From Tricharina praecox (lineage: Eukaryota), in the NCBI RefSeq assembly GCF_024521635.1, contig NW_026250419.1:620001-684000 (forward strand): DNA of 64,000 bases. Reading direction: 5' to 3'. Of the stretch, positions 1 to 64,000 are shown in pieces; within the stretch, counting starts at the first letter, position 1; each line of letters opens with the position of its first letter. The position numbers were made by a program, and so were the translations under genes. Under the pieces are notes generated by a model. That model did not search any database, was not told where the DNA came from, and worked only from the letters and a program-made list of their open reading frames with translations.

Positions 1-3000
1 CAACCGTTCCTGCCCGCAGAGTCTTATACCTGCGGCCATGTCACCGGTATGCTTCGCTTTTAGTGTATGTATGGGTAGAACACTCATGGCCTCTGTTTCG
101 TAAAATCATCACAGGTCACTCGTCAAGCGTGATCACGGGATGTCACATGACCTCTTGGCAGCATGAAACCGACGGCATTATTCAGGATCACCTGAGCGCT
201 CTACGCGCAATACGTCATGACTCCGTGACTCCATCGGTGACAAATACACAGGTTCCTTCACGTCGAAGAGTCTTCGCGTTTTCATGTAAGGGCACAACCC
301 ATGCCATCGTATTACATGATACATGATGCTTGCAGGAGGTCTCCCTGCGATGACTCCTGAAGAAGTAGTTGTCGCTCCGGGTTAGTCCGCGAACGCAAAG
401 ACATCTTCTCAGATGTAGAATTTGTAATGTTTGCCTGGAGGACGACATGATTTCGAAAAGAGGAACAGATTGTTGTTGAGTGACAGAACAAGATTTATCT
501 TGGAGCCATTAAGGCCTTTGGTCTGTGGGAAACCGGGGATAATAAGGATGAGAGAAATTTAAATTTTGAGTATCTGATTTCACAACCGTGAGCGAAACAG
601 GGAAGAGTGACGATAAGGTTATTGAGGAGAACTCTTGGTAGAGAAGGTGGCAGTTATGGTTGGTTGGTCAATTTCGGAGGCTGAGGTATGGCTAAACCAA
701 CCGTGGTGATCATAACAGGGCCAAATATTGGCTTACAACTACTTGGGTGCTTCGGCGAAACCGGAAACATCGCTTAGGAAGAACTGCTCGGGAGTAACAG
801 CCTGCGATGAACCATGGTATTTGGTGGGTTGGGCCAGTTAACAACGGTTATTTTTCTGACTTCACCAGCAATCATTCGCTATCCGAAGTTCCTGTCAATT
901 CTTCAGCTACAATGCAGTGGTCGAAGATCTCATGCAACCGTGATGACAGAGAGAACCCAGCCCGTCTCGAGGTTTTTGGGTTCATCACTCGAACACCTAT
1001 TCCATACGATCAATGAGTGAGGAAAGTAGTGAAACGCTGAAGGTAGGGGTCTCGGACGGCTACTAGACGAAGATAGAAAATGCAGCACGAGTATAATGAA
1101 AACAAATGGTTCATTCAATCTATTACAAAGGTGGATAATTGATATACCGAATGCTGAATTAAGGCCCTGACTTATGTATGAGCTGCTGGTCAAGTTCTTA
1201 CTACCTAGCTCTTTAGAAATGCGGTTATATTTAAGGGAAACAATTTCACCTTATACTTCCTATCAAAGAGGGGGTATAAAAAGAACGTTATTTCCGTTGG
1301 ACGAATATTGATATCGAATCAAGGCGTATTGAACAACACGTATTTTGACCGTTTTGATGCTGTCACAACCAATTGTCCAAAAATACTGTAGTAATACTAC
1401 AGCTTTTACCACTCCTTGCATTACGCAGTAATAATACAGGTAAATAAGGCTGCATCAATTGGTATTGAATTTCTTCCGCGGCATTCGTTATTTAACCATT
1501 CACCGCAAAACCGGCGTGCCCGGCGGTCCACAGTAATTATGCCCAGCTCGCAATCGGAACATCGTAGCCGAAAATATCGTCACGGCGATAGCCAGCTGCC
1601 AATTTTCCAGCGCGCAGTAGCAAAGCTTGACTTGGAGTAGTCGCATGTTCGTCCTAAAACCCGCCAGGCTGAGGTTACACGCCCAACCCTCTGCATTCCA
1701 CGCATCCCAAAAATCACCATCAGATATCGGCGATAACCCGAGTGATCGCTTATGTATATCCGAAAGAAAATACCTCGACGGCCCCCACTCTGAATCCTGA
1801 TCTACCTTACTTCTCGACCGGGCAAGCCCGCATTTGCACAGAGAACTTCGCTACTGTAGATTTTCACTGATAAGTTACCTGGGTAGACTCACAGGGAGGC
1901 AGGGACGTTCAGTGGGTGGAACTGGCTGATGCGGTTTGGGAATAAGACAGACGAAGGCGAAGACGAGGACGAAGACGTAATATATGCTGCTGCTGCTGCT
2001 GGGGAGTGCCTGTCAGTCACTGAATGTCTCGCTGGGAGAAAATCACCCGCACGTCTGTATGTAGGAAGTATGTACACTCCGTATCAACCTTGCCGTCGAT
2101 GCGGATCAGGAGGCTGGGATTTCGCTTATGGAAGTTTAAAATATCGCTCACCTTTGTTAGCATTGCGAACCCATGAAATACGAAAGCGACGGCTGCAGAC
2201 TTGCAGACTTGCAGTGACTGCGGGCGTGTGTGGGGGGGAGGGGAGCGGCGGCATCAGCTGGGTCAGGTATATATTTCGCCTCACAGTTGTGCGGTCGAAT
2301 GTGACCTCGTGAAGTGGGGGGAATTTGTAATGTAATGGCCGGAGAGTTTACGGGGGGGGGGGCGGGGCAGCAGCAGCAGCAGTGGACCCTCGCGATCGTC
2401 GACCGTGTGGTTCGATGAAGAGCTGAGCTCCAGTGGAAGGCCCGGAGCGGAAGTACCACATTATGCACACTTCCTTCTCGGTGAGTGCATCGCGAGCTTC
2501 CGTTTGGATAGTGGATGGGTGGCATGTCGCCGTTTCACCTCCACAGCTCGAGTTACTAACTGACTATCGACGACGATTGGTGTTCGCAGGCAGGCAGGCA
2601 GGCAGGCAGGTCGCTCTGCAGCGAAGGGCGTTTCTGCACGGTGCTCAGTCGTTCGATTTTGACGGGTAAATCCGCAGCCACCCCTGAATATCCCGCCTTG
2701 CCTAGTTGATCTACTAGACTGCAGCGTGAAGGTTCCGGAGTCGGACTGGATCGCTACTGCCAGCAATTCGCAGACATCTCTATGGCCGATAGGCGACGAT
2801 AACTAAACTGGCCTGTGTACAGCAGTACTGCTGCTCCTGTTACTGCCTCTGCTGATGCTGCCGCTGCATGTGTGGATCAGACACCTTGGCGATTCTCAGC
2901 TGGACGATACCGCACCCTGCATCGCTGGATGACGCCGTGACGGACTTGGACTCGTCATCAATTGCCACCCTTCCTAGTTAAATCTGCGGCACATCGAGGT

Positions 3001-6000
3001 ACTCGTGCAACGACGAGATCCCAGAGACCAGTCAGTCAGCCAGCCCAGTCCAGCCCGGCCAGCCACTGGCCAGTTTCAGCGGTTCCGGGAGGTCGATGGT
3101 TGATTTGATTTGCTCTGCACCCAATAGTTACGACCGTATCCGCCTGTGAAGCAGTGCTGAGGCAGCTGCCAGCTTGCTACATGAACGACATCTAGATCCG
3201 ACTGGTCACACTCACACGTACATACGGCGGAGCGGTACGCCGCCGGCATGCCTTTATGGGCTTTCTTCTCCTTCTCCTGGTGTTTCGTAGCGGAGGACCG
3301 GAAGCACCATCACGGCATGGCCACCATCCGCGTGCCAGCAAAAGAGTGCTTCGAGTCGTCCGGCGGAGCGGCAAAAGTCTTATCATCATCTACGCGTCGT
3401 ATCTGCAGCAGGAGGGCAGCAGACTCAGCACACACAAGGCCCTACGACGGTATGTATGTACACATGTACGAGGGCTTGTAAACCAATTGACTCACTGCGA
3501 CTACCTACTCGGAGTAGTAGTTAGCTCGACGATCTTTCCACTGAACACTAACTATTACGGTAGACTGGTCACTGCGGGCGTGGCTTCGAACCCTCGTGTG
3601 ATTCTACCCTGAAATGCCCTTCCTCGATGGCCCGAAATAATTTGCATTGACAGAGTCCAGACAGGTAAGGCTTACGACGCGGCCTCTCGAAGCAGTTTTT
3701 TTTACTGGTGGAGACTCGTCAGTGGTCAGTTCGGGTGTTGGAGCGCAAGCAAGGCTAGCTCTATCTCACCACGGCCATCAGGATTAAATCCGAAGCCTCG
3801 AGCGAGCCGAAAAGGCTATATGTGCTTTTTTCATGGAGACAGTGAAATTCTTCGTCCACTTGATCGTCTGGAATGGGAAGTCGTTTGGCCCCTGGTACAC
3901 CCCAAGTCACTCGCGCTAAGACGTTGAAATATAGTTTGCCATAGACTGGCAAATCATTTGCCACCCGCTGCGACCAGACTTGTCTCCATCCAAGGCTGAC
4001 CATCGATTACGCATTGAAACTGGTTTTGTCTTAGCCGCGCGCTCGCAGGAAAAAACTAGGTAGCGGGATGCCATTTCCGGTGGCGGCATGAATATCCACT
4101 TGGGTACATACGGTACGGTAGCTACGTGCCCGCCACGCCACGCCACGCCCGCCCTACATACGGTCCGGCTCAGGGACCCGTACCGTACCCATAACCGTAC
4201 CGTGTGTACCGTCTGTGCCCCGCGCCCCGCCCCGCCCCCCCACGCGTCGGTGTGTGGGTGCGTGTGTGTCCAACGGTGCTTGCCGTCCCGTTCATCCCAA
4301 TGATCCCATCCCTGTTTTCCAGCTCGCCAAAAAAAAGCATGACATCAACACTTCGTTGGTGTTTCAACGCGAACGCGCAAGAAGCCGGACGAGCCTTCCC
4401 AGTACATACTGTACCCATCGTCACCCGGCGCCACAGCTACTACACATGTAAGTACGGTAGTCCATGACGACGGCAAAATCTAGGGGTATACCGTATCCGA
4501 ATGTTGAAACCCCCATTCATGATTCATCGATATCGTGCAGCAGCTAGCAGCCAGCTCGATGATCGCACCGGCGGGTGTGCACTGCGTGCGTGTGCGACTG
4601 TGCGACTCATATGTGCGTGCGTGCGGGCGGGCGTGCAAACGGGACGAAGGAAGGAAGGAAGGAAGAGAGGCACCTGGCACCTGGCAGATCGTCGCTCGCT
4701 CGCTAATACTGATGGGGCATTACTGGATTACTGGTATGATGTCAGGAAGTAGGTTGGGAGGTGCTTGGATGCTTGGGTGCTTAGTTATGCAGTTATGCAT
4801 GCGCGGGCCGGGGCAACGCTCGGGAGTGGAGGCGTGGGCGTGGGCGTGGGCGTGGGCGCGGGCTGGGGCGGGGGAAATAAAACCCCCGTCCGTCTTGATC
4901 TAGGTACTCTACTGCGGAAAACTACCCCTCCACGGGCCACCGACGGACCACCAGAGAATGGAATCGACGGCTGAGCAGCTCGATGACCGACGTCACCGCG
5001 GTTTCGTCGACGTTGCTCTATGCACTTGCACTTGCAAGATCCGGGGCTGCTGTTGTCACTGGCCAGACGGACGAAGCTATGGGCCATGGCCAACCCTTCC
5101 GCTTAGCTTGGAGGCGGCACACATGTCGGTGTGGAGGCCCTGGAGGGAAAGTGAGATCATTGTTAACTTCGAAGTTCAAACTGGAGGAGTGTCTTTTCAT
5201 CACGTTTGCTGTCTGGGGATATGGACCAATTGGATACGGTTGACATGTACTGTATATACCGATTCTACAACAACAACAACTCGGAACGAGCAACCAGCCG
5301 GTCATCAATCTGATAGGAAAAGTACCAGTACTGGTACATACTCTATCTCTCCCTATGTACGTACCGGTACTTGATCCCCGGCTCCCTTGATCGTGAGAGA
5401 CGCAGATATAACTCACTTCTCCGGTGCATTACTGAAGCTGACTGGGTAGGAAATCCGAGTGAGTGAGCGAGTGCTTCGAAGTTCGTAAACGGTCTACGGT
5501 ACTCGAAGAAACTAACCATTCGCCGACCTCGTTTCTGCACTACGAGATGTGCTAATAGAGCAAGTCCTCCTCCTCCTCCTTCCCCACCCACGCCGAGCTC
5601 GACGGCACGACTGGCAGGCCACTGAGCCGCTACCGGCAGTCCGAGCATCTCCTAGGCAGATACATTTGAGATGCGCATGCCTTCCGGTGCTTGGAGACCC
5701 CGTACCATACCAAAAGCATTCGACCGTCGACCGGCTAGCAGACAGAGTCCATGTGCGCCATCAACCATGGGTGGGCGCCGGAAATTATCATCATCATCAG
5801 CACTAGCGATTCCAACAGTGCAGACGAACGGATAGGTATCTCGGCACATGGGTGCATCTACTAGTAGGTATGTATGTAAATAGGTACCGTACTGGTCGTC
5901 TTCCGTTGGCAGACTAGCGGTTGAACGTTCGACGCCTATAGTGACTCCCGAAAAAGCTTCGCAGACAACACTTGATGCCGGAGCCAATCAACCGATAACT

Positions 6001-8202
6001 TCAACTCCGCACTGCTTTACCGAAGATCGATTGGGCTGGGTGATATTGAAATACTACCTGCGAATATATATACGGGTGCCACAGTGGATCTGGTATCATA
6101 GCATCCAGCCCGCTAGATATGTACATACTCTGGCCAGCGAGATCATCCGCTGGAAGTCGGCGGCTGGCCAGGCCAACAAGCAACGTAGATGTCCAGTGGA
6201 ATCGTATTAGCAAGAGGAAGAAGTAAAAGCAATGCGGCGTAAATCATGGCTTTGCTGCCGGAGGTGCGATTGCGTGAGATCGTGGTATTACCAACGGAAC
6301 AAACAACGTACATACAGATCATTACATCTCATACTCTGCCATGTCTATGATCATCACTTGTACTACCAGAACAGATCATACAGCTTCCATTCTTCCAACA
6401 TCACAGCCGCCACAGCTCCCCCGCCCGCGAACATGGCTCAGCCCTTCGCCCACTGGCTGGCCTGGAGTGTGTGTATATCCCCCAGAAGTGCCGGGGCAGA
6501 CGAGTCCTACACACACATGCTGGCCTGCAGCAGCAGCAGTGCTTTCTCCTACACCCTCCGTGTCTTACCTTACCTTACCTCACACACCCCACCTGGCCAC
6601 CCCACCCACCCCACTCTACGCACGCACCAACCACGATCCGCCTACGGTACACCCACCAGGCCCGCCACGCAAGTCGGCATCGAGTCCTCGATGCCTCCAT
6701 GGAAAAACGGAAACAACCATCCGCCCTGCCAACCCCCCTCCCCCCAAATTCCAATCCTTCGACACGCCACGCCACCCGAGCAAACGCCCACGAAAGGCAC
6801 AGCTGCATACACACATACATACATACAGACAGACATACAGATGCAGCTTCATCCCGCCTGCATATCCGTCCTGAACCAGCAACGCAACTTCCCGGACTAA
6901 CCGGTACTGGTTCCCAACCCTCCCTCGTTCTCTTCCCTTCCTTCCCCACCTCCCCACCTCCTCCCTCCACGTCCCTCCGCCACGTCCCGTCTCCACCAAC
7001 CGGGACTCCGCTCGTCAACCGCGCACATTTGCTGCGCAGCCCACACTTCGTTCGTAACTTGTAAGACGACCGACCTCGAAAGTGCATTTCCAGAACTCGG
7101 GATAACCCATTGCGGCCTTGATGGACTCCGTGGAGCTATGGGGGAGGAGGAGGAGGAGGAGGAGAAGGAGGAGGAAGCTGAGAGGGGGCGTGGCAGTAGT
7201 GCGGTCAAGCGCAGACCGATTCGATTCCAATGCTAACGAGCGAGCGAACGTGCTGAGCTGTGCTGAGCTGTGCTGCAGGTTCCCACCACTGATTTCTTTT
7301 CGCTTTCTTCTCACCTCGCCCTACAAAAAAACCCCAAGTTGAAAAATCCAAAAAAATCCAAAAAAAAAATCTATTCCGCCGCCAGTATTTTTCTTCTTTT
7401 CGTTTCTTTTTTTTCTTCTTCCCAGACGTTCGTGCGAATAGGGAGGGGCGGGGAGCGAAAGTCCATGTTTGCTTCTTGGCAACATCTCGATGTGATCAGC
7501 AGGATCCATCGAGCTGACCAAATCCGGCCCACGCAGCGTCACAGCGCAAACCCGCCGTCCGGATCCGGCGTTTCGTCCACGCCGTCCCCCCCTGCGGGTG
7601 CGGAATTCATGCAAAATGTTGCTTTTGCTGCTTTTACTTTTGGAGGTGGTAGAGTACTAGTGGGTGCTATGTATACTCGTACACCCACTCGAAGTATGTA
7701 AGTAGGGAAGCGGAAGGGCCGAGAATGTGACGTAGAGTGTGTACGTAGAGGCTGGCTTTTGTCAGCCTTCAGCCTTCGCGTCGCGACTCGCGTGTGCCGC
7801 GGTTGATGCGGAGGCGCCAGCGCGCGCTGATAGTGCTGCCACGTGGTTTGGGCTCATGCAATAGGTATGGTATGGTATAGAGCGGTGGTTTGCGTCGCGA
7901 CTCGCGGGAAACTCTTAGGCGCTTTACACTGCGACTGGTGTCGACTCTACTATTGTAGCCTGCCTTGTTCTCTCCTCTGCTTATGTATATCGGCTCCACC
8001 GATATGAAGCTCCGTTACGTCATAGGTATCTACCATACATACCATTCACGAGTTACTTTGCCATGATGCCGTCACGGATAGCATACCATTTACGAGTCAC
8101 TTTGCCATGATGACGGAGAGGAACAAACAAAGCTAGGATGTAATCATAGTCATGTTGTTGAAACACGCTGTGTAGAACCACCCAGCAATCGTATGGAGAT
8201 AC

Positions 8203-8524
8203 AAGGTGCGAAAGCCTTGAAACGGCAAAAAAACATCGTCCCCATGTAACAAAGTACCTTCCCTAGTATTCCCCATATTCTTAATCAAAGCAAGTAAGAG
8301 GCAGGAAAGAAAAGCAAACCCCCCGAGTAAACAAACAGAAAAAAATTGAACCATTTAGCAGGAAAAAGGTGCGAAGTAGCCTAAAGCGGCAGAGAAACAT
8401 CGCCCCTCTGTAACTACCTTTCTCAGCATTCCCGATATCTTCAATCATAGCAAGCAACAGGCATGAAAGAAAAGTAAACTCCCCGAGTAAAACAAACAAA
8501 AAAAGATTGAACTATTTAGCAAGA
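8203..8524. repeat. Diverged direct tandem duplication, 2 x ~160 bp
   Basis: Copies at ~8203-8362 and ~8365-8524 share colinear blocks: AAGGTGCGAA, AAACATCG, GAAAGAAAAG, CCCCGAGTAAA, ATTGAAC.ATTTAGCA. Confidence 0.85.
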
Positions 8525-8687
8525 ACTTTTCTTATTAAACAGTCCAAGGACCGAAATCACAAATGGCACAGAGCAGAATGAAAGAGAGATACCTAGGAAA
8601 AGAGCAAGGGGAACCACCGCCGCGGAACACATTATGGTCGTACTAGAAAATCGCAACTTTTTGTCAGCCGGGCCACAGTACCACCAC

Positions 8688-11348
8688 TCACAACTGGGGG
8701 GAATCCCAGTTGCTCAACACGCAACCGAAGATTCGCTGCTTGGGAAGTGAGTCAATAGGTTGGCACGTGACATCAAAAGCAGGCCAGGTAGTCCACCCGT
8801 TCATGGTTAGGAAGCGCCTGACGTAGATCGCAGTGCTAAAGTTGGTATATTCAACTTTGAAAACACCAGGACCGTCCATCTGGTGTACGAAGACGTCGGC
8901 TTTGAGATACTCGGTTAGAGCGGGAGGTAAAGGGGTCCTCTTGACGAATTCCGAGACACTCGCGCAGTTGTGCCCCATCGCACGTCTACCGGGAATTGCT
9001 GTGAATACGCGGCAGTTGTCGCGGCTGAACAGTTCCCCTCCACTGGGCAATGGCGGTACCTGCTCCATCACAACTTTGAGAACCCTTTCCTGGAAGTAGA
9101 CGGGAGCCGAACTCATCCAATGGAAGTAGTTCCAAGCTTGCTCCGGTGTGAGAAAAGTGACCTCAAGGCTCGTGTAGGTAGCTTTTTGGCCTTCCTGATC
9201 ATCGTGACGGAGACGCATCACTTCGATGGGACCCCCTCTGACCATAGGCAATGCTTCGTGGTATTGAATAATGCGGGGAAGATGCGTGATGGTCACCTTA
9301 CGGTAACGAGGGTCAAGCTTTCCGTCGCGGAGGTACGGTGACCTTTCATCCTCACTGTTGCCATCGCGCTTCGGGGGACGAAGTCCCCGAGTCTGAAGCC
9401 GAGGCGAAAGACCACGGTCGGCCCAGTGCGCTCTCTCAGCAGAACGTCTTCCCTCGAACCAGTCGAGTCTGCAAAAGTGTTAGTAATTATTTATTTCAGA
9501 AACTTTTGATCGGAACATACCCCAAACCTCGTTCCTGTTCTTCGGCAAGGAGGTCAAAGCTTTCACCGTAGTAGACGGGCGTATCATCCACTGGAGGCGC
9601 AGGTTCGGGTTGCCTAGGCGCGGGTTCGATTTGCCTAGGCGCGGGTTCGATTTGCCTAGGCGTGGGTTCGATTTGCCTAGGCGCACTAGGTCGAAGCTGT
9701 TGGGTGACCACGGGCCTAGACGGAAGGTTAGACAATTGGCCGGAAGATGGGGGTTTTAGAAACTTACATATCCGAGTAGTCGGACATATAGTAGCCGACG
9801 GAACCTCCTGAAGGGATACCCGGGTCCTTAAGAAGCTCGTCATGATCCGTCTCAGAATCGTTGCCGGGCGGATAATAGATGCGAAGCGGTGGCGAGCTCT
9901 TCTGATGCTTCACCTGAGCAGGCCACTGGTTGTTCTGCTCTTTGGACGTGAGATGAAACACTGGGGGAGACATAGGTCGCTCGAATCGTTCCTGTTGGAT
10001 GCCGATCTGGTCCACCTTGGTGTCTACTGGCAACAATGGGCGCGGATGAATGGTCGGTACAGGTACAGGAATTGAAACCCTGGCAGGTAAAGGAGCGAAA
10101 AACTTAGGCTTGTCTTCTTTCGGGAGGATGCCCAATGCATGTTGGCGCTCCATGTCTGCAACAGCCCGCTTGACATCGTGCGCGAGTTGAATCGATGAAA
10201 CTGCTTCTAAATTCTAGCCGGTTAGTACTTCTTCCATGATAGGGTTTCAACGGATGGGGTTTCCTGACTCTTGACAGGTGATGGCTTCGCCGTCTCGTTA
10301 TCCGCAGGATTCTCATTTCCATCAACCACCGATTCACGACGGTCGGGAATTGGGAGTCCACGCAAGCGCAGGACTTCGGCCAACCACGATTCTTCGTCGA
10401 GGTCATCGGGAGTGACACCGATGTACGTTTGCTCGTCAGCGAGTACAGCGTCGATCCACGTATCGGCCGCCTTGTACGACTTCCACCACAAGCCTTTGGC
10501 GTCAAAGCCGCTGTTCTGTATAAAGTGTATGAAGTAGTCCTTCGCGATATTGACCCTGGCTTGGTCCTCCTGGTAATCCAAGAGGGTGTCCACAGTAGCG
10601 TCCAAACGGATCTTGATGCTCTTGTGGGCTTCAAGCAAGTCTATGAGTAGCTTACCTACATCTGCGTTAGATGTGAACCAATATTAGATAAGTATGGATG
10701 GAAGTGCGTACCAGGAACCATAATCATAGTCTTGGGAACGGCATTAACAAGGTTGCGCAACAAACCGATCGAGGTGCCTTCATCATTCTCGTCGATATCA
10801 ATAGACGGAGCACGAGGTACGGACTTCGTGTTGCCAGGCCTGGCATACTCGGCGCTGGAAGATTTGATCTTAGCTTCAACCGAAGTTCTCTTCTTGTGTG
10901 GATAAAACTCTTCAGAGGTCGAGTCCGGAGGTGAAAGACGACTATTCTCGTGAGCAGTAGTCATCAGAGGTGAATTCGGTGATATGGGAGAGGACGGGGG
11001 GCAGGAAAAACTAGGGGTAGTGAAATGCTCCGAAGGAAGCAGTGAAGGAGAAGGTGGGGGCAGTTTTTTGGCATCGTCCAGACGGGGACCGGCAACACCC
11101 TTATCCCTAACAGGTCTCAGGTGGGGCGGTAGAGGACCAGAAGTCTGGGCGGGTGCCATTGTAGGAGATGGAGGGCGGGTGGCCTTGGCGGGAGGGAGGT
11201 TGTTCTTAGGACGAGAGATAGCCATCAGCTTCTCGAGGTAGGCATTCGTACGGTTAATGATTTCAGGACGTATCGCTTTCGTGGCGCCTTGGAAAGCCGG
11301 TAGCTGCCCAGTTTCCGTCTCCATCTCGTCCAAGTCGGAATCGGTCAT
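8688..11348 (-). CDS. Putative RNA-binding protein (~814 aa): long Pro/Ser-rich N-terminus and C-terminal divergent RRM-like domain(s), reminiscent of fungal Nrd1-like RRM proteins
   Basis: Five exons (11348-10712, 10661-10276, 10213-9768, 9715-9521, 9468-8688) total 2445 nt and close in frame. Introns are GT..AG with CTAAC branch points. The C-terminal segment 'RKVTITHLPR...VRGGPIEVMRL...LEVTFLTPEQAWNYF...VYFQERVLKVVME' has RRM-like patterning. A CT-rich leader lies upstream. The intron 2 donor (GTCAAG) is weak and was inferred from phase. Confidence 0.75.
9595..9684 (-). repeat. Coding minisatellite, ~4 x 21 bp, encoding (A/T)PRQ(I/P)EP repeats
   Basis: Repeated unit GGCGCGGGTTCGATTTGCCTA on the + strand, inside exon 4 of the RRM-like gene. 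Confidence 0.9.
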
Positions 11349-14300
11349 GATGACCGCAGAGTTGTTAGTTGTGTCCAGATGGTTTGTAGTTGTGCGTAAA
11401 GCCAAGGGGGGAAAAGGTGTCGGTTTGTGAGAGAAGATGTAGAAACGAGTGTGAAAGGGCGGGGGAGGAGGGGGGAGGAGAGGGGAGGAGAGGGAGAAGG
11501 AGAGGAGGGTAACAAGAAGGCGAGAGGGTACAGAAAAGGAAAGGTGGACAGAAAGTGGTAGTTCACAACGTTGTGAAGTCACAACCTGGAATCAGGCTTC
11601 GACCCGTCAACACACCATCAGTGAGTTTCTTTTGAGCTTTGACCCTTTAGATCGTTTGGCCGATCTACCACTGTTTAAATTCTCTCTTCATAAAATTATA
11701 CATTTTATACATCTCTTCGTGTGTTGTGGTACTTGCATTTAACCTATGCGTTGTCATGTGTGATTTCGAAGCAAGCGGTGGCCAGAGCAGAGGTGAGTGA
11801 TAACTCATGAGCACACCCAGTACGTATACATTTGTAACTGTTGAGTGCCCAGATTCTCGGTACAGCCCATTACTCAATCCTCCAGTAACTCCCATGAGTA
11901 AGTAGTAATAGAGCCCTCCGGTGGACACTTACGGCGTCGATATCGTCTGAACACGCAGAGCTTGGTCCTGGCTGCTTGTGCAACCAAGACTTCGAAATTC
12001 CCCCTCAAACACCAAGACTCTATGGACATCAAGATTGAAACCTCCATTCACGAAAAGAACCATGGAAGCAGAGAGCGAATGATTATAAAATATTTCGTGG
12101 CTTTGCCGGTCCCACAACATCCTAGATCGTTTAAAAAAGCGCAAAAGCGTCATTCCCGGATGGCTTGGTACTCGCCAACGAACTGATCGTTTGGCGCGGA
12201 GCCAGCTGGCAACTCTATTGTGACCACAACTCTGCTGCCATTACATAAGTTCCTACATACTCGGCATCCCTCGGAGTGATCGACGCTCGAGTCTTTCCGG
12301 TGCTGCGCAGGCCCTTTCGCCCCCCGCTTACAGCACTCACGGTTCAGGCGCAACTTCGACGGGCACCACAGATACGGTGACTGTAGCCGACTGCTCGCGA
12401 CGACGGGGATTCCCTAATGCCAGCCTCGCCTGCCAGGCGCATGGTGTAGCCGCATGCTACAGCTTTCGCCGTGGTGGTTCCATTCTTACGTTTGATTCCA
12501 TCGCATCTCCCCGGAGTCCCTATCAACTTTCGAGGCTGACGGTACGATGTAGCTACATACCACCGTTAGATGACTATTCGAACTACCCCACGAGCCACGC
12601 CACCACCAGCAATAAGGAGCCGGGGGTCGCCTGTTGTTCCATCGCTTCTGCGTTAGTTCATGGACTCCGGCACCATGGCTATTACTATGCACTCGTGTTG
12701 TGGGGCATCTCCGTACATACGAAGCCCTATTGCGGGCTGATGCTAAATTTCGCTCGGCGCCGCCGCCGTGTCATCAGGTCACGAACCACCGTCCACCGTC
12801 CACCGTCCACCGCCCCAAACCAGCATCATGGATCACTCTTGTCGGCGCTGGCTAGAACGGATAAGCGAAGTCACGCGCACACGCCGGAACCTCAGCTACT
12901 CTTGCGATCGTATCGTATTCGGCAATACTACCGCGCCGTGTAGTCCGCTCCGACCCGCCCCGCCCGGGTTATGTCGAACCCAAGCCAGCCGGAATCAGAA
13001 TACCGCCGGAAGTGCGTAGCTTGGTCTTCACCCGCTAATAGACCGTTTCAGATCTCTCTCCTCCCCAAAAAAGAAAATACTCTCGGGATAGGTACCATGT
13101 CGTGCTGTGAGGGGTGTGGCTCGAGCGATCCTCGTTCTGAGACCTCCCTGGACGGCCGCTGTATTATTACACCTCGTTCGGAGAATTCTCGAGACGTTGT
13201 GATAGTACTTCTCACGCTCCGGGCCCGGCCATAACTAGGGGGGGAGGGGACGCTTACCGCCTCGCGATCACTCACCATCGGTACTAGGTATACACATACC
13301 TGCTGAAGATCACCACGCCGCACCACTCGATAGTATGTACCTACATAAATATATAAATTTAACTACGGACCCATGGATCATGAGCCGTCGCCGGATCGGA
13401 CGCCTCATCCCCAAAGTTCTATCTATACATACCTACATCTCGGATATCATCATCATGCGCATTGAACACGCAAGATACCTACGCAAGGCTGAAATTGACG
13501 CCAACAGGGATCTGCCAGAGCTTACGGAGGTCCTTCGGTCTGGAGCATGCATGGCGAGCGCGCGTTCCTCAGTTCGAATATGCAAATCACGGCAACGATG
13601 TTTCGTCGGTTGGGTGGAGGAAAGGGAGAGGGGGGGGGGGGGGGGGGGGGTTGGCCGGATCGTGACTCCTAGATGCTTCCCTCCTCATCCACCCGTTCAC
13701 CGCGGTGGGCTACGGTGCGGTGTTGTGCGTACCCCCACTATCGCTAAAACTCGTTCCGGAAGCAAAACATGCGCCACTCCCATCCCACCACAATACAATC
13801 TTACGTCCCAGCCCAGTCCCGGCCCCACCTAGAACCCCCCGCCGGGTTCCGCACGATCGATACTTCATATAAATGTTCCTTGGATCACTTTACCACTAGC
13901 CATCACTCGACGCCCCCAGTTCCTTGCAGAAACCGGGGAACTGAGAGGCTAGTATGGGGGAGTAGAGTGGAAGGGTCCACATCCCGCCGATGGAATGACT
14001 ATTGACCATAATAATTAACCACAGCAGAATGAAAGTCCAAAAGTGGAAACCATCGCCAGTGGTGCAGCTCGGTTCACTTTGGCCCTGGGCCCTACGGAAT
14101 TGCTTTCAGCGGCGCTTAACAATTAGTAAGCCCCTGGTCCCTACGAGTGACCACTAACCAGCACATGACACGAGAGAGTCAGATGTGCATTCAATATTAC
14201 ATAGCGGGAAGAGAGTCCAGACTATGGGACGATTGAAGGACCCGAGTGGGCGGTATACCGGTACTAGGTATAAAGTAGTTCTCGTCTAGACGGAATAAAT

Positions 14301-15348
14301 CGATCCCGTCGCTTACTTTTTTACTCGATGCGCCCCACCGCCCCCGTTCACCCCCACGTGCAACGGCGGTTTCTAAATACTCTACATCCATACGCGTTCC
14401 GGCTGGGTTGAAACCTAACCGACCCGCAACTACACATGATACCTGCTACCAAGCTCATGTACAAACGACCGCTCGTCCGTGAACCGTTACGCAGCTTCCA
14501 GGTACATTGCATAGTAAGCAAGCCAATTCGGAAACACGCCTGCCGCAGTGCTGCTGGTATCGTGTCGGCCATCTCCAGTGTTTCCAGTATTTTGATACCT
14601 ACTATACCTACATAAACACCTACATAGCGTATGTAGGGAACAGAATTGAATGCAATCGGCAAAATAAGATCCCCCTGCTCATTTGAGCTTCCCCCTGGAC
14701 CCAGCCCCCCCCTGCCGTTACATACGATGGATCATGGAACGCAGGTGACTGATACCCTGCATCCAGGTAGGTTACAATAGTAAGAAGTAAGTCCGGTACT
14801 ATAGGCAACGGGATCCAGCCCTCTCCTCTCCTACTTTTGCTTTTTTGTATTATTTGCGCCACAGCAAGAGACCCGGCCAGGCTGGCTCGCACTCGCACTT
14901 GCGCTTGCGCGGGCGTTCGTATCCCCCGTCCGACGAGAATCCCTACTCAATCGCGGAAAAGTAAAAAATACCCCCCCTCGCAAAGAGCCGAGAGTGGACT
15001 CCACCAGGTCATAGAAAAATTATCCTGTCCCGACTCCCCGCGTTAGTCAAACGGAATATGAAAAAGAAATCTAAAAATCTAAAAATCTAAAAATCCAAAG
15101 AAATAAAAATCCAAAGAAATAAAATGAGACAAAAATATGATTTGCCAAACCCCAAATCAAGGCTTAATGCAGCCATCATACGATCACAATTCCAATCGCA
15201 ATTGCCATTACAATTACAATTATCAAACAAAAATCCGCACCGCACCTGTCCTTCCAGCGGGTAAAAGTTCGCCGCGGAGGTCGGCGGAGCATGATGAAAT
15301 TGAGAGTAGGATGGATTGACGTAGATCATCTAGATTAAAATATCGCGT

Positions 15349-15441
15349 AACAGCAGCAGCAGCAGGAGCAACAGCAGCAGCAGCAGGAGCAACAGCAGCA
15401 GCAGCAGGAGCAACAGCAGCAACAGCAGTAGGAGGAGCAGC
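15349..15441. repeat. 21-bp CAG-rich minisatellite (AACAGCAGCAGCAGCAGGAGC) x3 plus degenerate copy
   Basis: Read directly from the sequence. Confidence 0.9.
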
Positions 15442-15524
15442 CATTAGGTGCCTAGAATTAAAGTGCAGTGCACTGTGGGTGTTCTACTCTAAGCGTGCGT
15501 TCGTGTGAGCTACAGTCAATATCG

Positions 15525-16225
15525 TAAATACCGTTACCGTAAATACCGTACATACTACATGCCGTCCACACCGTGGTCCGTAAACGCCATCCATACCGTC
15601 TTACATACCGTCGTACGAATATTCCTATATTCATCGTTTCCTCTCGCGCGACGAGGCGAGTCCGGTCAATTCCAGCCTGGTCGAGTTCATCGAGTCGACT
15701 CAAGCAAACCGAATTCTGCGCGCAGCAGCAGCAGCAGGCGATCCCCGCCCGCAGTAAATCTACCGGCTCGAAGGCTGCGTGGCTGGCTGACCGACCCGAC
15801 CCGCCGATGCGGCTCCGTCTCCGTATCCGTCTCCAGTTTTCACGGCGGCGGCGGCGGCGTGTGGCCGGGGTGGTGGTGGTGGTGGTGGTGGTGGACTACT
15901 CTCAACGTGCCTGCGGGCTGGGAGTGGGCAATGGGCCGCAATAAATACCGTTACCGTAAATACCGTACATAGTACATACCGTCGTACCATACCGTCGTAC
16001 AACGGTGCAACGGTACATTCCTATATTCGTCGTATCCTACATTCGTCGTTTCCTCTTGCTCGGTGAGGCGAGCCCAGCCTGGCCGAGTCGAGTCGAGCAA
16101 ACCGAATTCTGCGCGCAGCAAATCTACCGGCTCGGCTTCTGCGTGGCTGCGTGGCTGGCCGACCCGCCGACTCGCCGACCCGCCGCTCCGGTATTGGTTT
16201 TCACGGCGGCGGCGGCGGGGTGGTC
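15525..16225. repeat. Diverged direct duplication, two copies of ~290-350 bp
   Basis: Copies at ~15525-15870 and ~15942-16225 share TAAATACCGTTACCGTAAATACCGTACATA, ATTCCTATATTC, AGCAAACCGAATTCTGCGCGCAGCA, AAATCTACCGGCTCG, GGCTGCGTGGCTGGC and GTTTTCACGGCGGCGGCGGCGG. Confidence 0.9.
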
Positions 16226-17188
16226 GCAGTGGTCACGGTGGATACCACGGGCAAGGCCGAATTTTCGCCTTTTATCTCCTTGTGCAGATTATGTACATGA
16301 CGTACCAGCAGCCGGGCAAATAGTGGATAAGGCTGTAAGTACATGAGTAAATACTTCGGCAGGCAGAACCTCGCGGGCTGCAGGCGTATGTACGCATGGG
16401 ACATACAATGTAGGCAACTTGTAGGTGGATACCTGGTAGATGCCAGATACACGCACGCACGAACAAACGTGAGGGAAGCACTGCACAGCACTGCAATGCC
16501 GGCTTCAAGATACCTTAGGTTTATACTGACGTCATCCAACCGCGTGCGCCAGCAAGCAAGCAAGCACGTATTTTTTCCTTCCTTCCTTCCTATGTACTTG
16601 TGTATGTAGGAAAACCCTAGGTACATGGCTCCTGCAAAGTATATTGTACATGCGTGGTTGGGGAGCATCACCTTCTCGAAGCTAAAAGATTTCTGCACTT
16701 TCTGCACTTTGGTCGGTGGTCTGGTCGGGGGTCGGCCTCTATGTACCTACGTAGTACGTGGTACTTATCTGTAACACTACTACTAGCAATAGTAGGAATA
16801 GTAGTAGACTACTAGGGCCGCAGGGCGATCGCGAATCCGGTCGGCATGTGGATATATGATATATCATATGATATATCAACATAAGTATTTAGATGGTATC
16901 ACTGTCCAATCAGTGGCGACTGTTCAGTGGTCAGCCTCGAGGTACCAAGGCGATACTCTAGTCCCCCCACCCCCCACCCCCCGCCCCCCACCCCACCCCA
17001 CCACCAACTGAGACAGCCCGCGCATTATTGCGCGCATTCGGTCGTGTGTGGTGTGCGAGCGAGCGGAGGCGGGGGTTAATAATCCGACGATCGTAGCCGT
17101 TATTGGCGCTGCCGGCGGGATCCTCCGCGCGCCTCTGCACTCCTCCACAAGCACTCACTCGGCCTCGGCGTGCTCAAAGTTTTCGTGC

Positions 17189-17721
17189 TATATATCTGGG
17201 TATGTAAAGTACTAGGTCAAAAGTTTTCAGGGGGACCGTTTTACACCAAAAATGGCCATTTTCACATGACTAAAACTCATCCTTCGTCTGACGGAAAAAT
17301 ATTGTGTCTTTCACAGACGCCATAGAATCATAAGCCCTCACATATACAAAAGTTGACCGCTTTTAGTCAAGACTGATGGTTTTTAGCGGTGGGTTGTACA
17401 TGACTTGAACAGTGATTTCGCATTTTGTATGGGGCTCCCATACAAAAAGTTGCACGACAACCAGCGAAAACCACAAACTCTTCTCCTAGGCCGCATTGCT
17501 GAACCACAACTGCTTATATTTGCGAGCCTGTTTATTATAAGATATCCTACCCGGTTAGCAAGGACTTCCAATTGCCCAATATTTTTTACAGTGTGTTTGG
17601 GACGCAGAATCTGTGGTTAAAAATGGATAGCCTTGAGACAATGGGACTTGGGTTAGCCGCATAACGTCGCATAAAATATTGATTTCTTTTGGCTGAAAAT
17701 TTTGTCGAAGCTGGATATATA
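17189..17721. mobile_element. Probable decayed non-autonomous inverted-repeat (MITE/foldback-like) element
   Basis: AT-rich island in GC-rich flanks. Ends are TATATATC / GATATATA. Inverted matches: CAAAAGTTTTCAG vs revcomp CAAAATTTTCAG, and CCATTTT-N32/33-AAAAATATTG on both arms. A near-central perfect hairpin TTTTGTATGGG-GCT-CCCATACAAAA lies at 17423-17447. No transposase ORF. Confidence 0.5.
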
Positions 17722-20700
17722 TCTAATCATCTTGTATGCAAGTTTGTATTACTTTATATTGTGTGGTTGTGGTGTTCGAGAGGTCTACATGTGTGGTGTG
17801 GTGGTCTCGTAGGGGCGAGTGGCGATAACTTTTGACCTGGTACTTTACGGATGGCGGCTGACCACCTCCAACCCCCATCTCCCGAGAGGCGAACTGAGAC
17901 TGTGGATTTTGGACTGTGGTTGGTGGACTGTGAGACTCTGAGACTTTGAGGTCGACGCGAAATTCGAATTGAAGACGCATACCGGGTTACCTAGTATGAC
18001 ATTACATTACATAGCATGGCCTTACATGGCCGTACATGGCCTTACATAGCCTAGAATTACATAACATTACATTACATTACATTGCATCAAATGTTCTTTG
18101 CTTTTGACTCAGCGTATGTAAAGAGCAAAACTATGATGGTATGTAGGAAAAAGGTTTTAGCGGCGATAGCCGCACCCACGGGCCACGGAATACCTCGTTC
18201 GTTCGTTCATTAGGTCCTCCCGCGCCTGCCCTGCCTCTACCTGCCCGACTGCCTGCTTGCATGCATGCATGCTCTCTTCTTTTCTTTTCTTTTTGCCTTT
18301 CTTCCCATCCACCCCCGCCCATGCTCGAGGCCGAGTAAGCTGCAGTCGAGTAAAGTGCGTGCGTGCAGTGCCACAGCCTTGCGGTGCAAACCGGGTGTTG
18401 GTGCGATACGGTGTGGTCTGGGTATACCGTATGTAGTATCGATGCGGATGCGGAGACCTCCAGCAGCCAGCGTGTAACGAACTATACGCGCTGTGATCCC
18501 GGCCAAAGTGTCAGTGGCTTCTTGCGCTGCGCATGTGGCGTGTGATGGTGATGCTAAGGCGAGCGGAGGGGGGGGCAATTCGTTGGTCTGATATGTAGAG
18601 TAGATACTAGTAGTAGCAGGAGGAGTTAATGCGGCTGATCGAGAAGTAGTCCATACTTTTTACCTACTACTAGTAATTCCCCGTTGTCTGTTTACTCACC
18701 CACCGATGCACTAATCATGGCTGAAAATGTCCCCCACGGCGGACGGAGGGAGGGAGTGGAGGCCTATTCTTGCAGCGCAGATAGGGAAAGAACGGACCGA
18801 GACGACGACTTATCGAGAGCGAGCTGAGTCCGACTGGAAATATGATCGTCTGCTCGTAATCTCGAGGCTGGGCGGAGCCGGGCTTGCATTGGTGTGCGTG
18901 CTGTGAATACATATCTCGGGGAACACGGCGATGGGACACTGAGTGAGGCAATCTTGAGTGAGTATCCGTATTTCCGGTTACATACGGGTATCCGGAGGTC
19001 TATCAAGGAGAGGGGGATGGAGAGGGGCGTCCGGACTAACTAGTATGCACATAGCAATGCTGACCGAGGCGTGTCTTCCCCACACGATGGTATGTAACTT
19101 AGCTATATACGGCCAAAACCTCGTGAGAGCAACTGAGTAGTCATAACTGCTCCCTTTCCATGTGTGTTCACCGGTGAAACACAGCTCAAAATAGGTTTAG
19201 ATTCGCCGTATAATCCTGCAGTCCCGTTCTGCACCACCAAAACGAATCCAGATATCCGAAAAGCCCAGCGGCGAGGGTGGCTGTTTCAATACTAGTTCAT
19301 GGCAGCAGCAGCAGAAGTAGCAGTAGTAGCAGCAGTAGCAGCAGCAAGCGATTAAGATCTAGTCCTGCGACAAGGCAAGATCTGAAACAAATGCTGTACT
19401 AGGTATGTATGTAGTACAATTGAGGATTGATCGGTCGACCTATTTGAAGCACTTTTTTTTCAGCAGTAGTTAGCTCCCCCGTGAAGCAAAGCGTCTCGGA
19501 AGGCAGGACTCGTTTCCCATCGGAGCTGGAAAGTGGGTCCGATGATCCGTGAGTCCGTCCGTTTCTGTGAGTGTGGCCGACGGACTCAGGTTCTCGCTCC
19601 TCCGCCGTCGTCCTCGTCGTCGTCAAGTTTCTCGTACGCCCACCCACATCATCCCCCCAGGCTCCGCTCCTCGCTCCTCCGCTTCCAACACCTCGGACGG
19701 GTAAGAATGTGCCGGGTTGCCGCCCAGCAAAAATAAAAAAAACACAAAACCGCCGACAGACAACTCGTCGCTGCTTCCATGTCAAGGTAAAAGATTGCGA
19801 ACCAGCCTGAGCTTGCAGCTCGTGAACTCGGCTATCAATTCCTACGCAGGCACCCGGCGCGCTGCGCAGGCCAGACCGGACACTCGAATCAAAGACTGCT
19901 GGCAGCAGGCCCCACCTAGCACCGTACGGTAGGTATCACAGCCTCCATTCGCCGAGCCTGAGGCCTGCAGCCTGCTCCTCCCCCCACCACCACCACCACC
20001 AACACAGCCGCCTACCACCCATTCCTCTCGCCGTTGCGAGCCCTCCCTCCTCTGCGAGTCCGTCAGTCCTCATTCATGCCGTGCCCAAGAATTGTTTCCG
20101 GATTGCCAGGTTCGCTGCCCTGCACTGCACCTACAGCACCAAGGGTCGGCCGCGCTGCTCCTGACCATTTCTCCGGGATCGGCGTTTGCAGAGTGGAATC
20201 GTTTGCAGCCAGCGGTGTAAAAACATGGGGTTTTCCATATTGCAGGTGCTCTGGTGTGCATAATCTCTTTTTTTTCTTCTTTCTCCCTCTCTCTCTGTCT
20301 CTCCCCACAAACAAAAAAATAAAATAAAATAATCGGACGACTGCACCGGATGGTCCGCTGCGAACGTGATGATGATGATGACGATGATGGGTGATGATGA
20401 TGATGCATCCGCCGGCTTCGTTTCCAGAACGATGGCAGTATAGGCCAATCGGCAGCAAGAGTATGGGGGGAGGTAGACAACGTCATCGGAAAAAGGGATC
20501 CGAAAAAGTGTTGGTCTGGTCTGGTCCTGCCGGAGGGCTGGGCTGGTTGGGCTGGTGGACTGAGCTTCGACCACACTGACGGAAGCGGCGAGACGAGAAA
20601 ACGTTCGGTCGAACATCCCGAGCGGATCCAAGCCACGTCACACAGCATCGTGTGGCCATGGGTAGAGGGGAGGGGGGGGGATAAGGGAACGGGGGAGGGG

Positions 20701-23469
20701 GGACGGGGGAGGGGGGATATTCCTGGCCATTCAATCGCGATCTGTCACCAAGGAGGGATCGGGGATCCAGTCAGTGGCCTCAAAGTTTATCGAGCCCAGA
20801 TCTTCGGGTGCTAAGCCCAATCAGTGTACCAAGTAATCTTGGGGTTTTGGGGCTAGCTAACATTGCTCACCCCCCCGGCCGGAATTGCTTCTCGTTCTTT
20901 CTTTCTTCGTTCTAGGTAGCTTTTCCGCTTTTCTAGCTTTCTTTCGTCTTGCCGATTTTCCCTCCAAGTGCAGCAGCTCGTACGTACATACACACATACA
21001 TGCGTAGGGAAAGAAAGAAAGAGGAGCGGTCGGGGAGGGGGGGAGAGCACCCCATCCATCTTCGCCGGCACATATTGACGTGGACGTGAGCTCGAGCAAA
21101 TGCCGTCCGGAATCCAATCGGAACCGAGCCTTTCTTTGGATCTGTTTGTCCTGTTGTCTCCACTTGCCGCAGGCAGGGCCTTCTCCTGGCATTCGCCCTT
21201 CTCGACTACCGCCCCCCCCCCCCCCGCTCCACTCCCTCCCCCCCGCCTCGATCAGCAATCCGAGATCAATGCTGTGTCTTGCTGGAGGAGCTCGTCGAAA
21301 CTCCCGAACACCTGCCAGCATCATACCACCTCCCACCCCCTCCCTCGTGCTCTCGCAAGTGGAGCAGTAGCTGTGGCAGCCTGGCCTAGAACTCGCGCCG
21401 ACTCCTCTGAACACTCTGTCTCTCCTGTGCGCACTCCTGCGCGCACTCCCTCCCCCCTCCCAAGCAGCTGGTTGTCTTTCGTCCGCCAAAGTCACTGTCA
21501 CTTAGAGGCATGGTCGCGAGCTCGGCCGTCGATTGGACGGATGGAAGGGGGGGGGTCGGACATTGCGCGCGGGCTGGTTAGTTTGGCTGGTCTGTGTGGC
21601 GGTAAGTCGATTTGGTATTCGCGGGTATTTGCCGAGTTCTAGAATGCTTACACGCCAGTACCGACCGTAGAGCCCAACCGGTACTTTGCCAAGTCCATGG
21701 CGTAGGGTATCCGCGGTTTGCTACATATGTCTGAGGTACTCGATTCTGGGGATGGGGCTAAGCGAAGATCGATGTCCAAGCACCTCCAACACGACCGTAC
21801 ATAGCGGTCCGGGTAGATGTGTTCCGTTCATTGGAGCGGGGGTGAGGAGAGGGGGGTTGGGAAGAGAGAGGGAGGGGGGAGGCTCAAGCCTTACAGTCGA
21901 CAGTAGCGATGATGGACGGGGTGTGTTCGTAGGAGGGAGAATAGATTATCGCCTGCATACTGGCAGTCCACCGGAGAAGATAGAGATGGCCAGCCCTCTA
22001 GCTAGCCCGTATCCCCACAATCTGGGGAGGAGGGAGGGGGGATGGAAAGGGGCGGGGCGCGAAGGCGTCGCCTGCCACCGCCTGTACGAGGACCACCAAG
22101 TGAGCGAGATGTAAATCCAAGACCATCGGCTAGTGTTTCCATTCAAGCCCGGGCCACGTTGTTGGTGGTTGCTGCGTTGTCTTGGATGTTGTTTTGTTTT
22201 TTTTCAGCCTTGTTCTGACAACGGGGGAAGCTGGGTCAGGGAGCCCTAATATGTACTCTACATACCTCCAGCTCCAGCGAGTCCTGCGAGTCCTGCACAC
22301 CTGCGATCCTAGGACGTTTCAGAAGAACGGACAGGCCAGGGCGGGATCGTCCAATACAAAAATATCCGTACGGGAAGGGCCGACAAACAAAATGAAATGA
22401 ACCGACTCGATCATGCGCGGCCCGATGGTGACCAGGATGGGCAATGACAAACCATCATCTCCTTACTACTGGTAACTCTCAGAGGACTGAGGCCTACTAG
22501 GCCGGAACAGTACATTGATGAAGTGATGATTCCTCTGGCAAGCTGCGAGCTCCATCGAATCCCCCAGGTGGCCGTGGAATGGCATGGGGGGTGTGTGGTT
22601 CTAGGCAAATACAGATACCAGGATAAATAATTCCGGACAGACAGACGTACAGACAGCAGAACATCCATCCATCGAGCTATCTCACGAGTGATAGGCTGGT
22701 TGCGCGTGCTGACGAGACACACATGTTCCAGTTGGCATCTCGAAGACATGCCCCCCTGCACGGCAGAAGACGAGAAATCGAGCATGTCTGCGAGTCCGCG
22801 TCCTGGCGTCGGTCAAACGGTGGTGGTGGTGGTGGTGGTGGTGCAGTGGTGGTGCAGTGGTGGTAATGGTGGAGGGGTGTTTGTGTGACCGTGGACGCTA
22901 AGAATTTTCGTATGGATAGCAACAATGAGACTTCCGCCCGGTGCTGGGATCCGGACGGTGCCACAGGCTTGCAATTGAGGCAGTATGTACAGCTACATGG
23001 AAAACAACAACCCATCCGGAATGAGGAAAGAGGGCAACAGAATGGTACTAGGAAGCCAGATGATGTTTGGGGATGAGACTGTGTCTCTATCGCTCGGATT
23101 CAAATGCGGAGATGCGGAGCAGCTGGAGCAGCCGGAGCACTGGCTGGAGTAGGAGCAACCGGGCTGGTAGCAACAAGCGGGCCCAACAGCGAAGCCCAAG
23201 CCATCCGTAACTCTGCTCCGTTTCTCGCAGGCTCAATGACGACATGCACGCAGGAACACGAGATGTTGGCTTTGGCGGTGAGGAAATCAGCTCGGCCGCC
23301 CAGCCCGTCCGAGTCTGTGGCATCATACACGCCCGAGGAGATGATTGTTTTTTTTTATTAATTTTTTACCTTTTGCAGCGGCCACGTAGGCAAGTCGGGG
23401 GCGTGCGGTGAACGGGAATCTGTTAGAACAAGGTGTCGTAGAATACGCACGCGAAGCCTCGCGAGCGCA

Positions 23470-23540
23470 GAAAAAAGAAAGGAAAAAAAAGAAAGGAAAA
23501 AAAAGAAAGGAAAAAAAGAAAGGAAAAAAGGGAAGGAAAA
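23470..23540. repeat. Purine-rich minisatellite (A6-8 GAAAGG)n
   Basis: Read directly; 4-5 copies. Confidence 0.85.
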
Positions 23541-23775
23541 AGCAAAGGCGAGATTGACAACAAAAGCAAGCCCGATAGTCCAGCGGTGGGTCGGTGTGAA
23601 AGGAGGGAGTAAGTAAGTTTTGTGGTTGTATGTAGGAGGGCAGCCAGCGGTTTCTAGTTAGAGAAGGGCCCCGACTTGCAGGGCAGGTCGCGCGCTAGAA
23701 CGCAGAGTGTATTGGCCGTCAGACAGTGCATATTCAGCGCTGGTATTTGGGGTGGTGGAAGAGGTGGATGTGTTA

Positions 23776-23841
23776 GGTGGTGGTGGTGGTGTAGGAGGTG
23801 GAGGTGGTGGTGGTGGTGGTGGTGGTGGTGGTGGTGGTGGT
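23776..23841. repeat. (GGT)n microsatellite
   Basis: Read directly; interrupted GGT array. Confidence 0.9.
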
Positions 23842-24513
23842 AGTAAGTGGTAGTAGGTGGTAGGAGTCGAACCTGGAGGGGTTGTTTTTTGTTTAATCAT
23901 ACTCGCATAGTCGAATCTGGGGTATCCTTCGAGTCGAGACCGACCGAGGGTGCCCTGCATTCATACGGAGTTTCTGACCAGGGCTGCCAACCATGGCCAG
24001 CGACCAGCAATGCGCTGCTATATCCGCATCCGCATTCACGGGTCTGGTTGCCCAAGCTCGATTTGATCGGTTGTAGATTGCTGGAGTATGTACTAGATTG
24101 CTGGAGTAGATACTTCCACTGCTACTGCTGCTGTCTGCTGCTGCTCTCTGCGTACACTGCTGCACTGCAGCACTGCTGCTGCTGCGCCCTCGATCTCTGA
24201 TCTCTCGCTCACTGTGGCGCATATGTTTGGACAAGACACTTCCTGGCAGGGTCCGAACGTTACTTATTACTAGCGGCTCAAGAGCGCAGCTGCGACAGCG
24301 AACCGCATCCCGACCCTAATAATGGCGTGGTACCTTCGCTCGACTAGTACTCTGGGTACGCTACTACACCACGATATCATTACACCCCACCACTTATGGA
24401 TTGGTTTCGACTTCAACACCCTTGATGCCACGCAGATGCTCTGGCTGTCGGAAAAATTATGAAGGCTCGACCTATGGCGCCCCCCCTCCTCCTCCTCCTC
24501 CTCTCGACATGGC

Positions 24514-24521
24514 TACATAAA
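24514..24521 (+). promoter_or_regulatory. TATA-like element (TACATAAA) upstream of the small Cys4 gene
   Basis: Lies ~280 nt upstream of ATG 24796 and is followed by a C/A-rich, G-poor leader typical of fungal 5' UTRs. Confidence 0.4.
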
Positions 24522-24795
24522 GCCCGCCCTCCTCCCCCGCCTCAGGTTCTTGTTTCCCAGTCCAGCATCAAATCGGCCTCTCAAGCTCAATACCAACTCG
24601 CAAACATCCACTCACACACACTCGTGCTTTCCGCCTTCGATTGTTGCTCGTGTCAGTCCATAACAGCAAGCAACCAATCAACCACCGCCTCAATCCCCAT
24701 CGCAACATCTCCATCGCCTTCCTCTCAGCATCATCCGCAAAAAACCTCCAAGTCCCTACTTCGGAGTCCCATCTGAGCAGCTTCCATCTAGCAAA

Positions 24796-25340
24796 ATGGC
24801 CTTTACTCTAGCTTCCGAGGCCTCGTCCGGCTACTTCAGGTATCGCTGCAAGAATTTCTATACGCACAATTGTGACAACTGGGTCTGGGTGAACAATACC
24901 GCCTGCGCCGAGTGTGTGGTAAGCAACCCTTCCCCATTACCACCTTGCCCTGCCTCTGCGGGAAAGAAGCAGAAGCAGAAGAAGAAAAATAAAAGTGGAA
25001 GGAAACGGTTGAATTCCAGTAGCTAACGAGTTTTTGTTTTTGCCGGAAATAACAGGCTGCGGGCAGAGATGAAGAACAACTTGAATTTGAACTTGAACAT
25101 GAGAGCACGGGTGACTACTGCTACGGCGGCGGTGGCAGCGGTGCCGTAAGCTTGGCCTCGGTGTTGCCGCCTGATGGGGCGGACGTTGGCCGACAATGTC
25201 CGATGACGGCCCGACTCCGGGTGCCGTCGGAACTTTCAATGCTCCGCGCATATAACCATGGCCACGATAACGATTACGAGTACGATGCCCTCATCTTCTC
25301 CGCCACGAATGCTGCTGCCGCCGACGACTGCGAGGCTTAG
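24796..25340 (+). CDS. Small uncharacterised protein (~135 aa) with N-terminal Cys4 motif C-x7-C-x10-C-x2-C (GYFRYRCKNFYTHNCDNWVWVNNTACAECVAAGR)
   Basis: Start context GCAAAATGG. Exon 1 is 24796-24918, followed by a phase-0 intron GTAAGC...GCTAAC...AACAG (24919-25055), then exon 2 at 25056-25340. The motif resembles, from memory and unverified, an uncharacterised family in filamentous ascomycetes. Exon 1 and the start of exon 2 are better supported than the C-terminus. Confidence 0.75.
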
Positions 25341-28300
25341 GCTCGTCGGAGGAGGATGAGGAGGATGGACGAAGCAATTTGCGAGAATCGACCATCACTA
25401 CAGCCCGGCCGCCTGCCTAGCATGGGAATCGTTTTCTCGCCGATATGCCGTTTCGTTTCTTAGCTTCCTCGAGCTCGCCCCGATACCGGAGCCGCCGACA
25501 TTGCTGCCAGCTGTATCCGTTCCATCATCCTCGTCCTCCTCGTCGTCCTCGTCGTCCTCACCGTCCTCGTCCTCGTTTTGCATTTCCTTTTCATTGGAGT
25601 TTCCTATTTGCTGTTTTTTTCTTCTTCCCTAAGTATATTGCGAAACAGCCCGTCGCCGTGCTCTGTATTCCGTCGTCGTTATTTCTTAATGTCTTTTTTG
25701 TTTTGGGTTGAGTGTTTGCACGAGATTGGCGTAACTATAGGTGGTGGGGAAAGTATTAGTTCTACTGGGATCAGGGGGGTTTTGTGTTATTATTTTTGGT
25801 TTTCGGGTGCTTTTTCTTCCTTTTTGAGCGATCAGTTGCTGCTACTCTACTGTTGATGTCTTGTGTTTTTATTTGTTTATTTTTGGTTTACTTTTTTTTT
25901 TCGTTTTTCTTTTTTTTTCTTTTCTTTTCTGTGTGATGTATGAAGTACCTGTCCTGCTCTGCTCTGATTCTGATCTGCTCGCCGTTTGATCTGATTTCCT
26001 TTTTTTATATATTTATATTTTCCATGTTTTTTTGTCTTTCGCATATCGCGGCGCTGCTGCTGCACCGACCACCGGTACTGCTCTATATATATACGCCCGG
26101 CCCTGCATTTTATCTCCGCGCCGTTCGCCGTTCGCCGCTCTTCCCGTTCTGCATGTTTGTTTGTTTGTTTGTTTGTTTGTTTGTTCACGTTTGTTTGTTC
26201 ACGTTTGTGTTTTTGGTTGGTTTTGCTTTGTTTGGTTTTTTTCTCAGCATACATTGTTCTCAGCATACGCCTACATATCATACATGCACAAATAAATACA
26301 TCATATATATCATACATTATTTACACAAGCTACTTGGCTGGCGTTGGAGGTCTCAGGTCCGAGTGGGGAGTTTCGGGAGCCGGGGATCGGGATCTTCTGC
26401 TTCTCCGTGGTCAACGGTCGGCGGTCGGCGGCGACGGACGGTCCGAGAAATACCGGAACCTTACTTTACCTGTATGTACATACGTATTTTTGGTAGATAC
26501 TTCTTCTCAGCGAATAGTGACTTAGTTCAGCCAAACAGTTAGTTGTTCTGTGCCACACACACACACACACACACACTTGCCTTGATGACGATGCTGTAGG
26601 TCTAGAGGATCTTTATTTTATGCATCTCTACATAACTCATATATGTTTCGCATCCGCGATCTGTTCGGCGCTCGAGCGTTACTAGTTAGTACCGTAGGTA
26701 GTCGTGTGGAACCCAAACCTTTCCCCCACACTACGCAGTGCGGACTCGGTTTCTACTATGGCGAATAGCGATTTTTCTGAGAGCTGGAGCCGGAGCTGGA
26801 TCTGGAGCTGGATCTGGAGCCGGAGTTGTGACCGGCCCCAGTACAGCGCAGAGGTCCGGCCAAGTCCAAGCACAGGCTTTTGTTTTTCTTGTAAGTTGTA
26901 ATCAATGCAAACCGCACTTTGAAGCCTTCTGTCCTCTACGTCCGTTCGTTGGCTCCGGTCTGCAGGTTTGTGTATGTATAAACTTGTGTGGGTGTGGGTG
27001 TGAGTATGGTAGCTACGGTAGGTTCGGTATGGCATGGTATGGTAGGTATGGAAGATGGAAGGTATGGTACCTGCATAATACTAGCCCGAGGTGCCCCTCC
27101 CTCTCCCCCAAAAAAACTCCCCCCTCTCGCGCATTCCCGGTCATTTGACCTGTTGATCATTCTCCCCGTCCGTCCGCTCGTCCGTCGCTCACCATGTGGC
27201 GAGCGGAGAGGTTGTTGGGGGGGCTATCGAGATATACAGTTCACTCGTGACATGCATGGATACGGCCCGCGACTACATACATCGATATCTACTTCCGCCA
27301 TACGGTTGCTGGCGGAAGTGTCCCGATGCGAACCTTGGCATTCTCGGATCGAGCGCAGGAGCAATGCCATTGTGCTGTCTGTCAGCCGGCTAACCCGTGG
27401 AAGGTTTAGGTTCTGCGACCTGAAGTTCAAACTCAAGCTTTGCTACACTAGAGCTATATACCGTCCACAACCACAACCACCACAACCACGACCACGATAC
27501 CACGACCACGATACCACGACCACGATACCGCGACCACGATACCTACCTCCATCATGCAGCCAACGCCATCGCCGGCAGTTGTTTTGGCTGCACAACTTTT
27601 GACTTTTACTGACGTACTAGGTAGACGCACCTAGCACTACACCTACAGGATCCGTGAATCCCCGAGCCCAAATAACACGATCTCTGACGTCTTTTTAGTG
27701 ACCGTGCGGTATTCGAGTGCCTACCGTACCTCTGTATGCATGCATGCACTGCACTTCTGACTGGGGGCGCTAGTTAGTTAACTAGTACCATCGCCAACGC
27801 TCAACATCCATTTATCGAGAAGCCGGAGCTAATAGTTGACTAGAGTAACTACGGTAGTGCTGCTAGAAGCTAGAGTGGTAATCCCGCAGACGAATATTCC
27901 GAGCGAATTGTCGGCTTTTTGGTTACCACACATACGTCGAGTGCGTCAATCTGCCGGCGCTCACAGAAACCCGCTGGTCTCGGGAGATGTCGGTATCCCG
28001 CTATGGAACGAACGGCGATAGGGATTGGCCGGCGACAGCGAGGCAACTCGCCGACTTGGCCCTATTGGAGGCAGAGGCACAATGGCCGGATCTCCGAGCT
28101 CCTCCCGTGAGTCGTGCCCATCGCTTTGAGGCTTCCTGGCTCAGCGTTGTCGTCCTCGGTGAATGCTCTCCGTTACCGCCGCGATTAACTAGTGGTATGT
28201 AGTAGTTCCGGCCACTGTTTGCGCTCTGAACTCTGAACCTTCTTCGGTGCCGGCCTTTTAGGTCCATGCGCACGGTCCGGTTGATCTGATACCGGTAGTG

Positions 28301-30578
28301 CACTGTATCATATAATATCGAACAACAGCATCCGTTTGTCGCACGTGAACGGAGGCCACAATCGCCCCATCGTCCCATGGCGCAGTGGGTTTCCCGACGT
28401 TCGGTAGAATGATCTCGGCGGCAGCGGCGGAGCACGTACCGATTGCTACTACTTGAGTACATGGACTGACATCGGGTCGCACTGAGTGACTGCACCCTGT
28501 GTACACAGCCCAGGTCCAGGTTCAGGTTCAGGTTCAGGCCGTCGCCGGGGAGGCAGCTATAACTATCGCTATTATTTTTCGACGCCGTTTATAGACCACC
28601 ATCACCCCCGAGCCCCCAGCAGCCCCTCTCCCCTCTCCCCTCGCCCCTCAATGCCCCATCATCCATGAGCGCAAACGGGTACCTGCCTGACCATCGTTGC
28701 AATTTGTTTTGTTTCCCAGCCCCGCCGGCGGCCAGGCCACTGCCAGCCAGGTCAGGGATTCCACCACCCATTCATTGGACGAATTTAATTTCGTGGGCAT
28801 GATGTATGTATGATATGTATGCCTGCTGTGTCGTGCAGATGTCCCCTCCCCACTCCCTCCCCCACCCTCCGGCGTAGGCCCCCCTGCTCGCTTGCAGCAG
28901 CAGCAGCAGCAGCGAGCGCTCCTCGCGATTGTATGTAGGTATGTGGAGTATCTTCTCTGGCGCACCGCACTGGAGCTGTGGAAGGACGAAAACTTCCCCG
29001 CGTCCCCCGATCCCATCCCCCACCCGCGTGCGTTCTCCTCTTCGAGACGGGCACTGCAGCTGTCACGTACGATAAGTACATTCCTACATACTTAGCTGGC
29101 AGCCTCGTCCTCGACCGCAGTACATACATTAGGAGACATGTATGTACTCTAGAGTCTACATATGCCACCTATTTTTTCTTCGTCATCGTTTTTTGCGGGG
29201 GGGGGGGGGGACCCTGTATGACGTACATACCGTACATGACCGGCAGAGCTGCCGAAAAAGAACGAAGGAACGAAGGGAAGGGATAGGGATAGGGGATAGG
29301 GATAGGGACCTGGTACAGACTGGTATGTACAGGCTGGTAGGGACAGGCTGGTACTAACTACAGGGATCGGAGAATTTGTCGATGTGACACTTGGCTTGGC
29401 TGCTGGGGGACCTGCTGGATAAGTAATAAGTAGAGTAGAGTACTCTACATACGAATATGGGTGATATATACGGGGATGCCTTCAGCTCATGAAGCTCGGC
29501 ATGTCATGACCTGTCAGCGAACAACGCCGTGCTCGGAGTGTTCTCGCTGCCGAGTCTCGAGCTTACTGGCAACTGGCGACTGGTGAGTGGCTATGTACTC
29601 TACATACTGGCAACTGTCCCCGTCCGCTTGCCCTTTCCGCACTTGGCGACAGACCGGCGGTTGTGAGTTCTCCCAGATCGACCTTGATCATCGCTCACCG
29701 CGCGAGGCTGTGGTTACCATCCATCTTATTCTCTATCTTTCTTTCTCTATTAATCATACCTAAATCGATTCCACGTTGACCGACCAACTCACATATAGCA
29801 TCAGCTTTCTCGGCTCTGTACCACTGGCATTGGCATTGGCAATCTTTTCCCGAGCCGTGCCGTGCCGAGCGCATACGGCTTCTCTGGGTCTTCCACGGAC
29901 CTTCCGCGGCTTGATCCGCATGCCGTATGATCCGCTGTAGAAGCTCGGCCATCGCCGGTATGATAACAATCTTTCTCCAGAACTCGATATTTTTCGAGAC
30001 GAGTGTGCTCAACCTGTTGGTGTCCTACCGGTACGGTACCTACTCCCCTTGACTCTTGACCCTCGACTCTTGAGATCATGCCTTGCCTTACGATTGGCGC
30101 CGGGATCCGCGCAAGGCGAGGCAACGCACTGACCTGGGAACGGTATTCCGCCGCCGTCAAGCCTCTCGAGCCTTATCTATTCGTGGAACGGGACTACACG
30201 TTACAGCAGCAGTGAGCATTGAGCAGGCGATATCGATATCGGAGTGACCGTGAATACTGCAAGTACCATAGGCCGTAGGTAATACTAATCAACATACATA
30301 TCATACATACTCGAGGTGCTGTACGTCTCGGGTACCCAGTTAGGGCATCCACAGGAGTTCACAGAAGGATCTACTACCAACTACTCCTATCCATCCTATG
30401 ATGCCTACATACTTGATGGGATGATTCGTGTGAAGGCTCTCGGGACGAACTGGTTGTTTTTCTTCTCGATCGGCAATTCAATTCGCAGCTATTTGAGAAA
30501 TCGAATCTTGATATGTTGCACAGTATCTACTTTATGTACTCTCTCCATCGTACGATGCTGATCGTACATCTAGGGTTT

Positions 30579-30580
<2 letters not shown>

Positions 30581-30612
<32 letters not shown>

Positions 30613-30630
30613 TTTCTTTCTTTCCTTCTT
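30581..30630. repeat. (TTTC)n microsatellite
   Basis: Read directly. Confidence 0.9.
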
Positions 30631-31384
30631 CGTCTTTCCTTCAACGGCCCCAATGCCCCCATGCGTGGATATACAAGCTCTAGTATAGGTATAGGCATGG
30701 TATGTAGATACATGATAATAGTAGAAAATCCCGGTCTATAATACGGTACGAATCGAATCCAACACGCCCTCCCTCCCGGGAGAGTGCACAGTCACTGCAG
30801 TGCACACACCACACACCACACACCAATGCAACGGTTCACCGTTTGTCGGTCTGTACTGTATGTATGTTGGTCGGCAATAGCCAACCATTGCACTTGCTCA
30901 ATGTTCATGTCGCCTGCCTACCTCGCGTCCTTGCCTTACATACCGTACATACCGCACATACTACATACATTCATACATCGATCCGAACATCTCCCTTGTA
31001 TGTACGTGACGGGGTAGGGAGGGGGGGAATTGTATCTGCGAGTAAGCGCACGCCGCACGGAGACGGAGGTACTTTATTTCTTGGCTTTTTTTACTCTATT
31101 CTGTATTGTGTTCACCGTGTAAGACTGTAAGTACCTGAGTGTGTACTCTATTCCGCCTTCACCGTGCAAGAACCCGTGTACCCAAGTATACTTACCCGTA
31201 GCCGTGCCCGACCACCGCCTTGGGTGGGCAGGGCCGAGAGGAAAGAGAAAGAGAAAAAATACTTTGATACATACGAGCACAAGGCTAGGCAATTGAGTAG
31301 GCACCTAGCAGTCATCTCAGCAATTGCACGATACGATACGATACGTATCCCACAATCCCACAAGCGCACCGGTGACCGCACCAT

Positions 31385-31459
31385 CAGGCAACCTCCGTCC
31401 AGGCAACCTCCGCAAATCCAGGCAACCTCCGTCCAGGCAACCTCCGTCCAGGCAACCTC
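31385..31459. repeat. 15-bp minisatellite (CAGGCAACCTCCGTC) x ~5
   Basis: Read directly; one copy carries a short insertion. Confidence 0.85.
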
Positions 31460-32867
31460 TGCCTTCACCTTCACCTCCGAAATTCCAACGGTAGTTACCG
31501 TCCGTAACTTAGCGGTGATTGCGCAAAGGTAAAAGGTAAAATGACGAGCTTGAGCGTGCGTACACATTCGCGTGCACATGAGCATTGATGATGATGGCAC
31601 TCTATCCTAATCGTATGTATGTTACATATCGAGCGATAGTTGACAGTTAACTATCCCGGCGGAAATTGCGACTAGCAAACGCCCTTTAGTTACTATTTTG
31701 GCGCTTTGACGGTAACTACTAGTAGTGGACCTGGTGGTGCGGGGGGACGGGGGGACGGGGGACGGGGGGGCGTGACGAACGACTGACTGCCTAGTTCAGA
31801 CGAGTCGAGTGAGAGTGGTAGGTAACTGGTAAGTCGCAACGATGGTTTTGTTTTTTGTTTTTTTGGGAGGCAGCTTGCCAGGTACTCTACTATGCAGTAG
31901 GCCGATGTCGATTCTAGCCTGAGCTCCTGTTGAATGAATGATGAATCACCCCCCCCCCCCCCCCCCCCCCGACCGCCGCGCTTGATACGGTATCTCGGTC
32001 TGGCTCGGCATTGAGTACCTAGAGTACTCCACGCCCCTTCGATCTCCTCGGTATTTACATACTGCGACGACCATCTAGGTATCCCCAGACAGAGCACAAT
32101 AGAGTACATAGAGTATAGTAAACATGCCTACGGTAGGTACCTGAAATAGCCAACCCCTAGGGCAGGCCGGAGTACCTACCTAGAGTAAACAGTAAATACA
32201 AATCCCCAAAGTAAAGTACCGGTACTGTACGTACCCTCCGTTTCGTTTGCCTGCCACTCACTCAGCCACTCACTCACTCACAGCCCAACAAGACCCTGAA
32301 AATCAAATTTCAAAATCCCCGTTACTCCGGTTCTCGCTAAACCGCCCCTTCCCTCAATACGGCGACGCCTGTTGTTTGCTTTTTCTGTACCGTACCGTGG
32401 CTAGGTAGAGTACCTACGGCTACTATGGGTAGTTGCAGCCACGGGGCGTTTACCATACCCGGACCGTTAACGGAGATCGGCCGGTTGCTAAAGTAATGTC
32501 TAGAGTAGCGCTCCTCCGACCTTCAAAAATTCGCAACGGCCTTGTCCTCGTTCCGTATGGTTTTAGTTATTTGGCGGCGGGAAGGGGTGCGGGAAGGTGG
32601 TTTCGGATCGGAAGTCAGTCGCAACTAGTATCCTACGGACATAGAGCGACTTCTGCCATCCAGGTACTCTACCTATGCAGGTACATACCGCTAGTAGTTG
32701 AGGGGTTCATCTGATCTCCTACTCCTTGCTCCCGCCACCCGCGGCCGGCGGCTCGGACGCCGAGAAGTTAGAACCCTGCGGAGCGGCTGCTGTTTGTAGC
32801 TCTCCGCCCGTGCCGGGCCTTTCTCCCTTGAGACACGACTGATGTGACTGATGTTTGATGCCGTTGA

Positions 32868-33085
32868 ATTCGATTCGGTTCGGTTTCGCAAATTCGCAAA
32901 TTTGAATTCAAGGTTTGAGTTTTGAACTTTGTGGCATGGTGTGTACATGAGTACATAACCTACTCTTACAACATGTGCCGCCGGGGTTGGCTTCGATTCT
33001 GTTCGATTTCGGAAATTCGACTTCAAGTTTGAGCTTTGTGGTGTCATGTGCACATGAGTACTTACTTTTACTGCGCCGGGGTTGG
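32868..33085. repeat. Diverged direct duplication, 2 x ~95-120 bp
   Basis: Both copies run TTCGATTC...AAATTCG...TTCAAG...TTTGAG...CTTTGTGG...ACATGAGTAC...CGCCGGGGTTGG. Confidence 0.8.
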
Positions 33086-36000
33086 GGGGAGGAATCGTGT
33101 ATTCCCTGAGACCTCTGACTTGCTCCGGCGTACGCAAACGGTGATTTGGACCGACAGGGCCACCAAGGCTCGGTCGGGGACAGATGGCTGGTTGGCTGGC
33201 TAGCTGCGGGAATGGGCCGAGGGCGGCCGGGGAAGGGGCCGGGGCCTAAGTACCTACACTGCCACTCGATCTATGGAATACGGTAACGGTATTGACGATA
33301 CGACGGTATTCGAATTTCCTTCGGATACACACATACCATTGCCCATCGCGCCGTAGCGCCCCGGCAACCGTCCGCATCACATCAAATCAATGCCGGCCAC
33401 CCACCCGAATATACCGGTACCGGCGCAATCCCCGGCGTAATCACCGACGCCACCACCGGCCTCGGACTCGGTCTCGGTCTCGGCAACCAGCTCGGCCTCG
33501 GCAACCCTCCACCTCCTTCGGTACTCACCCGTAAATTTCGTATAAAGATTTCGTAATCTCTGTACATAGCTTCCGCACTTCCCGCGCGCAACTTTATTTC
33601 TGCACTCTATAGCCGCGGCGCTCCGTCTCCGATTCGATGCCATGTCAACAAACGGCGATATATCGGCTCGCGCGCCTACAATGTGCGAGATTTATACGGT
33701 ACCGGCGCTGAGGTGCGATGCGATGCGCCGATGTATGTGCAATGTGCAATATAATGTGCAATGTGCAACGTGCAATACCGAAGGTACTAGGTACTGGGTA
33801 CTGGGTAGGCAGTCGTCAATGTGTAATGCAATGTGCAATGTATAATTTTCAAATGTAATGGTAATGTGCAACTTGCAACTTAAGTGCAATGTAACCTAAT
33901 GACGGCATCCCGCGGGATCGCTGGATCACTCATGCAGATTCTATGGGTATATTGTTATGCGTATAGGTATATAAGTTTTTATGTAGGTATTTAGGTATGC
34001 AGAATATGTACGAATGACACGAGCCTCGGTTCCGTATCGCGGGGGCGTTTGCAAATTGCAATGTACTTCTCTACATACGCTCACCGCACTCCACTCCACT
34101 GCACTGCACTGCACGATCCATATCAACCGGTAACTAGCGGTACTCGAGATGTCCGTGTACCTACTACCTATAATCTAAGTGCCTAAATACTACATGTCAA
34201 CGAACGTAAACTGAGAAAATTCCATTGCCCAGTGACCCAGCCGATGCAGTCATCCATCTGACGTTGACGTTGACGTTGACGTTGACGTTGACGCGCGCAA
34301 GCCACTAACTAGAGCATCTGACAGCTCCCCCGTAGGCAGCATCGGTCGGTTGGGACACGTACGAGCCTCCGCCAGCCATCGATATGATATGATAGCGGAG
34401 CGGACGCCGGACATTCCTCTCCACCCAAACCGCTGGCTGGCTGGCTGGCATTGCTTGTGCATAAGTAGTATGTATAAAAGGTTAATGTTATGCTTAATCA
34501 CCCTCCCCCGCAGACGTCAGTGTCCAGCTAGATCGATATAGCGTAGCAGCCGTGGGGTAGAGTGGATTCCTACGACACCAGCATCGACCAGAGTCCAGAC
34601 TCCGGCGTGCGTACATACTTCGGACGAAATGGTGCATCTTGTGGATCTTGTGGATCTGGGCATCGATCGCATGTTTGCTTGCAGGTTGTGCAGGTTGTGT
34701 ATTGTACATACATGATACGAGTCGGTCGGTCGGTCCATGTCCATGTCCACGCCCATGTCACCATGTAGATGGCGTGACGCCGGTGCGTGCTGCTGGTTCT
34801 ACTGCTCTGCTTCGTCCCCGCGGCGGTGTTACGCTCGCTCATTATGGCTCATAGCGGGTTCTACTATAGCCGGCTATTTAGGTGGGTACTATAGCCATCG
34901 TACATACATACAGACAGATATACCATACCTACATACATTATACATCCCTACAAGCATATCATACATACATACACTGTACATAACTGGGCGTTTGTACGAT
35001 CGATGCTGATTACCACTGAATCCTGCCCAGTCTTGCCTCCCCGGAATTCACCACCGACGCTCACCGAACAGTCTGAACCGAACTGAGACATGTCCTCCGG
35101 CCTCAGCGATGGACCACCGAACCGTGTGGATGTAGATGCGGATGTGGTTGGAATTGTAATCATCCAGCGATCCTGCCCCCCTGCTCACTCACGCTGCGCA
35201 GTACACTGTATGTACAGTGGAGTTGGTAATCCGAAAAGAACACGCTCGCTCGCATCGCCACTACATGATTACTCATGCGGGTTGACCGGTGTTGGCCGGT
35301 AACGAGTCGTTGGCGGTGGACCGTTGGCCGTTGGTGGTGGTTGGCATACATAGCGATCAACGGCCGCCCCATCATCCTCCCTGCAGATCCTGCGGTGGAG
35401 CTTACTAGAGCCTGGAGGTGGCCTGCGGTTGGGCGGATTAGACGGGGGGCGGGGGGCGGGGGAGGGGATGACTGCGCACGAAGAGACGTTGCTGGCCTGG
35501 CATCCAGTACTCCCGGCCGCGGGAGCGAGCACTCCGCACCGCACTCCCTGGAGCTGTGCCCCAGCACCAACTACAGCACCCCACCTCATACCGCCATTCC
35601 GGTATGTACTAGGTAGTGGTCAATCACTCTACCCAGCATCGCTGTCGTGTGTATGTAAGCCGGTGGGCCCAGGTTCCTGGTTCATGTCAGCCGGATTTTG
35701 CGCACGGCCGTGCTACCACCATCTTCATACTTCATATGATATACCTACCTTGACTATAGTACACGAAACACCACCCCGCCCACCGGCCGCTGCTACTATT
35801 ACTCGGTAATTCAGTCCTGGTGCGGTGTCCTAAATTCCGATTCCGACTGGATCTCCCTGCCACCTCGGGCCCACCGCATGGATGGACTCGGTCAATGTTG
35901 CTATGTATACCCTTCATGGCCACCATAATATAACCACAAGCTCCGTTCCGCTCCACGGAGATCGATATGTGGTCTCGGTTCGGTGGTCTCGGTTCGATGT

Positions 36001-38220
36001 CTCGGTTCGGAGGGGGGAGGGGGGGGCTTACTACACAGTGCAAGTTACTTAGGTTGGCTGGATATAGGCGAAATACGAGGACATGCGTGCAGTGAGACAT
36101 GAGATGTATAGTACTACCAGAGGCACAGGGTTGTCCCCGGGTTCCCCTTATGCCAACTACATACAAACTACCAACCGCCAACTAGCGGAGAGCGAGAGGA
36201 AGTGAGAGATGTGATTGACCACCACCGCCGCCGACAGACGGCCGAAGCGAGCTGCTAGCAGGCGCGTATGGACTGTGGAGGAGAGATGTGGCTGAAGCGG
36301 CGGTTCGGTCCGCGGGGGACAGGGCAACAATGTAGTACTGTGAGAAGTAGGCCACGGTTGTGCTTTTCTCCAGCCCATGCCATGCCCGGTCGGTCAGTCC
36401 ATGGATGCTCTGCACCACCGTTACATACCGGTACATACTCGCACGACCGCCTGCGAGGTATATCCCCAATCCCCACGGCGGGAAAGGGAGACTAGAAGGG
36501 AAACTAGAGGGGACGGATGGGTGGATGAACGGCTGGATGAGGACGAGGCTTCCTCTGCTTCCTCCTTTTCCTCAGCAAGCCACACTCTGTTCCCAGCTCG
36601 CCTGAACGCCTGTGGCACCTTACGCGTTGAGTGGTGCACTCCTCTCCGCGCGCCTTCCCGGGATAGCAAAAAAGCACCAGTTCGAGTTACCGTACACACG
36701 TTTCCGGTGGACGCTGGGATGAGTAGATAGATAGATACCCGAACCAGACGTCTCGCGCACATACCCCTCCCCCGGATCGAAGAAAGACGATCCAAGTGTT
36801 TTCCCTGAGTAGAAGCTGGAAAAGAAAAGAAAAGAAAGAAGAAAGAAGAAAAAACGCCAACGACGCCAGCAACGACGCCAACAGTATCTAACTAGCAGCA
36901 GCAACAAGCGCGGCAGACGCCTCCACTTCCGACCTCACTTCATGTCCTCCGATAGGCCAACATTCTTGCCGCGGAAGTGGTTCGTGCCCCGACAAGACAA
37001 GACAAGACAAGACAAGACGAGACGAGACACGACGAGACGTGCAGCACGTGCCCTCGCCCCTCTCCCCTCTCTCTCCATAGCCCGACGAACCTTCCGCCCC
37101 GCCGGCCCCGTGGACGCATATTTCCTCTACGCACCTATATAGCACCTCGACCCGACTTATTATTCATGCTGTACCTCACACACATACACATCCCACCTAT
37201 GCGTATTGTACATAATATCTCGCTTGTCACTCGTCTCGGCCCTCCAGGGGCCCTCCCCCGGCTAGCCAATCCATCCCAGTGATTCGCGGACCGAATTGCA
37301 CTTTCCGACTCACATCTGCACGCTTCTCGGCCCCCAAGCGCTGGTCGGGTGGTCGGGTGGTCGTTAGTTAGTCAAGGACAGGAGTCGTTCGCCCTATGCC
37401 TCCAGATTTCGAACCCGGCCGATGCAGCCCAGGTAACAACAACTCAACGAGCGAGGGAGGGAGCGAGGGAGGGAGGGGGGGGGATCCCTCGGCGGAACTG
37501 CGCGCGTTGGGGGTGCGCTCCGCCCCGCCCCCCGCACCCGCAAGAAATCGAAGTGAACGAAGAGAAGAGAAGAGAATACGAGATGCGAGATGCGAGGGAG
37601 AGGCGGCGGTGGTGGCGGCGGAGGCGGGATCCGGGAATGATCGATCTGAAATGCTCCCGATCTGTGGCTGTAGCCGAAGTGGGGCGGGGGGAGGGGGAAG
37701 AGGGGAGGCGGGGGGCAAAGACGGTCTCGTCTCTGGCTCTGGCTCTGGCTCTGGATCCGTCCACCACATCTCTCTCGGTGGCAAGAGATTTCCCCTTTCC
37801 CTCTCACTCGCGAATCCGACGCTTTGGCTACGATCCCCATCAGATTTCGAGAATGTGATGGAGGGGGGAGGACACCCCAACCACCTACCTCGATCCCACC
37901 TAACTCCTACCTCCTACCTACCTCCTATCTCCTAACTCCTACCCTCCCACCTACCTACCGCACTCGCATCTATGTGTGTACGAGATCCGCTAACGCTGTG
38001 TCTGTGTCTGTGTCGAACCAGCATGCTGACGGTGCATTTCTACCGATTCGCATGCGCACTTGAGAAGCTGAGTCTGATGCTGGCTGGCTGGCTGGCTGGC
38101 TGGCAGTGTCACGATGGCCTGCGTGTGTGCGTGTGTGTTATGTTTTGCGCACGTGTTTGTGTATGTGGGACGTGTGGGACGTGTGTGTCAGTGCGATGTG
38201 AGGCTAGCTTTTGGAGGCAC

Positions 38221-38267
38221 GGGGGACGGGGGACGGGGGACGGGGGACGGGGGACGGGGGACGGGGA
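38221..38267. repeat. (GGGGGAC)n G-tract repeat, potential G-quadruplex; a shorter copy lies at 31741-31770
   Basis: Read directly; about six units here. Confidence 0.85.
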
Positions 38268-39278
38268 GACTCCATTCTGTGATATGATATGATATGATTT
38301 CGCACTCAGCTGTCGATAGCGGAGTAAGAATAATCCTCACGTCGGCGAACTTGGCCCGAATCAACGGACGGGGCCCGTGTGGGGGGAGGGAGGTGGTGAG
38401 ACGTTGGATCCAACAATCAGGTAGCTGGGGCGTAGGTACTCTAGTTACATAAGTTGGTTAGAGACGGCCGCCCCGCTGGTATTGGCCCACACTTTGGTAA
38501 GGTAAGAAGGTAAGGCAATAGCTGGGCTACAGTATAGTTCAGTCCATCACAAGGGACAGATGACACTAGACACCAGATTCCTGCTAGAAATGACATCGCT
38601 TAACTACCAGATTCGAGCTAGATACTGTACCGGTACATAGCTTGATAGCTCGATAGCGCATTGGGGGGAGAGAGAGACATTGCGTCTGAACAGCAGCTGC
38701 GAGGTAGTAGTCTAGCCGGTTAGTTAGTGGCCGGTATTCATCTCGCTCCCCACCACCACCACCACCCGTCTTCCGGGCTTACATCCTGTGAGATGATACG
38801 ATACGATGGGGCTACTGTAGAGTACTCTACGTGCATCAAGATAGCGCATTTCGCATTTCGCATTTCGCATTTGGGTGGAGGGCAAAATTCAATGGGGATC
38901 TATGAGACATAATTTCCCGTGCATCCACTCGCCATCGCACCCCCCTTCTGCCCCCCGATCAAGATCACGATCACGGTTACGATCACGATCAAGATCACAA
39001 GCCAACTGTGGAGGGATAGCACAGTAGTTAGCTCGGTACTTTACAGGGTAGGCGGGTTTGGGAATACAGGAATTGTAAAACTGTTGGGGGGAATACAAGG
39101 TGTGTGTGTACATGAATGACGGCGGGAAAAGAAATAATAGACAGGAAAAAAAGAATGAAATGTTGCATCTATGGGGGAATGGGGGAGAAAGCAGACGTGG
39201 CAGGCAGAGCAACCGAACGGAACAGGCATATCACAGTGTCTCACTCGTCCCCAGTGCGCGGTGCGCCAGTGATCCTGC

Positions 39279-41607
39279 CTACTCAACATATTCACCGTCG
39301 CTGTCCTCTTCCTCGTAGTGCTCCTCCTCCTCCTCTTCCGATGCCTCCTCCCCCTCCTCGAGCGTCTCCTCTTCCGATACCCCCTCTTCGTCCGAAGTGT
39401 CGATGGTAATTGGTTGCTGGCCGGCCACCACCACCACCGCCTTCGGTTTGGCACCGGTCTTGCTGCGGAGCAAGCGTCCAGTCGCTGGGGGGAGTTTATT
39501 GTCGTTAGTCTCAACAGCGAAGGCAGCAGCGGAGGCAGCAGTGGAGGCACCAGCAGGCGAATCCTTGGCAGTGCTGTGAGACAGCGGCACGGTGTTTTCT
39601 TCCTTCTCCTCCTCCTTCACCTCCTGCTCCTCGTCGTCGGTGTCTGAGGCAGAAGCCTGCTCGGGGGCAGCGGGGAGGGTGAGGTGCACCACCGACAGAT
39701 GTGAGTGGGACTCATCGACGACGATGGAAGTGGAACCATCGTCGTGGTGTTCGGGGGGTTGACGTTCGTCGACGTCCGACAACTCGGAGCAGCTGAGACC
39801 AGGTCTGAGGTCATCTTCGCAAGAACCATAAGCTGCGGTATTAAGCTTCTTATCCTTGGATTCGACTAGCAATGCGCTGTCATTTTTCTGCTTCTTCTCC
39901 TCCTCCTCCTCACCCTCCTCCTTCGTATTCCCGCTGCTGCTGACGTTTCCGCTGTGGCCTGGAGCGTATATTACTTCTTCTTCTTTGACGACCACGACAC
40001 GATGCTCGACGTCGTCGTCCTCCGCTTCCTCCTCCTCTAGGCTGCCGGTGGGTAGGTTCTTCCGGGGTTCCGTGATAGTGATAGTGCTGCTGTCACCGCC
40101 ACCAACACCACCAACAACACCAACACCACCAATACCGACTTCCTTGTCGTTACGACAGGTCTCATTTTCACCACCACCACCACCATCCAATTCCATATCG
40201 ATGTTGCAGCCTTGCCCCATCTGCTCGACCGCTCCCTTCTGCTCCCCGCTGACCGTGTACATGTCGGTGTCAGAGCCATCCTTGTCCGCGGGTGCGACTG
40301 GCTGGAGCGAAACGACTGCTGCTGCAGTGTCTTCGGCGACATGCTCACGCTCATGCACCTCCTCCTGCTCTTGCGTGATCGAGGTAATCGAAGGGGTGAT
40401 TTCGCCCTTGTCGTCGATTGCGGCTGTGGTTTCGGTTTCAGCGGTGCTGCTGCTAGTGGGTGGGGCAATATTCCCGTCCGTGCCCTGGCCCTTGTCCTTG
40501 TCTATGTCGTTGACGACGGTAAGGACGTTGCGTTCGATGTCATGATCAGCCGACGGAACGATAGGGGCTGGCGTGTGTGCGAAAGCTGCAGCTTCGATTT
40601 CAGCACTAGGCACAGGCGAGATGATATCGATGTTCATATCGATAGTGGGAGTCGACATCCTGTTATCGGGTGGCAACGAGAGCGCGGCCAGCCTAGTACC
40701 CCCCCTAGAGTTGGGGCCAGAGGAGCCAGTAGAAACGGCTTCTAGCGAAGTCGAACGTTGTTCCATCGAGGTACCGCTACCCGGGTTGGTACGAGGCCTA
40801 GTAGTACTGATAGCGGTGCTGGCTGCCCACACCCTGTGGATCATAGGCACATCTTCTCTAGTGGCGAACGGCTGGAGATCCCTACTATCGGTCATCGCCA
40901 CTTCCCCCACATCCCCGCCGATCGTGAGGCGTCCGGCTCCATGGTTGAAGGCTGGGAAGGAACTATCCATGCTTGCGGCCAAGCTTCCGAAGGTAGCTCC
41001 CACACTGGCGCCCCTCGTACCCGTAATACTACCATCAACGGCAAAGCTATTTCCCGGGGCGTGTCCAGCCCGCATGACAGCGCCGTACTGCGTACCGACG
41101 CCTCCGCCTCCGCCGCTCCCGCCGAATACCCCGTCAATAGTCCCGCCCCCTCCGAACCCCTCGGAATCCTCAAGCTTGATCTCGGACTTAACCCTCCATG
41201 TACGGCCTGCGGCCTCCTCATCATCATCCTCACACTCCTCCTTGACGAACTTCCCCTTTTTCGCCCTGCCCCCGGCAGCGGCAGTCTCCGGCTTGCGCTT
41301 CTTCTTGCCCTGCCCGTACAGCAGCGCAATGTTCGGATCATTCTTGAAGCCGCTGTTCAGCGCGATGTTCTTGCGCAGCCGCGACCAGCGCATCCGCGCC
41401 GCTGCGGGGTTGATCCCGAAGTCGGCGGATACCATGTGGAAGTCGATCTGTTTGCGCGGTGGAATGTCAGTATGTGCAAGAGATCAAGAGGAGGATCGCC
41501 CCATGGAACCGATGGAACTGATGGGAACTTGCGTAGTGGTAGTCGCTGCGGATCAGACAGCTGTACAGGAACCGTACGTTTTCGTCGACGGGCGCTTTGG
41601 CCGGCAT
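39279..41607 (-). CDS. Protein (~747 aa) with N-terminal fungal Myb-like helix-turn-helix domain, basic NLS-like patch and long acidic low-complexity tail
   Basis: Exon 1 is 41607-41533 (MPAKAPVDENVRFLYSCLIRSDYHY). A GC-AG intron spans 41532-41448. Exon 2 is 41447-39279 (IDFHMVSADFGINPAAARMRWSRLRK...GKKKRK). The 'FL..Cl....IDF..V....G....AARMR.SRL+' pattern is typical of fungal Myb-like DNA-binding domains. Confidence 0.8.
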
Positions 41608-42253
41608 GGTGGACGGACTGTGGGACCGGGGGACCAGGGGGTGAGTGAGCCGGTGTGAAGAAGCGAGCGAGCGGTCGTGTTTGTTTGCTTCCTTGCCCGA
41701 ACGTGTTTCCTGCCGTAACTTGACTACGTTCTAAACAGTGTAAGCAGCTATTGCAGAATCATCTGAGCGGACGCTACCCACCAGCTCTAGTTATCTGACC
41801 GTTAATGGGCAGGTTTAGGCGTAGTTCGTGATGTGGAGAGCTGTGTACGATGACGAAAACGGCAGAGATGGACAGAACGTGGGGATGATATAGCGGGACA
41901 TAACAATATTAAACACTCCGGCCAGGCCGGAAAACAAAGAGGTGCCGGAAGAAACTATGCTGCGCGGCTGTGAACGGGGTCAATGTTTGCTATGGCTGGC
42001 GGGCGGGCTGCCGGGCGGCCTGGTTGGCTGGTTCATGTGGCCACACACACGGAATATCACTCGTGGCAAACACCATCGTGCAGTGGAAACAAAGGATGAG
42101 ATGCACTCATCCATCGCAGTGTACAAACACGACAACGAACAACTACCAACACAGCCACTGCAACCAACCACACCACACCAACAACCCACCGTTTCCATCC
42201 TTAGGACGCAAGCCAGCCTCCTCTCAAGCCATGCAGCATAGACGGAATCCTGC

Positions 42254-42844
42254 CTAACCACCACACCTCCTACACTTCCCCCCGCCATCCAGGAGAGCAA
42301 AATACGCCGCCGTAATGCCCTTAACTTCGGTCTCCTTCTCGCTAAACCTCAGCGCCCACTCCTCGCGCTCCCTCTTCGCTTCATCCAGCTCTCGCGTGAG
42401 CCGCTGGTTCTCTCGCTCCATAGCGGCGGACTGCACAGCCTCGCTAGCACTCTTGCTGCGGAAAAATGTTATCGCCTCGCACAGCCAGATCACGAACATT
42501 GTCGCTGCGTCTTCCGCTGGTAGCCGCGAGACTAAGGATACCTCACATGCGGATAGCTCGGTGCCGAAGGCGTCCAGGTGCTGCTTGAGGATCCGGGTGA
42601 TTCGTCGCTGTGAGCGGCGCCGGGTGCGGGGGGTTGCATCGGGGGGGCGGGGGTGGAGTTGGGGGTGGGGTTGTAGTTGTGGTGGTTGTAGTTGTGGTTG
42701 TTTTTGTTGTGGTTGTGGTTGCTGGTGTTGGTGTGGTTTTTGTGGTTGTTTTTGTGATTGTGGTTTTTGCGGTGGCCCGTGGTTTTCGCTGTCGATGTCC
42801 GTTTGGGTTTCCATGCGCATTATGTTAGAAAATATGAGATGCAT
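42254..42844 (-). CDS. Hypothetical protein (~196 aa) with Q/P-rich tract and C-terminal coiled coil
   Basis: Uninterrupted ORF with AAAATG start context and a TATTTATA element ~100 nt upstream. It contains the heptad-like segment MERENQRLTRELDEAKREREEW. No family recognised; the start codon is uncertain. Confidence 0.5.
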   Translation of the reverse strand: MHLIFSNIMRMETQTDIDSENHGPPQKPQSQKQPQKPHQHQQPQPQQKQPQLQPPQLQPHPQLHPRPPDATPRTRRRSQRRITRILKQHLDAFGTELSACEVSLVSRLPAEDAATMFVIWLCEAITFFRSKSASEAVQSAAMERENQRLTRELDEAKREREEWALRFSEKETEVKGITAAYFALLDGGGKCRRCGG

Positions 42845-43432
42845 TTTGGGCTTGGGAATGGTTGTCGTAATCGCGGACACTGGAAGTACTCTAAGTTTGA
42901 AGTTACGGGTGCGAGGTAGGAGACTGGAAGGGAGCAATCTTTACTATAAATATCGTGGAGACATCAATTGAAACTTGAAAGTGTGCAATGCCAGCCCCAA
43001 TTAAAAAGCCATGTATTCGCATTGAATCCTGCTGTCGATACAAACTTTGTAACCGCCATATTGCTATCACATATAGAAATAGAATAGAGTAGTACGGCAC
43101 TCTACTCACAGCCGATCACGCACCCTCGCTTCGCCCTCGGGCCCGCCAAGCCGGCAGGGATTCTCCACACGGGCCCCCCGCCAGGCGCCAGCGGCCAGCG
43201 GCCAGTTGTCAGACGTCAGGTCAGGGCTAGCTATGTCGGTCGGTAGAGTAGCATATCATAGTTAAGTTAGCCAGGGAGCCCCCCCTCCCCCCTTCCCCGC
43301 GAATTCCATCGACGCGATCACCAACAGTGTTCAACACCTCCCCGTCAGCGCGAATAGTTACCCAGGCAGTCGCAGTATACCTACGCCCTTTCCTCACGCC
43401 GAGCCACGCTGCCACACACCACACGCCATTCA

Positions 43433-45666
43433 ATGAACTCCTCCGGCTTCGGATCCGACCGTGAGCACGCTCACGCGCCGGGGGGAGAGGACGAGGAGGG
43501 GGAGGAGGGGTACGAGATGCGGCCGCTGCAGTCGCGGGGCGCCGAGGGCGAGGGCGAAGAGCTTTTGGGCGGGAAGACTCAGGACGACGAGGGCGACGAC
43601 GACGACGATGATGCAGGCGATTACTCCGGCGGCGATGAAGTGCTATATGCCATCGACGAGGGGCCGGATGGTCACGAGCCCCCGCTGAGGAGCCCTAGGA
43701 GGAGGATGCGCAGGAGGGAGTTTTTGTATACGCGGGCGGAAGAGAGGGCCGTCGTCAGGAAGCTCGATAAGTATCTTGTCGGCGGGCTGGCCGTGCTGTA
43801 TATGCTCAGGTATGCTATCGAGACCCCACAGGGGAAAGTGGAGGGAGTTGCGCACCGGGATTGCTGACGCATGGTTTAGTTTTTTGGATCGAAGTAGTAA
43901 GTACAACTTGCTCGGTCTGATGGATGGTGTCTGTGGGAGCGTGGGCGCTAATTATCCTCACCGCTTGGGTAGATATCGGCAATGTAAGACGGTGGGCATT
44001 ACGTTCTGTAATGTATCGTTGCTAACCACCCAGTCGCTTGACACAGGCGAGGATAGCTGGCATGAAGGAAGATCTCGATCTGAGCGGCGACAGGTATGAA
44101 TGGCTACTGTCAGCGTTCTATGTAACCTACATCGTGAGTCTTCCGCACACTATTGGAGATTCGCAAGTGTGGTGCTGATTGATCCTCGTAGCTCTTCCAA
44201 TGGTGTACGCTGCTGTGGAAAGTGTTTCCGGCGCATAAATATGTCGCCTGTTGTGTGGTGGGGTATGCGTAACCTTTTATCCGGAGTGGAAAAGCTACTA
44301 ATAGCTGGCTTTAAGGTGGGGTCTGGTAGCTTCATTGCAAGCTTTGGCGGTCAATTGGTTCTCCCTCGTTGTGTTGAGGGCAGCGCTTGGAATCTTTGAA
44401 GCAGCTTTTGGTCCTGGTATGATTTGACCTCATCAACTTAGGCTCGCCTGTCTGACAAAAATCAGGTGTGCCGTTCTACCTTAGTCTTTTCTATCGGAGG
44501 GAAGAGCTTGCACTCCGAACAGGCCTGTTCATTTCGGCTGCTCCATTGGCTACAGCGTATGCTGGGTTTCTAGCCTATGCAATCACGTCGATACCGTCAT
44601 CGATAGCTCCGTGGCGCCTTCTCTTTCTGCTCGAAGGGTTTCCGTCACTCGTTGCCGGTATTTGTGCGTATTACTTCATCCCGGACTCACCCGCCGATGC
44701 TGGTTTCCTCCGTCGAGATCAGAAGAAGATTGCACGCCGAAGACTGCTCGTGGTCCGTGATGACGAGGAGGATACGGGCACTGTGATAGCGACCGAGGAG
44801 AGGCGTGGGCTGAGGTGGAAAGAGGTCTGGAGAGCTTTCAGAGATCCGGGGAATTGGATCACGGCTCTCATCTTCTTCTTTGCGAACGTCTCATTTGCGT
44901 CTCTTCCCGTGTTCCTCCCTACCATCATCAACGAGTAGGTCTTCCTCATTCACAACCCATGGATCGATTATTTACAGCTGGCAGGATGGACCTTGGAGTC
45001 AATACCGTCTCTCCGGCCCAAGCCCAAGCACTTTCAATCCCACCTTACATCTTTGGCCTTTGTGTCATACTCCTCACAACATATCTCTCGGACCGATTCC
45101 GCTCCCGCTCCGTTCCGCTAATCATCCTCTGCATCACCAGCATTTCCGGCTACCTACTCCTGGTGCTTTCCGGACTACTCCATAAGAGCCTCACCAAGCT
45201 CGCCTCAGACGTAGCCGATATCGAATCCCCCGGCGCATGGTGGGAAGAGAAGATTCCCACCTCGAAATTCCTCGCCACCCACAGCTCTACCGTAGTCATG
45301 AGCTATGTCGGCATCATGCTTGCCGCCGGTACCATTTTCGCCATTATCTCCCTCGTCATCACCTGGAACGGAAACAACTCAGAAACCGAGAGCAGCCGAG
45401 GAGCGGGGATGGCGATTCTGCAGGGGCTGGGACAGTGTGGTCCGCTGCTGGGGACAAGGCTGTATCCCGCCGACCAGGGGCCTGAGTACATCAGTGGCAG
45501 CTTGACGTGTGCTGGGTGCATGCTCGTCGTGTGCTGTCTTGTAGGATTACAGCGGTGGAGGCTGGGCAGGGAGAATAGACGGAGAGAGGCGCTGGACTCC
45601 AGGGAGGCAGCGATGGAAGGGGACGGTACACGGAGGAGAGTTAGGCGATTCCTTTATATGCTTTAA
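43433..45666 (+). CDS. MFS transporter, anion:cation symporter (Dal5/Tna1-like) family, ~604 aa
   Basis: Eight exons (43433-43809, 43880-43896, 43973-43983, 44047-44133, 44192-44262, 44316-44416, 44466-44934, 44985-45666) total 1815 nt. Family motifs: EERAVVRKLD, SFLDRSNIGNARIAGM, LGIFEAAFGPG, FYRREELALR, WRLLFLLEG, YLSDRFRSR. Confidence 0.93.
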
Positions 45667-46089
45667 TTCGGTGTGCTTTTGCAGGTTTGCTTCTAGCTGC
45701 GGCATCTACATACATAAGATGCGGATTTGATTTCGCGGAGAATAGATACCATCTGATTTTGTCATCCATTCTGATGATGCCCATTACCTCATCGATCTGA
45801 TCGAGCGATATCCAAGTTCAAATGATGATTTATGTCCTCATCCCGGGCATCGGAGATTGCCGCGTGCCCTAAACCCTTTCCGAATTTTGTGCTATGCCCC
45901 GCCGCGTGTGAATCATTTCACCCCACCAAACAGCGATCGCCATCTCCCCAATCGTCCATACCACCATCATCTGCGAACCCATCCTCAACCTTCAAGCTGT
46001 CGCTTCTCCGCATTGTTTCCCGCTCCCTCCGTTGGGCTCCCATCACCAGTTCCAGAGTCTCAGCGTTCCCCCCACGCCGCTACATAACC

Positions 46090-47582
46090 ATGGCCTCCCT
46101 CGCCCTCTCCCCCGCCGACAAAGCTCTCTCGCTCCTCGTCACGTCTTTCAAAGACCTGTCGATAACGCTCTCGACCGCGACTCCGGCAGTCTCCCAGTTC
46201 ACCGCTGGCGACAAGACCATCACGGGGGCCTCAGCGATCGCCTCGCACTTCGCATCTCTCATCCCCGCCCTCCAGAACACAACCTACACCGCCGAGGAAT
46301 CCGCCGAGATCCAGCGATGGCTCGAGCTCCTCCCGTGCACACCGGTACCCGAGAGCACTCTCGACACTCTCAACGAGACGCTCAAGTTCCGGAGCACGCT
46401 CCTGGGCGAGAAGTTCTCGATCGCCGACGCCGTCGTCTACGCCAGCGTCAAGAACGATGTCGCCGCGTGGAGCGATGAACAGCGCACCGGCGAGAAGGGC
46501 CGCAGACATGTCATCCGCTGGCTGGACTTTGTGCAGAACTCGCCGGAGCTCGGTTTGAATGTCCCCGAGACTGAGAAGGTCACGGTTGATGTCGAGAAGG
46601 TCCTGTTTATGCCCAAGCCTGAGGAGGCCCCTAAGAAGGAGAAGAAGCCGGCTGCGGCTGCTGTGGAGCCGGCCGCGAAGGGTGTGGTCGAGCAGGCGAA
46701 GAAGGGTGCCGCGGTCGCGGCGGAGACCGTCGAGAAGGTCGCACAAACGGTTAAGGATGCGGCTGGTGCCGCGGTGGCTGCCGTCCAGGGGCAGGGAAAG
46801 AAGACGGAGAAGAAGGTGAAGCAGAAGCGCGAGGCCCCCCCGCCTAAACCAGGTACTTTACCATCCGGGAAGAATTGTCTTTCTAGTTACTGACGAAGTG
46901 GGCAGAGCCCGTCATGTCACCCGCCCAGCTCGATCTCCGCGTCGGCCACATCCTCTACTGCCGTCCCCACCCCAACGCCGACTCCCTCTTCGTCTCTACC
47001 ATCGCCATGGGCGACGACCCCAGCAGCACTGTAATCACCCCCCACTCCGAGATCACCGACCTCCCTGCCGAGATCCTTGCCAAATTCAACCCTCTCCCTC
47101 CCGTCCGCACCGTCTGCTCGGGCCTCAACGGCCTCGTCCCCCTCGAGGAAATGCAGGACCGCAAAGTCGTGGTCGTTGCCAACCTCAAGCCCGTAGTTAT
47201 GCGCGGTATCAAATCCGCCGCCATGGTACTTGCGGCTTCTCCCCGTCCCGCGGCAGGAGAGGAGGCTAGCCACAAGAAGGAGTTCGTGGAGCTTGTCTCG
47301 CCGCCGGCAGGCGCCCAGGCAGGCGAAAAAGTGTTCTTTGAGGGCTATGAGGGAACCCCCGATGCCCAGCTGAACCCCAAGAAGAAGATTTTTGAGCAGA
47401 TCCAGCCTGGGTTCAAGACGCTTGAGGATGATACGACGGTGGCGTTTGACCGTGCGCTTGCTGGATGGGTCGGTCCCGATGGAGAGAAGGGTAAGGCTAA
47501 GGGTGAGGCGGTCGCGAAGCTGGTTACCAGCTCTGGAGGCGTTTGTAAAGCCCCCACTCTCAAGGGTGCGGCTATTTCATAG
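46090..47582 (+). CDS. ARC1: Arc1-like aminoacyl-tRNA synthetase cofactor (GST-like N domain + EMAP II/OB tRNA-binding domain), ~479 aa
   Basis: Exons 46090-46852 and 46906-47582. Motifs: RHVIRWLDFVQN, LDLRVGHI, HPNADSLFVS, RTVCSGL, VANLKPVVMRGIKSAAMVLAAS, QLNPKKKIFEQIQPGF. Confidence 0.92.
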
Positions 47583-47817
47583 ATTTCCTAGGTTCTAGAA
47601 TGGGGAAAATTATGAACTGGTTGTAGAGCTGCAGTACTACATTGAAAGGAATTGGATCATTGGTTGCTGCTAGTTGCTGTATCATGGAGGGGACGTTCGG
47701 CGTGACAAACGCTGAAATCGCATTGGCTCGCAATCATGGATAAAATAGGCACATGTATCCCCCATCTAGGAAATAGAAGACATCTGCTTCCTCCCTCTTC
47801 CACCGGCTTCTACAGCC

Positions 47818-48931
47818 CTACTCGTCATTGGGCAGCATATCCGGCACAGGACCGAGCGGTACGATGCCGTGGGGATTGATCTGCGAGTGGCTCATCGTAT
47901 AATGCTAGATACCTCGTCAGCTCTCGCCGATCCAACAAAATCAAGTTTAACTGCACATACCTTCTTAATATGCTCAAAGTTGGTCGTCTCCTTGAATGCG
48001 GGAATGTCCCAGTACAAATGTCTGAGCCACTTGTGGATGTGTGGGTAATCATGTCTGATCATCTTCAAGTTTGTCTTGAAGTGCTGAACATAGACCGGAT
48101 CGAACCGCACAACCGTCGGGTACAGCCTGATATCCGCCTCTGTCAACTGCTCGCCAAAGATGTACCTGCCGCCTTTCGCATGCGACGCCGCCAGGATCTC
48201 CTCCACGCGGTCCAGCGTGGCAAACACCCCCGTGACCGCGTCCTCGTACGCCGCCTGCTTCGTGGCGAAGCCTGACTTGTACACGCCGTTATTAAGCCCG
48301 TCGTAGACCCAGCCGTTGAACTCATCGATCTGCGCGCGGAGGTGCTCGGGGTAGTACGTTACGCCCTGGTTCTCGGCGGGCAGCAGCCCGTCAAACTCGG
48401 TGTACATCAACCGGATGATCTCGGCGCTCTCGTTGTTGACGATGGTCCCCTTCTGCGTATCCCAGACCAGCGGCACCGTGAACCTCCCCGCGTAGTCCGG
48501 GCTCGCGGCGAAGTACAGATCCTTGAGGTGGCGGGCGCCGATCACGCCCTCGGGCGCAACGGCGAGCTCGGGGTTGTTCGCCGCCTCCTCCGCAGTCGCA
48601 AAGTGCCAGCCCGACGTGCCCATGTGCCAATGCACGATTGATACTGGCAGCAGCGAGGGGTCGGCATCTAAGCCCTTGAGCTTGCGCACGATGAGTGTGC
48701 GGTGCGCCCAGGGGCACGCGAGTGAGACGAAGAGGTGGTAGCGGTTTGAGACCGCCGGGAATGGCGAGGACAGAGACGAGCTGAGCGCGTTGCGGAAGAT
48801 CGAGGTGCTCCGCTTGAATTCGCCGGTTTTTGAGTCTGTCGGCACCCAGTCGGTGATTTTGGAGGGGGCGGTCTGCAAGTGGGGTTAGATGGGTGAGGAG
48901 GGGACAGGATGCGGAGGGGGGGACGTGCCAT
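47818..48931 (-). CDS. ECM4: Omega-like glutathione transferase / glutathionyl-hydroquinone reductase (Ecm4/YqjG type), ~333 aa; a longer form from ATG 49027 is possible
   Basis: Exons 48931-48929 (ATG only), 48872-47961 and 47904-47818. Motifs: [77 protein letters not shown]. Confidence 0.93.
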
Positions 48932-49031
48932 GGTGAGTGCTCTGGTGGTGGGTGTGCGGAGATGAAGCTGGAAGACGCTGCTGAGGTGCTGGATGGATGG
49001 GAGCGACCGGCGGAACAGCGGGTGCATTGGT

Positions 49032-49042
49032 TTTTATATATA
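49032..49042 (-). promoter_or_regulatory. TATA box (TATATATAAAA on - strand) of the GST gene
   Basis: Canonical TATA ~100 nt upstream of ATG 48931 and only ~4 nt upstream of the in-frame ATG 49027. Confidence 0.65.
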
Positions 49043-49723
49043 CACGGATGCGGGGTGCACGAGCACGGGTTATACGTATGTGCTCACCAGAGGCGTTGGG
49101 GCGTCCTGACGATTTTTACCAGTGGTTCCCAAGGAATTGGTAATGTTCTCCTCAGCACTTGCACTTTTGCAGCTCTCCCGGCGATTCTGTGAACAAACCA
49201 GTGTGGGTCTGATCTGTATTTATGACATATGTCTGCATAATGCGGGGCGTCTCTGCAGCGACCGGCGGAAAGATGACCCTTGTCACATAACCTGCGCTCA
49301 CTGCTCATGCATGACGCGAAAAGGCAGTGGGGAAAAAGGATTAGTGATGGAATATCGGAGAAGCCATCGCCAGTAAATGAGAGCCGTTCGGAGAAGAATA
49401 ATCCATAAGCATTATTGAAGCCGAACCAACGGCGTTACAGTTGAATGCGTCATGATGGGTAAGCCAGGCACCGCTAGATATGATACCCGCCTTTGTTGCT
49501 GGCGATCAATGCACCAGATCCCGATCCGAGACAAACACGTTTTGCCTAGCTTGCCCCCAGCTTAACTAACTCCAAACGAGCTCACCTCATCCACCGGCAG
49601 AAACAACACCATCCCCATCCACCAACCACAGTCAACCCCATACTTCAGCGGCGATCACGAACTCCCCCCCGAACCACGGCAACGGTAACGGCAACGCCAA
49701 CGAACCCGCTGCGGTCTCTGAGA

Positions 49724-52202
49724 ATGGAGTCCTCGGTCGCATCGTCCTCGTCCGCCCTCCCTGCCACCGCCTCGGCAAGTGTCGTGACCGCGGCGTTGAA
49801 CCCAGCCCACGGCTTCCGCGCTCCCTCAATGGCCTCGATACCCCGCTTCTTCGCAAAGATGGCGTCGCTCGGATACGTCGGGACCGCCGCCGAGCCCGTT
49901 ATCTCGCCGATCCCTGCCGCCGCCGAAGCTCTGACCACCAACGCGACGTCTCTCGCCGCTTCCGCCGCTTCCGCCGCTGCCGAAACCGCAGCCAACACCA
50001 CCGCCACAGATTCGTCGTACACCCTTGGAGGACACGTGCGCAACATGGGAAGCGTGTTGACCTACGCGACCAGCAAATGGGCGATACAGTGTCTCTTCAT
50101 GGTAGCTTCCTCACGCCTCTTCCCACCCTTACTCGCGGCCTGTGTCTCTCTGTTCCGTGTTGACTTCTCGCGCGCGTGGGTGACGCATAAAGACGGTTCT
50201 GTTGAACCGCACGTTGATCTATGCCTCGCTACGGCGGCCGATCCGGCTACCGTTTAAGATGCGCGCAGCCATGCGGATCATCCCGATCACCATGCTTGTC
50301 TGGCAGGTGTGGCACATGATGTACGCGATGCGCTGCCAGACGTCGGTGAACTTCCAGCGCGGAGCGAGCGAGAACGGCGCCGACGTGCTGTTCCATGCTA
50401 TCGGCAAGGCGGGCTCGTTCTGGCTCGACGACCGCTCCGTCTGTGAGGCTATCGGAATGATCCCCGACGCGGAGTGGATCGATATGGCGTCCACCGCAAA
50501 GGATCCAGAGGAGAAGGTGCCCCCGCCGAAGGGCTCGCTGGATACCCTGTGGCCCCTGTATAAGACTCTCTCCCTGTCGCAGTTCGTCGAGGTGTTCTGC
50601 TGCTCGCTTATGGGCAGGATTCCGGTCGCCGAGACGGGAATGACGTTGCTGGAGCACTCTCTGGCGTTTGCTGAGGCCGAGGCACAAGCGACACGTAAGA
50701 CTTACCGTCTCGAGACCACCAACTCTAGCAAGAGTGCGAGTGAGGCGGAGGACGAGGGAGAGGGTGAGGACGAGGGCGAGGCGGAGGATGCTAGGGCGGA
50801 AGAACTGGAGGAGACAAAGAACGATGTCAAAATCTTCAAGATTAAAGGCGAGAAGCTGGTTCCATCGGAGGTCCTTTACATCGCCATCCTCTCAGCCATG
50901 TCACACATTACCTCGCATGTGCTGGCCATATTCAATCTGCAAACAAGGTACCGTCTGCTTGCCACAGGTTTCTACGGTATGGCTTTCCTGTTGGGTTTCG
51001 CGGTTGCCCTCTACTATAGCGGCGCAGCCGGAATTCTCAACTTCCCCACTGTCAGCGTTGTCGGATTCATCCCGCACCTCCTGATTTTCGCCGCGATCTC
51101 GGGATGTGGCGCAATCTATGGAATGGCACTGATGGTCTCCTCGCTCTTCACTCCGTCTGGGAGAATAAGCTTCTCGGAGGGCTTCAACAACCTGCGGGCC
51201 AACCACACCGTCTCCAGCACCGTTACGGTATCCCTTAGTGAGGACTTCTACACTGTTTTGTTGAAATTCGGGTACGTATGTCTTACCGCCGCAGCGGAAG
51301 CAACATACCTCAACGAAGGCCGTGCGGTTCGTGTACCGGCCGTTACCTGGCTCGAGGGCGAGCGGCAGAAGCTACTGGATCACAGGAACCGCGGGAATAT
51401 GGCGGGACAGTTCGCGACCACCGGGAAGGGTGGAGGACCATTCGCCATGGAAAGGAAGGACTTTTCGGGGGTGGTCGAAAGCGCGAAAGACTTTCGGCGG
51501 CCGATGGGAGGACGGTGGATTGGTGCGGGAGAGTTGTTACGGGGTGTACTGGCCGTAGTGAGCCGATGGGGTTTATTCGCTGCAGCCAAACTGCTTCGCC
51601 GAACAACAATAGAGGGTGAGCCTGACGCCACGTCAAATCTTTCCGATAACGACGAGTTAGAAGACGAAGACTACGCCCCATCTGAAGATGGTTCTGGTTC
51701 ATCTTCTTCCTCTTCCGAAGACGAAGCCGAAAACGAAGGCTCCGGCCGTTACAGCCGTGAACAGTCCCAAGAACCCCACCGCTCTAGTCGCTCCAGTCGC
51801 GAAGCCACCCCGCTTCTCGACCCCATGCGTCTCGCCGCCCTTCTGGACCCACAATGTCCCGAAGACCGTGCCTCGGCGCGGCTCCTCGCGCGACACCTGG
51901 CTGCTCCAACACCTCTCACACGACGGCAATACTCGGCTACTCAACTATCGGGAATAGCGGAGGAGGCGGCGCTAGAGAGTATTCTCCTGCACCGGCGAGG
52001 GGAGAGTACATCGTCGGAGACGGAGGCGGGCGCACCTCTGTGTGTAGTCTGTCAGAGCGAGCCACGGACGGTCATTGTGTGGCCATGTAGGTGTCTGAGT
52101 CTTTGCGAAGATTGTAGGGTCTGCCTTGCAATGAATAACTGGAGTAGTTGTGTGACGTGTCGAGGGAAGTGTGTGGGTTACTCGAGGGTTTATGTTCCTT
52201 GA
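49724..52202 (+). CDS. Membrane-bound RING E3 ubiquitin ligase, Asi1/Asi3-like, ~795 aa
   Basis: Exons 49724-50101 and 50193-52202. Features: YATSKWA..LLNRT, ETGMTLLEHSLAFAEAE, several hydrophobic TM segments, and a C-terminal RING CVVCQSEPRTVIVWPCRCLSLCEDCR...CVTCR. Confidence 0.88.
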
Positions 52203-52595
52203 GTTTGTCTTTGTGCATGGCGGATGTTTGGTCGGGTTTGGTCTAAATTTGACTTGCTTTGATTGGCGACTGTCGATATCTTCTTTGCTTCTTTTTTTCT
52301 CTATGGATCATATATCTCTAATTGTTGCGATTATTGTTTTTCGTTTTCGTTTCGTTTGGCTAGGTAGATCATTGTGTAGATGTGGAGTTGCATCGCCTGT
52401 TTGTTCATTGCCAAACTTTGGTTCAGCAAGCTAGGCTGAGAAGTCTGTAAATATCGTCACTCGCACGTATTGAGATGAGGCTCACCGCCTCCACATTAAT
52501 TGGCCTATCCACAAACGAGCATGATCAAGAAAAGAAGACGAAAAAAGATATAAAGTCATATCGTATCATACCCAACGCCCCAGCCAGAACCATCC

Positions 52596-53314
52596 TCAAC
52601 CAATGGGCTTAGTCTTCTGCTTCTTCTTCTTCAGACCGCCCTTCTGAAAGTCCCTCCAGCTATTGATGCGATTGTCCCTCGTATTCTCCCATGCCTGCTC
52701 ATTCTCACGCTTCCTCTTCCTTTCCTCGATCTCCATCTCCGCTTTCCTCTGCTCCCGTCCCTCCTCGGCCAACTGCGCCTTCATCTGCTTCCTCCTGCGC
52801 AGCTCATTATCGATCAAGACCTCTTTACTCTTCTCCCTCCAGTCCTTCGCAAACTCGGGCGACTTGAGCTCTGGCGTATCAACCGTCCACTTTCGCTCGC
52901 GGATCAGCAGCATGCGCGCATCTGCGATCGCCTCGTCGAGCCGCTCGCGCTTCTTCTCATCCATGAGCTCGGCCTGCGCCTTCTTCAGCCGGTCAAACGC
53001 ATCGGGCGCCAATGGGTTCTTGGTCTTGTCCGGGTGGATGAGCAACGACTTCCTCCGGAAACAGTTCTTGATGTCGCTCTCGGCTACGCCAGGCTGCAGG
53101 TCGAGAATCGCATACGCGTCGAGCTTGAACGCCGACAGGATCCGCGCTATCTCGGCATCCTGTGCACACAGGGTTGGGTCAGTGCGGGTTGGGAGGGTTG
53201 GGTGGGGATGCGCGGGGGAGGGGGGCAGCCGCGAACCTTGAGGTACTCGCCCGCCTCTCGGTCGAGGTCCGCGAGGATGTCTTTGTCGTCCTTGTCAACT
53301 CCGTCAGCAGCCAT
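52596..53314 (-). CDS. spf31: J-domain protein, DNAJC8/Spf31-like, ~213 aa
   Basis: Exons 53314-53237 and 53159-52596. Contains EIARILSAFKLDAYAILDL, the HPD motif (KSLLIHPDK) and C-terminal WENTRDNRINSWRDFQ. Confidence 0.9.
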
Positions 53315-53608
53315 GAGGGCGGTTAGTGAGTGTAGAGACCTTTTGTCGGGTTAGCGGTGGGTGATTAGGTGGAGGTGTTGGAGGTGTGTGTCGAGGCGTG
53401 TGTCATGGTCCCAATGGTGGGAAAGGAGCGAAATCCAGTGAAGTGGGAGCTCGGTAGAGTTCGCCGCTAATGGCTTCTTGGCTTGGCTCCAACTAGTACC
53501 CTAGTCGTGGTGACACCAAACTTTCTGCCTCCACGACACGCGGATAGACACGCGCAACCCACCTGCAATCCACCTCCACCACACAGCCACCACTACAGCA
53601 CGGCAAAG

Positions 53609-54516
53609 ATGGCAATGGCCGACAGACGACGAATAAACGGCCCGAGCAGCACAACCACCACCCCAGTGTTCCTCCCATCACCCGCGCAACCCCCAGCGCG
53701 CTGCGCACCCACAGAGCTCCGCAAAATCTGTACACCCTCTCACCACCCCACCATCCCCGCCCCGCACTAACCCCCACCCCTGTAGTCCTCAAGACCTCCC
53801 TCACCCCTCCCGCGACGGGCAGCGCCTTCCTCGAGCTCAGCCTCCCGAGCACCCTCAAGCTGACCGCAAGCGTGTACGGACCCCGGCCGCTCCCTCCATC
53901 CGCCGTCTTCTCCCCGCACGCATGCATCACAGCGGAGCTAAAATTCGCGCCGTTCTCTACGCTCGGTGCGCGGCGGGGCTATGTGCGCGACGCGCTGGAA
54001 CGCGACCTCTCGGCGCAGCTGCAGGTGGCTCTCTCCCGCGCCATAAAGACCGCTGCCTACCCGAAGTCTGGCATCGACGTCTTCGTTACGGTACTCGACT
54101 GTGAGGGCGCCATTGATGATGAGGGCTTGGGCGCTATGCAGGCGCTCGCTGGCGCGATCACCTGCGCGTCGGCTGCGGTTGCGGATGCCGGCATCGAGTG
54201 TGTGGATCTGGTGAGTGCGGGCATTGCGGCGCTCGTCGAGGTGCCCGGGGATGAGGGGTTGCTCACGGTATTGGATCCGAGCCCGCTTGATGGCTATGAT
54301 GTTAAGGCTGCGGCGTTGGTGGCGTATATGGCCGGTAGAGATGAGATCTCGCTCTTGTGGGTTAGGGGGGAGGTCGAGGGAAGCGTGTTTGACGGCGTGG
54401 TGGACAGTGCTGTGCAGGTGGCTGCGGGCGTGAGGGCGGTGGTCAATGAGGCGGTTAAGGAGCGAGTGGTGTTGGCGGTGAAGGCCGGTACGGCAGATGT
54501 GGATATGAGTGGATAG
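53609..54516 (+). CDS. MTR3: Exosome complex RNase PH-like subunit Mtr3, ~283 aa
   Basis: Exons 53609-53729 and 53786-54516. N-terminal DRRRINGP, then GSAFLE, VYGPRPLP, ELKFAPF, YPKSGIDVFVTVL, ITCASAAVADAGIECVDLV. Confidence 0.9.
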
Positions 54517-54918
54517 AAGCATGGATGGTGGGAGAAAATTGGGCTGGCTTTCGGAGTTGGTGGTTGCTTTGTGTTTGTTAATGCTATCTGGATGACCTGG
54601 TGCGAGATTGACGATCAATTTCCATAGCGATTGGCTGGATGGTAATGACTCTCTCACCGCCGATACTAGCCACCTACTTTACCATCGAAACACATTTGAT
54701 AGCATATGGCAAAAATCATGGAAGATGAATATGAAGCCCTTCACTCTGGAGCACTCGATTCGCTCTCCACATGGCCGGCCGGTCGAAGTAGATTCTGAAA
54801 CGGAGAAAATATACGCCGCCATGGGCTTCACGGATTGAATGCGAGCACGATGAAACAAAAAAAAGACCAAGCAAATTCAAAGAGAACTCAAATTTCCTCA
54901 GAAGTGCATGTACGCTAT

Positions 54919-55932
54919 CTACAAATATTTCTTGATGACCTCCTCGAGACCAGCCTGATCCAGCGGCTTGATGCCCAACAGCGCATTGCTATCCCTACCT
55001 ACATTGCTTCCACCGTATCCCTCGCCAAAGATAGCCCTAGGAATCAACTGCACGTACCCACTAGGGTCGCCGTTCGCAATCTTCTCATTCGCCTCCTTCT
55101 CGATCTGCTCGGTGCTGACGACGGTGGTCTCGATTGGCACGCCCAGGAGCTTCTCGTACGTCTCGGTCAGATGCTTCAGCGTGAGCTGCGCACTGTAGAT
55201 GTACAACAGCTTGTTCTTCGTCTCCTCGGGGTGGTGCAGGATCCCCACCACCGATTGCGCAATGTCGCTCAGCAGCGAGGCGGCGAACGGTCGCTCGCCC
55301 CCGTCGAATAGCGTCGACGTCTTCGTCTTCGGGTTGGGGCCAATGAAGCCGACCTTGATACCTACACGTAGCGGCATGCATCAGTCACCACATCCCAACA
55401 CGTACCTTTTTGGAGAATAGGTAGGAACAAACCCCAATCCAAAAACGCGCCCGGCGTAATCGCGCTCCAAGTAATCCTCCCCTGTGCGGCCAGCTGCTCT
55501 AGCTGCTTCCTTACGACGACCTTTCCCGCGAACACCGCGAGGCCCGCAGACTTGGGATTATCCAGGTCGCTCCCGAACTCGGAGGGGATAAACCGCTTGA
55601 CGCCCGCCTCCACCGCCGCATCGATCACCTGTTTTTGCGCGGCGACGCCCGGCGCGCCCACGGTCGAGACTACCGCGTCGATGCCCTGAAGCGCGCTGAC
55701 GAGCGCAGAGTGGTCAGAAAAGTCGACGGCGATCAGTTTGCCGCCTGATGGTGGGGACTTGTGGATTGACGAGGTGGGCCGCGCGAGGATCGTGACGCTG
55801 AGTGAGGCGTCTGCGAGCAGCGCGGTGAGAACGGGAACGCCGATGTTGCCGGATGCCTAAGGGGTTAGCTTGGTGCTTGTGAGGGGGCGAGTGACTTACT
55901 CCGATTATGGCGACGTTGCTGAGGATTGCCAT
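54919..55932 (-). CDS. NmrA-like / isoflavone reductase-like NAD(P)-binding oxidoreductase, ~299 aa
   Basis: Exons 55932-55900, 55856-55433 and 55361-54919. Rossmann motif VAIIGASGNIG, plus ALQGIDAVVS, AAVEAGVKRFIPSEFG and GAFLDWG. Confidence 0.92.
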
Positions 55933-56065
55933 TGTGTTGTATTGCTTTAGTTGGACTTGGGATGGGTACTGAGGTGTTGATGAAGCTTTAGAGGTTGTTT
56001 GAGCTGAGCTGGTGATGTTGATGATGAGATGATGAGATGATGATAGCTCGTGGAGTTCGCGGGAC

Positions 56066-56072
56066 TTATATA
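56066..56072 (-). promoter_or_regulatory. TATA box (TATATAA) of the NmrA-like gene
   Basis: Lies ~135 nt upstream of ATG 55932 and is followed by a C/A-rich leader. Confidence 0.6.
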
Positions 56073-56552
56073 CCCAGATAACCGTCCTCAACTACAGCTC
56101 GTCATTCGCTCTATAGCAAATATGAAGCTATTATCACGCGAGAGCACGACTGTCAACCAAACCATGTGCATTCCGATTAATACTCAGCATGTTACAAATC
56201 GCAAATCGTAAATTCGCAGCTCTCAGCTATGCTCGGTAATCCCCCAGCAAATATTAGAAATCTGACGGATGAGGAAGATCTCCTGCACTACTATATTTCC
56301 AATCGGTGCATGTTACTATCTCCGGCGTCCGCAGAGCTTAAAAATGCGAATCCGAGCACCCCACTTATCTGCCCCACCTATGGTATCTACCCCACATTCT
56401 GGTGATAGATATGTGCGCCCATAAGGTGTGAACTCTGGACTCTGGAGGTCCGAGCCGGAGCGGAGTTCCGCTATTTTAAGCGTACATAGCAGCTTAAATC
56501 CGGCGACGCGACCAAGCGCCACGAGTGCTCTTCCATGTCCCACATTCCTTCC

Positions 56553-56560
56553 CACGTGAC
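56553..56560. promoter_or_regulatory. E-box CACGTGAC (Cbf1-type bHLH consensus) upstream of URB1
   Basis: Exact GTCACGTG on the - strand ~150 nt upstream of the URB1 ATG. A single short motif that could occur by chance. Confidence 0.3.
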
Positions 56561-56711
56561 CCGGCAAACGCCGCTCCCTACTCTCGGGGGAGAAAAAAAA
56601 GTTCAGACAGAGCAAATGAACCCTAGCAAAACCTCACGAAGCTCTCAATCACGAACGAGAAGAGAAGGAAGGAAGGAAGGAAACCAACAACGACGACGAC
56701 CAGAGAGCGAT

Positions 56712-59700
56712 ATGGCACCCCCGCGACCCACGAAAAAACGACGCACAGATGTCGCCCCCACCAACGCGCCTGCTCTGGCGGGCCCGATCGGGAATATCAG
56801 GGCGCTGCAGAGCGCTATGGCCGACTACAGCGGGGCTGGTAAGGCGCGCGGATCCGGGGGGGGCATTGGTGGAGTAGGGAGTGGGTGTTGACATGCGCGG
56901 TGGCTATAGGATTGAAGGCGGTGAAGGACTTTCTGTTCCGGTGTTCGAAGGGGCCGGAGGTGGAGGAGTTGGAGGCGGCAGCGAATCGGAGCATTTTGAA
57001 GCAGTACCTCGAGACGCAGACGAAGGAGGCGCAGAAGGAGAGCGACGATGCAGAGAAGGAGTCCTCGGCGTTCGCGGAGGTCGTGCAGATCTGGAGTTAT
57101 GCTAATCAGGTATACACCCCCGGAGTTCTTTTTTGTTGTTGTCTGCGAGAGGGCGAGGGGAATGTGCGCTGATCTGACGCTGCGCAGAATAATTCTATCA
57201 ACTTGCTGTCGCTGGTCCCGGCCACAATGGCGAACCTGGTCCGGATATGTTCGTACCACGAGGAGGAGTTCAAGAACTACGGAACAATCCTCATCAAGAG
57301 CCTGCTGCAGCCGACGACGTTGAAGATCATCTACCGTGGGTTGACGGGGAATAAGGACAAGGTCGTGTCGCCATGTCTGCGCCTATTGACGGAGATGAAT
57401 CGGTTCAACTTTGGCGCGATGTGCGGATTCGTCCACTCGACTATAGACTTCACGATCAAGGACTTGCCGCGGAATTTGGAGGTGAAGGGAGGGGCGAAGG
57501 CTACCGTTGAGGAGATCGGAAGACCGTCAGTACGGACACAGTTTCTGAGGTTCTTCTTGTCGTTCCTGCAGAATGGCGAGCCAAGTGTTCGGAATGAAAT
57601 GATGGGATTGAGGAGTTGGATCACGCCGATTTTCAAGCACCTGAAGACGGATACGCCGGAGATCATAAACGACTTGTTGACATGCTTCACTACGAGGGTG
57701 TTGGACGAGAAAGAAATCCCGAGAGCTACAAAAACGAATGCCTTCAATGAGTGGATTCTGGCACACATCCTGGAACTGTACACCCGCGAAGAGACCGTGA
57801 AGACGTCAAATGCTGGAAAAGACATCGAAAAACCACTGGCGGACATTGCTCACGAGTTCCTGATGAGCGTTTGCACCAAACGTGGGAGCGGAGCATGTTT
57901 CCCGGACCATGGATGGTATCCACCTGGACACATGGCGGACGAGGAAAAGCGGAAGTCTGCGCCAAAAGTGTTCAACCGGATATTATCCTCATTATTAACG
58001 CATATCCGACCGTATGCGAGCACAATGCAGCTCGACCTAATGCTGGATATCTTGAAGACGTGTCCAGAGCTGGTGGCTGACTACTTTCTGTCCAACTGGA
58101 GCTTCAGCTTCGATCCAAAACTTACATCTACTTGGATTGGATACTGCACGTTCTTGCACTCCACGATCACCCTTCCAATACCGGAGAATTTTGGAGCTCC
58201 GGAAGCTCAAATACTTCCACCTCCCACCAATGTTATTGTCGAGAACGTCCTGCCGAAACCACTTACCAAAGCTATTATGTCCAAGTGTTTGACGCACGAG
58301 AACAACTTCATCAGGTTCTTGGCTACAAGGCTTCTCATCAGTGCTTTCCAGAAGCTGCGGAGTGTCCTCAAGGCACTCGACGAGGCGGCGGGTTCTGTAC
58401 ACGATCCGACAGAGACATGGAAGAGGTGCAGATTTGACGTCATCGAGGAGTTTTGCAAGCGCATCCCAGATGCATCGGTGGTGAGCAACATTGCCGGAAA
58501 GACATCGGGTGTTTTGCAGACTGAAGCGAGGATGAGACTTCTTGCGGAATACTATACTACTATTCCCGAGTTGGCCTTGTCCGGTAATTATGATGTAAAT
58601 GTTGCGCTGAGCAACTTCCTCGGGAACGAATTTGAGGACCAAAAGGGCATGAAGCAACTCGAGATGGGACACTTGTTGCAGATCGCGACTGAGGTTCCGG
58701 ATGTCAAGTGGTGGAACAAAACTCGTAAGTGCGCCTGCTGCCGATGATGAATCAGTGCAGAGAGCTTACCCAAAAATAGCTGCTATGAAGCATTCACCAT
58801 TCGTGGCTATTTTGAAGCGATGTTGCAGCACTGCTACAAATACTTCCCAGCGACAGGTCCGGACGTTACTCCATTCTTTTGCTTCCACCAGTTACCTCTT
58901 CCAGGCCGAAACATCGGCGTCGCCACTAGATGCCCTGCTGGAGAGTTTATCCACCCTTGAGGATAGCGGCGATTTGGAAGCGATCCTCTCCCTCCTAGAC
59001 GAAGTCGTGGCACGATGCATCCGTGGACCATTCAAATATCTGGACGACTACGCTGAGCTTGCAGCAGAGATCCAAAAACAGAAGCCAGAAGCCAGTAACT
59101 TTGCACCAGTCAGTCCGTTGGTCATGACACTCGTAGAACAGTGGAAATTCTTCATGCAGTCGAAGGATCACTCCAGCCAACAGAAGCTCGGTGGCGTCCG
59201 GTGGTTGCTGCGACTCCTCGAATCCTGCGCAGTTTTGGGCGAGAACAGATTTGTCCTTGCGGTTTTGTGCGACAGAGTTGCCAGCTCTGGCTCGACTGAC
59301 GAAAGTATCCCGAAACTGAAGAACTACTTGCAAGAAGGAGACCAAGGCCTGGAAATCGCACCTAATGGGGGACGTGAATATGACAGCGCCGTGGGAGTTC
59401 GCGATATGTTTACTCGTTTCCCTAATCGCAGGATAGACGTACAGATGATCGCGTTGCTCTCGGATGGCGTGCTGCATCGTAGAATCGAACCATCGCTGTT
59501 CGACCTCGCTGTCGTGCAGAGGGCGATCACGGAGGTTGCTGAGAGCCGGAATATCAGCACATCCAAAGCCGCCGCCGTTATCACCCAGTTAAACGAATTG
59601 ATGAAGTACGTTGCCTTTCAACTCATGGGCCAGGGAGAGAAAGTGGCTGGGACAACGAAGACTCTCGTTACGAAGGAGGGCGCTTGTATCCCACTGTTCT

Positions 59701-62373
59701 TGAATACTTCTGTTCCAGCAGAAAGGCTCTCTGCCGTGGTGGCATTATCACATGGTTTGTTTGAATGTTTTCCGTTCACGTTTTCAGAGTGCTAACAATA
59801 CGGTAGGATACGCCGAATTGCTCTCTACCGTCTCCGAACAGAGTGATTCTGCCCTCGAGTCCGTTAGGGAAATCTTCACGAGTTCCTTGCCCGGATTTTT
59901 GTCCAAGTTTGCAGCTTTGTCGGAAGAGGACCTGTCGAAGGTACGATAATCTGGTTAACCCTCTCACATTCTTTCGTGGTGCTAATTATGCCTTAGGTTC
60001 TCTTCATTTATCGCACTATCATCACGTTGCTCTATTCCCCGGAAGATGTCAGTAACCTGGCGGAACGCCTCTCTTCCGAGAGTTCCCTGATACGGGATGA
60101 AACAGTTTCTCAACTGTTTGCTTTCATTCTGCACCGATCTGCGGAACGTGGAGATATCATCGGCGCCAATGTCATCCACCGTCTGCTGAAGGCAAAGACT
60201 ATGTCTAGTCGTGTCTCTTCTGCTCTCGTGGCTTACATCTCGGCCGTCGATGCGGAAGAACTTCAAGGGATCAGTTATTATAAGGCGGCAACACCGGAAC
60301 ACACAGCGGTTGTGTGCGCGATGATTCCCAAGGTGGAAGTCGTTCGTAACAAATCGCTGGCCCAACTGGAGAAGAATCTGCAGGCCGGAAACACCGTGCA
60401 GATGCTTTCCGAGTGCTTCTCGGCGCTCTTGCAAGCCTACTCGGTTGCAGGTGAAGGTGATGCAGCGTATACTTGGGCGGAATCCGCCGACGAGGAGGTG
60501 AAGACCAAACTTCAGCGCATCTTCGAAGCTACTCAGAAGGAATTACTCGAGTCGGCGCTGGACCTCACTCAAGTGAATGTTCTTCTGAGGGCTGCCTCGC
60601 TATTCCCTTCCCTGGATCGGGAGCAGGTTCTGAAACACATTGCCACTGACCGTAAAAGAAGCGCGTTGACGGAGAATACGGTGGCCTTGGTCGGTGCTCT
60701 GCTTCAGGATTCGAATGATGCGGCCAAGCCAGAAATGAAGAGGTGGTTCTTGATGGTGTTTGATTACCTGACGAGGCGCTTTGCGGAAGATGCTGTGTTG
60801 ACCGGCAAAGTGGCCGCGTTTGCGAAAGCACTGGGTATGTGAATCCTTCCTCTCTACCTGGATTATTTTACTGACAGCTGGTCCAGGTGGACTTATTGCA
60901 CGGAAGGAGATCAAACTCGAGAATATCATCCCGAAATCGACATTGAACGCAGTTTTGGAGGCAGGCCTGGAAAAGCACATCAATGTCCCGGAGGTTGTTT
61001 ACTTGGCTGTCAACTTGGTCTCGCTGTCGTCGCAAAAGTCACTTAACCTCGCAAAGCTCCTGCAGATGGTCCTTGGACACACTGACAACCCGCTTGCCCA
61101 GCGGGATACGATCTATGAGGCAGAGGATATCCACCATCACGTTGCATTCCTCATCTCGAAACTCTTCCTTGCTGGCAAGACTTCACTATGCAACATCGGA
61201 ACGATGAATGGTGTCATGGCGCTGTACCGCGGAACTAACGGCCACATCGACGGCCTTCTTCTCATGATCATCACTTATATCGAGGGTCATCTGGCGCGCA
61301 GTTGTGCTGCGAGTGTAGCATCTTGGTCGGTTTCGGAGAGCACTGAGAAGCCACTCATTTCCAACGTTCGCGGCCGGCTGGAAGTCGTGGTCAATGCCAA
61401 GTTGCTTGCGAAGAGCGTCTTCCATCTCACCCCCGTCACCAGCAGTGCTGAGATTGAATCCCTTGATTCGTACCTCGCGGGCGTTAAGGACAATACTACA
61501 CCTCTCGGGAAGGCGTACGATCCTCGTTTCATGCTTCCGGCGATCACATTTTGCTTGGTGTCTACTGCGCACATCATAGACGCCCAAGCAGCCATTGAAA
61601 GGAACTGTGTTGCATACGCTATGGCGTGCCTTTCATCCGAAGATGCCAACATCCGAGAAATGGCTACTCGATTTCTCAGCTCTGTGGTGTCGAAGCTCGA
61701 AGAATCACCGTATCGCAACAAGACACAAATCAGCCACTTGATCTTGGGACTTCTTGCTTCCTTTTCTTCTCAAGAAGAAGAAACGAAGAATCAGCCACTC
61801 CCATCAGCCATGGGAATCTTCCTCGCGCAAGCTTCTCAAGTCCTCGCCAATCCTACCCACTTCCTGTACGAGAAGGTGATGGAGCTCCTCCTCCGCGGTC
61901 CCCTGCTGCAGTTACACGACCTCCCACTCATGCTCAGCACACTCCAAGTCGGCGAGGAGCACCACAAGGAGGTGGCCTGGATCCTCAACATCCTAACCGC
62001 AGGCCTCAAGACGGAGAAAGACCTGGTACTCTACCGCAAGCGCAATGTCTTCGGCAACGTGTTGAACCTGTACATCTCGCCCAACTCTACCGACCACGCA
62101 AAGGAGCGGGTCCTAGGATTGCTATGGAACGCGGCGGCGATTGAGGGCGGCGGCACGACACTCATCACCAGGAACGGCGCTATCGCTTGGATCGAGCAGA
62201 TGCTGGGCGTGTCGACTGGCGAGGACCTGATGCTCAAGAGGCTCGCGGCTAGACTGTGGGAGGGCTCGGCAAAAACTCATGTCAAGGAGTGGAGTCGCGG
62301 GAGTTTGAGTGCGCACTTTGTTGGTGATGGGGCTAGGCTGGGGGCGCAGATGGAGGTGGATGTCGAGACTTAG
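56712..62373 (+). CDS. URB1: Nucleolar pre-ribosomal-associated protein Urb1/Npa1 (60S biogenesis), ~1765 aa
   Basis: Seven exons (56712-56838, 56910-57109, 57188-58724, 58780-59754, 59807-59940, 59997-60834, 60887-62373) total 5298 nt. Motifs: PCLRLLTEMNRF, RPSVRTQFLRFFLSFL, CPELVADYF, FDPKLTSTWIG, YDPRFMLP, LANPTHFLYEKV, GGGTTLITRNG. Confidence 0.92.
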
Positions 62374-63792
62374 ATGCGGGCTACTTAGCAGTGATTTCTA
62401 TTTGTAAGATATATGTACGGCGATCCATGTAACTACCTGCGGCTCGGGAGCATCAATGGTAGTCAGGATGGAGTCTGGTTTTGTAGTTCCTGGTCTCGCT
62501 ACCGTCGTGCACTGATACAGAAATGTGGGGGGGAGGATGCTGATGACACCAACCGGAGGTTTTTGTTTAATCAGTATTTGCTTGCGACCTAAGTAGATCT
62601 TAAAACCGCCTAGTTGGTTTGACGCGGTACCGACTGTGACTGTTCCTGTTCGGTACCGGAAGGCCTAGTTACACTCATACCTATCGGAATAGCCAACGGT
62701 GCAGTTCCCTTCCGGTTCAGTGGGCGGTACATAGATCTATTAGGTATCCACAATGCTCCTATCGTGAGTAGTCACGAAGGAATCTACCACGTCCTAGGTA
62801 CATATCATACGGATGATAATGCCGGTGGAAAATTGGTCTGCTTCATGTAGATATTACTTGTTCGAGAGTTTCTAACCTGGGTATCCCACCTGAAGCGAAA
62901 ATATCTCGTCAAAAAGGCTTCAAATGTGCAAATACCTACCCCGTGTTTACATGTGTCCATGCTTCGTAAAGTGTTGAAATGTATGTACATTGCAGAGGCT
63001 GGATGAGATCAATTGGTGTCGTCGGTACCGCTTGGTCTTGGTACTGACCGTATGTGCCAGACAAAACTGATTGGCACCCCGTAGGTGCTTTCTTTGGTAC
63101 CAGGTAGGTATTTATATACCACACCGACCACTGTGGTAACCAGCTGCCCTTGTAACCCCAAAGCTTCCATCCGCTCCTGCGTGCGGCCAGAGCACCAGGC
63201 ATACGGTATCTATGGACGGAAACTATCCCGCCTCACACCCACTCCCAGTGCAGCAGCGGCGCGGAGGAGGAGGAGGAGGAGGGCGAGACCTGGGCAGTGG
63301 GTTCCACATTAATTGGGGAACGAAGATATACCGGTATCATACAATCGTAAGTGCTCGGAGGGTATAGCCGGAAGACAAAGTGCGGTGCATGCATACCATA
63401 TGTAGGCCAGTGGGCCTGGGGAACACAGTACGCACGCCTCGTTGGGAACCTCAAACCTTGGGGCCGGTGTTGGGAACTTGGGATTGAAGCGAGGGGGGGG
63501 ATTCCGGGTGTGCGTCTAGGTCTGGGGGACTGGGAGTCTGGGACTGGGACTGGGACGAAAGGGCCACCGCCGGCAGCCATGTGCCGTCCGACTGAGTGCT
63601 ACTGGGCCGCCAGTACTCTCATTGAGTATACCGTAGAACAGCAACGCACCCACCAGGCTCCAGCCAGCAAGATCGATCGCGCCGCCACGCCACGCCAGTC
63701 CCCAGCTGCTGGACACACGGACACACTGGTTTGCGTATATACAGCTACGTGCAGTTACAGCCAAGAAAGGCACTGCACAAGGGAGCGCCACT

Positions 63793-63823
63793 GCCCTTCA
63801 CCCTTCACCCTTCACCCTTCACC
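63793..63823. repeat. (CCCTTCA)4 short tandem repeat
   Basis: Read directly. Confidence 0.85.
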
Positions 63824-64000
63824 CCCCACGAGCCCGACCTCGAGCCCGATCTCAACACCGCAATCTAGTCCATGGCGATCGGGACTCGGGAAATTGAAAT
63901 ATCCCTACTCCTCCTCCTCCTCCTCCCCCTGCTCCTCCTACAAGGGATGTGCGTGCGTAGGCGGGGAGGGGAGGGGGGAAGATGTACCGCGATCTGCATG

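What the first reader, a model, noticed from the sequence alone, without database searches (positions are those of the whole stretch)
45997..46092. Probable CUG-initiated mitochondrial presequence on the Arc1-like gene
Seen: the frame upstream of ATG 46090 is open. From a CTG at 45997 (context TTCAAG-CTG-T, A at -3) it reads (M)SLLRIVSRSLRWAPITSSRVSAFPPRRYIT-MAS. These 31 residues are Arg/Ser/Leu-rich, have no acidic residue and end in an RRY motif. Established: this composition typifies MPP-cleaved presequences, and near-cognate starts produce mitochondrial isoforms of fungal tRNA synthetases (yeast GRS1, ALA1); yeast Arc1 is described as a cytosolic anchor for MetRS/GluRS. Inference: this fungus may make a mitochondrial Arc1 isoform by non-AUG initiation. 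An in-frame ATG at 45832 exists, but it lies only 165 nt after the MFS stop and the peptide it adds is not presequence-like.
Basis: partly seen in the sequence, partly recalled or inferred. Interest (0 to 1): 0.72.

Follow-up and report, generated by a model that had tools for sequence, protein, structure and literature searches.

The report
Hidden mitochondrial start on fungal Arc1
The fungal tRNA-helper protein Arc1, known from baker's yeast as the anchor that holds enzymes in the cytosol, carries a conserved hidden leader that starts at a CUG codon and looks like a mitochondrial import signal, so many fungi probably also make a mitochondrial Arc1.

Summary
A CTG at 45997 with A at -3 opens 31 in-frame codons before the strong ATG (46090) of the genome's only ARC1 match. 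The leader has no acidic residue, six Arg, an amphipathic start and an RRY end. The CTG with A at -3 is kept in frame in 4 of 5 distinct fungal loci. Two of these have a stop just above it and no in-frame AUG. The upstream ATG at 45832 is GTG in one of two RNA assemblies. Among 18 filamentous-ascomycete Arc1 records that run past the main Met, 17 have no D/E in the last 30 residues, against 3 of 36 control frames. Diplocarpon, Schizosaccharomyces cryophilus and Lipomyces records show Met-started leaders of the same type. Best reading: leaky CUG initiation makes a minor mitochondrial Arc1, and dual targeting is widespread in ascomycetes. Near-cognate presequences are a known mechanism, and human p43/AIMP1 has a mitochondrial isoform of unknown function; I found no report for fungal Arc1. 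Translation, import and the transcription start were not tested directly.

The parts
45832..45834 (+). Upstream in-frame ATG in poor context (TTT-ATG-T); judged incidental
   Evidence: A>G at 45832 in run X2; not conserved in L002-L004; the peptide it adds has net charge 0 over its first 31 aa; lies upstream of the conserved 45866-45887 block
45866..45887 (+). Conserved promoter-like block (CCCTAAACCC core), probably upstream of the TSS
   Evidence: Nearly invariant in window, L002, L003 and L004 while its flanks carry indels. The likeness to telobox/Tbf1 sites is recalled, and promoter function is inferred.
45909..45915 (+). TGAATCA motif, one mismatch from the Gcn4/Cpc-1 site (recalled consensus)
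   Evidence: TGAATCA in L002, TGAATCG in L003/L004. Its reading frame relative to ARC1 differs between species.
45994..45999 (+). AAG-CTG: probable near-cognate start codon (45997-45999) with A at -3
   Evidence: AAG-CTG in L002, L003/L004 and L007, AAC-CTG in L005, all in frame; absent in L006. K-L at the start of the leader in P0004, P0046, P0555, P0602.
45997..46089 (+). 31-codon presequence-like N-terminal extension; amphipathic segment at about 46000-46032
   Evidence: No indel, stop or D/E in three species despite 23-29 substitutions per pair. Net charge +6; hydrophobic moment 0.91, against 0.85, 0.41 and 0.54 for the N-termini of this genome's mtGluRS, mtMetRS and GatB.
46075..46083 (+). 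RRY, candidate MPP cleavage motif (R-2/R-3 type, recalled)
   Evidence: RRY is kept in L002 and L003/L004. R at -2 of the main Met in 7 of 18 extended orthologues. Cleavage not tested.
46090..46852 (+). ARC1 exon 1 from the main ATG (strong context ACC-ATG-G): GST-like N-domain and Lys/Ala-rich linker
   Evidence: PF21972 at about 46300-46542; PDB 2hqt/2hrk matches
46853..46905 (+). 53-nt GT..AG intron
   Evidence: Spliced in contigs of X1 and X2
46906..47582 (+). ARC1 exon 2: OB-fold tRNA-binding (EMAPII-like) domain, stop TAG at 47580-47582
   Evidence: PF01588; the only locus matching that family in G000

Best explanation
One ARC1 gene makes two proteins. Scanning ribosomes start at low frequency at the CUG (45997, A at -3) and make a 510-aa precursor whose 31-residue leader is a cleavable mitochondrial matrix presequence. 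Most ribosomes leak past to the strong AUG (46090) and make the 479-aa cytosolic Arc1. After import and MPP cleavage near RRY, the matrix form is almost identical to the cytosolic one. Dual targeting is probably widespread in Ascomycota, with the upstream start being CUG or another near-cognate codon in most filamentous species and AUG in some. Shown: sequence, conservation, composition, splicing, a single gene match. Inferred: initiation, import, cleavage. Most likely job (about 0.4 on its own): a tRNA-binding cofactor in the matrix that pairs with imported cytosolic GluRS to make Glu-tRNA(Gln) for the GatFAB amidotransferase. Arc1 would then be a partner inside mitochondria and not only a cytosolic anchor.
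For: (1) CTG with A at -3, in frame, in 4 of 5 distinct fungal loci, including two at only 41-47% identity. (2) L003/L004 have an in-frame stop 8 codons above the CTG and no ATG within 300 nt; L007 has a stop 4 codons above the CTG and no in-frame ATG in the open stretch; any extension there must start at a non-AUG codon. (3) No indel from AAG-CTG to ATG, but indels directly upstream; the two other frames collect stops or D/E in L002-L004. (4) When the observed substitutions are re-placed at random, all features survive in 0.2-1.9% of 20,000 runs for each of 6 pair directions. (5) 17 of 18 extended orthologues have no D/E in the last 30 residues (1 of 540, against 19 of 381 further upstream); 14 of 18 have R>=4 and D/E<=1, against 3 of 36 control frames. 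(6) Diplocarpon rosae has Met at -26, where P0359-P0361 have Leu in a like sequence; S. cryophilus (P0232) and Lipomyces tetrasporus (P0228) Arc1 records begin with Met and a presequence-like leader ahead of a second Met. (7) Human p43 has a mitochondrial isoform from an upstream AUG (review PMC4394549, passage); yeast Arc1p given an MTS is imported and helps charge mitochondrial tRNA(Gln) as a fusion (PMC3467082, abstract and passages). (8) The genome has GatB, one GlnRS and a cytosolic GluRS with a GST-like N-domain.
Against: No direct data on initiation, import or TSS. The RNA contigs bridge the MFS, ARC1 and GST genes and cannot show a start or strand. dN/dS in the leader is 0.73-0.93, and the peptide properties alone survive random re-placement in 6-20% of runs, so the three close species give only modest evidence. 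L006 has no such CTG and a less typical leader. L002 (-183) and L005 (-207, -12) have in-frame upstream ATGs in poor context. +4 is not G in any CTG locus. 4 of 18 extended orthologues fail the R>=4 test, among them P0302, P0497 and P0514. Most Arc1 records start at the second Met and say nothing either way. The extended set was picked by eye and its members are related. No TargetP or MitoFates run. The GluRS partner role is untested.
Confidence: 0.82

Rival explanations
1. The leader is a real presequence, but it is reached from an upstream AUG (45832 here) or another near-cognate codon, or it is controlled by alternative transcription starts and not by leaky scanning.
For: In-frame upstream ATGs exist in the window, L002 and L005. 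Other in-frame near-cognate codons exist at 45856, 45889, 45958, 46012 and 46042. Alternative TSSs back up this control in Cryptococcus aaRS genes (PMC7049704, passage).
Against: ATG 45832 is GTG in X2. The upstream ATGs sit at different places in each species and are absent in L003/L004. Presequence character begins at the CTG: the 31 codons above it have a moment of 0.29 and one acidic residue. Frame conservation ends at AAG-CTG.
Confidence: 0.08
2. The region is an untranslated 5' leader. Its pyrimidine-rich makeup gives an open, acid-free frame by chance, and its conservation reflects RNA- or DNA-level constraint.
For: dN/dS near 1, and substitutions are spread over the three codon positions. 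Pyrimidine-rich DNA has few stops and GAN codons. 43 of 69 rough starts have 20 or more open codons upstream.
Against: No RNA structure signal: z = +0.33, +0.82 and -0.25 for window, L002 and L003. Control frames have 103 D/E in 1080 residues, against 1 in 540. The peptide character persists across classes where the DNA is no longer alike, and Met replaces the near-cognate codon in some species.
Confidence: 0.06
3. The extension is translated but does something else, such as nuclear or nucleolar targeting through its Arg residues, extra RNA binding, or tuning of Arc1 levels.
For: It is basic, and Arc1 binds nucleic acids (family annotation). CPC1 near-cognate extensions in the same fungi are not described as targeting signals ('mitochondri' 0 hits in PMC5487733).
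Against: Arg is spaced along an amphipathic helix, not clustered; sequence turns over fast at fixed composition; Arg sits just before the second Met. This matches the N-termini of the genome's own mitochondrial proteins.
Confidence: 0.04

Closest known systems
Human p43/AIMP1 mitochondrial isoform (Shalak, Kaminska and Mirande 2009; seen only as cited in review PMC4394549)
   Same: Homologue of Arc1p; one mRNA gives mitochondrial and cytosolic forms by alternative initiation; mitochondrial function stated as not known.
   Different: Human uses two AUGs and a 9-residue addition. Here the upstream start is CUG, the leader is a classical 31-residue presequence, and the protein has the GST-like N-domain of fungal Arc1. 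Common ancestry of the two leaders was not tested.
Near-cognate-initiated mitochondrial isoforms: S. cerevisiae ALA1, GRS1, HYR1 (PMC6582344, passages); Cryptococcus ArgRS and LeuRS (PMC7049704, passages)
   Same: Weak upstream non-AUG start in good context, presequence, strong downstream AUG; AUG and near-cognate starts swap between species.
   Different: Those are enzymes with a clear need in the matrix, the synthetases being single-copy. Arc1 is a non-catalytic cofactor, and this genome has separate mitochondrial GluRS and MetRS genes.
S. cerevisiae Arc1p and the MetRS-Arc1p-GluRS complex (reviews PMC4394549, PMC7600831; PMC7358010; passages)
   Same: Same domain order; cytosolic GluRS here keeps its GST-like domain; GatB is present.
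   Different: Yeast Arc1p is described as a cytosolic anchor whose loss releases GluRS to mitochondria, and AUG-started Arc1p-EcGlnRS-GFP was only cytoplasmic. Here Arc1 itself appears to be imported, and cytosolic MetRS seems to lack the GST-like N-domain.
CPC1/cpc-1 near-cognate N-terminal extension of Pezizomycotina (PMC5487733, passages)
   Same: Conserved non-AUG extension across filamentous ascomycetes, including a conserved CUG; shows that these fungi use such starts.
   Different: Long (about 180 aa) regulatory extension that bypasses a uORF; not described as a targeting signal.

Membership tests
Arc1p/p43 (AIMP1) synthetase cofactors | GST-like N-domain, basic linker and C-terminal OB-fold tRNA-binding domain | tested here: met
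   PF21972 and PF01588 over cut-off; 2hqt/2hrk matches
Arc1p/p43 (AIMP1) synthetase cofactors | Binds cytosolic GluRS and MetRS through GST-like domains | tested here: inconclusive
   GluRS has GluRS_N (E 2.4e-5, under cut-off) and GST_C hits. MetRS has only about 40 residues before its catalytic domain and no MetRS-N hit, but that search rang in no control genome. Binding not tested.
Near-cognate-initiated mitochondrial isoforms (ALA1/GRS1 type) | In-frame near-cognate codon in good context upstream of a strong AUG, with no stop between | tested here: met
   A at -3, T at +4
Near-cognate-initiated mitochondrial isoforms (ALA1/GRS1 type) | Start codon, frame and leader conserved in relatives | tested here: met
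   4 of 5 distinct fungal loci; L006 is the exception
Near-cognate-initiated mitochondrial isoforms (ALA1/GRS1 type) | Leader lies within the mRNA | tested here: inconclusive
   RNA contigs cover it without an intron but bridge three genes. P0359-P0361 run 35-41 residues above the main Met in another class.
Near-cognate-initiated mitochondrial isoforms (ALA1/GRS1 type) | Ribosomes initiate at the codon | not testable with these tools
   No ribosome profiling or proteomics available
MPP-cleaved matrix presequence | 15-50 aa, net positive, no acidic residues, amphipathic helix | tested here: met
   31 aa, +6, 0 D/E, moment 0.91 by my own script, not a trained predictor
MPP-cleaved matrix presequence | Arg at -2/-3 of a cleavage site, and actual import and cleavage | not testable with these tools
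   RRY is conserved in three species; the motif rule is recalled; import and cleavage need experiment

The most novel reading that the evidence does not exclude
A mitochondrial Arc1/p43 is an ancient, overlooked part of the mitochondrial translation machinery. It is kept through hidden upstream starts across Ascomycota and perhaps from fungi to humans, and works in the matrix as the tRNA-binding partner of imported cytosolic GluRS in Gln-tRNA synthesis. The textbook 'Arc1 as cytosolic anchor' switch would then be a derived state of S. cerevisiae and its kin.
Probability: 0.3. Interest if true: 0.78.

Novelty: new member of a known kind. Interest (0 to 1): 0.56.

Why it matters
Most public filamentous-fungal Arc1 records seen here start at the second Met, so they would miss an isoform. 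In yeast, Arc1 controls mitochondrial translation by keeping GluRS out of mitochondria; an Arc1 that is itself imported means this model does not carry over to most ascomycetes. The function of human mitochondrial p43 was stated as unknown in a 2015 review. A single codon change in a laboratory fungus removes only the mitochondrial form, which makes that question directly testable.

Tried and rejected
TSS from RNA: no run on record as RNA was listed as a holder. X1 and X2 are spliced contigs that bridge three genes, so no start or strand can be read. RNA structure as the cause of conservation: rejected, z near 0. ATG 45832 as the real start: rejected. Codon-level selection test: weak, dN/dS 0.73-0.93. 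A presequence-like extension on cytosolic GluRS, MetRS or GlnRS: not seen by eye; their upstream frames hold acidic residues or close early. The bacterial promoter scan does not apply to a fungus. L008 and L009 were dropped: their frames read as unrelated GST-like genes. Of 79 proteins flagged as extended among 447, 59 were dropped because the offset came from truncated neighbours, from longer lineage-specific N-domains or from distant families with no identifiable second Met. P0359 and P0360 were merged with P0361; P0024, P0078 and P0604 were removed as near duplicates; P0555 and P0602 were added. The MetRS-N search was blank with no positive control. No complex or fold prediction was run: the Arc1-GluRS pair is a solved textbook pair, and a pass would not bear on import. 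Literature: ten searches listed no paper on a mitochondrial fungal Arc1 isoform. ARC1 had 0 hits in the main text of PMC6582344, PMC7049704 and bioRxiv 2025.03.27.645657 and in the one held supplement of PMC7049704 (the Neurospora id used there is recalled). The supplement of PMC6582344 could not be read and may list S. cerevisiae ARC1. Frechin 2009 is not held. Subscription papers and mitochondrial proteome tables were not searchable.

Full report
Observation. The sequence is as described. A CTG at 45997-45999 (TTCAAG-CTG-T) opens 31 in-frame codons before the ATG at 46090 (ACC-ATG-G). The gene is ARC1: Arc1p_N_like and tRNA_bind domains, matches to yeast Arc1p N-domain structures, one locus in the genome by two searches, and one 53-nt intron at 46853-46905 spliced in two RNA assemblies. 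The closest named proteins are from Sphaerosporella, Trichophaea and Pyronema at 60-63%, so the organism is probably a Pezizales fungus (inference).

The leader looks like a presequence. It has six Arg, no D/E and a best helical hydrophobic moment of 0.91. The first 31 residues of this genome's mitochondrial GluRS, MetRS and GatB have net charge +5 to +6 and moments of 0.85, 0.41 and 0.54. The 31 codons above the CTG score 0.29, and Arc1 from its ATG has net charge 0 (my own script, not a trained predictor). In 464 kb of this genome, 0 of 68 other rough starts pass the combined test of near-cognate codon, context and peptide. The starts were called by simple rules and the thresholds were set with this peptide in view.

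DNA of relatives. The metagenome scan gave 8 loci. Two read as unrelated GST-like genes and were dropped, and L003/L004 are nearly identical, leaving 5 distinct fungal loci. L002 (81%) and L003/L004 (84%) keep AAG-CTG exactly 31 codons up, with no indel to the ATG, 7 Arg, no D/E and RRY; indels begin directly above AAG. L003/L004 have an in-frame stop 8 codons above the CTG and no ATG within 300 nt. The distant L007 (41%) has AAG-CTG 40 codons up with a stop 4 codons higher, and L005 (47%) has AAC-CTG 45 codons up; both leaders are acid-free with net charge +9 to +10. These two resemble the Dothideomycete protein P0066 by eye; no tree was built. L006 lacks the CTG. Against a simple picture: L002 and L005 carry in-frame upstream ATGs in poor context, dN/dS in the leader is 0.73-0.93, and under random re-placement of the observed substitutions the peptide features alone survive in 6-20% of runs, all features together in 0.2-1.9%. 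The ATG at 45832 is GTG in run X2 and lies above a conserved block at 45866-45887 that I read as a promoter element (likeness to telobox sites recalled). The leader has no unusual RNA structure.

Proteins of relatives. Some database records run past the main Met and so show the translated leader. From 79 flagged among 447 plus records, I kept 18 non-redundant filamentous-ascomycete-type proteins with a clear second Met. Of these, 17 have no D/E in the last 30 residues (1 in 540, against 19 in 381 further up, Fisher p 5e-7, members not independent); 14 have at least 4 Arg and at most 1 D/E, against 3 of 36 open control frames from this genome. An open frame is built into this selection and is not counted as evidence. 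K-L, the translation expected of AAG-CTG, heads the leader in P0004 (Pezizomycete-like), P0046 (Durotheca, Xylariales), and P0555 and P0602 (Penicillium-like), the last reading KLTPFR against KLTPLR in L002/L003; their codons were not seen. Diplocarpon rosae has Met 26 residues up, where P0359-P0361 have Leu in a like sequence. Schizosaccharomyces cryophilus (P0232) and Lipomyces tetrasporus (P0228) records start with Met and a presequence-like leader before a second Met. For unnamed records such as P0016 and P0602 the first Met may be a gene caller's TTG or GTG. P0359-P0361 begin 'MG' at three nearby positions, which would fit cDNA 5' ends behind a template-switch adapter (recalled, not tested).

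Mechanism. Most likely, leaky scanning: a minority of ribosomes start at the CUG and make a 510-aa precursor that is imported and cleaved near RRY, while the rest make the 479-aa cytosolic protein. Near-cognate initiation is documented in these fungi for cpc-1, including a conserved CUG (PMC5487733, passages). For its job in the matrix I favour a tRNA-binding cofactor of imported cytosolic GluRS (about 0.4). This genome has GatB, one GlnRS with no presequence-like leader, and a cytosolic GluRS with a GST-like domain. In yeast, imported cytosolic GluRS makes Glu-tRNA(Gln) (PMC7358010, passages), and an imported Arc1p fusion improves charging of mitochondrial tRNA(Gln) (PMC3467082, abstract and passages). 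Whether this fungus imports its cytosolic GluRS is unknown. Cytosolic MetRS here appears to lack the GST-like domain, so the yeast ternary complex may not exist in the same form.

What is known. The mechanism is established for ALA1, GRS1 and Cryptococcus ArgRS and LeuRS (PMC6582344 and PMC7049704, passages). Human p43/AIMP1 makes a mitochondrial form from an upstream AUG, with function 'not known' (review PMC4394549, passage; the primary paper was not read). Yeast Arc1p is described as a cytosolic anchor (PMC7600831 and PMC4394549, passages), and S. pombe asc1 is listed as a cofactor for cytoplasmic synthetases (PMC7563549, one table row). Ten searches listed no report of a mitochondrial fungal Arc1; the library lacks most subscription papers and one relevant supplement was unreadable. 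The scan's earlier notes hold nothing on Arc1 and show like cases for other genes, which I did not check.

Verdict. A real, conserved feature and a new member of a known kind. Confidence that it is a translated, near-cognate-started mitochondrial presequence: 0.82. Interest 0.56: the mechanism is familiar, but the protein is unexpected in the yeast model, the trait spans Ascomycota, and it gives a one-codon test of what mitochondrial Arc1/p43 does.

Noticed in passing
G000:C94, L023:1299-1590: Cytosolic MetRS has only about 40 residues before its catalytic domain and no GST-like (MetRS-N) domain was found, so the yeast Arc1-MetRS interface may be missing; the Pfam search had no positive control.
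   Followed up: partly
window 45866-45887 and 45909-45915: Two conserved promoter-like motifs, a CCCTAAACCC block and TGAATCA. The second yields an in-frame ATG in L002 and probably the 'MNH' start of P0004. Likeness to Tbf1/telobox and Gcn4/Cpc-1 sites is recalled.
   Followed up: partly
window 48872-48929, minus strand: Joint with CT..GC ends in X2, which reads as a GC-AG intron near the start of the neighbouring glutathione transferase-like gene (named by eye from its translation).
   Followed up: no
window 44047-48872: Spliced RNA contigs run without a break across the MFS gene, ARC1 and the convergent gene, including both intergenic stretches, suggesting overlapping UTRs or read-through.
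   Followed up: no
window 43809-44047: The RNA contigs hold 28 letters between the two sides of this joint, which suggests a micro-exon in the MFS gene.
   Followed up: no
P0295, P0208, P0222, P0225: Proteins with a presequence-like N-terminus and a tRNA-binding domain; P0295 has no Arc1 N-domain by Pfam. They may be dedicated mitochondrial tRNA-binding proteins or fragments.
   Followed up: no
P0283, P0334: Distant Arc1-like proteins of unknown taxon with GST-like and tRNA-binding domains also show a presequence-like stretch ahead of a second Met, hinting at dual targeting outside Ascomycota.
   Followed up: partly
L006:450-632: An Arc1 copy from the same metagenome set as L005 and L007 lacks the CTG but keeps an open, basic leader with an in-frame ATG 59 codons up.
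   Followed up: partly
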